Below, one piece after another: positions 1 to 64,000 of a DNA stretch of 64,000 nucleotides. The notes beneath the pieces are model-generated. The model was not told where the DNA came from. It was given only the letters and a program-made list of their open reading frames with translations, and made no database searches. Origin of the DNA: Macrostomum lignano (lineage: Eukaryota); NCBI GenBank assembly GCA_002269645.1, contig NIVC01000094.1:930001-994000 (forward strand). Reading direction: 5' to 3'. The position numbers and the translations under genes are program-made. Every line of letters starts with the position of its first letter. Position 1 is the stretch's first letter.

Positions 1-1445
1 TTGGAGTCCATTAGCTAGAGCTGTTTGGACTCGAAAAGACGACCTGGTACTGCAAGAGAACGTGCTCCTGGTGAGGAACAAAGACAAGCGCGACGAGTAT
101 CAAATTGTGCTGCCACGAAAGACTGGATCGTACCTTGAAAACCCTACACGAGGGAGTGGGAGGCGGCCACATGCGAAGACAAAATTAAAAGTGCTTCAGC
201 GCTACTGGCGTCCAGGATTGTCTCGTGCCATTGAATAATATATTCGCGGTTGTGCCACCTGCTGCAAGTCAAAGCCGGGCAAGCGAAACCGAGCACCCCT
301 GCAACCGTTGACATTCGCAGCACCATTCGATTGCGTCATGATGGACATTGTCGGGCCGCTACCGCGGAGTAAGGCTGGAAACATTTATCTCCTGACGGTC
401 CAAGACTCGTTTACGAAATGGCCTGACCCGTACCCGCTTCGCAACCAGAAGGCAAGGACGGTGGCAAGGGCGCTTTTCAATCGATGGATTAGCCAGCATG
501 GATGTCCGAGTACTTTGCACATTGACCAAGGAAGAAACTTCGAATCGCAAGTGATGCGCGAAATGTGCAGAATTCTCGAGATCCGCAAGTCCAGAACAAC
601 AGCTTATCATCCGAGCGGAAATGGACAAGTAGAAAACTTCAATAAAAGCCTAAAATCCAAGCAGCACAATCAAGTGCTGCTTAGAAGATTCAGGACGAAA
701 CGACTGGGAAGAATTTGTCAGCTCGGCGTTAATGGCGTACCGATCAAGCGTGCATAGAGCTACGGGTTATACCCCCCACTACATGGTCTATGGCACGGAG
801 ATGCGCCTACCGATAGACTTGACTGACTAACCGCCACAGCCTGTCGAGTCGCATGTAAATTTCGTCAAGGAGCTAGAAGACAAGTTGCTGACAGCTCATC
901 GCGCTGCTCGACAGCAGTTGAATACTTATCAGCGGCGACAGAAGGACCAGTACGATAAAAAACCCGAGGATCTGATATCCAGAAGGGTGACCATGTCTTC
1001 GTCTACTGCCGCGCCCTAAAACCAGACGAAGCCGCAAAGTTCCACGTAAGCTGGCTCGGCCCGGTGAAGGTGCTCGAAAGAAGATCTGAGGTGCTCTTCA
1101 AGGTGGAAAACCCGTCAAATCGTAAAAAGTCGAAGTTCGTCCACTTCAACAATCTCCGGAAGTTCGCTCGACCGGCCGCCCTGGAAGCACCAGTTGGCAC
1201 CGCGGCACCGCCGGAGGTAGTCGCCGAGACGGACTCGGAGTGAGATGCGGACTCGGCCTTGGACTCGGCCTCAACCGATGCCGCCACAGGTCGCCGAGGA
1301 AGTCGCCGAGGTGCTGGAAGAGCAGATGGAGTTTGTTGACGGCCCGCAGACTATCCATAACCCAGTGGAAGCCGCACCCGAGCCTCAAAGGTCCGGAAGG
1401 TTGCGTCGGCCGCCAGATCGCTATGGCCAGCCAGTGACATTCTAA
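1..1445 (+). mobile_element. Decayed Ty3/Gypsy LTR-retrotransposon pol, integrase region (5' part lies outside the window)
   Basis: Manual translation shows the zinc-binding H..H/CxxC region (LHEGVGGGH, YWRPGL, CATC at ~251-262). The DDE core is in ORF 308-757 (MDIVGP, HIDQGRNFES, GQVENFN). After a frameshift come DWEEFVSSALMAYRSSVHRATGYTPHYMVYG and a GPY/F-like WLGPVKV...VHFNNLRKF, ending RLRRPPDRY. An in-frame TAA at 236-238 and several frameshifts indicate decay. Confidence 0.92.
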
Positions 1446-1850
1446 TGGGTTATCCGTCATCGTGAAGTCTCATCAGCTTCATATGCGATTATCATTAAAA
1501 GCTAAAAATTTACTTCACCAATGCGTCATTCATCATGAATACGAGTACTTCACTCATGCATCATTCATCATGAGTACGAGCAGTTCGCCAATGCGTAATT
1601 CAAGTAGTTCGTCAATGCGTCATTAAAATCACCTTACGGCACGGATTAAGGTGGCTATCGTTGTGTTTCCAAGTCACCTCTCTCTCTCTAAGCAAATATT
1701 TTGGTGGTGGACTGGGTATTGGACCCTTGTGCGGTTTCTGGTCTGGTAGAAGCGACGGGACCGAAAGGTCGGCTGATGACGCTCTAGCAACGAACCTAGG
1801 GAGCTAGGGATGTGCGTAGGAAATCTCAAAGCGGCTGCCTCGTGTTGCAG

Positions 1851-2751
1851 ATGAATTTGTACGCCGTGCTCGGAGTCCAGCACTCGGCCGAGCGTGCCGA
1901 GATCAGGCGAGTCTATCGACAGCTTGCACTCTTCTGGCACCCGGACAAGTACCCGGACAGGGAGCTCGCCAGCCGCCGATTTCAAGAGATCGAGACGGCC
2001 GGCAGAATTTTGTCCTGCTCCTATCGCAGAGCGATGTACGACCAGCTGGTTGAGGGGTCAATACCGTGCGATAATGCCGTCACGTTCGCCATGACTTGTC
2101 CCACCCCCTGGCGTCGAAGTGCCTGCCGACATCGAGGAGGGCATGCAGCAGAGGCGAGAAGTAGAAGAAGAACAGCATAGAGAAGAGAGTACCAGACGGA
2201 AGAGGCGAGAGCAGAGTTACGGTTACGAGGCTGATGGGTACATTTGGATCTCCGACGACGAGCAAAGCGAGCAGGCAGCAGACTGCACCTCGGAAGACAA
2301 TGAGGAGGAAGCCATGCAGATAGATGTCCCAGGATTCAACGAGATAGTGCCCCATTACGTCTCGACGGTGATTTGGGGCGATGGAAATTTGTTGGCAATA
2401 GGCGATGCACTGAGGCTCCGTCAGCAGCTGAGGAAGTACATCCTGGCAGGTCAGCAGGAGAGAATCGAGTCGGTGCTCACTTCAATGACGCGTCTGTACC
2501 TGGATGCGCGGCAAGAGCCCAGAAGCGCGCTCTCGGTGGTACTGCTGCAGGTGTTGCGCTTCATTCGCAGAGACATCTCGCAGGTGAAGCGACAGGGAGC
2601 TAGCCGTCGTTTCTGGTGTAGACGGAACTTCGATTCGTTCGTTCAGCAGCTCCGCTTCGAGCTCATCCCGCTGTTCAGCCTTCGTCGTCACGAGATGTTG
2701 TGGGAGGTCCTCGCCAGCTGCGTCGGTCTGCCAGGACTCCGGGATCGCTAG
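1851..2751 (+). pseudogene. Intronless J-domain (DnaJ/Hsp40-type) ORF of ~300 codons, split by one frameshift near 2100-2108
   Basis: ATG 1851 gives NLYAVLGV..AEIRRVYRQLALFWHPDK..RRFQEIETAGRILSCSYRRAMYD, with HPD at 1938-1946. A shift in the C-run tgtCCCaCCCCC joins it to ORF 2119-2751 (acidic stretch plus a predicted helical region). A ttgcag acceptor lies immediately before the ATG. Confidence 0.8.
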
Positions 2752-3011
2752 GGTGTCCAGTCCCTCTGGTACCGTATTATTCGTTTATCCCTACCGTATC
2801 AATTTTCTTACTGTACTGTACTCGTTTTTTGTGCGCTGCTGGTGTCAGTTACGGTGAGGTTAAGGAGGCGAGGGCGGATGGCCTAGGGGGACATAAGGTG
2901 CTCAGACGGCTACAGCGCCGGCCGGCTCGGCGCGCCACCGGCCAACTTCGTGCGCCAGTCAGCAGCGCCCCGCCAGCTCCGGCCAACTTGCGACTCCATA
3001 AATTCTTAACA
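2752..3011 (+). mobile_element. Possible 3' LTR / right end of the retroelement
   Basis: The segment ends in ...ataaattcttaACA at 3011, an LTR-like CA terminus 96 bp from the ATR donor. I found no clear PPT plus TG start, and the 5' LTR is outside the window. Confidence 0.25.
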
Positions 3012-3107
3012 CTCCCCCTGTATTATAATACTGAAAACATGGCCTCTCATTTTGATTGATTTCCAATCGCAGAGCTTCAAAAATCAGCAGACCCGCAAGG
3101 CACTCAC

Positions 3108-10934
<7,827 letters not shown>

Positions 10935-12214
10935 GGTCTGACTGCTTTGAACATTGCAATAGGAACAATTCAGAAATGAAAAATATACATGTATACATGT
11001 GATAAAAGTACATTCTTTTCCCTCGAAACAATAAATTCTACTTTTTATATATTTAACATTGCTAGGACAGTCAGAAAACTAGAATTTCTGTTTCTTTTAA
11101 ATGAGAAATAGAGTTTTAATAATTTCTATAAGTTTCAGGTTTATGAATCACTATGAGAATATGATCACAAGCATATTCCTGGTCCTAATGTTTAAATTTT
11201 GTTTTAATATAGGTCTATAAATGAATGCAAATTAATTCCTGGGTAAAAATAATTCTGTCTTTTTGTCCAATTTTTGTCCGTTTTCTGTCCATTTTCTGCG
11301 GACAAGCCTCAAAAACGGACCAGGAGAGTCAAAAGCGGATATTTTTGTCCGTTTTCTGTCCATTTTCTGCGAACAAGCCTCAAAAACGGACCAGGAGAGT
11401 CAAAAGCGGATATTTTTGTCCGTTTTTTCATTTCCGGAAAAAACGGATACCAAAGGGAACAAAAGCGGACTTGCGCTTTAAACGGAAATAAAATTGGACA
11501 TAGAAGTGGACAAGGGCAAAGAAAGTTTAAGCCACCGTCCGTTTTTATTTCCACATTCTTGTCCACTTTTTAGTCCACTCTGTAAGGACTTAAAGTGGGA
11601 CAGAAAAGCAGACAAAGACGGACTTAAATTTTGAATGTATGTCTTTTTTTGTCCCCTTTGAGGTCCGACTTGCTGGCCACTTTATGTGGACTTTTTGTTA
11701 TAATGTAACGTGATGTATTTTAACGCTACCGTAACGCAACGTACTGACTTAATAAACACATGTAAGCCATATCACTTTCTAGCCCATTAACTAGATTTAT
11801 TCCGGTGTCTATACCTAAGCATTGACTTATTTAAACTTCAAGTTATAAGGCACAGACTTCTGTATGAGTTCTTCTACAGCTTGCAATGAACTATCTAAGC
11901 TACATAATGTAACCTGCACACCTGTTTGTTTCAAATGTTTGTGGGCCTAATATGGACCACTGGTCCCATGCCGCAACCTGTTCAATCTGTTCGGCTCTTG
12001 TGGAAGAGAGCCGATTGTTGCGTGTTGAGAACAATCGGCTTCGCGAATCAGGACACTCGTCGCCTATATTTAACACCGGTGCGACCGTGAGGTTTCATCG
12101 TGCCATGGTTGCCTGCGACATACTGCCACCTACGCAGGTAGTTGAGACAGCATGGCCATTTGAATCGCACAATCAAAGCAGACCAGATCCGTTGGCGTCG
12201 TCCACCAAGGCCCA

Positions 12215-12601
12215 CGGCTCCGAGACCCAAGGCCCAGTCGCTGACGATGACGGCTCCGAGAGCCAAGGCCCAGTCGCTGACGATGACGGCTCCGAGACCC
12301 AAGGCCCAGTCGCTGACGATGACGGCTCCGAGACCCAGGAAACGGATTCCAAAATCTAATAAATTTATGTCCTCCGTCATTCCGAAATTCAGTGATGGTG
12401 TTTCAGCAAGCATGCATGACGGCACAAAAGAGAGAAGACGCAGACAATCTTTAACGCGTCGCCTATACATGCAGCGCAGACGGGCTTGCACGCCTATACA
12501 TGCACGCCTATACATGCACGCCTATACATGCACGCCTATACATGCACGCCTATACATGCAAGCCTATACATGCAAGCCTATACATGCAGCGCAGACGGGC
12601 T
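12215..12601. repeat. 36-bp triplicate (GSETQGPVADDD) and 14-bp (cgcctatacatgca)n array inside the transposon
   Basis: Read directly. The 14-bp array is flanked by a direct repeat cctatacatgcagcgcagacgggct. Confidence 0.9.
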
Positions 12602-14499
12602 GAGTTCGCTCTACGCATCGTAGATGGCGTAGAGCGGACGCTTCGGCTGCACCCTCTTCTCGGCCTTTTCGACGCACCGGCTAGAGTGGATGCTTTCGGA
12701 ATGAGACGCTGCGCGGCAAGGTAATGGTCTACTAAAGCACATACGCAATTTGCCTTGCACCTTTGCTATTCGATAAAGGTGCTATATCGCGACCACGAGT
12801 CAGGAGGGTGGTGGAGGCCGGCGTTTCCCCGTTCGTGTTTCGCGGGCCATGCAGCGAGAAGCTGCAGAGCAGGGCTGCACCCAGACCTCTGTTCGCAACA
12901 TGATGGACACCCTGACACTGGTCCAGGTCCGACAAGAGACACATGCCGGTCCGAACACAGACACGCTCGGTGTGCGTTGGCTTTCGCCTCTGGCCGCGAT
13001 AGCCGGTTTCGACTTCATCCGGTCCTGCCCTCCTTGCTACCTGCATCAGCTTTTGTCGGGGACGCTGAAGCGGATGCTGGTGCAAATGTTTCTCCCTACT
13101 TGGGACAAACCAGAGAAGGGCCCATCCAATTGTCCCAACCTGCACGGGCGCATCGACGACGTTAACGAGCGTTTGCGAGCAATTGTTGTGCCCAGGTGAT
13201 CATGTGATCACTGCTCATTTCTCAGGTTTAGTCAAAATACTACCTAGAATTTCGCGGGGACTTGCCTCTCATTGAAGGTCTGTGCAGCGGCAGCAGGTAC
13301 GGCCGTTGTCGGAGATTCGACACTTCCGTGGCCACGAGTATGAGATGTGGTAATTTGCACTGGGTTTTCTGGCTCTGCGCGGCATCCTAGAGGAGACCCA
13401 TTACCAACATCTCATGCCGCTGTCGACCGCTTTCTTCTGCTTAAACACTGGAACGTGTGCCCATTGCCGAACTGGCACACGTCAGACAGTCGCTTCTGTA
13501 CTTTCACAGGAAGCTGCCTAGGCTGTACTCGCAGCGCGCACTGACATACAATGCGCACCAGGTATAAATGCCCTTCACTAGTAATATTTTTAGGCACTGG
13601 TTTTCAGAGAAGTATTACAACCATGGATAGCCTGCTCGCCTGCTTTTCAGGTGTGCTGGCATACGGTGCAGCACGCAATTCTAGGCGGACCAGTGCATCT
13701 GCTGTCCACAGGCCTATTCGAGACTATGCATTCGCGAATTAAAACTCGATTACACGGTACGCGGATTGACGTCGAGTTGGTGCGCGCCATCGAGCGTGAC
13801 GTCGCATCAGCACAGGTTTGCCAGTCACTAGAGCTGTATTGGACCAAAAAGTTTCTCGATTTAAAAAAGAACACTTATGTACTTTGCCTGGCTAAACAGG
13901 GAACCGTGGAACTCACTTTAATCTATTTTAATCTTTCAATTTAGAATCGCGGCCAACTCCAAGATGCCGGCCAGACTACGAAGGACCCGCGAGGCAAAAA
14001 GAGGTAGTCGTCGTGCCCTCCCGGTTAGGACCGATTGTGCTTCGACGACCTAGGACGATGACGACTGGGTGGAGAAGCGCGTCGCTGCCATCAGCCGTCT
14101 ATGTTGAGGCGTGGCATCCCATCGCAGGACGACGTCTGAACTCTGAAGACTTCATCCAGCTTCGTTGCTGTACAGGCGGATACTGAACCGATGGACTTCG
14201 TCTTCGGCCGCACACATAGTCTGGAATATGGTGGCAGCGACGTTGTTCGCGTACTTCTAGAAGTACTCCCGGTGGAGCCTGGCGTCGATCCCCTGCAGGA
14301 ATTGGCCAACGTTAGGTCGGACTCTGGGGAACGTGGGTGCCGCAACGCAAGTTTTCGGCTTCTGCGGACGGACCCCTTTGCCGACCTGCAGGCATTTGAC
14401 CCCCTAGTGCCCTTCAACGTCAACACAATCGTTGGTGTTTGCGCCGTCAGTCCCACGGCCATCGCTCTGCTGCCTCACTTGCAGTTAGGCTTCTCATGA
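12600..14499 (+). pseudogene. Fragmented CACTA/EnSpm-type transposase
   Basis: Ordered motifs: LFDAPAR (~12665), GVRWLSPLAAIAGFDFIRSCPPCYLHQLLSGTLKRML...IDDVNERLRAIVVP (12849-13199), HFRGHEYEMW*FALGFLALRGILEETHYQHL (stop at 13351-13353), QHAILGGPVHLLSTGLFETMHSRIKTRLHGT (13651-13944). This is the motif order I remember for animal CACTA transposases. Stops and frameshifts are present. Confidence 0.68.
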
Positions 14500-17400
14500 T
14501 TAAGAATAATGACAGTCCAGACATAGATATCCCTCTAATATAGGTTACTTTTTCAGGTGGTAACAAATTCTCGGGCCAAAATCAGCGATGGTTCCAGGAA
14601 AGGATTCCATCTGAATACTATGATTCCTGTAATCCACTCTTCAGGCAGCTTCTCACTGTCTGTCCTTGTGTATGCTAATTTTGTAAGCGTTCGCTCGAGA
14701 CTCCGCTTTTTTGCAGACTACTTCGTTTGCCTACATCATGTGCGTACTGACGATTGATTGATTTTTGATTGCTTGAAAATATTGTATCCTTCGTTTCATT
14801 TTGTACTTTCCTTTGCCAAATAAAACCAAAAGTATAACCAAAAAAATTTGCTGCTACCACAGTTATTTAAATAACTATAGGAACCAATATTAGGGATCCT
14901 TTAGTCTGGGAATAGTCTGGTAAGTTAGAGATTAGTCGGGCAGATTAGGCCCGTACATGGGAACTCGGAATCCGTAGTATACATATCGCACTTTGCACTT
15001 GCGCTGCAAATCCTTTGATCTTGCAGTCCCGACAGATGGATCACTCGTCCAGTGACTCGGGAATTAACTGGAGCAAATTATTCGACTCCTGTGCCACCCC
15101 AGCGACTGGGAGCCGACAGACAGCGACAGCAAAGGCTCCGAAACAGACGTTGAGGATCTGCGCGCGGAGCTGTCAGCTAAACGACCCCGAAACGTTTATT
15201 CACTCGTGGATTACAACCGCTTACCGCCTGCGCCTCCCGCCCAATCCGGCACCAGAAGCGGGAGGAGCACATGCGTCTGCCAGCCCAAACCTGCCCCGAA
15301 TGTGAGGATTGGTTTGCGTAGCTTTTGCCAAAGTCACGCGCTACTCGCCTACAATACCATGGACGTCATCGGCACCGCCGCATAATCCAGGCGAACTTTT
15401 TTGCTATCGACACGCCCCCCTCGCCACCACCTGCCCCCTTCGAGCTAATGAAGGTTGGCAAGAGGCGACGTCGACCACTTTTGTGACCTGCAGGCCAGGT
15501 CGCACAGCCCCACTAAAATCAAGGCGCCGATGAATGACTTGGTAAATCCATCGGCGTCACCATCGGGCAGGTCGTGGTCGCGGGGCAGGAAATATGCGTG
15601 CTTCAGGCAATGCTGATGCAGAGCAGCCTCAGTAACACCGCTGCTGGAAAGGTAAGCTTAGTTGGCCTGCAAGCGCTACAATGCAAAAAAACACCACAAA
15701 CGCGCCGTTCCACGCTTATGCCCCCCGCTTTTCCCACTCCCCATAGGTTAAAGCCATCCACTTTAATGTGGGCTGCATGGTAAGCAAGGACGACATTATT
15801 GTGGAGCTGGAGCCGGCGGCCTAATGATGCAGCCTGTCCCTGGCCATACTATTAACAACCGTAATGCAGTTCACTCATTTAATTGAGAGGATTGATACCC
15901 CAGCACTATTTACTTGTTGTTGCACATAATAAAAATCTCACATTATCTGCACCGTCTATTGTATGCGCTGAGGTTCGCTGAGGCAGAACAGTTGTGCCAG
16001 CCAACCCTGCAAAAATAAACGTTATCGACGCATTCCTAAAGAATGCTAATGCCATCCTTACCAAACGCCAAAAAGGGAAAGTCTTCCACTGCTGTAAGGA
16101 GATGGCCCTTAAGCGCCTCAGCTTATATGCACCAAAGCAGAAGGCAAAGACTCCTACTCTAGGCTGGGAGAAAATGCAGAGCATCTCCAAGAGCCAGCGT
16201 CCTTGCAACGCTAAAGCCCCGTCGCCCATCGTAATTGCCAGCGATGCAGCTTCAGGCGTAGCTGCACTTATACGCATTGTACACACCAGCAACGCTGGCG
16301 CTGGATCCTTGGGTGTCCACCACCAAAATTTGGACAGCGACTCCAAGGGCCCCAGTGAAAATTTGTCTGCTGCTGAAGATCTGCTTCTACAGCTTACACA
16401 GTAACTTTGCCTTGATAGCTTGTGTTGCAGTTCCGCTATAGGTCTATACCTTACTGCTTTAGTTCAATTATAATTATAGTTCTACTATAGACTATGATAG
16501 ATGCTTAACTATAGTTCTCCACTTCTAATCATTCTACTTGGACTATCCCTAGACCATTCCTAGTTCAACTGTACTTCTCCTAATGGTTTTTCTTGGAGCA
16601 TTACTAGACTTCTCTGAGTCTCCTTGGTCTAGCTAGTAGGTTAATTGTTTATTGCAAGAACAGCTGAGTTTGTAGTTTGCAGTGTTTGCACACAACAGTT
16701 GATTTCACAGGTTTTCATAGTTTATTTAGTGGATGTTTATTGTTGATTCTTGATTCTGTGGGTTGTTTATATTGACTTTGTGGGTTGTTTATTGTTGACT
16801 TTGCAGACTTGTTTATTGTTGACTATAAGGTTTTTTATAGTTCATTTAGTGGGTTATTTATTGTTGACTTTTGCGCGGGATGTTTATAGTTTTTTTTGTT
16901 TTTAAGGTTTTTTATTGTTAACTATCAAATTATTCTTTCTAGTTTATTTAGCATGTCACACAAAATAAACTTGAGCTAGCAGCATGCCACCCTACACATT
17001 ATTAATGAGATAGTCTGTCTCATTAAATATTTTGCGCTATATTCAGCAGCATTTTTTCTTTACTTGGAAAACTAAACTCTTTTATTTGAGAGAGCATCCA
17101 AGCAGCTAAATGTTAATTAAGCATATATACTATTGTCCAACTCGTCTATATATCTATTTCATGGATACATACATATTGTTTGCTATTGAATAGGCCATAA
17201 TTGTATCCATTTCCTAGACCATTTATGTCCTAAATGCCAAGGTCCACTTCCTTATCCATTTTAATGTTTATTCTCTAGTCCATTTTTATCCATGGCAATT
17301 ATGTCCATTTTTGTCCATTCTAGTGATTGCTTCATTGTTCATACAACTTGAACAAAAAAGTAGTTTGCAAAAAAGTTTTTTGCAGATAGGAAATAGACTA

Positions 17401-20400
17401 ACATGGAGGACAATCTCAAAATATGTCTATAAACATTACTTTTCCTCCATTTTACCACTATAAAAATAGGCCTAAATGGACACATTCTGGACAGAAAAGT
17501 AGACTTCTAATCTCCTATTCTCCAAAAATGCTCTAAAAAACAGAATTATTTTTACCCACATAGGTCTTATTTGAGACTTTGGTATTTGTAATTATTTTTT
17601 ATTTATAAACTAAATAAACCCAAGATAAAATTAATTTTTATAAGAGATAATTTGACTAAATTTATAAATAGCAAGAAATTATTATCTTTTTAAATGTTTA
17701 ATTCCTATATAGCTTTTATTTGTTTTATTTATAGAGCTATTAATATTGTATTTTAATTTATATAACTATAAATAAAATTAGGAATGCCATGGTGATATAA
17801 ATACCAATAGGCCATACCTTAGTCCTAAAGAATATGATAGTAATAGAAATAAAACTGATAGAAGAATGATAGGGTAAAAGCTCATTTATTTATAGAGTTG
17901 AATATTTCAACACAAAATTGATTTGCAGGCTACTTTTATATTGTTAGATAATAAGAGTTGAGTGCTGTAGGCCAGACTTAAAGATGTCATAGACTAGATC
18001 TAGCCTATAGGCAAGAGTTTGCTAACCCCTAATATATAATCATAAATTTTGTTTATAACTATGACCATACATTAAGTCTAGTCAAAGTTTTTAATAAATA
18101 CATTAAAAATATTTTTTATTTTACCAATAGCTACTAAGCCTGAAGTTATTATGTTTATACATAGAAAGCATGCCTAATAGTAATAGGTATATGCATATGG
18201 CTAATATAACTTAGCTACAAGTGGTTTAAGCATCTAGATATAGCAAGGAGACATTGCTGCTTAATCTGCTAACCCCTGGTGACAAAAGGCTATTTCATAA
18301 AAATACTACTTATTAGCTAGGTCTACTATATAAAGTATTGCAATATAAAGAAATCTACATAGATTACTGATTAGTTTGTTAAATAACAAAAGAATATACA
18401 CATACACTATAACACAATTCAAAACTATTAAGTCAGATCTTTGGTCTACTTCCAATTTAACCAAATTGATTTTTTCTGGAACTATATATCGCAATAAACA
18501 ACAACTAATTCACAGAGTTGGCCAGCCAGTGACTAGTATGATTAGGCGATTAGCTAACAACAAATAAGTAAATTAGTTAATACAATATGAAGCTCCTGCT
18601 CCATCCTTACTAAAAACATCGTCGTTGTGACACAAAGTTTCATTTAGAGTTAGCTTGGGTAATTTTTCAGCTCCAAGCTTCTAACTAAACTTGATCAGCT
18701 AATTTTACACACTAGAGCAAGCATAACAACGGTCACACACGTGGTAAAAATGATCAACCAAATTTTAAAGTGGGTTTTTTTTCTTACCAATGGCTGTTTG
18801 CAAGCTGAAATATTAAAGTAAAATGTTTAAGCGGAATAAAAAGAGTGTGATTTTTTATTTTTTTTATTTTTAACCATCTTAAACCCAATATTCTACACGC
18901 CTTTTGTTAAAGCATTATGAAGTAATTTTAATCAAGAAACAAGAATCAAAATTCAAACTCGTTAATTACCACGTCTGAAAAAAAGTGGACTATCCTAATA
19001 GACAAAAGCTGCAACTGACTGAAGTTAGATTAAAATTCTGTGTGGCACGTTTTAAAACAGTTCGTTACTTTCACTGCTATTTAGCAAGGCAAGATTTATC
19101 ATGACAATTAATTTTGTACTCTGTATTGCAATAGTATACATGTACATCAGCCTTGCGTATTGCGGTTGGTGTGAGCCACACTTTGACTTTAAATAGCTAT
19201 AGAAGTCGATATCGCCAACTTGGCTGAGAGTCGTGTATACCCATAATCAGTTTGCGCTTTAACATTTGCGTCGCAAGCACAAGCTAGGAAGCCCCCTATA
19301 TGTAAGCTGGGCCGCTAGATCGAATTAGTCAAAGTGAGAAAGTGAGATGCAAGCCTTAGTGGCCGCCACACTGCAAAGTAAATACGGTCCCAAATTTTAA
19401 AAGCAAATTTTGCAAGACACGTCTCAGTCATCGGCTGCGGCAGCATCTGAAGTGCTACGATCAACCAAAATTCATCACCGCAAGATCATCGTGCCAGCTG
19501 GACCGCCAAGTAAAATATTTCGAAGGTATGATGGCCGAGATGATCCATGGCCAATGGATTAGGGTTGCCAACAATCTGTCGACCAATTGCAGTGTACGAA
19601 GTGTTGGTCGCCACTAAGCAGCGACGCCGCAGCCGAGAGTGTAAAGACAAGGAAGCGGCGATATCGCAGCATCTGGTCTGTCAGGGCGACTTGGTTTGCC
19701 CTCATATTGGCCAAGACAGCAAAGAGAGTTAGTGGCCAGCTATATGGTCTGTCTGTTAATTAAGGAAAAAGACTCCCCCCCCCCGAGAACAGTTTGTTCT
19801 TCGGCAAGCTTCGCTTGGATTTCCAATTGGCGGTGATCTGGCAAAATGTCTTGTACCTCAGACTATATGCTGTATGCATTTAAATAACTTTTCAAACCTT
19901 AAGCTACGAGCGTATAATAATCTTAGTGCTAAATGAAAATTTCTTTCCTTGTTGCTTGGCTGTCTTTTATGCAGAGTAAAGGGGGTAGGGTTCTTTATTT
20001 TTTATCATACTGTTCAATTTCTAACTGTTCGAATGTGTACCATATTCGAATACGTTTACAGTTGAAAAATTATTACAAATACTGTAAAAATTAGGTTATA
20101 CGTTAGGTTTGTTAAATTGTCTGCTATCTTATCCTTGACACTATCCTTGATCTGCACAGTGTCATTTGTCCACTTACAGGTCATACTGCATGGTTCTCAA
20201 TTTGTTGTTTAGGGTCATTTGTCCAGCTCGTGTCATTCCTTGATCTGCATAGTGTCATAGCAGCAGCCATGCATGCAAGGACTTTAGAACTGTATTGTAG
20301 ATGTGGATCCTGTGTACGAGCTATCAATTCGTTAATAGTACATATGTGTACTTTTCGATTCAAGCACATAAATCGAGTACACTTTGGAAGGCAAATTGTT

Positions 20401-20639
20401 TTTTACAGCTTTGATACATTCATGATACATGTATACTAGCATTCGCTAATGCATTTGCCATTTAAGAAGAGAAAAATGCGTAATAAACGTTAACACGTTT
20501 GTCAGATTTTGATTTAAATGGTTAAAATTTTAAGTAGCAATTAGTGCGTTACTACTTTTAATACTATGGTATGCGGTAAATCTTCGTGAAAACTCGAAGC
20601 CTTATCCAGGGGTTCCGTGTGCAAAATTTCACATCTCCG

Positions 20640-22840
20640 AAAAGCAGCCTCCGTCACAACTCCGACACTTCATATTTCCGACACAATTTATATCTCCGAC
20701 ACTTCATATCTCCGACATTTCATATCTCCACACTTCATATCTCCACACTTCATATCTCCACACTTCATATCTCCGACATTTCATATCTCCGACACTTCAT
20801 ATCTCCGACATTTCATATCTCCACACTTCATATCTCCGACATTTCATATCTCCACACTTCATATCTCCACACTTCATATCTCCACACTTCATATCTCCGA
20901 CATTTCATATCTCCGACACTTCATATCTCCGACATTTCATATCTCCACACTTCATATCTCCACACTTCATATCTCCACACTTCATATCTCCGACATTTCA
21001 TATCTCCGACACTTCATATCTCCGACATTTCATATCTCCGACATTTCATATCTCCGACATTTCATATCTCCGAAACTTCATATCTCCACACTTCATATCT
21101 CCACACTTCATATCTCCACACTTCATATCTCCGACATTTCATATCTCCGACACTTCATATCTCCGACACTTCATATCTCCACACTTCATATCTCCACACT
21201 TCATATCTCCGACACTTATTTCCAACACTTCATATCTCCAACACTTCATATCTCCAACACTTCATATCTCCAACACTTCATATCTCCAACACTTCATATC
21301 TCCGACATTTCATATCTCCGACACTTCATATCTCCGACATTTCATATCTCCGACATTTCATATCTCCGACACTTCATATCTCCGACATTTCATATCTCCG
21401 ACATTTCATATCTCCGACACTTCATATCTCCGACATTTCATATCTCCGACACTTCATATCTCCGACATTTCATATCTCCGACACTTCATATCTCCGACAT
21501 TTCATATCTCCGACACTTCATATCTCCGACACTTCATATCTCCGACATTTCATATCTCCGACATTTCATATCTCCGACACTTCATATCTCCGACATTTCA
21601 TATCTCCGACATTTCATATCTCCGACACTTCATATCTCCGACACTTCATATCTCCGACATTTCATATCTCCGACACTTCATATCTCCGACATTTCATATC
21701 TCCGACATTTCATATCTCCGACACTTCATATCTCCGACATTTCATATCTCCGACACTTCATATCTCCGACACTTCATATCTCCGACATTTCATATCTCCG
21801 ACACTTCATATCTCCGACACTTCATATCTCCACACTTCATATCTCCGACATTTCATATCTCCGACATTTCATATCTCCGACACTTCATATCTCCGACATT
21901 TCATATCTCCGACACTTCATATCTCCGACATTTCATATCTCCGACACTTCATATCTCCGACATTTCATATCTCCGACACTTCATATCTCCGACACTTCAT
22001 ATCTCCGACATTTCATATCTCTGACATTTCATATCTCCGACACTTCATATCTCCGACATTTCATATCTCCGACACTTCATATCTCCGACACTTCATATCT
22101 CCACACTTCATATCTCCACACTTCATATCTCCGACACTTATTTCCAACACTTCATATCTCCAACACTTCATATCTCCAACACTTCATATCTCCAACACTT
22201 CATATCTCCAACACTTCATATCTCCGACATTTCATATCTCCGACACTTCATATCTCCGACATTTCATATCTCCGACATTTCATATCTCCGACACTTCATA
22301 TCTCCGACATTTCATATCTCCGACACTTCATATCTCCGACATTTCATATCTCCGACACTTCATATCTCCGACACTTCATATCTCCGACATTTCATATCTC
22401 CGACATTTCATATCTCCGACACTTCATATCTCCGACATTTCATATCTCCGACATTTCATATCTCCGACACTTCATATCTCCGACACTTCATATCTCCGAC
22501 ACTTCATATCTCCGACATTTCATATCTCCACACTTCATATCTCCGACATTTCATATCTCCGACATTTCATATCTCCGACATTTCATATCTCCACACTTCA
22601 TATCTCCGACATTTCATATCTCCGACATTTCATATCTCCGACACTTCATATCTCCGAAACTTCATATCTCCGACATTTCATATCTCCGACACTTCATATC
22701 TCCGACATTTCATATCTCCGACACTTCATATCTCCGAAACTTCATGTCTCCACACTTCATATCTCCGACACTTCATATCTCCGACATTTCATATCTCCGA
22801 CATTTCATATCTCCGACACTTCATATCTCCGACACTTCAA
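20640..22840. repeat. 2.2-kb 15/16-bp minisatellite (cacttcatatctccga)n
   Basis: More than 130 near-identical units; source of the 750-aa pseudo-ORFs. Confidence 0.98.
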
Positions 22841-23534
22841 TCCGCAACAAGTTCGCCATTAGAAAAAGTTAAGTAATAAATTCAGTAATATCTCCCCTGA
22901 ACCCGGGAAGTCTGAGCTGTTGCTCAAATCGTACCTCCACAGCTATGCGGTATGCAACTTTCTGTCTGTGAGCACAGCTGCCCTCTGTGCAAGCGCTGTG
23001 ATAAAATTCCCCTTTTTTCCCCAAAGACTTTTAGCGTCAAGTTTACTAAAGCAAGTGTGCTTTGCATTGCCTTGCGCTTGCTGTGCTCCTGTCAGCTCTA
23101 CAAGGAGTTGAATACTTCCTGTCAGTCCTATTTTCAACTACCGTAGCTGCTGGTTCAACCCCTATTGTGGACTGATTCTAATAGTTTTCTTGCATTTCAC
23201 GTTGTGTATTGATTCTTCAGCAGGTGTCCCTGTACAGTGACTGGCCCTGTTCTCTCTGTAGTGTAAGGACTGGATTTCCCTTTAAGCTTTTTTATGAGCA
23301 ATTATACACACGAGGTGCTGTGCAACTCACAGCTCTGCTACCTGGTGCCGCTCCTTTTGCCTTTACACTTTGAAAGCATTCTAAAATGGACTACTTTTTA
23401 AAGTTACTATAATGAGAATATTAAAATTAATATATTAATCATCTCTTTAACAGTATATTAAAGCGAATATTAAAAGGAAAATCTAACTCTTCTTCAAATT
23501 TGTCCTACGCTTTTCGACCTGTAAATTAAACCCT

Positions 23535-23915
23535 TCATCTGCCTCCCTCTCCCTTCCATCCGCCTCCCTCTCCCCCTCATCCGCCTCCCTCTCCCCTCCA
23601 TCCGCCTCCCTCTCCCCTCCATCCGCCTCCCTCTCCCCCTCCATCCGCCTCCCTCTCCCCCTCCATCCGCCTCCCTCTCCCCCCATCCGCCTCCCTCTCC
23701 CTCTCCATCCGCCTCCCTCCCCCATCCGCCTCCCTCTCCCCCCATCCGCCTCCCTCTCCCCCCATCCGCCTCCCTCTCCCCTCCATCCGCCTCCCTCCCC
23801 CATCCTCCTCCCTCTCCCCCCATTCACCTCCCTCTCCCCTCCATCCGCCTCCCTCCCCCATCCTCCTCCCTCTCCCCCATCCGCCTCCCTCTCCCCCCAT
23901 TCACCTCCCTCTCCC
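23535..23915. repeat. C-rich ~20-bp repeat (ccatccgcctccctctccc)n
   Basis: Read directly. Confidence 0.92.
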
Positions 23916-24664
23916 CTCTCCGCTTTTGCCTCTCGCGTGAATGAAAAGTGAGAAAGGGAAGGTGAGCAGAGAAGCGAGGAAGCAAGACAGACAGAAGAGA
24001 GGGTACGTATGAGAGATGCAGGGGCTGAGGGGAATGCCATATAGCGCTGACATGCAGTAGTAAGATACAGATAGATATTAGCAATCCCAGTCCATCGGTC
24101 TGCCGACACGCACAAGACAGAGACCCGTGCCACCCTCTCCCCTCTCCCTTATCCCATCCCACCTCTCCTTCGCGTGCGGTTGTCGTGCCACTTTCACATC
24201 TGTTCCAACTTCCATCTGATTTCAAAATTAATAGGCGGGGGGCGGACCAGAGCAGACAGAAGGCCACACAGACTGCAGATCTGCTTGCTGCAAAGGCTGC
24301 TATTAAACACTGTTGTGTTAGCCAAGGTTCAAAGTTGTGACAACCGCGTTGGGGGCGGAATGCAACTAATAATAATGAAGAAAATGGGGTTTGAAAGTCT
24401 GAGATAAAACTCCTATAGCCCCGTCATCATCGCCAACCCTCTGTCTAGTGTAGGGTATCGCCTTATAGCACAAAGACTGTGTATAGCTATTGCCCTAGCA
24501 CAAAGACCTACAAACACAACAGATTGCAAGAATCTGTACAACTTAGTTGAATAAGGTGTCTCTTAGAATAATTTGGAAACTAACAAAATTAATCGCTTCA
24601 TTAAATCCACAGTTCCAGTTATTGGCCTTTTGTTGTATTTTACTCGCACTTATGAGGGTGAGGC

Positions 24665-24930
24665 AGGGAGGCAGGTGGAAGGGAGAGGGAGGCAGAGGGA
24701 GGCAGAGGGAGGCAGAGGGAGGCAGAGGGAGGCAGAGGGAGGCAGAGGGAGGCAGAGGGAGGCAGGGGGAGGCAGAGGGAGGCAGAGGGAGGCAGAGGGA
24801 GGCAGAGGGAGGCAGAGGGAGGGAGAGGGAGGCAGGGGGAGGCAGAGGGAGGCAGAGGGAGGCAGAGGGAGGCAGAGGGAGGCAGAGGGAGGCAGAGGGA
24901 GGCAGAGGGAGGGGAGAGGGAGGCAGAGGG
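24665..24930. repeat. (ggaggcagag)n 10-bp purine repeat
   Basis: Read directly. Confidence 0.95.
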
Positions 24931-25640
24931 AGGAGAGAAGAAGCCAGTTTGAGGGAAGAGGGCTGAGTGGAGAGGGGGCAGGTGGAGACGAAAGGGAGGC
25001 AGATAGAAGGGAGAGGGAGGCAGATGAAGGGGAGATGTTTGCAAGATGAGGGTCACAGGCAGAAACTTTGTTCCAATTTAAAGAAAAAAACGTTAAAAAT
25101 TTGAAGTGAACGGCTGGATGGAGAGAAAAAACTCGCGATAAAAAAGCAGACTTTGAAAAGCGAAAAGCTCAGACAGTGCAGGCCGCCCAGTGATTGCACA
25201 ATTTGCCTTGGGGCTGCAATCTCGGTTGGTGTCTCCAGTCCTGCAGCCCCCCCCCCCTGCCCCGAGCGAGCAATTATATTTAGGGACGCCATTGTGCAAG
25301 CGATTAAGTTGATCGCCTCAACACACCTTTCGCTTTCGCCCGATAATAACCAACGCGAATTGATTTGGTGCCGATTGTCCCCCCAGCTGAGTGGAGTCTG
25401 GGCGGCCTCATCAGCTGCGGCTTTAATTGCAAACGAAATGGAGGGCGAGAGAATTGTAAGACGTGAACGAGGCACAACTCTCTCTTCCTTCTTAATCCCC
25501 AATTATTGACACCCAAAGTCACTTCTTTTTTATCCCCTAAATGGGGATCATTGTGCGATCTGCATATAGTCTTTGTAGGCTTGGAACAAAGACTAAGAAA
25601 ACGAATTAAATCGGCTTATCTTCGTGCTCTTGGAAACGCG

Positions 25641-25722
<82 letters not shown>

Positions 25723-25735
25723 CCTATCTATCTAG
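25641..25735. repeat. (TATC)n microsatellite
   Basis: About 23 units. Confidence 0.97.
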
Positions 25736-26417
25736 GTATGTGATCGATTTCAGAAGAATAATAGCTATAAGAATAGTACAGAAACTGCTGAAGAAATTAT
25801 ATCTGCTCTACATTTTTTGTACTACAAAGCTTGCACAAAGAGCAAGTAAGGAATTCCCAGATGGGCGACCGATGGAGCTTCAGCTCGAGCAGCAAAATCC
25901 CTACTGAGTTAAGAAAGGAAAAGCGTGCAGTTTTAGCACCATCTCATGGTCGTCAAGGCAACAGACTCTAATCGCGGGTAAAGTCTCCAAGTGCTTCCTC
26001 CCCTGGGGGATTCCATCCTGCCTGGTAGGCGCCAATTCAAAGAGCAGTCTTCCTCGACCAAAAAAGTTAAACAAAAAATCTAACCCAGGTTCACAGCAAG
26101 TCTGAAGCACTCGGTTTGCTGCTCAATTGAACTACTCTGCAAAACATTCCTGGAAAAAAACTACTCAACATTATTAGCGGCCATGAAGTGGGGGGTAGCG
26201 CTGTGTTTTGTAACCAAGCTTGTGTCGGAGGTCTGTTTTTTAAACTATTTTTCAATCTTCACGTCCTTTTAAAGGGCGAAATCCCATGGGAATTCCTGCG
26301 GTCGTATAGGGCCGGGTGTCCCGTTAGCCACTTAGTATTGAAATTAGTCAATTAAAAATCATGTACACACAAATTGTTCACCAACTTTGCTGAGCTCCTA
26401 TACCGTTAAGAAGGCCG

Positions 26418-27118
26418 CTAGTCATGCAGGAATCACCCGCTAGTTATCCAGGAATCACCCGCTAGTTATCCAGGAATCACACGCTAGTTATTCTGGAATC
26501 ACCCACTAGGCATCCAGGAATCACCCGCTAGTCATCCAGGAATCACCCGCTAGTTATCCAGGAATCACCCGCTAGTTATCCAGGAATCACACGCTAGTTA
26601 TTCTGGAATCACCCACTAGGCATCCAGGAATCACCCGCTAGTCATCCAGGAATCACCCGCTAGTTATCCAGGAATCACACGCTAGTTATTCTGGAATCAC
26701 CCACTAGGCATCCAGGAATCACCCGCTAGTCATCCAGGAATCACCCGCTAGTTATCCAGGAATCACCCGCTAGTTATCCAGGAATCACCCGCTAGTTATC
26801 CAGGAATCACACGCTAGTTATTCTGGAATCACCCACTAGGCATCCAGGAATCACCCGCTAGTCATCCAGGAATCACCCGCTAGTTATCCAGGAATCACCC
26901 GCTAGTTATCCAGGAATCACACGCTAGTTATTCTGGAATCACCCACTAGGCATCCAGGAATCACCCGCTAGTCATCCAGGAATCACACGCTAGTTATGCA
27001 GGAATCACCCGCTAGTTATCTAGGAATCACCCGCTAGTCATGCAGGAATCGCCCGCTAGTTATCCCAGAATCACCGCTAGTTATCCAGGAATCGCCCGCT
27101 AGTTATCCCAGAATCGCC
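26418..27118. repeat. 22-bp minisatellite (ggaatcacccgctagttatcca)n with higher-order variant cycling
   Basis: Read directly; the variants acacgctagttattct and ccactaggcatcc recur in fixed order. Confidence 0.95.
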
Positions 27119-27704
27119 TCAGAGTCGCAGTGGTGTCCTCAGGGCGCTGTCTCAAAAAACCGCAACTGGCGCAGCTTCCACCGTTGCCAATGTAAATAAT
27201 AACCAGTGCCAGGCTATAGAGAAATAAGAAGCCCCAATGCAAAGGGACTGAGAACTGGCGGGATTGTAGCTATTGCAAGGATTGATTCCGCTCGGATTGC
27301 AAATTTCAGTGAAGAGTCCCAATTGTCCCCCTATTGTTCAGGAGATGTCTAGCATGCATGCATTTAGCTCAGCTATTTAGTTTGTGCAGTGTATAACAGT
27401 TCGGTGAGCAAAGCCTATGCTAACAGCCAATTATTTATTGGCTAGCCCTAGCAACCAGGCCACTGAGACCCGGGAAGCTTAGGTTAGCCCATAGACTATG
27501 GCGAATTCCTAAAAAAAACGTTACAAACCTCTGCCCTAACCTTCAATTTCATGACTTCTGATGACTTTTTAAGCTTTCTGATTGCAAGTCATTTACTTAC
27601 GTCGTGTCATCCAAAAATTTTTGCACACTTGAGGCATTCGGGCATGTTATTCTGAGAGATGAGGAAATGTGGAGTTTAGGGGATATTTTGCATTCTTGCA
27701 TTTG

Positions 27705-28495
27705 CATTCTAAGGGAAGTGCCATTTTCGATTCTAGGAGTGCCATTTTCTATTCTAGGAGTGCCATTTTCTATTCTAGGAGTGTCATTTTCTATTCTAGG
27801 AGTGCCATTTTCTATTCTAGGAGTGCCATTTTCTATTCTAGGAGTGCCGATTTGTGTTCTAGGAGTGCCGATTTGTGTTCTAGGAGTGCCGATTTGTGTT
27901 CTAGGAGTGCCGATTTGTGTTCTAGGAGTGCCGATTTGTGTTCTAGGAGTGCCGATTTGTGTTCTAGGAGTGCCGATTTGTGTTCTAGGAGTGCCATTTT
28001 GTATTCTAGGAGTGCCAATTTGTGTTCTAGGAGTGTCAATTTGTATTCTAGGAGTGCCAATTTGTGTTCTAGGAGTGCCATTTTGTATTCTAGGAGTGCC
28101 AATTTGTGTTCTAGGAGTGTCATTTTGTATTCTAGGAGTGCCAATTTGTGTTCTAGGAGTGTCATTTTGTATTCTAAGAGTGCCAATTTGTGTTCTAGGA
28201 GTGCCAATTTGTGTTCTAGGAGTGCCAATTTGTATTCTAGGAGTGCCAATTTGTGTTCTAGGAGTGTCATTTTGTATTCTAGGAGTGCCATTTTGTATTC
28301 TAGGAGTGCCAATTTGTGTTCTAGGAGTGCCAATTTGTATTCTAGGAGTGCCAATTTGTGTTCTAGGAGTGTCATTTTGTATTCTAGGAGTGTCATTTTG
28401 TATTCTAGGAAGAGTGCCATTTTTTTAGGAGTGCTATTTTCCATTCTAGGAGTGCCATTTTGCATTATAGGAGTGCCATTTTGTATTCTAAGAGT
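27705..28495. repeat. 21-bp minisatellite (ttctaggagtgccattttgta)n
   Basis: Read directly. Confidence 0.95.
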
Positions 28496-29444
28496 TCCCG
28501 TTTTGTTCTCAAAAAGTCGGTTTTTTTAAATAAAGTTTTATTTTATATTTATTTTGAGCAATTCTGTGCCATTTTGATGCAAAAACTGTGTCACTGACCA
28601 GTTTGTATCAAAGCCCAAAATATCGGGAAATTTAAATTTCAAACCCGAGAGTGAAGAAATTAATTACTGCTTCCAGGGAAGAAAATCAATTAAGATTCAG
28701 AGGATGAGCTGCTTCTGTTGCTTTGGTAGGGCCAGAAAGAGAAGAAGACTAAAATTGCTTTTTTTTCTCCCAGCCAAACCCCCGCCCACTCCTAAAAGAT
28801 AAGTTTTTTACAAGCAGCTGCTACTCTGGCTCCGCCCACCTAATTAAGCCCGTGCAAATTCATTAAAACATCGGTGCACCCAGCCCCACCCCATGCGGGC
28901 AAATAATCTAACACAAAATCATTGTTGCATTGTGCCTGCTTCTCATGCCCGTGGGTTCACAAGTGAGCTGAGAACGGCTGCACTGGATGAAGCTGGCTGA
29001 GGTCAGCCTAGCGTCTCAGAATTACTATACCTAGATAGTATTGCATGAGAACAAAAGTGATGAAGCTGTTTCGAGCTGAGTGCATTATCAAGTGGCCTAT
29101 AGCTTCATCTACTATGTTAGGAGATCTCGAAAATCTGCGTGAGAACGCTGCTCCCGGTGAAATAGGGGCCCAGCAAGATGGAGTGGTCAGACAGGCAGAT
29201 AGGGTCCAAGTTGAAGAGAGTGGGTAAGTGGCTATTTTGATTGACAGGTTTGACACTGTCAGTCTTTCGGTACCTATGCAGTGCATTTCTATGCTGTACA
29301 CGTGTCCAGCCACGCAGTAATGCAATGCAGATTCTATTGAAGGTTTTGAAATTTCATTGATTACTGCTAGCTAACAATGGTCATTTTTCTCAGCTCATTT
29401 TAGTGTCAAATCTCTCCAATCTGATTCTATCGTGGACTGGGAAT

Positions 29445-29968
29445 AGTTATCCCAGAATCGCCCGCTGGTTATCCCAGAATCGCCCGCTAGTTATCCCAGA
29501 ATCGCCCGCTGGTTATCCCAGAATCGCCCGCTAGTTATCCCAGAATCGCCCGCTAGTTATCCCAGAATCGCCCGCTAGTTATCCCAGAATCGCCCGCTAG
29601 TTATCCAGAATCACCCGCTAGTTATCCAGGAATCGCCCGCTAGTCATGCAGGAATCACCCGCTAGTTATTCAAAAATCACCCGCTAGTTATCCCAGAATC
29701 ACCCGCTATTTATCCCAGAATCACCCGCTAGTTATCCAGGAATCGCCCGCTAGTCATGCAGGAATCACCCGCTAGTTATTCAAGAATCACCCGCTAGTTA
29801 TCCCAGAATCACCCGCTAGTTATCCCAGAATAGCCCGCTAGTTATCCCAGAATCACCCGCTAGTTATCCAGAATCACCCGCTAGTTATCCCAGAATCACC
29901 CGCTAGTTATCCCAGAATCACCCGCTAGTTATCCCAGAATCGCCCGCTAGTTATCCCAGAATCACCCA
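29445..29968. repeat. 22-bp minisatellite (cagaatcacccgctagttatcc)n, same family as 26418-27118
   Basis: Read directly. Confidence 0.95.
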
Positions 29969-30837
29969 CGAGCTTCAGTCCGATTTCGTGATCATCTGTG
30001 ACGGTGACTGGCAGGCAGTTCAAGTGCACAATAACCCCCCCCCCAACCTTAATTGATGCACCTTATCGAGAAGCCAAAAAACGCGCGTTGAAACCGCCAA
30101 GCATTGTAGAATGCGAGAGGAGAGGAGAGATGAAAGTAACAGAGGGAGCTGCGGTTCCCTCCCTCAAGGAGATAGGAAATCCCTGCTAGCTACACATGCC
30201 GAAACCTTCATCAGTGCTGGAGTGGGCTGCGGATAAACAGTGCAGTCCAAGTTCTGCGCCACCACCTTGCAAAAGCTGTCAGTCAAAGTTCTGTTGCGCA
30301 GACTGCACCCCATATACAGCCTTATACATACATCACCGCTAAGTTCTTTGCGGAAAGGAGTTGATGGACAGGAAAGGTAAGAAAGTTATATCGGTCCGTG
30401 TCTGTATAATCGCATCTTGGTGGTTCGACCAATACTGCAATGCATTCCAGAATCCCAACTACTGAAACCCTTTTCCCACACGTGCGGGATCAAGATTGCA
30501 CGGCCGGCCACTGACACACTGTCTACTAGTTTCCATTGAGCTTCGGCCTAGCAACCAGATTTTAATGATCTGATGGCGCTGATTATGGGAGCAAAGTGGG
30601 TGGAAGCGGGGAAGGCCATGCGAAATTCTCCCACTAAATATGGCTGATTGATCAAGATCGGTGGCACTCCTTAATACTCTCACTCAGAACAACAAGAGCT
30701 TACAGTTTCCCACAAGTTCAGAAGCTCATGGACGGTCAATAAAATCCATTTATCTGCATGAATCTGTGCTCTATGTGATTGCATTCATTGCATTTTTGTG
30801 GTGTGCCACTTAGCGATCAGAGAGTTCAGTATTCGTT

Positions 30838-31560
30838 AAGTGCCATTGGAGATCTGGGGAGTGTCATTGGAGATCTGGCGAGTGCCATTGGAGATCTGGC
30901 GAGTGCCATTGGAGATCTGGAGAGTGCTATTGGTGATCTGTGGAGTGCCATTGGAGATCTGGCGAGTGCCATTGGAGATCTGGCGAGTGCCATTGGAGAT
31001 CTGGCGAGTGCCATTGGAGAACTGGCGAGTGCCATTGGAGAACTGGCGAGTGCCATTGGAGATCTGAGGAGTGCCATAGGAGATCTGGTGAGTGCCATTG
31101 GAGATCTGGAGAGTGCATTTGGAGATCTGAGGAGTGCCATTGGAGATCTGGAGAGTGCCATTGGAGATCTGAGGAGTGCCATTGGAGATCTGGCGAGTGC
31201 CATTGGCGATCTGGCGAGTGCCATTGGAGATCTGAAGAGTGCCATTGGAGATCTGAGGAGTGCCATAGGAGATCTGGTGAGTGCCATTGGAGATCTGGAG
31301 AGTGCTATTGGTGATCTGTGGAGTGCCATTGGAGATCTGGAGAGTGCATTTGGAGATCTGAGGAGTGCCATTTGAGATCTGGAGAGTGCCATTGGAGATC
31401 TGAGGAGTGCCACTGGAGATCTGGAGAGTGCATTTGGAGATCTTGGTGTGCCATTGGAGATCTGGGGAGTTCCATTGGAGATCTGGGGAGTGCCATTGGA
31501 GATCTGGGGAGTGCCATTAGAGATCTGAGGAGTGCTATTGGTGATCTGTGGAGTTCTATC
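30838..31560. repeat. 21-bp minisatellite (gagtgccattggagatctggc)n
   Basis: Read directly. Confidence 0.95.
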
Positions 31561-32257
31561 AGAGACATGGGGAGTAGCATAGGTGCAGCTCTGAGAAATT
31601 CTGTGCTAAAAGTACTCCAGGTAAAAACTTCTAGATCCCATTGAGAACTCTCGCAGACTAGAACCCATGGCCATTCAAGCTTGGCTCCCCGCAGCGCAGC
31701 TCCACGAGCTCCCACTCGCCACTTTAGAGCACAATATATAGCAATTATATAGATATAAAAAAGCTAATTTTGAGTTTGTCTGTTCACCTTCACCTACTTA
31801 TCAAATCTATAATATTGTTCGCAAATTATTTGGATGAATTGTCTGTATAATAACACAATAAATTAATATAGCCAATCTGAATGAGACTGGGGTTGAGTGA
31901 CAATCCCACTGGGAAATTAGCAATTGCTTGCTTGAGTCGCATCCGGCAATTCAGAATTGTTAAAACACCCGGTCAGCGGGCGGTACCCAGCATGCAACCC
32001 AATTGGCCAAGAAAATCTTGGGCCTAAATGCATGTGAATGAAGACCCACACAGACACAGATTGGTAAATCCCAATGCTATATGGGCGACCCCCTGCGGAT
32101 GTTGCAACAACTGTTCCTTGCCATTTTTTGAGAAAAAAGTCAAAGCACACAAAGCAGATGGAAAGAGGGTTGCTTCACGCGTGACAATCGAAGTTTGTTA
32201 TAAATACAGCTTTGTTGCAACCTCGTATGTGAACTGTGTGATATACAGAATGACTGT

Positions 32258-33030
32258 AAATAAGCTACAGTGTGATACAGAATGGCTGTAACTACAGTGT
32301 GATACAGAATGGCTGTAAGTGATCTACAGAGTGATACAGAATGGCTGTAAGTGATCTACAGTGTGATACAGAATGGCTGTAAGTGATCTACAGTGTGATA
32401 CAGAATGGCTGTAAGTGATCTACAGTGTGATACAGAATGGCTGTAAGTGATCTACAGTGTGATACAGAATGGCTGTAACTACAGTGTGATACAGAATGGC
32501 TGTAACAGATCTACATTGTGATACAGAATGACTGTAACTACAGTGTGATACAGAATGGCTGTAAGTGATCTACAGTGTAATACAGAATGGCTGTAACTGA
32601 TCTACATTGTGATACAGAATGGCTGTAACTGATCTACATTGTGATACAGAATGACTGTAACTACAGTGTGATACAGAATGGCTGTAAGTGATCTACAGTG
32701 TAATACAGAATGGCTGTAACTGATCTACATTGTGATACAGAATGGCTGTAACTGATCTACATTGTGATACAGAATGACTGTAACTACAGTGTGATACAGA
32801 ATGGCTGTAAGTGATCTACAGAGTGATACAGAATGGCTGTAAGTGATCTACAGTGTGATACAGAATGGCTGTAAGTGATCTACATTGTGATGCAGAATGA
32901 CTTTAACTACAGTGTGATACAGAATGGCTGTAAGTGATCTACAGTGGGATGCAGAATGACTGTAACTGATCTACAGTGTGATACAGAATGGCTGTAACTG
33001 ATCTACAGTTTGATACAGAATGGCTGTAAC
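32258..33030. repeat. 27/32-bp minisatellite (tacagtgtgatacagaatggctgtaagtgatc)n
   Basis: Read directly. Confidence 0.95.
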
Positions 33031-33675
33031 TTAATTACAGCAAAATACAGAATGGTTTAAAAAGTAATTAAACGGAATAGCATTACAGCATTGCTCGAAC
33101 AGCACTTCCTTAACAAGCTAGCGCAGACCTCGGTCCCTAATTTGCGCAATAACTCGCAGTCAAGCTTATTAAACACTATTGGCCAGTATTAATGGCCATA
33201 GACTAAATTGCCCGAAGCTCCAGTTCTGCCCCTCGCAATTTTCGCTAAGGGGGGTCTCCAAACCGTGGTCCATTAGCCCAGCGAACTGCTCCGGTCCCTC
33301 GGCTCCGCCCTCCCGAACCCCCGCTGCGACTGGCCCAGCTGGCCGGCCAATCCGAGCCGGTCGCGGCGCCCGCCACCCCAACCTCCGCGCCAGCCTCCGC
33401 CACCTCCACAGCCCCGGCTCTCCCCGGCGCGGCACCCCGCAGGTTAAAAGACCGACCCCCCGGCGGAGGCCACCCGCCAGGCGCGCCCCGCTCAGTCGGT
33501 CTTCTGCAAGCAGAAATCAGGCAAAAGTCTATTATAACCAACCTCGCCTACCCAGCCGCCTAGGCAGAGTCTCCCTGCAGTGCAGCGGGATCCTTAATCC
33601 CCGGGCCAGCGGTCGCAAATCCCCCCCGTACAGCCACACCCCCTGCCGAGTTCTCCGCGGTGTAAAGCCGGCGGC

Positions 33676-36600
33676 ATGTTCAGCCCCTACCACCCGCACG
33701 CGGTGCAGCCGCAGGTCCCGTACCAGCAGCAGCACCAGCTGCAGCACCAGCACCAGCACCTGGTTGGCGGAGGCGACCTGACGGCGTACTCCAGCCCGGC
33801 TTCGGTCGGTGACCTCTTCCTGCGCCGACACCAGCAGTACGCCGCCGCAGCTGCCACAGCCGCCGTTGCTGCCGCCGATTTTCCCGTCTATGGCGAACTG
33901 TTCGGGCAGGCCCAGCAGCCTCATCACCAGCCTCAGCATCATCAACAACAACAGCAACAGCAACAACAACAGCATCAGCAGCACCTACAGCAGCAGCAGC
34001 AGCAGCAGCAGCAACAAGCTCAAGCTGCCACTACTTCAGAGCAGCAACATCTCAATCAGCATCAGCAGCACCTACAGCAGCAGCAGCACCAGCAGCAGCA
34101 GCAGCACCAAGCCTCTCATGCCGGCTTTCCCCTGAGTGCAGATCTGCACTTGCAGCCTCCTTATTCGCCTCATCTGCAGCAGTCCCAGTCTCACCTTGCC
34201 CAGCAGCAGCCTCATCAGCAGCCTCATCATCAGCATCAGCATGCTTATCAGCAGGCCGCCGCGGCTGCCGGTCACTTGGCCAGCAGCTTCGGCCACTTCA
34301 ACCATTTGAACATGTCGGCCTACGGGCCGGCCTTCTACCGGGCCTACTTGCAGCGCAGCGGCGGCGGCGGCGGCCTGCGAGACTATCGCTGCCTGTGGAT
34401 CGAGCGGGACCAGCCGGAGCCAAGGAAACCTTGCAACCGCATGTTTGTCAGCGTGCACGACATTGTCACGCACATCACCGTGGATCACGTGGGCGGTGAG
34501 TCAACCATAGACTGCATTTAGCCTGGGCATAATTCTTACTGATCTATAGGCCTCCTTACTGATATATAGGCTTCCTCACTAATCTATAGGCTTCCTCACT
34601 CATCTATGGGCTACCTTACTGATTTAAAGGCTTCCTTACTGGTCTATAAGCTTCCCTACTGATCTATAGGCTTCCCTACTGATCTATAGGCTTCCTTACT
34701 GGTCTATAAGCTTCCCTACTGATCTATAGGCTTCCCTACTGATCTATAGGCTTCCCTACTGATCTATAGGCTTCCTCACTAATCTATAGGCTTCCTCACT
34801 GATCTATATAGGCTTCCTTACTGATCTATGGGCCTCCTTACTGATCTATAGGCTTCCTTACTGATCTATAGGCTTCCATATTGATTTAAAGGCTTCCTTG
34901 CTGATCTATAGGCTTCACTATTGATCTATAGGGTTCCATATTGATTTAAAGGCTTCCTTGCTGATCTATGGGCTTCCTCACTGATCTATATAGGCTTCCT
35001 TACTGATCTATAGGCTTCCTCACTTATCTATAGGCTAAATCTGTATTTATGCATCATTTTGATAACGCCAGCCGCCTCCGCCCCGCACCTCAGCAGGACC
35101 CGAGCTGACCGATCACACCTGCTACTGGCAGGAGTGCGCCCGACACTTCAAGCCGTTCAAGGCAAAGTACAAGCTGGTGAACCACATCCGGGTGCACACA
35201 GGCGAGCGCCCGTTCCCCTGCCCGTTCCCCGGCTGCGGCAAACTGTTCGCCAGATCGGAGAATCTCAAAATTCACAAGCGAACTCACACAGGTGAGCATC
35301 TGGAGATTTTTTGTCTTACACGAAACAGACTTCGGTCGCGCTGCGGGTGTCGCAGAGCAAAGAATTTTGAAAGAAAAATCCTACGGAGGCTTCATTAGGC
35401 ACAGCTGGGGGCGGGGCTGGCCCATAGACCATTAGGGCCCGTGCATCTGTCGGTGTGTTTTCCCACCTCGCATGAGAAGCTCTTCTCTGTTCCTTTCTCA
35501 AGAATTTTTGTCCCTTAATGCTGTCCGAGAATTTGCGGACTCAACTGCCGCTAGCCGGCTGAAACGCCTGAATAAATGATGAGGCCGACAGACAAAGGGA
35601 GAGCAGGCAGAGGCAGCGCATGCAAACGTGAGCCTGATGGGGCTGGTCCAGCTTCCTAACACCAGAAAGTTTGTCAAGTGACTCCTGCAGAGAGGAAGAG
35701 AGATGGAGAGTTTCTAATGAGCATCGCTTTTTTACAAATTGCAGTTTCTTTTGTCTTCCTCTGTTTTTCTGCAACACTTTCCTTGCCGCAGCTCTTCCAT
35801 ACACAACCTTGCTGAGTAATTCTCCCACCCTCCTCTTGCGCAGCTGTCAGGCCATTATCCTCTGGACAATAGAAGAAAGTGTGAAAAAATGCGGAAGCCA
35901 CGAGGGCACGCGCCTTTCTTGCGGTCGGGTCGGGCCCATAGACAGGCACCCAGCGCTTCCATATAGTTGCCATGGCCTCCAATGCCCCCAGCTTATATAA
36001 GAGGCTGAAAACTCTGTTGCCAACCTGTTGCTATACTGTTCCTCTTTCCTCTGTCCCGCCATTCCTAACGCCTGACTTCCTGCAGCGGAAGCGTGAAATT
36101 TTCATAGATTCTAAGAATTTAACAGCGGGGGCCCTCGGTACAGCAGGGCGGATCGCGCTTCACTGGGCACTGCTGCGAAGCTCCTCTCGACCCGTTGAAC
36201 ATCTCTCGTACCCTCGGGTGCGAATGGATTCAACATTTGAGCTTCCAAATCTCAATCCTTCCAGCTTCAATGCCTCTCCCTCTGCCTTGTTCCTATCCGT
36301 ACCTGTCCGTACCTGTCGAGCTTACGCATCTTTTCCCTCCCTTCATTCTCTACTCTCCTCTCTTCCTGTTTTTTCCCTGTGCCCCCTGATCTCTCACCCA
36401 TCTGCCTCTCACATCTTACCCTGTCATAGTCCCTCTCATTTTAACCTCTCAGCATCTCCCTCCCCAGGCGCGGATCCAGGAATTTCTTGAGGGGGGGCCA
36501 ACTTTTTTCATACTGCCCCGAGTATAGGAACCCACCCCAAGGCCCAAGCCCTTTCTTTACTTAGAAGGGGGCCAAAGGCCAAGATCAGAATTTTTTTCGA

Positions 36601-37626
36601 GGCAGCTGAGGGGGGGGGCCATGGCCCCCTTGCCCCCCCCCAAGGATCCGCCACTGTCCCTCCCCGGTCGTCACTCCGCTCTCAGTATCTCCCTCCCCGG
36701 TCGTCACTCCGCTCTCAGTATCTCCCTCCCCGGTCGTCACTCCGCTCTCAGCATCTCCCTCCCCGGTCGTCACTCCGCTCTCAGCATCTCCCTCCCCGGT
36801 CGTCACTCCGCTCTCAGCATCTCCCTCCCCGGTCGTCACTCCGCTCTCAGCATCTCCCTCCCCGGTCGTCACTCCGCTCTCAGCATCTCCCTCCCCGGTC
36901 GTCACTCCGCTCTCAGCATCTCCCTCCCCGGTCGTCACTCCGCTCTCAGCATCTCCCTCCCCGGTCGTCACTCCGCTCTCAGCATCTCCCTCCCCGGTCG
37001 TCACTCCGCTCTCAACATCTCCCTCCCGGTCGTCACTCCGCTCTCAGTATCTCTCTGCTGTCCCGCCCGCAGGTGAGAAGCCGTTCAAGTGCGAATACGA
37101 CGGCTGCGACCGCCGCTTCGCCAACAGCTCGGACCGCAAGAAGCACATGCACGTGCACATGAACGACAAGCCCTACTACTGCCGGGTGGGCGGGTGCGAC
37201 AAGTCCTACACGCACCCCAGCTCGCTGCGCAAGCACATGCGGGTCCATTCGACCTCGCCCAGCGGCCGGTCTCTTGACGACGACAATGACGGAGCGGACG
37301 ACAGCGTCAGATCGGACGAGTCGGACGGCACCGGCCGGACAGCCGGCGACGGCAAGGGCGGCTCCGGCCAGGTGAAGCCGCCGACGGCCCAGCAGCAGCA
37401 GCAGCGGCGCCGAGCTGCCACCGCAGCGGCCTCCGTCGCTGTCAAAGCCGAGAGGAAGCCGGCCGAGCGGACAAGTTACGTCGAAACGCCATCTACTTCG
37501 CCGAACGAACCGTCGCCGACTCCGCCGTCGGTGTCCAGTGATTGGACGAGTCCCTACATGGCTATGATGCAGCAGCAGCCGCATCAGCAGCCGCACTGCA
37601 AGCCAGTGCTGTTTCCGGCCTTCTAG
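33676..37626 (+). CDS. Zic: Zic / odd-paired family C2H2 zinc-finger transcription factor
   Basis: Phase-consistent exons 33676-34495, 35097-35291, 37073-37626. Has a ZOC-like GDLFLRR, ZF-NC-like AFYRAYL and five fingers: [123 protein letters not shown]. Confidence 0.97.
34530..35035. repeat. ~20-22-bp minisatellite (ctactgatctataggcttcc)n filling Zic intron 1
   Basis: Read directly. Confidence 0.93.
36465..36656. mobile_element. 192-bp MITE with 8-bp TSD (hAT-type) in Zic intron 2
   Basis: Imperfect TIRs caggcgcggatcc / ggatccgccactg. The flanks carry identical tccctccc at 36457-36464 and 36657-36664. Confidence 0.72.
36657..37052. repeat. 36-bp minisatellite directly upstream of the Zic exon-3 acceptor
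   Basis: About 11 units of ctccctccccggtcgtcactccgctctcagcatct. Confidence 0.95.
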
Positions 37627-38456
37627 GTCACCACGTGTTCAAACCCTGAATTCCAGTTCTGTACAGCTTAATGTACGCGGCTTGATCCACTATAATGTCT
37701 GCATTTTTATCCGCACCAAGCTGACCTTAGCGCGCACAGTTCCGCAATGCTGTACATTCATAGCATGCAGCCAATTGACAAATACTTGCTGCCTTCACGA
37801 GCCCCTGTGCCAGACTTTGCTGTTAGTTCTATCTGTGTTTAGCTTGTAACCTTGTGAATTCCTCACTGCAGTAGCGGTGATTACTGTCCCCCCTTGTTGC
37901 TACAGATATGAGAAATAGAGACAAGCAATCCTCAGCGGGGGTGACAAAATTCATTTTGTAAAAACATTTCCTATTTTTCCCTGTCTGCATTCCTAATGCG
38001 CCTGCTTCTGGCCGTTGTGTTGCTGCAGAATCTTCTTCAATCCAGCGATGTCGAGCCCCCCTACTGGCCAGCAACACAGCCGGGGGTCCGGGGGAGTCGC
38101 GGCAGCAGCGGCGGCTCTCCACGGGAGCTCGCAAGGATCTGGCTGGGACCGGCCGTGGGAGCCGCGGCCGGTTGCCTGAAATTGGAGGGGATTTTCGGGC
38201 CTCGTTAGAGGGGATCAGCGGCTCCTGACAGATGCTTTCAGCGCAGCCATTCCTGCGCGAGTGGCAACGCAGAGGAGAGCTTGGGGAGGCTGGGATGGAG
38301 GAGCCAATTTGTGCAACTGACGCAGTTCTGGGGATCGTGTCAATCAAGCGGTGGGGCTGGGGAAGGCAGAGGGATTTCCGGGAAACGATGGGAACTGGGG
38401 GGAGACAAGTGCGCGAAAGGCTCATCAGCTGGCCGACATTACTGCCTTAATAAACT

Positions 38457-39580
<1,124 letters not shown>

Positions 39581-40072
39581 CACTGCTTCAGTCCCTCATT
39601 TCGAGCTCCCCTCATTGAAAAACAAGCTGGGACCAGCAGCAGCAGCAGCAACCCAATTAACGCGATAACCAAAGCAGAAAAAGCAACTGAAGCAAATTGA
39701 AGTGACTCGCGAAATTTGGCCATTTTCGTCACAGCCATAAGCAGCAGATAAGCGATGTGAAGTGGCCACTTGAAAAGTCCGAATGCTTCATGACCCGCAG
39801 CTCTGAGCGGCGTGGTTAGGAAATGTTGAGCCTACTCGAATTAAGAGAAGGCAGCAGCGCCTCATTCTGGCTGGCAACTACCAGAAATTGCCGTTCACCA
39901 CTGTTGCGGCTTTTTATTAATGAATATCTGAAAACTGAAGCTTCTTTCATGCAGGCAAAGCTACTCCAGTTACGTAATCTACACGTGCGTCTGCCCGCTG
40001 TGGGGATTGCCGCACCTATTTGTATTTGTTTACCTGAGCAACTCCTCAGTTAATTGTTTAGCTATCAGTTTG

Positions 40073-40589
40073 TGCGTCTAAATACTCACCTGTGTGTCTG
40101 AATACTCACCTGTGTGTCTGAATACTCACCTGTGTGTCTGAATACTCACCTGTGTGTCTGAATACTCACCTGTGTGTCTGAATACTCACCTGTGTGTCTG
40201 AATACTCACCTGTGTGTCTGAATACTCACCTGTGTGTCTAAATACGAGCTTCTCACCTGTGTGTCTATATACACTCACCTGTGTGTCTAAATACGAGCTT
40301 CTCACCTGTGTGTCTATATACACTCACCTGTGTGTCTGAATACGAGCTTCTCACCTGTGTGTCTATATACACTCACCTGTGTGTCTGAATACGAGCTTCT
40401 CACCTGTGTGTCTGAATACTCACCTGTGTGTCTGAATACTCACCTGTGTGTCTGAATACGAGCTTCTCACCTGTGTGTCTGAATACGAGCTTCTCACCTG
40501 TGTGTCTATATAAACTCACCTGTGCGTCTGAATACTCACCTGTGTGTCTAAATACTCACCTGGGTGTCTGAATACTCACCTGTGTGTCC
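40073..40589. repeat. ~20-27-bp minisatellite (tgtgtctgaatactcacctg)n
   Basis: Read directly; the minus strand reads CAG|GTGAGT in most units. Confidence 0.94.
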
Positions 40590-41044
40590 AAAATGCATAC
40601 TCTTCAGCCCAAACTTACTCGAGATTTAGCGCGGCAGAGCCCTGAGCTGCTGATCGGCAGCAATCTCTGGCAGTCCGTGACTGACAGGTCCCGGATGCGG
40701 GGCTGGCGGGCCCAAACAGCAGCTGCTTCGTCGTCAACTGTGACAACATCATCTTTGCCGGCTCCATTCCTGCAGCGCACCAACAAGTTTGGCTAAACAG
40801 CCCCCCATGTTTATGCTTTCCCCGCCTTGTCCGCCTCATCTGTGTATTCAATCTTGGTCAGCAGTGCCCAAAACCGGACCTCAGCATCGGGAACTAATCA
40901 TAATCTGTTTCAGTTCACCAAAACTGCTAAAGAAAATCAATGCCAAAAATGTTTTGCTGAATTTCTTCCGGCTCTGTCTGCAGCTGCTAGCCACCTGAGT
41001 CACCGCCTCAGCTGCATGCATCTCTCATCTACACTCAGTATCGA

Positions 41045-41480
41045 CTTCTCCCTCTCTGCCTCCCTCTCACCCTGCCTCTCTCTCACCTTGCCTCCCTCTC
41101 ACCCTGCCTCCCTCTCACCCTGCCTTCCTCTCACCCTGCCTCCCTCTCACCCTGCCTCCCTCTCACCCTGCCTCCCTCTCACCCTGCCTTCCTCTCACTC
41201 TGCCCCAGCTCACCCTGCCTCTCTCACCCTGCCTCCCTCTCACCCCTGCTTCCCTCTCACCCTGCCTCTCTCTTACCCTACCTCTCTCTCACCCTGCCTC
41301 CCTCTCACCCTGCCTCTCTCTTACCCTACCTCTCTCTCACTCTGCCTTCCTCTCACCCTGCTTCGCTCTCACCCTGCCTCCCTCTCACCCTGCCTTTCTC
41401 ACCCTGCCTCCCTCTCACCCTGCCTCTCTTTCTCACCCTGCCTCCCTCTCACCCTGCCTCTCTTTCTCACCCTCTTCTTC
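41045..41480. repeat. ~16-bp pyrimidine-rich repeat (ctctcaccctgcctcc)n
   Basis: Read directly. Confidence 0.9.
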
Positions 41481-42136
41481 CCCAGCTGATTGCGGTGAAC
41501 AAAGCCCAGAGTATTTTAAGTGGGTTTTAGCCAGAGCACCACTTCCACTTCAACAGACACACATGGTCAGCAGCTGATTGCTAGCATAGCCATCTTCCTC
41601 AGCTGCCTCATCCATGACTGTGACGCAATCCCAGCAAGTCACTCTCTCCCTCTGTTTCTTCCTATTCGAAGAGTCAAGAAGTTTATTTGTTTGCACTGAG
41701 TCTGGCAAGAGGGAGGAGCCTTCGCGTCTTTATTAGAGACTAGTCTTGACCCCTGATTTCAGGTGTTTATTGTGCCTATCGGCCGGCCCGCTTCTCGAAT
41801 GGCGAGAGGCGCCGCACAAACCCGCGAAGTGGGGGCGGCTCACTCGGCCAGCAGGATTCTGGCAGACTAATGATAACACGGCTAGGACATGTCAATCAGC
41901 TGACCGCGCTACTGCAGAAAAGAGACGGGGAGTGGGAGACATCGGAGATAAACAACACAGTGCGGGACCGTGGCGTGAAACCGGGCTGGCTTTGGGGCAC
42001 TTGAACTGGACCCAACATAAGTGCTGACATCTGCGGACAAGGGGACCCGGTGTGCGGTGACAATCGACTTCTTTTTAGCTCTTACACTGTACTCCTGCTC
42101 TGACCAATTACACCTCTTCACTTTTTTCATCTGCAG

Positions 42137-42679
<543 letters not shown>

Positions 42680-43334
42680 TTAGGTAGATAGAGCATCCTG
42701 TAGCAGGAAGCTGTCTCTTTCAAAAGCAGCAAACAAGCACCGGAAATTCTGCAACAAGTCACGCTTCAGGCGGAGAATTACTCTCGTGAAAAGCAGAACC
42801 CGTTCAAACCAGCGGCTTGCCACATGAATAGCGGGACCCCCGCTGAGAGGCGCTGAGAACTGCTCATAGTTATGATTATTATTAATTCCCAATCTGCTTT
42901 GCCAGCTTTTTTCGAAAGTAATCACGTTTTGAGTCCCATTGCTAATACTCACTTGGCTAATAATTCTTGGTCATTCACACTTCATCAGTCAAACTAATAT
43001 ATAAGAATAATTTTATTCGAACCCGTTGGTTAGTGACTCAGTGAGACCCATACTCCATCATCAGGTGATTCACCTAGAGTCTCTGAGTAGCGCTGGGTAG
43101 GTAGGAGAGAGAGAGGACCCGTCAAAATTTTGAGCACGAGTCCGCCATGAAAGAGCAAAGACTCAAAATTGTGGTGGGGGCGAGGAGGATGGCAGCTGGG
43201 GAGTCAGAGAGTTGAGTTGGAGGTTAATTATTTCTTAATGCTGCTTCCTGACGTGCCGCATCCGGTGATGGAGGGCCTTCCACATCAGGTGGGAAGAGGA
43301 GGCGGCGCGTTTTGTTGCGATTCGGACAGTGCTT

Positions 43335-43886
43335 TTGACTTTTGACTTTTGACTTTTGACTTTTGACTGACTGACTGACTGACTGACTGACTGACTGACT
43401 GACTGACTGACTGACTGACTGACTGACTGACTGACTGACTGACTGACTGACTGACTGACTGACTGACTGACTGACTGACTGACTGACTGACTGACTGACT
43501 GACTGACTGACTGACTGACTGACTGACTGACTGACTGACTGACTGACTGACTGACTGACTGACTGACTGACTGACTGACTGACTGACTGACTGACTGACT
43601 GACTGACTGACTGACTGACTGACTGACTGACTGACTGACTGACTGACTGACTGACTGACTGACTGACTGACTGACTGACTGACTGACTGACTGACTGACT
43701 GACTGACTGACTGACTGACTGACTGACTGACTGACTGACTGACTGACTGACTGACTGACTGACTGACTGACTGACTGACTGACTGACTGACTGACTGACT
43801 GACTGACTGACTGACTGACTGACTGACTGACTGACTGACTGACTGACTGACTGACTGACTGACTGACTGACTGACTGACTGACTGA
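43335..43886. repeat. (ttttgac)4 grading into (GACT)n, ~520 bp
   Basis: Read directly. Confidence 0.98.
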
Positions 43887-44322
43887 TAAACCCTGAAGTG
43901 ATGGCGAGTTAAGAAGCATTTTTTGAAACTTTAGACAATCTAATATACAAAAAATGGTTTGTTATTTTTCAAATTTTTACAATAATACTTGCAAACGAAG
44001 TTACTTTCTATTTATTCTATTTATTATATATTTTTTTAATATAAAAAACGACAATAAGTACTTTGAGTAGTGAAAAAGCGAAGGCAGGAAATGTAAACTG
44101 CTTGAACAGTATAGCTGGGAAATGCTAAGCCAACTGAGTGTGTTTTAGTAGATAATTCTAAGGCTCATATAAGTCTCTATGGAATGGATATGATTGGGAT
44201 TACAGGTGTCTGAGGAAGAGATGAGACGGAGGCAGCGTCAGAGGTGATCTCAATGCATAAGGAGAATTTTGCCTCAAACATGAGCAGTCAGCATCAGTAA
44301 GACATAACTGATTCCGTCAAGC

Positions 44323-47300
44323 TCAATAGCCAAACACCTGTGTCGTAGCAGAGGTGATGTCGCGCGAGCAGCTGTCAGCGACGGAGTCTGACGCCAGGCG
44401 GCCTCGGCAGGCCCGGCACTGAATGCTGGCCGCTGCAGCTGCCGCAGGTTCTGCTGGCACCGAGTCATCGACGCCGAGCTCCGCAGTCAGCGTGGGCGAT
44501 CGAGATCGTGGCAAAGGCTTTGCAACTGGCTGAGGCTGAGCAGTGAGCAGCGCTGGCGTCGGCTGCGGGCGGGACAGCTGGAACTCGACCAGGGACCAAG
44601 ACTGCAGAGCAGACAGCACCAGCTGGAGAGCGAATTGAGAGTGCACTGCGGGACGGCGAGGGCGAGGGAGTGGAGGGGGCTCAGGAAACATGGGAGTAGT
44701 TAATGGCTTATGAGACATTCAACGAGAACTTTAAGGATACTTCAGGAAAATTATGGAAAACATGGGAATGTAAATCACAACTGAGGCATTGCATGCATCT
44801 CAACATGTATTGGAGACAGGATTGTGTGGCAATAAAATGGGGATCAGTGATCTATTTGGGGAATAAAACAGTGATCGATTTGGGGAATAAAACTGTAATC
44901 TACTTGGGGATTAAAACGGGGATCAATGATCTACTAAGGGAATAAAACGAGGATCAATGATCTACTAAGGGAATAAAACGAGGATCAATGATCAACTAGG
45001 GGAATAAAAGGAGGATCAATGATCTACTAAGGGAATAAAAAGGGGATCAATGATCAACTAGGGGAATAAAAGGAGGATCAATGATCTACTAAGGGAATAA
45101 AAAGGGGATCAATGATCTACTAAGGGAATAAAACGAGGATCAATGATCTACTAAGGGAATAAAACGGGGATCAATGATCTACTAGGGGAATAAAACGGGG
45201 ATCAATGATCTACTAAGGGAATAAAAGGAGGGATCAGGGAGAGAATACTTTAGCAGATGGGGACCCCCAGGCTCATGCCACAGACCACTCCAAACTGGCC
45301 GCAAATTATGCCACACAAGGAGACAATGGGCAGGTGAGAGAGCGGACTCAACAGCCACTCACCAGCGATCTCAGCGGCATTGGCGCCATCAGCCTTCCAG
45401 AAGTCGGCGACGTAAGCGGCGCTGTGCAGCCCCATCTGGGCGAGGCTGGCGCCGGCCAGCGGAACGAACTTGGCGCCAAGCCGGTAGCCGGGAAGCAGCG
45501 GCGGCCGGCGGCAGCAGCGGGCGACGAGGGCGACTGCGGCGAGGCTGCCGGCCAGGCGGGAGGCAGCGGCGAGGCCGCGCAGCCAGACGAGCCAGCCCTC
45601 CAGCGGGGGCTGCCAGGGCGGCTGCGGATCCGACCGGAGCTGCTGAGGCGGCCGGGCGCCGCCGTTGTCCAGCAGGATGGCAGCCGACACCGCCAGGTTG
45701 CAGCAGTGGAACAGCTGGCCCTGGCGCACCAGAGCCCGCGCCGTCAGCAGCTGGAATCTGGCAGGGGTGGCGCATCTTGCCCTGGGGGAGACTGGAAGCT
45801 AACTGGGGATGGTGGGGATGGTGGGGATGGTGGGGATGATGGGATGGCGGGGATGGTGGGGATGATGGGGATGATGGGGATGGTGGGGATGGTGGGGATG
45901 ATGGGGATGGTGGGGATGGTGGGGATGATGGGGATGATGGGGATGATGGGGATGATGGGGATGGTGGGGATGATGGGGATGGCGGGGATGGTGGGGATGG
46001 TGGGGATGATGGGGATGATGGGGATGGCGGGGATGGTGGGGATGGTGGGGATGGTGGGGATGGTGGGGATGATGGGGATGGTGGGGATGATGGGGATGGC
46101 GGGGATGGTGGGGATGATGGGGATGATGGGGATGGTGGGGATGGTGGGGATGGTGGGGATGGTGGGGATGGCGGGGATGATGGGGATGATGGGGATGGTG
46201 GGGATGGTGGGGATGAACAGTGAAAGAATAATAGAGAGTAAGCAGGGAGCGAGTGGGATAATGGGAGGGGGAGGAATAATTGGAGGGAGGGTCGGGATAA
46301 TGGGAGGGAGGAGTTGGGATAATGGGCAGGGAGGGGTTGGGATATTGGGCAGGGAGGGGTTGGGATATTGGGCAGGGAGGGGTTGGGATATTGGGCAGGG
46401 AGGGGTTGGGATATTGGGCAGGGAGGGGTTGGGATATTGGGCAGGGAGGAGTTGGGATAATGGGCAGGGAGGGGTTGGGATATTGGGCAGGGAGGGGTTG
46501 GGATAGTGGGCAGGGAGGGGTTGGGATAGTGGGGCAGGGAGGGGTTGGGATAATGGGAGGGAGGGGTTGGGATAGTGGGCAGGGAGGGGTTGGGATAATG
46601 GGAGGGAGGGGTTGGGATAGTGGGCAGGGAGGGGTTGGGATAATGGGAGGGAGGGGTTGGGATAGTGGGCAGGGAGGGGTTGGGATAGTGGGCAGGGAGG
46701 GGTTGGGATAGTGGGCAGGGAGGAGTTGGGATAGTGGGCAGGGAGGGGTTGGGATAGTGGGCAGGGAGGGGTTGGGATAGTGGGGCAGGGAGGGGTTGGG
46801 ATAATGGGAGGGAGGGGTTGGGATAGTGGGCAGGGAGGGGTTGGGATAGTGGGGCAGGGAGGGGTTGGGATAATGGGAGGGAGGGGTTGGGATAGTGGGC
46901 AGGGAGGGGTTGGGATAATGGGAGGGAGGGGTTGGGATAGTGGGCAGGGAGGGGTTGGGATAATGGGAGGGAGGGGTTGGGATAGTGGGCAGGGAGGGGT
47001 TGGGATAATGGGAGGGAGGGGTTGGGATAGTGGGCAGGGAGGGGTTAGGATAGTGGGGCAGGGAGGGGTTGGGATAGTGGGGCAGGGAGGGGTTGGGATA
47101 GTGGGCAGGGAGGAGTTAGGATAGTGGGCAGGGAGGGGTTGGGATAGTGGGCAGGGAGGAGTTAGGATAGTGGGCAGGGAGGGGTTGGGATAATGGGAGG
47201 GAGGGGTTGGGATAGTGGGCAGGGAGGGGTTGGGATAGTGGGCAGGGAGGAGTTAGGATAGTGGGCAGGGAGGGGTTGGGATAGTGGGCAGGGAGTGAGT

Positions 47301-48792
47301 CGTGAGTGGGATAATTGGGAGAATTAGCCAGATTCGAGCCCCTTACCTACTCCAAAGCGGCTTGGTCCTGAGCACGGTAACCCGCGCGCCGTCTTCGCAG
47401 CCAGTCTGGTCGGCGAGGGCGCGCCGCGGGCCCAGAATGAAGCGAATAGCGCCGAATTTGAAGGCCAGAAGATTTGCCAACTCGTTAAAAGCGACCATGG
47501 AATACCTGAAAATTAGTTCGAGTATTTCTGCTTATTTACCTAGTCTACAGGTGTCATAAATTAATAAGCGGCAAACTCACGCTGCCATTAGCACGTGCAT
47601 GAACTCGGCCGATTTTGGCACCAGTATTGCCAAACAAATCAGCCATTGGTACACCTGGAGGGCAGGTTGGGAGTGCATCAGGTTCAGGTATTTCCTTTTA
47701 CTAGTGATAATGGAATGATATAATTGAATAGTTTTAAGACGTCCAACAGACAAGGTAAAACGTAAACAAGGTGAAAAGTGAAGTGCTTGCGCCGTCGGCT
47801 AATAAAAAAACTGCATTTTTCTACTATTATCAGTAGCAAAAGTAGCGTGTTTTATATTTTTAATGAAATAAAAACTATAAAATCTGTGGGGTACTGCTGT
47901 AAGAATTTCATTTTTAATAACGCAGCAATACGCTCAGCTACTCAGATACACGCACCGGAAACAGGGCGGTCAGGTTTGAGGCCAGGGTCAGGTGAGAATG
48001 CGACAGGCGGTCTCTGACCATGGCGCCCATGCGAGTGGCGTACAGGCAGGCGCCGGCCGCGGCCAGGGTCAGGCAGACTGCGGTCTCCGCTTTGCCCACC
48101 GTTGGCAGGGCTGCGGTGAATAAATGGAAAATGGGAATCAGTGTTTAGTTAGGCGTGGGATCGGTATACAATCTGGCACAACCTGACACTCACTGGCTGA
48201 CACAACCTGACACTCACTGGCTAACACAACCTGACACCCACAGGCTGACACAACCTGACACAACCTGACACTCACTGGGTGACACAACCTGACACTCACT
48301 GGCTGACACAACCTGACACCCACAGGTTGACACAACCTGACACCAACTGGCTGACAGTCCAACTAAACCTGACACACGCTGGCTGGCTGACAGTGACAAT
48401 CCAGAACAACCTAACACGCTGACACTCTCAAGTGACAACACAATGGAAATTAATGCTATTTACTTTGTGTATAAAATTTGACAGACATCACGACACTTCA
48501 GCATAATCTGACGCAGTCTGACTAGCATTCTAACAGTCTGACCTGAAACACTAAAGCATACTAAACAGTAAACACCAACAATCAAAGTTAATCTGAGACG
48601 ATGCTTTATTAAAGGAAGTCTTGGTCTCGGTTTGTACCATTCTGCTTAAAAAAGCAGGATTTTTAACACCCCTACACAGCAAGACTCACTTGTAATGTAA
48701 GCCAGACCGCTCTGCGCTTCCACATCTGAAGAAGCAGGCGGTGTTCCGTTCGTGACTTGGCCAGATTGGCACAGTGGGGGTTGCTGTCCCAT
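44323..48792 (-). CDS. Organic solute transporter alpha-like (SLC51A / Solute_trans_a family), ~410 aa
   Basis: Phase-consistent exons 48792-48690, 48110-47956, 47654-47581, 47505-47347, 45781-45363, 44645-44323. Peptides resemble remembered OST-alpha: VYQWLICLAILVPKS..YSMVAFNELANLLAFKFG~VVSVLCCFGLWIPRS..FYAVCFYLLMLVMVEGFG, YRLGAKF~QNMGAKF. The last exon could instead splice onward at ~44338. Confidence 0.75.
44880..45225. repeat. ~28-bp minisatellite (ggatcaatgatctactaagggaataaaa)n in OST-alpha intron
   Basis: Read directly. Confidence 0.92.
45806..47295. repeat. G-rich arrays: (ggggatgrt)n 9-bp at 45806-46215 and (gggcagggaggggttgggata)n ~21-bp at 46300-47295
   Basis: Read directly; both lie inside one OST-alpha intron. 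Confidence 0.95.
48170..48430. repeat. ~23-bp repeat (cacaacctgacactcactggctga)n in OST-alpha intron 1
   Basis: Read directly; same family as 57113-57962. Confidence 0.9.
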
Positions 48793-50707
48793 TGCATTGA
48801 TTTTAGGCTTTGGTGGATTGAAGGCGCAGTTCTACTCAGAAGTGAGAACTCATTAATTAACTTAAATATTTCCACCCTGGACTATCAATTATCTGCTGAA
48901 CTATCGGCTATTTTAATTGCTTTTAATCGTGGTCCGGTTGATTTAGCCTGGGCGTGCCTAGGCGTCTGGCTCAGAAGATTGGGGTGGTTGTAGCCGATGT
49001 ACATAGCCAGAGCCAATGTACATTAAATCTCTAACCCTCCCCCGCATGTACAAAGGACGGGCCACTTTCTCTTTTACTACTTTACCAGGAGTCTTTACCC
49101 CAAACCGTTCACCCGTGCACAATCAAATTAGGCAACGTTTCACGCGCAATGTTCAAGGCCATGCAAATTGGTGTACAAGTTGGATGTTTAGTCCACAGAG
49201 CCACAGAAAGTTCTGCGGTTTAGCCTTCATTGATTATAGTGAACGAGAACCGAGTGCAAACGAAAAATGAATACAGTAAGCATAATATTCTATTTGATTT
49301 TGTTTGCGAGCTACATACGGGGCTTAGAACTAATTTATGATTTAAACAAAACATTCTGAAGTTTTTTGTTTCTTCACAACATTAAGTTTTTTTGTTTTGT
49401 TTCTGAACATTCTGAAGATACCGGATTTTTCATCGTTTTTTGATATTTCATAAACGGGAAATTGTATAGTAATTGTTTTTTATATGTTATACATTTCCAT
49501 ATACTAATGCAATGGTTTGCATAGGTGCTTGCAACTTATGCAAACCAGCTTTAGTGACCAGCCACCCCCTGCCTTTGTGCATCTGTTTAGGGCATGCTGT
49601 ACTTAGCCCCACCCCCTCCGCTGGCTATTTAGCACGCCGTTTCAGCGTTGCGCTCAGTGTTCTCGCTGCTATAATTTTTTCTAAATTTTTCTAAATAAGT
49701 TGTTATAAAAGCGAAAGACGCGAAAATAAAACATTTTTAATATGCGTCCTGACTTGTAACGACTACAGCTTTTCAAATTATTAATTTTAATTACTAACTG
49801 ATTTGTTACACTTTCCTAGAATTTTTTATAAACGACTATATTTCAGCATCAACCATGATGAATACTTATCAGGATGCCATGAAGAAGATGATATATTACT
49901 AAATCATCATTGACATTGGAGAGGGACGCCCGCCCATTGCTCTTGATATGGTTCCCACGAAAAATTATTCAAACTGGAATGAACAAAAAATTTTATTTAG
50001 TCAAATAAGTCTTTTTTAAATAAATATATGAAAACGTACGTGCTCAAGCATCCACTGGGAGCTCTTATTCCAAAATTTATTCGGAACACTCATTCTAAAG
50101 CCATTAATTGTTTTGTTGGAAGAAAAGTTTGCTATTTTGTTTGCTAGATGGCCTAGGTTAATAATGCGACATGCTGTCGGATTACAAAAGTGAGCCTTTA
50201 GCAGCGAATATTGTTATTTCTCACGGAAAGTCCGCATTAAAAACTGCAATTAACATAAATGAAAAACAGAGATCTATAAATAGTATTCCGAAATCTGAGT
50301 GCGTATGCAATAAATTCATTTGCAGAGACAGGTGTACAAATTAATATTTTTTCTGGTAAACTCGGGCTTTTGTCATAGTTTCAGCAGGCCACTAGTCGGA
50401 GTTGTCTTCATCTCTTTCGGCGAATATTTACACTGAAAATAGTTGTCAAAAACACTCCCCAGTGACTAAAGTGCTGCAAAACAATGCATAAAGTTTAAAG
50501 CGGTGTTTACGCCGCGTGAGAGCAGCCACCAGCAGTGCAGAGGCGACTCGAAGCAAGAAAAAACTGTTGCCTTCATTTAGCCAGCCAGCCTCAACCCCTC
50601 TGTTTTCGAATGAGAGCTCGTATATTGTCTCTGCTTACACTCAGCCGCCCATAAAAACAAGCTTCATCTCAGAGTGAATTATTTAGACAACCGACAATTT
50701 AGCGCTC

Positions 50708-53392
50708 ATGCGGCCGTGGGTACTAATCCTGCCATTACTGCTTCAACTCGCCCGCGTCAGGGCCCAGTGCAACCCGGCCAGCTCCGTGCCCGACCCTCGA
50801 GTTGGCGTCGTTGACTACCCGGGCACGGCTGGCGACAGCTGCTACTTTCCCTTCACCTACGGCGGCAGGGTGTTCCACGAGTGCGACGGGCCTTACTGTG
50901 ACGGCTCCTTCTGCGGCTACTGGTGCGCCACCAGCTGCAACTACCCCACCGACTACTCGGCCTGGCGCTTCTGCCGCTTTATGGTGGCCGACCTGGCCAA
51001 GCCGAACTGCGCCGCTCTGGCCAACATGAGCTCCTCGACCGAGATTGAAGTCTACGGCGGCAGCGGCTCTGGCACAGCCTGCTACTTTCCGTTCATGCAC
51101 GACAATGTCTGCTACGATGACTGCATTGATACTGACGGCAGCGGCCAGTTTTGGTGCTCAACCACGGATGTCATGTACCACGTAGCTACCAACAAGCGCT
51201 TCTGTCGTGCCACCAGGAAGGGCCTGAGGGATTCTAGCTGTTCCAGACTTAACGCTACCGCCCCCGTGTACCTTCCACAGCAGATTGGCAACTACTCAAT
51301 AGCTCTGGTGCAAACGGATCCTACAGGTAACTGCACCTTCCCTTTCTACTACAAAGAGAAATGCTACGATGACTGCACGACGGTGGATGCTCAAGCTTGG
51401 GACCTGCCCTGGTGCTTAACCGAGAAATACTACCAGCCCAACAAGCGAACGAGGGTCTGCCCGCACTATCGCAAGTATAAGGAGGTCACCGGCCTCGCAC
51501 TTGACTGGGGATTCTTCTACATCCGAGAGCACACCAGCTGCAGCTCCGGTGGCGCCGCTTGCAACTCGTCCTGGTCTCCCGCAGGTTCCGCTGTGCCAAC
51601 CACATCAGCTGGATCAAAACGGATGGCGCTGCAGTCGTCAGCTGAGCCAATTGAGGTCATGCCTCAGCCAAATGGCCTCTTCATCTTAAAGTTGCCATTG
51701 AGTTGCACCGACTCCAACTGGAGAAGCTTAAGCATCGATGGCAGCGAGGTCGGCCTGGAGCCGATTTCGAACGAGCGCGAGTTCTGGGACCTCCGTCCCA
51801 CTGGCACGCCAGGTGCGTTCACAGTGCAGTCGATGCGAAACAGCACGCGCGGAATGTATCTGTCTCACAGCTCGCTGAGCGGTACTCCGGTTTTAAGCCT
51901 GTCGGCTACCAGCGCCACCCAGTGGCGATTCGAAGCGCTTTCAGGACTGTCTAAGGCCACGCTGGGTCTGCCGTGCGAGAATCCGACCCGGCTGAACGGA
52001 TCTTGGTGTGCCTGGAGTGAGTACTTTGTGTCCGGGAGCGTTTCGACCAGAAATCGAACGTGCGCCTGCCCGCCAGCAATTCGCGGCCTGCCATGCGATG
52101 GGAACAGTACGGAGGTTGCCTCTGTGGTCAACGGCAGCTGGTGCGGTTGGTCCGCTTGGACCGAGATCAGCGATGGCTACAACACGAGATCTCGATTGTG
52201 CAACTGTAGCGCGCCGAAAAATGGCGGTGCAGACTGTCCAGGCGCGGGCAACGAGACTGGCCTGCGAGTGAACGGGTCGTGGTGCGATTGGTCCGCGTTC
52301 ACTGTCGACCCTGACGGCTGGGGATTTAGGAGTCGTTACTGCAACTGCAGCGCGCCGCAGTACGGAGGTTTGGACTGCGTCGGACCAAGCAACGATACAG
52401 GAGTGGCTGTCAACGGCAGCTGGTGTGCCTGGTCTTCATTCTCTCCCGCAGATAGCTCTGGACTGAGCTCCCGAACCCGAGTTTGTAACTGCAGCGCTTC
52501 GCAGTACGGAGGCTCAGAGTGCGTTGGAGCCAGTAACGAGACCGGGCCTCAAGTAAACGGGTCCTGGTGCAACTGGTCGCCATTCAATGTTACACACGGT
52601 CAAGGAACTCGAAGAAGATCTTGCAACTGCAGAGCGCCACAGTTCGGAGGTGCTGCTTGTCCAGGAAGCAGTATCGAGACAGGCCCCGCAGTCAATGGCA
52701 CTTGGTGCAGCTGGTCGCCTTTCACTGTGAGTGGCTCTCTAGGCGTCAGAACGCGAGCCTGCAACTGCAGTGCGCCGCAGTTTGGCGGCTCGAATTGCTC
52801 CGGACTAGGCAGAGAAGAGGGACCGGCCGTGAACGGCACCTGGTGTGCATGGTCGGCCTATTCAAGTAACGGAACTCATGAAACTCGACGACGAGTCTGC
52901 AACTGCAGCGCGCCGCAGTTCGGCGGATCTGACTGTCCGGGCAGAGGCGTCGAGGCGAGCAGCATCGTTTCCGGCGGCTGGTGCAGCTGGTCAGCCTGGT
53001 CTGTCTCTGGCACCGGCCGGAGCAGCAGAAATCGATCATGCGCCTGTCCCTCAGCCAGTAGGCTGGGCGCCGGATGCAGCGGGCCGGACACTGAAACTGA
53101 AAGCGGCGGTGGCGGCGGCAGCAGCGGACGGGCGCATCCAGCCGAGCCGGGCGAGCCAGGCGCGGCCTTTAACAGCCTGGACTCATACTCCCGCCTCGTG
53201 GCCTGGTCAGCGGTCATCTGCCTGGCCATGCTGACCAGCACACTGACCGGCCTGGGCCTCATGCTCAACCGGATTGTCCAGTCCAGACGCTCTGTTGGCT
53301 CCAGCACCGAGGCGTCCCAGCAGATCAGACCGAAACGGCCGACACCACCGATATTCTCTGACTACGGATCTCACAGTGCCTACCCGGGATGA
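50708..53392 (+). CDS. Intronless 894-aa type I membrane protein: signal peptide, 3 fibronectin type II domains, beta-trefoil-like segment, 8 TSP1-like repeats, TM helix, short tail
   Basis: Single non-repetitive ORF. Signal MRPWVLILPLLLQLARVRA. FN2 motifs CYFPFTYGG..WCAT, CYFPFMHDN..WCST, CTFPFYYKE..WCLT. Eight NG(S/T)WCxWS..RxRxCxC..GG..C units. TM LVAWSAVICLAMLTSTLTGLGLML. The beta-trefoil call is tentative. Confidence 0.9.
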   Translation: MRPWVLILPLLLQLARVRAQCNPASSVPDPRVGVVDYPGTAGDSCYFPFTYGGRVFHECDGPYCDGSFCGYWCATSCNYPTDYSAWRFCRFMVADLAKPNCAALANMSSSTEIEVYGGSGSGTACYFPFMHDNVCYDDCIDTDGSGQFWCSTTDVMYHVATNKRFCRATRKGLRDSSCSRLNATAPVYLPQQIGNYSIALVQTDPTGNCTFPFYYKEKCYDDCTTVDAQAWDLPWCLTEKYYQPNKRTRVCPHYRKYKEVTGLALDWGFFYIREHTSCSSGGAACNSSWSPAGSAVPTTSAGSKRMALQSSAEPIEVMPQPNGLFILKLPLSCTDSNWRSLSIDGSEVGLEPISNEREFWDLRPTGTPGAFTVQSMRNSTRGMYLSHSSLSGTPVLSLSATSATQWRFEALSGLSKATLGLPCENPTRLNGSWCAWSEYFVSGSVSTRNRTCACPPAIRGLPCDGNSTEVASVVNGSWCGWSAWTEISDGYNTRSRLCNCSAPKNGGADCPGAGNETGLRVNGSWCDWSAFTVDPDGWGFRSRYCNCSAPQYGGLDCVGPSNDTGVAVNGSWCAWSSFSPADSSGLSSRTRVCNCSASQYGGSECVGASNETGPQVNGSWCNWSPFNVTHGQGTRRRSCNCRAPQFGGAACPGSSIETGPAVNGTWCSWSPFTVSGSLGVRTRACNCSAPQFGGSNCSGLGREEGPAVNGTWCAWSAYSSNGTHETRRRVCNCSAPQFGGSDCPGRGVEASSIVSGGWCSWSAWSVSGTGRSSRNRSCACPSASRLGAGCSGPDTETESGGGGGSSGRAHPAEPGEPGAAFNSLDSYSRLVAWSAVICLAMLTSTLTGLGLMLNRIVQSRRSVGSSTEASQQIRPKRPTPPIFSDYGSHSAYPG

Positions 53393-53824
53393 CCTTTCCG
53401 GGACTAGCTTAGTCTAGCTATACTCGTAGATACTTTGGCCTCAGTTGAGCAAGCTGCGATCGTGCTCACTCCTGCAATTCATCTTTCATTGACACTTCGC
53501 ACTCTCCCTAAATATACATAAGATTTATAACCTGACAGCATCGAGCTGCCTAATTTATTCTTTGCCATATTACTGAAACACTCAAATTTAGTATATTAGA
53601 CTAGCCATCTAGTGCCCCCCTTCCGAGGCGCTCAATAAGCAAGGAGCAAAAATTATTCATGCAAATCCATTAAAAAAGCACATTTTCTTAAGAGCTTATT
53701 CCTTCTTCAGTTTTATAAATCACCTTATTTGAGTAAAATTGTCATGAAAAAAGATGCTTACCATGAATATCTTGCTTCTAAAAGTAACAAAGGGACGCAA
53801 CAAAATAAAGCCCTCAAGAAGATA

Positions 53825-54140
53825 GCAGGCATACCCCCTAAATCGAAAGCATCCCCAGAAAGCAAGCATCCACCCCCCCAGATAGCAAGCATCCCCTGAT
53901 TGCAGGCATCCCCAGAAAGCAAGCATCCCCCAGACAGCAAGTAGCTAGTGCAACAATTTCCTCAGCTATTGCAATAATCGCTTTCTAAGCTATTGTAATA
54001 ACCCCTTTGTAAGCTAGTGCAATAACCCTTTTTTATTTAGTGCAATAAACCTTTACTCGTCAAGTACAATAATCCTTTTCTCATGGTGCAATAATCGATG
54101 TCTCTGCTAGTACAATAGTCACCTTCTCAGCTAGTGCTGA
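53825..54140. repeat. Short degenerate tandem repeats (agcaagcatccccag; gctagtgcaataa) between convergent genes
   Basis: Read directly. Confidence 0.7.
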
Positions 54141-54584
54141 GCAACAAAATGAACTGAGGCAAACTTTTTCAGCTCTTTATTATTGCGTAAAAACAGGTCT
54201 TAAAAAATAACATTGTCATCAGATCTTGAGTTTAAAAAATACCTTGGTAGAGCAATTGAAAGTTTGGTGTATTCCAAAATGCCGAATTTAGTATTGGAAA
54301 TGTCATCTAGAGAACTGGCATATTGAAGAATCTCATAATTACTCTGCAACAAAACTATTTTGAATAGATTAAAAACAAATAATATTTCATGCAAAAATCT
54401 TTTCTGTTAAAAAAAATACGCAAATTACTTGCAAGTTACTAATAGTAGTGCGAACTGAAAAGCGTAGAATAGTAGCGTAAAATTTGCACTGTTCCAGTTT
54501 GAACGGCGCGGCCTGGCGCTGACAGATAAATGGCGCCAAAAGGGCAGACAGAAGACAGTTCGACTGCCCTCAACAACCACTCTA

Positions 54585-57500
54585 TCAGGGAGCCGGCTTG
54601 GCTGACTGCTGCCGCCGCCGCCTCTCCAACCGCTGCTGCACCAGGTCATCCGCCAGCAGCAGCAGCCCCGCGAATCCGATCAGAGCCGACAGGAAGATGA
54701 TGGAGGCGTTCCAGGAGCCGGTCCGGTCGAACAAATCGCCTGGAGAGGAATTTCAAGTATCAATTCGAGGGTTCGCGGCGATAAAAGCGTTCGGCACTGG
54801 TTAGTGAGGCTGGCTTTGGCGCTCTGGGCCAGCCTGAATGGAATTAAATACTTCTAGTGCGAGCTGAGGGTCTGCTTGCCAGTCTGCTTGTACTGAATAT
54901 TCTGCTGTGTGTACCCCAATAACCTCACAATGCCTCTCTAGTCCATAGTACTCCAATCCAAATTCACGTATCTTCATTGCTTCCCCAATTTCCATCTATC
55001 CCATCCCATCCTATCTCATCCTATTCAATCCCATCCCATCCCATCCCAACCTATCCCATCTCATCCCATGTCATCCCCATCCCATTCCATCTCACCCCAT
55101 CCCATCCCATCCCATCCTATCCTATCCCATCCCATCCCATCCCATCCCATCCCATCCCATCCTATCCTATCCCATCCCATCCCATCCCATCCCATCCCAT
55201 CCCATCCAACTCCATCCTATCATATCCTCTCATATCCCATCCGATCCCCATCCCCAGCAGCAGTAACGCACCCAGCAGCACGGGCACGATCAGCATGATT
55301 ATGCTCTCGATGATGCCCAGCATCCCGTAGGTCAAGCCCAGGTTCTCAATCCCGAACGTCTCCACCAGCATTGGCGCCAGGTTGGGAACCAGGCCGCCAG
55401 CCAGTAGGCCCTCCAGCAGAGCGTAGGCCAGGGCAGCGGCCGGTGTCGGGTGCAACAGGAGGCACCAGAGCGCACCCTGGGCGATCGTGAGGGTCAGCAG
55501 CAGCAGCTGCCGCCTGAACAGCTGCCTGTCAGCCAGGAAGCCGATGCTAATCCGAGTGACGAGGTCTGTGATGCCCTGGTACTGCAGCAGCCGGGTGTAC
55601 TCAGTGGCCGTCATGCCGATGTTCTTGCCGTGCTGCGGCAGCACCATGAAGTTGAACGGCATCGCCTGCGCGGCCAGCGACAGGCTGAACAGCAGCACCC
55701 AGAAGCGGGGCCGGCGCATCAGGCGGCCGCTCTCTTTGAAGCTCCGGCGGAGTCGGGTGACGAAGTTTCCCTGAAAGACGTCTTCCGGGGTATTCGCTGG
55801 GCCGCCGCCGGAGTCAAACAAGACGCTGACGTCTCCACAGGACGCCAGGAAGATCGCCGGGGCGTGCGGGGCCGGGGCGCCGCGGGACGCATCTTCCGCT
55901 GCCTCTGCGGACGTGGCGTTCGTCGAGGTAGCTCGACGTCGACAGCTGCGCCCGGCTGCGGACTTGGCCGAGCCGGACACAAAAAGAATGTTATCGGCGC
56001 TGGTGCAGTAGTGGTGCGGGTCACCGTTGGTTTGTTGCTTGGCTTTGCTCTTGGAGGTGCAGCTTGCACAAGCCTCTGGCTGGCTCTTGCTATCGTTGTC
56101 CATTTCACTTTCTACATCCTTTTCCGTGCTCTGCTTTTTAGTCTTCATTGCGTTTTCTTCCACCACCTCTTCAGCATTCTTCTCCGCATTCTTCTCTGCA
56201 TTCTTCTCCGCATTCTTCTCCGCATTCTTCTCTGCATTCTTCTCTGCACTCTTCTCCGCATTCTTCTCCGCATTCTTCTTCGCATTCTTCTTCGCATTCT
56301 TATTCGCATTCTTCTCCGCATTCTTCTCTGCACTCTTCTCCGCATTCTTCTCTGCACTCTTCTCCGCATTCTTCTCTGCACTCTTCTCCGCATTCTTCTC
56401 CGCATTCTCAGCCTCTTCGCCGATCAGCGCCTCCGCCTCAGGGGCAGCTCCCTGGTCGCTGGCGGGCACAAACGGGCGCATGACAGCGGCAGCCACGGCC
56501 ACGTTGAGCATGATTGCGCCCCAGATCAGCATGCAGCCGCGGAAGGTGTACTGCTCAATTAGATAGTTCATCAACGGCGGCATGCACAGAGCGCCCATGG
56601 AGCAGCCGGAGAACGTGATGCCCATAGCGACCGTCCGGCGCTGCAGAAAGTAGTAGCTGATGATCAGCACAGTCGGCGGGTGCGTCATGGACAGCCCGAT
56701 GCCCACCAGCAGCCCGATGGTGAAGTACAGCACCTCCAGCGATTCGGCAAAGTAGGACAGGGAGAAACCTAAGCCGAGGAAGCAGCTGCCGATGGACACG
56801 ACCAGACGGACTGAGAAGCGCCTGGCCAGGGCCATTGTGACTGGCGCTGGGCGGGTTCGTGGAGGAAGACGGATTAGTGGAGAATCATAGGGTTAAACTG
56901 GAGCTCATCTGCTCATCTTCTGACTTACTAAGAATGAGAAACACCAGAAACATGAAGCTCAAAATCCATGAGGTGTCCCGCTTGCTCCTGTTGTAGTGCT
57001 CCGACACGCTGGCCAGCAGCAGGCCGGTGCTTCGGACATTGCCGATCACCAGGATGTGCAGGAATGACCCAGCTGAAATGTGCATTCGGTCACCTGCTCG
57101 CTTAACTGGCAGTCTGACACTCACTGACTGACAGGCTGGCACAACCTGACACTCACTGACTGACAGGCTGGCACAACCTGACACTCACTGACTGACAAGT
57201 TGGCACAACCTGACACTCACTGACTGACAAGCTGGCACAACCTGACACTCACTGGCTGACAAGCTGACACAACTTGACACTCTCTGACTGACAAGCTGGC
57301 ACAACCTGACACTCACTGACTGACAAGCTGGCACAACCTGACACTCACTGACTGACAAGCTGACACAACCTGACACTCACTGACTGACAAGCTGGCACAA
57401 CCTGACACTCACTGACTGACAAGCTGGCACAACCTGACACTCACTGGCTGACAAGCTGACACAACTTGACACTCTCTGACTGACAAGCTGGCACAACCTG

Positions 57501-58055
57501 ACACTCACTGACTGACAAGCTGGTACAACCTGACACTCACTGGCTGACAAGCTGGCACAACTTGACACTCACTGACTGACAAGCTAACACAGCCTGACAC
57601 TCACAAGATGACACAGCCTGACACTCACAAGCTGACACAGCCTGACACTCACAAGCTGACACAACCTGACACTCACAGGCTGACACAGCCTGACACCCAC
57701 AGGCTGACACAGCCTGACACTCACAAGCTGACACAGCCTGACACTCACAAGCTGACACAACCTGACACTCACAGGCTGACACAGCCTGACACCCACAGGC
57801 TGACACAGCCTGACACTCACAAGCTGACACAGCCTGACACTCACAAGCTGACACAACCTGACACTCACAGGCTGACACAGCCTGACACCCACAGGCTGAC
57901 ACAACCTGACACTCACAGGCTGACACAGCCTGACACTCACAGGCTGACACAGCCTGACACTATGACAATTCAGCACAACCACAGCACTCACCGCCGCAGA
58001 TGACCCAGGCCCAGCCCCTGTCAACAGGCGATGCAGCTGGCTTGGCAAGTGCCAT
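54585..58055 (-). CDS. Monocarboxylate transporter (SLC16/MCT, MFS), ~645 aa
   Basis: Phase-consistent exons 58055-57992, 57072-56929, 56846-55272, 54739-54585. Has PVDRGWAWVICGAGSF (MCT TM1 signature D-G/R-GWGW), YFLQRRTVAMGITFSG, WGAIMLNVAVAAAVMRP, RISIGFLAD, ETFGIENLGLTYG and GDLFDRTGSW. Confidence 0.93.
55000..55256. repeat. (ATCCC)n pentanucleotide repeat next to an MCT donor
   Basis: Read directly. Confidence 0.93.
56160..56410 (-). repeat. Coding 12-bp repeat (EKNA/EKSA) in the MCT central loop
   Basis: About 18-20 units in frame within exon 3. Confidence 0.9.
57113..57962. repeat. acaacctgacactcac-core minisatellite (~21-32-bp units) filling MCT intron 1
   Basis: Read directly. Confidence 0.95.
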
Positions 58056-58954
58056 CAAAGATGGCCTCCAAAACAGAAAAAAACCTAATGAAGATTCTAC
58101 TGCAATGGAAAACTCGTATTTCGGCGAAGTCTTTCGGAAAGTAGTTTAAAACCTGGCAGTTCTGCGTTTTGTCACCACCGACTGACCCGGCTCGAGTTCA
58201 CAATGATCAAAATCGGCGATAACAGAATGAAATAAATGAAATTATAAACAGACAAAAGAAGCGCTACTGAAAAAGCGAGATGGCATCTTATAAAAAGCAA
58301 GATTGGCCAGTTTTTTCTCCATCCGAAGCTCCATTGGCTGCAGTGCGCTGACCTGATGCCATTCCCTTACCCCGAGCAGCGCTGTACGCGGAGCCATGGA
58401 CGCCATAAGGTAGACATCTGGACACAGGTCTAGCCCAATGGAATTTCCCCAATCGATTGAAACGCAAAAACACAAACTGCCTTCCATTCCAGACTCTCTC
58501 TCTCTCTCTCTGTCTAGGAGTCCCTGGCAGAGCGCTGATGCTGCGGCATCTGCCCCTCACCCGTCCGCCCAAGTGCACACTGCTAGGGGTACACTGAGAC
58601 GTACAGGGAGGGAGCAAGGACTCAAGAGCTACGCACTGCCCTGTCCTGTGACATCCATCTGTACTCGCCTGTACCGCGGCTACATGAGTACACTTTCCTC
58701 AGCGCCTCTCATTGCCTCTCATTGAAACCCTAAGATCTGGAATGGAACCCGGCTATTTTTAGGAATAAAACCGACTAAGAACTGGGCCATGCTTTTATTG
58801 GCATCAGGATCGTAGTTTGTCTGCGTCCCTGGGTGTATTAAGGGCCCGCGTTCACGCCAACAGGCAGTTAGAGTTGTCAATCAAGAAACAACACTGATTT
58901 CAAGCTGTGGTTTCATCAGGATTGCCTATAGCACTAATGCGTAATGAGCTGGGA

Positions 58955-59870
58955 TCTGTAACCTGGGATCTCGGATCTGTGTTCCAGGATCTGGGATCTG
59001 AGATCTAGCATATGGAATTTATGACCTATGCTCTGGGATGTAGAATCTGGGATTTGGGATTCGAGATCTAGGATTTTGGATTCGGGATCTAAGATGTGGA
59101 ATATTGGATCAATGTTTTGGGATCTTGGGCGTGGGATTAGGATCTGATTTAGGCTGCCTGTTTTCTGGAGTCTTCATCCGGGATATGAAATCTGGGATCT
59201 GGGATCTGGGATCTGGGATCTGGGATCTGGGATCTGGGATCTGGGATCTGGGATCTGGGATCTGGGATCTGGGATTTGGGATCTGGGATTTGGCATCTGG
59301 GGTTTGGGATTTGGGATTAAGGATCTTGGATATGCGATTCATTATCTGAAATCTGGGATTCAGAAGTTAAAATCTCGCATCTGTGATTTTGGATTTAGGA
59401 TTTGGAACCTGAGATGTGGAATAATGGATCAATGTAATATTTTGGGATCTTTGGCGTGGGATTTCGGATTTCGGATCTGATTTGGCTGTCTGTTTTCTGG
59501 AATATTCATCCGAGATCTGTGATCTTGGATTTGGGATTTGAGATATGGGATTTGTAATCTGAAATCACGGATTTAAAAGTTGAGATCTCGGATCAGTGAT
59601 TTGGAATTCGGGATTTGGGATCTCGAATCTGGGATGTGGAATATTAGAACCCATGTTCCGTGATCTTCGAGGCGGGATTTGGGATCTATGATCTGTTTTA
59701 GGCCGTCCGTTTTCTAGAAACTTTTATCTGGGATTTAGGATCTGGGATCTTGGGATCTCTCTGGAATCTGCATTCTAAAATATGGCTCTAGAATCTGTCT
59801 TCGAGGATAAAGAATTTGTGGGATTTGGGATCTGAGGAATATAATCTTAGAACCTTGGGACCTGGAATTT
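58955..59870. repeat. (gggatct)n heptamer satellite with three embedded ~90-bp higher-order blocks
   Basis: Pure heptamers at ~59190-59290; the block gatgtggaat...gcgtgggatt..ggatctgatttaggctg..gttttctgga recurs near 59093, 59413 and 59633. Confidence 0.88.
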
Positions 59871-60029
59871 AGAGCCAGGAATTTTGAGCAACGAGTATGT
59901 AGAAAGAAAAATTCAAAGACTACTACTTAACAGAATAAGTACTATATGTAGCGCTTTTATCGCATTTTACTCGTATAGTGGCTCCCTTAAAATTGGCATG
60001 ACGCTTACTTTTACGTTTGAAATTGTGTA

Positions 60030-62330
60030 TCTTTTATGTTTGACATGGTGGCTCTTTTATGTTCTACATGGTGGCTCTTTAATGTTCTACATGGTGGCTC
60101 TTTGATGTTTGATTCGGAGTTTTTTAATGTCTGACATGGTGTCACTTTAATGTTTGACATTGTGGCTCTTTTATGTTTGACATGGTGGCTCTTAGTGTTT
60201 GACATGGTGGCTCTATAATGTTAGACATGGTGGCTCCATAATGTTAGACATGGTGGCTCTTTAATGTTCGACATGGTGGCTCTTTAATGTTAGACATGTT
60301 GGCTATTAAATTTTTGACATGGTGGCTCTTTAATGTTCGACATAGTGGTCCTTTTATGCTTGAAATGGTGGCTCTTTAATATTTGACATGGTGGCTCTTT
60401 TATGTTTGGCATGATGGCTCTTTGATGTTTGATATAGAGTCACGAATATACTTGACATGGTGACTCGTTAATGTTAGACATGGTGGCTCTTTAATGTTTG
60501 ACATGGTGGCTCTTTAATGTTCGACATGGTATATCTATAATGTTAGACATGGTGGCTTTTTAATGTTCGACATGGTGCCTCTTTAATATTTGACATGGTG
60601 GTCCTTTTATGTTCTACACGGTGGCTCTTTTATGTTTGACATGATGGCTCTTTAATGTTTTACATGGAGTCACATATATGTTGGACATGGTGGCTCTTTA
60701 ATGTTCGACATGGTGGATCTATAATGTTTGACATGGTGGCTTTTTAATGTTCGACATGGTGGCTCTTTAATGTTAGACATGGTGGCTCTTTAATGTTTGA
60801 CATGGTGGCTCTTTAATTTTTGACATGGTAGCTCTTTTATGTTTGACATGATGGCTCTTTTATGTTTGACATGATGGCCCTTTTATGTTCTTCATGGTGA
60901 CTCTTTTATGTTAGACATGGAGTCACGAATATACTTGACATGGTGACTCGTTAATGTTAGACATGGTGGCTCTTTAATGTTTGAAGTGGTGGCTCTTTAA
61001 TATTTGACATGGTGGCTCTTTAATGTTTGACATGGTGGCTCTTTAATGTTCGACATGGTGCCTCTTTAATGTTTGACATGGTGGTCCTTTTATGTTTGAC
61101 ATGGTGGCTCTTTAATATTAGACATGGTGGCTCTTTAATGTTAGACATGGTAGCTCTTTAATGTTCGACATGGTGGCTCTTTAATGTTAGACATGGTGGT
61201 TCTTTAATGTTCGACATGGTGGCTCTTTAATGTTAGACATGGTGGTTCTTTAATGTTCGACATGGTGGCTCTGTAATGTTTGACGTTGTGGCTCTTTAAT
61301 GTTTGACATGGTGGCTCTATATTGTTCGACATGGTGGTTCTTTATGTTCGACATGGTGGCTCTTTTATGCTTGACATGGTGGCTCTTTACTTTTTGACAT
61401 GGAGTCACATATATGTTTGACATGGTGGCTCTTTAATGTTTGACATGGTGGCTCTTTTATGTTTGACATGATGGCTCTTTTATGTTTGACATGGTGGCTC
61501 TTTAATGTTCGACATGGTGGCTCTTTAGTGTTTGACATGGTGGCTCTTTAAGGTTTAACATGGATTCACGAATATACTTGACATGGTGACTCGTTAATGT
61601 TAGACATGGTGGCACCCTAGTGTAATGAATGCTCTTTAATGTTTGAAATGGTGGCTCTATATTGTTCGACATGGTGGTTCTTTATGTTCGACATGGTGGC
61701 TCTTTTATGCTTGACATGGTGGCTCTTTACTTTTTGACATGGAGTCACATATATGTTTGACATGGTGGCTTTTTAATGTCAGACATGGTGGCTCTTTAAT
61801 GTTCGACATGGTGGTACTTTTATGCTTGACATGGTGGCTCTATAATGTTCGACATGGTGGTTCTTTTATGTTCGACATGGTGGCTCTTTTATGCTTGACA
61901 TGGTCGCTCTTTACTTTTTGACATGGAGTCACATATATGTTTGACATGGTGGCTCTTTTATGTTGGACATGGTGGCTCTTTTATGTTGGACATGGTGGCT
62001 CTTTAGTGTTTGACATGGTGGCTCTTTTATGTTTGACATGGATTCACGAATATACTTGACATGGTGACTCGATAATGTTAGACATGGTGGCTCTTTAATG
62101 TTTGACCTGGTGGCACCCTAGTGTAATGATGGCTCTTTAATGTTTGAAATGGTGGCTCTTTAATATTTGACATGGTGGCTCTTTAATGTTCGACATGGTG
62201 GCTCTATAATGTTAGACATGGTGGCTCTTTAATGTTCGACATGGTGGCTCTTTAATGTTAGACATGGTGGCTCTTTAATGTTAGACATGGTGGATCTTTT
62301 ATGTTTGACATGATGGCTCTTTAATGTTTT
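60030..62330. repeat. 2.3-kb 23-bp minisatellite (acatggtggctctttaatgtttg)n
   Basis: About 100 units; rare variants such as ggagtcacgaatatacttg recur. Confidence 0.97.
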
Positions 62331-62699
62331 ACATTGTGCTTTTTGTTTTTAGCATTTAAAATGTTTTTATTAGGGTTTTTTTAATAAAAAAATCTTTTTG
62401 CACTACTAAGCTTTGAACCCAGGTCGCTACATAAGCAGTCCAATCTGTTTGCATCGAGGCTTTCTCTTTTCAATTGGCGAACATGATTTGTGGCCCTTAT
62501 AATTCAATGCTTACAGCAAGTTGGTTAGAGTAAAAAGTTATGACATAATCAATTTCTTAGTCAGCCAGTATCAGTGTCAATTTAAGTTAGCAATATTGTT
62601 ACGCAATTTCAATCAAGTTGTGTGTGCATTTCTTTGGCACTGTTTTCAACTTGTTGTGATGCAATCTTTATCAGAATTGAAATTCAGTCAGTCAGTTTT

Positions 62700-62945
62700 T
62701 TCTCTAGCATTCTTACAATGCATTTCAGATCGAAAGAGCCGCTTGACCTTTGCAAAAAAGCCTGTTTTTCGAATATTTAATCCCTTTAATATTGAGCAAT
62801 TTCTTAGCCAAGATGCATGTACCGTCCCAGGAAAATTTCTGATCGAATGGTGCAAGTTTGAAGAAAATCGGTTGAGCCATTTTTTCTGAAATCTATCGCA
62901 TACCTACCCACATACATACAGACAACTCATTTTTAGTATATACGA
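62700..62945 (+). mobile_element. Possible 3' end of a non-autonomous Helentron/DINE-1-like element
   Basis: aagtttgaagaaaatcggttgagccattt followed by acatacatacagac and ttttagtatat resembles my recollection of such ends; no other end was identified. Confidence 0.3.
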
Positions 62946-64000
62946 GGCCAACTCCTCCTTCGGAGAAGAAAGGGGAAGACCTCCAATCAGCGGAATTCCA
63001 TTCCCTGAACTCCATCAGCGGAATCCCATTTTCCAACACCTCTCCGCGCAACAGAAATCGTCTCCGTGAAACTGAACACTATCGAAATCCTCTCCGTGAA
63101 ACTGAACACCATCGAAATATTCTCCGCGAAATAGAAATCCTCTCCGTGAAACTGGACTAAATCGAAATTTCTACGTCAAACAGCCCAGCTCTCAGAATTC
63201 ATTGGTTAAGGTTAGGGTTAGGGTTAGAGCTACACACAGCTGCGTGTTGAAAGACGCCGTAAAAACATTGAACCAATTAAATTGCGCAACTTATTTCTCA
63301 GGCAGTCAGTATCAGCCTCAGTTAAAGTTAACAAAAAGATTGCGCAATCTAAATCAACCCTCAAATACACAGCAACCGACCCCCTTCCAATACGCAGTGC
63401 AGCTAGAAATTGAACCCCCCCCCTCACCAACTATTGGGGGGTCGGTCGAACCCCCATTTAACTCCAAAATGAGAACAATCTTTGCAGAAAGCTAAAAGTA
63501 TGAAAATCTTTTCTTGAATGCTGTGAATTTAATTTTCATATTTAAAGCAAAAAACTTATATCCCCGAACTCATCGCAGCAAGATCTTTCCAGCAATATAA
63601 GTCTAAGTTCTTTTAAAGTTTTAAGCATTGACTCGAGGCAACAGTTTGCAATTGTTTGAAATGTCCCGATTTAAAGCATTGAAGTATCGAGTGTACGTTC
63701 ACCTGAACCTGCAATCTTTCCAAAAAGGCTCGCATGTTGATGCATTGAATTTCAGTGTGCAAAAAATATCACCGCTCGCCTAATTGAAAATCAGAGCACG
63801 TATCGTTGCGCAATTGTCTATACAGTCAGCCCGTGCGCCAAGGTCCAAGTGTACACACGCCGCCACTGAGAACGCGAGCACCCCCACTGGAGAGAAAATA
63901 CACTGCAGAGATAGGAGAAAGTTATGGCGCAATCGCTCAAAATTCATGCAAATTTTTAGCTCCAAGCAGAAAGAGGGGACAAATAAGATTATCAAAGGTC

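Follow-up and report, generated by a model that had tools for sequence, protein, structure and literature searches.

A J-domain gene in the env position of Ty3/Gypsy retrotransposons of Macrostomum lignano

The window, that is, the whole stretch of 64,000 nucleotides of Macrostomum lignano DNA that was analysed (GCA_002269645.1 NIVC01000094.1:930001-994000), begins inside a retrotransposon integrase that is followed on the same strand by an open reading frame with a J-domain. A first-pass annotation had proposed that a Ty3/Gypsy element captured a co-chaperone gene in the position of env, possibly for particle assembly or to counter host control. The locus raises the question whether this frame, here termed ORF3, is a gene of the element or a passenger, and what it may contribute.

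The window copy and family A

The features of the window copy are listed in Table 1. The annotated end of the integrase at 1445 was borne out, as broken pieces of the protein (rve, 49 bits; Integrase_p58_C, 30 bits) run up to that stop. Also the J-domain proved to be complete (PF00226, 66.7 bits, model positions 1-63 of 63), with its ATG at 1851 and the HPD where it had been placed. Behind it, a single frameshift near 2085-2100 leads into an acidic and helical frame of 218 codons that ends at 2751, in agreement with the fused region of about 210 residues noticed earlier. The 'LTR-like ...ACA end' proposed at 3011 did not hold: bases 2751-3100 matched neither the full family-A element nor the copy's own 5' LTR at E<=10, no LTR pair was found for this copy, and the trinucleotide ACA occurs four times within 2752-3100. 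In intact copies the stop is followed by a 3' UTR of about 0.6-1.0 kb, containing tandem repeats, before the polypurine tract and LTR are reached; the window copy is thus cut off inside the 3' UTR. It is a broken, 3'-truncated Ty3/Gypsy element, and 3011 is not an LTR end. Upstream of the window start, its 5' LTR and primer site are found at a distance of about 9.8-10.6 kb (about 9.3-10.6 kb with the start of gag included), and several kb of unrelated sequence are inserted ahead of pol. A further locus, C2590, is the same insertion assembled twice, as both have common flanks; it shows the same ORF3 frames and break, with 2 substitutions over 901 nt.

Table 1. Features of the element copy at the start of the window, in positions of the window
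Position	Strand	Feature	Remark
2..1445	+	3' part of pol: integrase zinc-finger region, catalytic core, C-terminal domain	several frameshifts and stops
1446..1850	+	pol-ORF3 spacer	similarity to family A stops near 1626 and returns at 1845 at only 69%
1841..1850	+	predicted splice acceptor (YAG) immediately 5' of the ORF3 ATG	splicing presumed
1851..2090	+	ORF3 5' piece: J-domain (about 1854-2042)	HPD at 1938-1946
2095..2379	+	ORF3 middle piece after the frameshift: proline linker, helix, acidic region	
2239-2259	+	SUMO-interacting-like motif YIWISDD	inside the ORF3 acidic region
2380..2751	+	ORF3 C-terminal domain	predicted five-helix, basic, common to J-bearing families
2752..3011	+	start of the 3' UTR, cut off	without polypurine tract and LTR

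Compared with an intact family-A copy, the window copy has 92% DNA identity from -2011 to 1626, a value that falls to 69% across 1626-1845. Correspondingly, dS relative to family A is 0.10-0.28 in pol and 1.1-1.4 in ORF3. Judged by these divergences, the window copy is a recombinant of a family-A pol and a far more diverged ORF3. The gap in dS and the drop in identity suggest that the ORF3 module was likely swapped in from another lineage, and the junction likely falls within the spacer.

A DNA search gave 29 matches, and 27 stretches were extended. An LTR pair was present in 20 of these 27 family-A/A' stretches, with LTRs that are 98.4-100% identical and have TG...CA ends. The LTR-paired copies carry a polypurine tract and a primer site complementary to the genome's tRNA-Lys(TTT), and target duplications of 4 bp were readable in nine of the 20 (two of the nine at one site). 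Downstream of gag and pol follow ORF3, a 3' UTR containing tandem repeats, and the LTR. Of 24 family-A loci, 20 retain ORF3 as an uninterrupted frame of 315 codons (315 aa); a database protein of M. lignano matches pol with 99% identity. As the assembly is reported to be redundant (PMC12801592, in the part consulted), these copy counts include duplicates; they are also lower bounds. The co-decay of integrase and J-ORF suggested by the first-pass annotation thus applies to the window copy, in which both are broken, but not to most of its relatives, which are intact. Copies of closely related integrase or RT lacking ORF3 (C33, C784, C1075, C2200, C2269) were all truncated at the 3' end or internally deleted, and in none of these five did a complete integrase run into an LTR. 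The grounds for refutation named in the first-pass annotation, a single-copy J-ORF or an LTR directly behind this integrase in other copies, thus did not materialise.

ORF3 in related families and other assemblies

Six further families (B to F and H) came to light in protein searches; all of them combine gag and pol with a homologue of ORF3 and are bounded by paired LTRs. Their pol is 38-60% identical to that of family A over long segments, and their LTR pairs are 87.5-100% identical, mostly above 97%. Altogether, seven families have ORF3 in the same place, behind pol and ahead of the 3' LTR and enclosed by near-identical LTRs, and the decayed lineages B2, C2 and G also belong to this clade. 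Family E pol contains RVT_1, RT_RNaseH, Integrase_H2C2 and rve in this order and its gag a zf-CCHC; the other families are collinear with the Ty3/Gypsy order by tblastn. Some families deviate from this layout: in family H the J fold scores 18 bits, HPD is lost and a C-terminal TatD-like domain falls below the family cut-off; family I has the TatD-like piece only, and family K matches neither the J- nor the C-terminal domain, both with a young LTR pair. As H, I and K are young yet lack HPD or the J-domain, part of the clade appears to manage without Hsp70 recruitment. No ORF3 match was obtained in five full-length Gypsy copies that are more distant and represent two families (C1, C99, C356, C793, C947). 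Two J-proteins of 1449 codons (C575 and C3488) were set aside since neither gag, pol nor LTR accompanies them.

To estimate selection on ORF3, dN/dS was determined between close lineages and ranged from 0.09 to 0.28. Between the window copy and family A it was 0.09 for the J piece, 0.19 for the rest and 0.23 for the C-terminal domain alone, and values of 0.24 (B versus B), 0.28 (C versus C2) and 0.22 (D versus G) were obtained in other comparisons; more distant lineages are saturated or nearly so. In Fisher tests of five pairs, p ranged from 1e-6 to 5e-20. By this measure ORF3 is under purifying selection.

Homologues also occur in other public assemblies. A profile of the C-terminal domain had 11 matches among 1.84 billion proteins, eight of them at E<=1e-10: two M. 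lignano gene models and six proteins from Logan or JGI contigs, five of which were compared and are 43-76% identical to the nearest M. lignano family. The other three (P0133-P0135; 35-42 bits in several short stretches) were dropped as spurious. P0132 has a J-domain and chromodomain layout like that of lineages D and G, and P0130, with J- and C-terminal domain, likely lies on the same JGI contig of 7008 bases as the pol protein P0007. Scanning metagenomes with P0007 yielded four loci of 33-41% identity, none of them on that contig. The single-protein homologue search returned only 4 matches, all to the J-domain only, and the ESM Atlas search no usable match.

A host DNAJ retrocopy that landed behind the integrase by chance, or neutral cargo, would be in keeping with the window copy taken by itself, as this copy is broken and devoid of a 3' LTR. 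The copy survey refutes the retrocopy reading: the same gene order occurs in seven families, ORF3 is under purifying selection, the C-terminal domain was found in none of the host J-proteins examined, and homologues exist in other assemblies. We consider chance cargo to have virtually no probability left. ORF3, being multi-copy, collinear with pol between LTRs and constrained, is almost certainly a real, selected accessory gene of the retrotransposon, which supports its original interpretation as a captured gene.

The order of the pol domains, the zinc knuckle of gag and the LTR hallmarks identify the element as a Ty3/Gypsy LTR retrotransposon. In a quick RT/RNase H tree, 16 clade rows and one long-branch row (P0025) separated from 18 others with an SH-aLRT of 99; the 16 rows are the ORF3 lineages and the JGI proteins P0007 and P0008, the row G_C255 is a D-like fragment and not the G locus, and the tree contains no named Osvaldo or Gmr1 reference. 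We take the tRNA-Lys primer site to link the element to the Gmr1/Osvaldo cluster. Gmr1-type elements in the strict sense have the integrase upstream of RT; this type was ruled out, as the integrase follows RNase H in family E. Chromoviruses are Ty3/Gypsy elements with a chromodomain at the end of the integrase, and an assignment to this group was likewise rejected: no chromodomain was found on family E pol or among the precomputed domains of family-A pol P0006. Based on long LTRs, the primer site and the cluster list in the consulted part of PMC12801592, the clade probably belongs to the Gmr1/Osvaldo cluster, of which that source counts 40 families in M. lignano. The Ty3/Gypsy (Ty3/Mdg4) families described there have young LTRs, as do those studied here. 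By term match, the main text of PMC12801592 contains no DnaJ, J-domain, Hsp40, ORF or chromodomain and its five supplements DnaJ only as transcript Pfam labels, and the main text of the preprint 10.1101/2024.12.18.629116 has no DnaJ.

Protein architecture and expression signals of ORF3

ORF3 consists of a J-domain, a variable middle region that is acidic with a SUMO-like motif or contains a chromodomain, and a basic C-terminal domain of five predicted helices. PF00226 matched with 48-69 bits in families A-F and in four outside proteins, and HPD is intact in most lineages. The J-domain model is helical with pLDDT above 90 and is followed by a helical extension; in the ORF3 model, a disordered acidic region at residues about 124-197 precedes the C-terminal domain. 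By this predicted architecture, ORF3 of the J-bearing families is a class C J-domain protein, family H excepted. The origin of the J-domain was addressed by trees of 73 columns only. In one, the element J-domains grouped with a DNAJC17-like protein (support 86/84); the grouping was gone when the genome's own DNAJC17 copy and more host rows were added, in a tree that includes one non-J row (L299), which breaks the group count.

The C-terminal domain modelled alone forms five helices (pLDDT 88, pTM 0.80). Foldseek returned no match at E<=0.001 in the PDB and viral libraries, and the best VIA Z, 8.7 over 45 residues at an rmsd of 0.9, reflects a generic helical hairpin. The domain probably represents a new protein family. 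It was detectable also in families F (22.6 bits) and H (13.2 bits), with reported shuffles reaching at most 5.8. The last 120 residues carry a charge of +7 to +17 in families A-D and of +1 in E, which has an acidic tail; the middle region is acidic. No membrane-spanning segment was identified, the highest 19-residue hydropathy being 1.08-1.45 in five families, and the Pfam matches of ORF3 include no env family. An errantivirus-type env was ruled out, as ORF3 has neither a signal nor a membrane segment nor an env Pfam match. ORF3 thus occupies the env position noted earlier, between pol and the 3' LTR, but is not env-like.

The middle region occurs in alternative forms. A pattern of hydrophobic core plus acidic residues, which we presume to resemble a SUMO-interacting motif, was present in 11 of 17 proteins and in 1-5% of the shuffled versions of each; the pattern was defined after seeing the sequences, and two of the 11 positives (P0127 and P0136) form one cluster. 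A chromodomain (PF00385) was detected in D (47.7 bits), G (29.3 bits) and P0132 (48.7 bits), none of which has the motif, so that among these 17 proteins the two never occur together; E, H and P0130 have neither. LxCxE was found in P0130 only (1/17). Among solved chains the ORF3 chromodomain is nearest to Swi6/HP1. In the alignment the family-D chromodomain is without the third aromatic residue present in HP1 and Swi6, presumably a cage position.

Structure prediction was also applied to the putative SUMO contact. Complexes of SUMO with its interacting motifs are a solved textbook class. The genome's SUMO-like protein and family-A residues 120-160 gave a complex score of 0.46, compared with 0.02 for the best of three controls; the runs agreed in at least 78% of contacts, and pLDDT of the partner was 51-52. 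In the benchmark of this score, the mark was reached by 51/78 solved pairs and 2/108 mismatched pairs, and of the 78 solved pairs only 5 passed with a score of 0.60 or less, as did each of the 4 mismatches that passed. The predicted complex thus lends weak support to SUMO binding by the family-A acidic region, and, as the class is so well represented among solved structures, the weak pass may reflect structures already familiar to the predictor.

The sequences around ORF3 further contain candidate splice signals. A YAG directly precedes the ORF3 start codon in A, the window copy, B, B2 and D, lies within one base of it in E, F and G, and is located 16 bases upstream in C. The potential donor GTAAG was present in 11/11 clade LTRs and 0/2 outgroup LTRs, both of which are short, and a single shuffled LTR contains it with a chance of 21-54%; the family H donor sits elsewhere. 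In A, the window copy, B, C and E it follows AATAAA by 30-114 bases. In family F the genome lacks an ATG where the J-domain starts; as the LTR donor exon ends in A and the acceptor is followed by TG, the start codon of this family would arise by splicing. The start codon of gypsy env may be created by splicing as well. These signals suggest a subgenomic ORF3 mRNA. At least half of the query words occurred in 20/24 listed sequencing runs, none recorded as RNA and 14 of the 20 only guessed to be RNA, and contigs of four guessed-RNA runs fully covered a family-C stretch. Among these contigs there was neither a canonical splice joint nor a loose end at the acceptor; the donor predicted as the main one lies outside the stretch and assembled contigs drop rare RNA forms, so that the family-C result speaks neither for nor against splicing. 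No heat-shock elements, even of two units, were found in 10 LTR sequences.

Possible roles and known parallels

J-domains with HPD stimulate Hsp70, and polyomavirus T antigen, like other viral J-proteins, has an N-terminal J-domain, a target-binding motif and an acidic tract and aims Hsp70 at a host complex. ORF3 resembles T antigen in its J-domain followed by target motif and acidic tract; its addresses, however, are a SUMO-like motif or a chromodomain, with LxCxE in P0130 only, and its carrier is a retrotransposon. Of the roles initially suggested, a chromatin role is favoured over particle assembly because two mutually exclusive modules both point to silenced chromatin. We therefore lean, tentatively and with somewhat less than even confidence, towards ORF3 as a chromatin-directed Hsp70 adaptor that would counter host silencing of the element. 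A spliced subgenomic RNA would connect the GTAAG donor in the LTR with the AG that precedes the ORF3 start codon. In the protein, the hydrophobic-plus-acidic motif would bind SUMO and the chromodomain H3K9me, as two interchangeable addresses, while the basic C-terminal domain would bind nucleic acid and the J-domain would stimulate host Hsp70. Hsp70 brought to silenced chromatin may then loosen repressive complexes on the element, the outcome being counter-silencing and not integration targeting. In flies, SUMO connects piRNA targeting with chromatin silencing, according to the consulted part of 10.1101/533091. A more doubtful extension, which we regard as a possibility, is that the spliced, chromatin-reading co-chaperone of this clade docks on SUMO/H3K9me silencing complexes through interchangeable modules, binds its own element via the new helical domain and strips repressors with host Hsp70, the modules being swapped by recombination in an arms race with piRNAs and heterochromatin.

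The same chromodomain and SUMO-motif evidence would also fit a helper of integration, by which ORF3 tethers the pre-integration complex to SUMO/H3K9me chromatin and Hsp70 clears nucleosomes or dismantles the integrase complex. ORF3 would then do, as a separate protein, the job of the chromovirus integrase chromodomain; the basic C-terminal domain and the lack of a chromodomain on the one pol scanned by Pfam (family E) agree with this. The window copy, with its family-A type pol and far more diverged ORF3, argues that tight co-evolution with the integrase is not required, and we regard an integration helper as unlikely. In contrast to chromoviruses, the chromodomain in M. lignano is part of a distinct J-protein, and only lineages D and G have it.

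Viruses use Hsp40/Hsp70 in assembly and polymerase activation, and ORF3 might accordingly recruit Hsp70 to fold, assemble or uncoat Gag particles or to activate RT. An intact J-domain with HPD in most lineages and the strongest constraint in this part (dN/dS 0.09) would be expected of such a replication chaperone. It would leave the HP1-type chromodomain and the SUMO-like motifs unexplained, related Gypsy families with young LTRs manage without the gene, and ORF3 has no membrane or signal segment; this role appears rather unlikely.

A further explanation is that ORF3 limits the element or its competitors, either by reinforcing silencing via Hsp70 or as a decoy that soaks up Hsp70 or SUMO factors. 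A plant J-protein tethered to chromatin (SILENZIO) acts with HSP70 in silencing (PMC8616336, in the part consulted), and the J fold of family H without HPD would suit a decoy. However, families bearing the J-domain number among the young ones with multiple copies; a gene that promotes spread would account for this better than a brake, and we consider self-restraint improbable. That the known chromatin J-protein of plants promotes silencing (PMC8616336) is a point against counter-silencing in itself, as is the occurrence of the young families H, I and K without HPD or without a J-domain.

Non-env accessory genes in the env position are already known. According to the part of PMC5408684 consulted, LTR elements of bdelloid rotifers carry non-env ORF3 genes (GDSL esterase, DEDDy exonuclease) that share with the ORF3 studied here the env position, gain, loss and exchange by family, and the combination of two domains in one ORF3. 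That text has no DnaJ or chaperone and finds evolution within the genome not significantly different from neutral, whereas dN/dS is 0.09-0.28 between lineages here. Errantivirus env and mdg1-group sORF2 (PMC13486581 and PMC13524379, parts consulted) are likewise third ORFs between pol and the 3' LTR that are retained or lost by lineage; these are membrane fusogens, whereas ORF3 is without a hydrophobic segment. VANC21, the anti-silencer of VANDAL21 transposons (PMC8616336, same part), may share the principle of element-encoded relief of chromatin silencing, but it belongs to a plant DNA transposon, acts on DNA methylation, and no domain common to it and ORF3 was found. In databases the J-ORF occurs inside automatic gene models: UniRef100_A0A1I8G8I7, a 'J domain-containing protein', joins pol pieces, ORF3 and unrelated sequence into a 3375-aa chimera, and NCBI BOX15_Mlig034239g2 of M. 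lignano matches a pol-J fusion made by deletion; the gene itself is described by neither. A term match in the available part of PMC6338049 gave no DnaJ, chaperone or TatD. In openly readable literature, searched by title and abstract start, no LTR retrotransposon with a J-domain gene was described, nor one with a J-domain joined to a chromodomain, in line with the initial impression that no Gypsy element with a DnaJ accessory ORF had been reported. As far as this search reaches, a J-domain gene in the env position is new.

To our knowledge, well-studied transposon anti-silencing proteins come mostly from plants. If ORF3 does aim Hsp70 at heterochromatin, it would provide an animal example of anti-silencing with a clear biochemical logic. 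Transgenesis is in use in M. lignano, as mentioned in the consulted part of PMC12801592, and the natural variants of the clade, with SUMO motif, with chromodomain, without HPD but with TatD, with TatD only or with none of these, represent built-in comparisons.

Surroundings of the window element

The broken Ty3/Gypsy copy in the window is followed by three probable host-gene exons on the minus strand (see the table), one of which gave weak ARM/HEAT matches under the cut-off. The element may lie inside an intron of this gene, on the opposite strand. In addition, its gag and pol are separated by an insert of several kb, located upstream of the window (about 700-8000 of the extracted stretch L030), and the four longest frames of this insert yielded no Pfam matches.

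ORF3 variants and other J-domain frames

In families H and I, ORF3, the third gene between pol and the 3' LTR, carries a TatD-like domain, apparently a nuclease fold whose catalytic function has decayed. About 16 near-identical reverse transcriptase copies occurred in the score band of family H. At one locus (L172 with L217, contig C506 of the M. lignano assembly), a family-E pol is joined in frame to ORF3 through a deletion, and, judged by domain list and the length of the contig, this fusion likely corresponds to the database protein P0014.

A J-domain also opens an intron-free, multi-copy frame of 1449 codons (L199-L202; C575, C3488 twice, C1744, C1901), and no gag, pol or LTR was found near this frame in these stretches. 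Supplement 2 of the M. lignano LTR-retrotransposon paper (PMC12801592) lists a transcript, MligTCv3c-15711.0, as about 2.3-fold up after heat, its sole label there being 'DnaJ domain, score 65.2'. Family-A ORF3 has a DnaJ score of 65.3, obtained with a newer model than that of the transcript, and label and score do not suffice to equate the two.

Several apparently intron-free copies of SUMO-like genes were also observed in the genome (L243-L249; C1551, C1565, C2589, C2596), some in pairs on opposite strands of one contig. Elsewhere, a fragment resembling family D is adjoined by AT-rich ORFs (L238:6400-10000; C255), which presumably resemble a DNA polymerase region of Polinton/Maverick type.

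Primer sites and tandem arrays

Primer sites in the LTR leaders of the clade vary among families, a tRNA match being made for one type only, the tRNA-Lys(TTT) type.

Features of the window element and related families
Feature	Location	Description
Probable host-gene exons	window 3104-3607, 4536-4961, 5993-6433	minus strand
Family H ORF3	L227:6994-8667; also C137, C538, C647	HPD-less J fold, shared helical domain, degenerate TatD-like domain
Family I ORF3	L225/L226	TatD-like half only
Primer site	families A, C	tRNA-Lys(TTT) type
Primer site	window copy, B C1549	a variant
Primer site	family D; E/F/H/I/K	other sequences
Family A array	between gag and pol	30-mer
Family A arrays	3' UTR	20-, 32-, 41-, 61-mers
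Family A arrays	some LTRs	

Copies of family A (e.g., L038, L008) contain tandem arrays of variable length, and families B, C and D have arrays of their own. These arrays may represent binding sites of ORF3.

What the first reader, a model, noticed from the sequence alone, without database searches (positions are those of the whole stretch)
50708..53392. Intronless receptor with an unfamiliar FN2x3 - beta-trefoil-like - TSP1x8 - TM architecture
Seen: one 2.7-kb exon, whereas every other host gene here has multiple introns, and the modular protein described above with many N-x-S/T sequons. Established: FN2 domains bind collagen/gelatin and are mostly known from vertebrate proteins; the mannose-receptor family has ricin then FN2 then C-type lectins, a different order. 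Inference: a lineage-specific adhesion/scavenger or immune receptor created by domain shuffling and retroposition. I know no named protein with this layout.
Basis: partly seen in the sequence, partly recalled or inferred. Interest (0 to 1): 0.75.

Follow-up and report, generated by a model that had tools for sequence, protein, structure and literature searches.

The report
Flatworm-specific FN2–thrombospondin-repeat membrane glycoprotein
This is a real single-exon gene of the flatworm Macrostomum lignano that encodes a heavily glycosylated cell-surface protein built from known matrix-binding modules in a combination found, so far, only in this species; it is a curiosity of domain shuffling and does not represent a new kind of system.

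Summary
The ORF at 50708-53392 (+) is real and encodes 894 aa. Its layout is signal peptide, three fibronectin type II (FN2) modules, a ~170-aa region with no detectable relatives, eight thrombospondin type 1 repeats (TSRs), one transmembrane helix and a short tail. It has 28 N-glycosylation sequons, against 8 expected by chance. The window comes from Macrostomum lignano (assembly Mlig_3_7). Three near-identical copies exist, and pN/pS of 0.22 with no indels indicates a constrained coding gene. The annotation is derived from transcripts.

A 45-51% identical paralog has the same layout with 10 TSRs and one 140-nt intron. No protein with this layout, or with the middle region, turned up outside M. 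lignano in 1.8-5.8 billion sequences.

The TSRs are a reduced 4-cysteine variant. The "beta-trefoil" call could not be confirmed: Pfam, PDB sequence search, AlphaFold (pLDDT 46 and 28) and Foldseek all gave nothing usable. Retroposition has no support. The cytoplasmic tail is not conserved, which argues against a signalling receptor.

The best reading is a lineage-specific membrane-anchored adhesion or capture protein that binds matrix, probably collagen. This is a new arrangement of known modules, of modest interest.

The parts
50708..50767 (+). Signal peptide (aa 1-20, MRPWVLILPLLLQLARVRAQ)
   Evidence: Hydrophobic N-terminus directly after the first ATG, with an in-frame stop 8 codons upstream. 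The cleavage site is inferred, not predicted by a tool.
50768..50974 (+). FN2 module 1 (aa 21-89). The canonical Cys are 45/59/73/89, with extra Cys at 21, 64, 69 and 77.
   Evidence: Pfam fn2. PDB hits to fibronectin, MMP-2 and MMP-9 FN2. All Cys are invariant in the paralog.
51008..51205 (+). FN2 module 2 (aa 101-166). The canonical Cys are 125/139/150/166, with extra Cys at 101 and 135.
51239..51460 (+). FN2 module 3 (aa 178-251). The canonical Cys are 209/223/236/251, with extra Cys at 178 and 219. This is the segment best conserved with the paralog (68% identity).
   Evidence: Best Pfam fn2 stretch, aa 209-251. MMP-9 alignment. Per-segment identity.
51461..51973 (+). Orphan middle region (aa 252-422). 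It is predicted to be all-beta and is 48% identical to the paralog. Its fold is unresolved.
   Evidence: No Pfam family. An exhaustive search of 1.84e9 proteins found only M. lignano proteins. No PDB sequence hit. AlphaFold gave pLDDT 46 and Foldseek gave nothing.
51974..53110 (+). Array of eight reduced-cysteine thrombospondin type 1 repeats (aa 423-801; W-C-x-W-S starts at aa 433, 478, 525, 572, 620, 666, 712 and 758)
53111..53194 (+). Gly/Pro-rich juxtamembrane linker (aa 802-829)
   Evidence: Read from the translation. 39% identity to the paralog.
53195..53269 (+). Transmembrane helix (aa 830-854)
   Evidence: Kyte-Doolittle maximum of 1.98 at aa 835-853. It is the only long helix (827-859) in the full-length model. 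It is followed by RIVQSRR, which fits the positive-inside rule.
53270..53392 (+). Cytoplasmic tail (aa 855-894) plus the stop codon; not conserved
   Evidence: Truncated after aa 870 by CAG>TAG in the L004 copy. The paralog's tail is about 10 aa and unrelated.

Best explanation
This is a native, expressed, single-exon gene of the flatworm Macrostomum lignano that encodes a type I membrane glycoprotein.

Shown: a signal peptide; three FN2 modules, each carrying an extra conserved cysteine pair; a ~170-aa beta-rich region with no detectable relatives; eight tandem thrombospondin type 1 repeats of a reduced 4-cysteine kind, each with about three conserved N-glycosylation sequons; one transmembrane helix; and a short, non-conserved tail.

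Inferred mechanism: the glycosylated TSR array acts as a long, semi-rigid stalk of roughly 35-40 nm, assuming about 5 nm per repeat as in solved TSRs. The stalk holds the FN2 head and the orphan domain away from the cell surface. The FN2 head binds collagen or denatured collagen, or a similar matrix ligand, as FN2 modules do in gelatinases, fibronectin and the mannose receptor family. Because the tail is dispensable and unconserved, the protein most likely works as a passive anchor, adhesion or ligand-capture molecule and not as a signalling receptor.

Origin: lineage-specific domain shuffling, followed by in-exon tandem duplication of TSR units. It has one 45-51% identical paralog (10 TSRs, one intron) and three near-identical copies, which may derive from the species' recent genome duplication.
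For: Anatomy.
Organism and copies. The source is assembly GCA_002269645.1, contigs NIVC01000094.1, NIVC01002808.1 and NIVC01002590.1.
Functional constraint: the L004 copy differs at 35 of 2685 nt with no indels, 18 synonymous against 13 non-synonymous codon changes and pN/pS 0.22, while the flanks are 93-98% identical with 14-61 gap positions per stretch.
Native composition: CDS GC 0.60 and GC3 0.68, against 0.60 for the neighbouring MFS exon.
Transcription: the GenBank gene models of this assembly come only from a transcriptome assembly (PMC5730564), and the gene carries such a model.
Lineage restriction.
Tail not conserved.
FN2-3 is the most conserved segment, at 68%, as expected if the head carries the function.
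TSR number changes by in-exon duplication: a 279-nt array of 2.5 copies in the paralog.
FN2 collagen binding is established knowledge (cited in PMC6211748).
Against: No binding, localisation or expression-pattern data were found. No usable 3D model was obtained, so the stalk geometry and the pairing of the new cysteines are inferences. FN2 modules can also bind other ligands, for example phosphorylcholine in seminal plasma proteins, so collagen is only the default guess. The terminal Trp of the W-x-x-C motif is missing in FN2-2 and FN2-3. The unknown middle domain might carry the real ligand specificity.
Confidence: 0.55

Rival explanations
1. It is an endocytic scavenger or pattern-recognition (immune) receptor. 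The FN2 modules, a lectin-like middle domain and the TSRs capture microbial or debris ligands, and the receptor then internalises or signals.
For: It is a multi-module extracellular protein with a TM anchor. TSRs and FN2 occur in scavenger and complement proteins (PDB hits to properdin, C6-C8 and the mannose-receptor-type FN2 literature). The family is lineage-specific and varies in copy number and repeat number, as many invertebrate immune genes do.
Against: No conserved cytoplasmic motif exists. The tail is truncated in one copy and reduced to about 10 unrelated residues in the paralog. No lectin family was detected in the middle region. pN/pS of 0.22 shows purifying selection, not diversifying selection.
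Confidence: 0.2
2. The gene is a retrocopy: a processed mRNA of an intron-containing parent was reinserted, which would explain the single exon.
For: There are no CDS introns, against a genome mean of 4.9 per gene. The paralog has one intron.
Against: There is no poly(A) tract downstream; the only A-run is 8 nt, 1 kb away. Only chance-level 11-12-nt direct repeats flank the gene. The paralog is only 45-51% identical and is itself one long exon plus a 140-nt intron that sits inside a TSR unit, so intron poverty predates the split. The flanks are collinear between genome-duplicate copies. Loss or gain of a single intron is the simpler account.
Confidence: 0.1
3. The membrane form is a precursor. 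The ectodomain is shed at the Gly/Pro-rich juxtamembrane linker and acts as a soluble or matrix-deposited glycoprotein, for example a component of basement membrane or mucus.
For: A flexible 28-aa G/P-rich linker lies before the TM helix. The tail is dispensable. The ectodomain is heavily glycosylated and repetitive.
Against: No recognisable protease site was identified. The TM segment is retained in all copies and in the paralog.
Confidence: 0.12
4. It is an annotation or assembly artefact, or a pseudogene.
For: The genome is very repeat-rich, and gene models in older assemblies are fused or misnamed.
Against: The ORF is an intact 894 codons. Three independent contigs carry it. There are no indels, and pN/pS is 0.22. 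The domains and all cysteines are conserved with the paralog.
Confidence: 0.03

Closest known systems
THSD7A / THSD7B / THSD1 (vertebrate type I membrane proteins made mostly of TSRs)
   Same: Signal peptide, a long tandem TSR ectodomain, a single TM helix, a short tail and heavy N-glycosylation. Probably the best analogue for how this protein works.
   Different: They have no FN2 modules and no orphan domain. Their TSRs have the canonical cysteine framework. No sequence orthology was detected.
Collagen-binding domain of gelatinases MMP-2 / MMP-9 and the fibronectin gelatin-binding region
   Same: Three tandem FN2 modules; these are the best FN2 sequence matches in the PDB.
   Different: There is no metalloprotease or FN1 context here. 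Each FN2 here has an extra conserved Cys pair and an N-terminal extension of about 24-31 aa.
Mannose receptor family (MRC1, MRC2/Endo180, PLA2R1, DEC-205)
   Same: Type I membrane proteins that combine an FN2 module with a beta-trefoil (CysR) domain; their FN2 binds collagen.
   Different: Their order is CysR, FN2, then 8-10 C-type lectin domains. Here no C-type lectin domain is present, TSRs take the place of the stalk, the order is FN2 then the unknown domain, and the trefoil identity is unproven.
BSP / ELSPBP1-type tandem-FN2 secreted proteins (including a bryozoan 5xFN2 protein, P0009)
   Same: Tandem FN2 arrays; P0009 is the only non-Macrostomum hit to the N-terminal half (27% identity).
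   Different: They are secreted and have only 4-Cys FN2 modules, with no TSRs and no TM helix.
Apicomplexan TRAP/MIC2-type adhesins
   Same: An adhesive head, then TSRs, a TM helix and a short tail, acting as a surface adhesin.
   Different: The lineage is unrelated, the head is a vWA domain, and the tail has a conserved acidic/Trp motif that is absent here. This is a resemblance recalled from knowledge and was not tested.

Membership tests
Fibronectin type II domain (PF00040) | Profile match above the curated cut-off | tested here: met
   39.4 bits against 22.2, in 3 stretches. The paralog scores 42.8 bits.
Fibronectin type II domain (PF00040) | Four-cysteine framework C-x-F-P-F ... C ... W-C ... 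C | tested here: met
   C45/59/73/89, C125/139/150/166 and C209/223/236/251, each with the (Y/T)FPF and WC motifs. Extra conserved Cys are a lineage-specific addition.
Fibronectin type II domain (PF00040) | Collagen/gelatin binding | not testable with these tools
   Needs a binding assay.
Thrombospondin type 1 repeat (PF00090) | Profile match above the curated cut-off, or a significant match to solved TSRs | tested here: met
   25.5 bits against 21.6. The unit profile hits thrombospondin-1 TSR2/3 at E 1.7e-18, and also UNC5, C6-C8, properdin and ADAMTS13.
Thrombospondin type 1 repeat (PF00090) | W-x-x-W and R-x-R layer motifs | tested here: met
   All 8 units have W-C-x-W and R-x-R-x-C.
Thrombospondin type 1 repeat (PF00090) | Six-cysteine framework with the CSxTCG hairpin (the POFUT2 O-fucosylation site) | tested here: not met
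   There are four Cys per unit. A 5-residue deletion removes C1 and C2, C5 and C6 are absent, and new Cys appear after the first Trp and two residues after C3. No C-x-x-S/T-C-x-x-G motif is present. These repeats are therefore a variant subclass, not canonical group-1 TSRs.
Ricin-type / other beta-trefoil domain (middle region) | Profile or structure match to a beta-trefoil family | tested here: not met
   Pfam gave none at E<=10. The PDB profile search gave 0 hits at E<=10. The best Foldseek hit had E 0.33 and TM<=0.25, on a model with pLDDT 46.
Ricin-type / other beta-trefoil domain (middle region) | Internal pseudo-threefold repeat | tested here: inconclusive
   The best self-alignment score was 26, against 26.2 +/- 3.9 in shuffles. 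By eye there are two ~45-aa stretches ending in F-W-D-L and Q-W-R-F, which is suggestive only.
Mannose receptor family | CysR, FN2, multiple C-type lectin domains, TM helix and endocytic tail motif | tested here: not met
   No Lectin_C hit was found, the order differs, and the tail is not conserved.
Processed retrogene | Intronless copy with a poly(A) remnant, target-site duplication and an intron-rich parent | tested here: not met
   The CDS is intronless, but there is no poly(A) remnant or target-site duplication, and the only paralog has a single 140-nt intron.

The most novel reading that the evidence does not exclude
The ~170-aa middle region is a new extracellular ligand-binding fold, and the W-C-x-W ... 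C-x-C repeats are a previously undescribed TSR subclass with a re-wired disulfide. Together they would define a Macrostomum-specific surface adhesion family with a role peculiar to this interstitial flatworm, such as attachment to substrate or matrix, or capture of microbes or food.
Probability: 0.15. Interest if true: 0.5.

Novelty: new variant of a known kind. Interest (0 to 1): 0.3.

Why it matters
If the reading is right, this is a clean example of how a flatworm lineage assembled a new cell-surface adhesion or capture protein from old metazoan matrix modules (FN2, TSR) plus one orphan domain. It then expanded the protein by in-exon repeat duplication instead of classical exon shuffling. 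The reduced 4-cysteine TSR lacks the POFUT2 site yet keeps the Trp/Arg ladder, which would interest people who study TSR folding and glycosylation. M. lignano is transgenic- and RNAi-tractable, so function is testable. The finding does not open or settle any long-standing question, because lineage-specific shuffling of extracellular modules is common in animals.

Tried and rejected
(1) AlphaFold2 of aa 252-428 with a 3-sequence alignment gave pLDDT 46 and pTM 0.44, which is unusable. Foldseek against the PDB on that model returned only meaningless hits with E>=0.33.

(2) AlphaFold2 of the full length gave pLDDT 27.7, and even the FN2 and TSR parts were unfolded. The low confidence therefore reflects the shallow alignment, not disorder.

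(3) The exhaustive phmmer search of the middle region returned two extra hits, P0003 and P0004. These are bacterial repeat proteins whose scores add up over S/T/G-rich repeats. Pairwise E values of 0.016 and 5 led me to reject them as spurious.

(4) The middle-region profile found nothing against PDB sequences.

(5) The sub-repeat alignment A3 was uninformative, because MAFFT aligned the overlaps I had included.

(6) The internal-repeat test was not significant.

(7) I looked for expression data under the gene IDs Mlig014498 and Mlig009063 in full text and in three papers' supplements and found none.

(8) My first literature search was polluted by 'fibronectin type III' matches.

(9) The UniRef name 'Protein-tyrosine-phosphatase' for the paralog cluster is rejected. 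No phosphatase domain is present, and the name probably comes from a fused older gene model.

(10) The 4-Cys TSR profile search of 5.8e9 proteins found only three short canonical TSR fragments.

(11) An Rfam scan of the window found nothing.
Full report
**1.

A single ORF of 894 codons runs from the ATG at 50708 to the stop at 53390-53392 on the + strand. An in-frame stop lies 8 codons upstream of the ATG, and a hydrophobic signal-peptide-like sequence follows the ATG directly. The N-terminus is therefore complete.

Pfam reports fn2 (PF00040) in three stretches at 39.4 bits against a cut-off of 22.2, and TSP_1 (PF00090) at 25.5 bits against 21.6. phmmer against PDB sequences gives thrombospondin-1 TSRs (E 3e-10) and the FN2 modules of MMP-9, MMP-2 and fibronectin (E 2.5e-9 to 1e-6).

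A regular expression and an alignment find eight units of 45-48 aa starting at residues 433, 478, 525, 572, 620, 666, 712 and 758. Their mean pairwise identity is 49%. One hydrophobic segment lies at about aa 830-854 and is followed by RIVQSRR, giving a type I topology. There are 28 N-x-S/T sequons, against 8.1 +/- 2.5 in 1000 shuffles with a maximum of 17. Most sequons sit at three conserved positions in each TSR unit: N-G-S/T before the first Trp, C-N-C-S, and N-E/D-T.

**2. Source and reality of the gene**

The exact protein is encoded on two contigs of Macrostomum lignano assembly GCA_002269645.1. The window corresponds to NIVC01000094.1:930001-994000, and the NIVC01002808.1 copy differs by one synonymous base. 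A third copy on NIVC01002590.1 (P0001, locus tag BOX15_Mlig014498g1) differs at 35 of 2685 nt with no indels. That is 18 synonymous and 13 non-synonymous codon changes, pS 0.029, pN 0.0065 and a ratio of 0.22. The flanks are 93-98% identical with 14-61 gap positions per aligned stretch. This pattern fits a constrained coding gene.

CDS GC (0.60, GC3 0.68) equals that of the neighbouring MFS transporter exon (0.60), against 0.37-0.38 in the flanks. The gene is therefore compositionally native.

The GenBank annotation of this assembly was made solely from a genome-guided transcriptome. Novel assembled transcripts below RPKM 0.5 that did not overlap the earlier transcriptome mappings were discarded, and transcripts overlapping repeats were removed. 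The assembly has a mean of 4.9 introns per gene (PMC5730564). The existence of the gene model is therefore indirect evidence of transcription, and a 2.7-kb intronless CDS is unusual but not extraordinary. The two flanking annotated genes are multi-exon, with 402 aa over 4.5 kb and 601 aa over 3.5 kb.

**3. The modules in detail**

*FN2.* Each module has the canonical four cysteines and the FPF and WC motifs. Each also has an extra Cys in place of the usual aromatic residue before C2 (C135, C219), paired in number by a Cys 24-31 residues upstream (C101, C178). Module 1 has four extra Cys (21, 64, 69, 77). All are invariant in the paralog. A bryozoan 5xFN2 protein, the only non-Macrostomum hit to the N-terminal half, has plain 4-Cys modules.

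*TSRs.* A profile of 14 units from both paralogs hits thrombospondin-1 TSR2/3 at E 1.7e-18, then UNC5, C6-C8, BAI1 (vasculostatin-120), ADAMTS13 and properdin. The printed alignment shows four features:

- a 5-residue deletion that removes the CSxTC hairpin (C1, C2);
- loss of C5 and C6;
- retention of C3 (R-x-R-x-C) and C4 (G-G-x-x-C);
- two new invariant Cys, one right after the first Trp and one two residues after C3.

The POFUT2 consensus is absent, while W-x-x-W (the C-mannosylation motif) and R-x-R are present in all eight units. That the two new Cys pair with each other is my inference. A search of 5.8e9 proteins with this profile found only three short canonical TSR fragments.

*Middle region (aa 252-422).* No Pfam family matched at E<=10. 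An exhaustive phmmer search of 1.84e9 representatives found only the M. lignano proteins, plus two bacterial repeat proteins that are spurious on pairwise inspection. The profile search of PDB sequences gave 0 hits at E<=10. AlphaFold2 gave pLDDT 46 and an all-beta prediction, and Foldseek found nothing better than E 0.33 with TM<=0.25. The test for an internal repeat was not significant.

By eye, two ~45-aa stretches (N-G-x-F-x-L ... G-x-x-V ... F-W-D-L and Q-W-R-F) resemble ricin-type trefoil subdomains. This is a lead, not a result. The full-length model was useless at pLDDT 27.7. It failed even on the FN2 and TSR parts, so the low confidence reflects the 3-sequence alignment.

**4. Family and gene structure**

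One paralog cluster exists (P0002, P0005 and P0006; BOX15_Mlig009063). It is 45% identical in the search and 51% in the alignment, and has the same layout.

Its gene on NIVC01002830.1 is one long exon, a canonical GTGAGC...TTTTGCAG phase-2 intron of 140 nt (L003 8667-8806) and a last exon. The intron sits inside TSR unit 9, within the T-R-T-R (R-x-R) stretch. Spliced, the gene gives an open 982-codon frame with 10 TSR units. It carries a recent 279-nt duplication of two TSR units, 2.5 copies at 87%. The gene in the window has no DNA-level tandem repeat.

The family was therefore already intron-poor before the paralogs split, and TSR number changes by in-exon duplication. Retroposition hallmarks are absent: there is no poly(A) remnant, and only chance-level 11-12-nt flanking repeats.

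Identity to the paralog by segment:

| Segment | Identity to paralog |
|---|---|
| FN2-3 | 68% |
| TSR array | 53% |
| FN2-1 | 50% |
| FN2-2 | 48% |
| Middle region | 48% |
| TM helix | 40% |
| Tail | essentially unalignable (3 of 8 aligned residues) |

**5. Mechanism**

Shown: this is a secreted-pathway, single-pass membrane protein with an FN2 x3 head, an orphan domain and a TSR x8 array, many conserved sequons, purifying selection on the ectodomain, and a dispensable tail. The tail is 40 aa here. In the L004 copy, CAG>TAG at codon 871 leaves 16 aa, and in the paralog the tail is about 10 unrelated residues.

Inferred: the TSR array is a glycosylated stalk that presents the FN2 head and orphan domain for binding collagen-like matrix or another extracellular ligand. 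The protein would then act as an anchor, adhesion or capture molecule and not as a signalling receptor. FN2 collagen binding is established for gelatinases and the mannose receptor (references cited in PMC6211748).

Rival explanations are an endocytic or immune receptor, a shed matrix glycoprotein, a retrocopy origin and an artefact. They are weighed in the Rival explanations section.

**6. Comparison with known proteins**

In how it works, the protein is closest to THSD7A/THSD1-type TSR membrane proteins, with a gelatinase-like triple-FN2 head. It is not a member of the mannose receptor family, because it has no C-type lectin domains, a different module order and an unproven trefoil.

FN2 is not vertebrate-restricted. 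It is described as ubiquitous in vertebrate and invertebrate extracellular proteins, and several planarian proteins carry it (PMC6211748). I found no protein with FN2 + TSR + TM, or with the middle region, outside M. lignano. The databases probably lack other Macrostomum proteomes, so 'species-specific' really means 'not seen outside the genus so far'.

**7. Verdict**

This is a new arrangement of known modules with a variant TSR and one orphan domain, restricted to a flatworm lineage. It is a new variant of a known kind, with interest of about 0.3.

Noticed in passing
window 1-64000, e.g. 20660-22839, 38457-39579, 42137-42692, 43364-43886, 46263-47295, 60008-62338: The window is packed with long micro- and minisatellite arrays. 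Examples are a 16-bp unit x138, TCTA x281, TAGA x139, TGAC x131, a 23-bp unit x45 and a 23-bp unit x102. They account for the strong local GC-skew swings and for most of the long 'ORFs' elsewhere in the window.
   Followed up: partly
window 55162-56835 (- strand), repeat at 56174-56408: The downstream neighbour is a Major Facilitator Superfamily transporter (MFS_1, E 1.5e-27). Its central loop contains about 20 copies of an (N/S)AEK-type tetrapeptide, encoded by a 12-bp tandem repeat inside the coding exon.
   Followed up: partly
L004 (NIVC01002590.1) codon 871 of the gene; equivalent to window 53318-53320: A 98.7%-identical genomic copy has CAG>TAG, which removes the last 24 residues of the cytoplasmic tail. 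The rest of that copy is intact.
   Followed up: yes
L003 6001-6171 and the protein cluster of P0002: Database models of the paralog are inconsistent. The NCBI model starts 57 codons upstream of the signal-peptide Met and has 946 aa, against 982 aa when I splice the single intron. UniRef members of the same 90% cluster are named 'Protein-tyrosine-phosphatase' (969 aa) and 'C2H2-type domain-containing protein' (2735 aa). These names probably come from fused gene models of an older assembly, since no such domain is in the 969-aa sequence.
   Followed up: partly
window 49960-49971 and 53648-53659: A 12-nt exact direct repeat (AAAAATTATTCA) lies 748 nt upstream of the ATG and 256 nt downstream of the stop. 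It is AT-rich, about one such match is expected by chance, and it is not next to any poly(A) tract.
   Followed up: yes
window 51491-51580 (aa 262-291): In a BLASTP alignment with a bryozoan FN2 protein, the start of the middle region (LALDWGFFYIREHTSC...C.SSW) lines up with an FN2 module but lacks the first cysteine. This may be a degenerate fourth FN2 remnant or may be chance.
   Followed up: no
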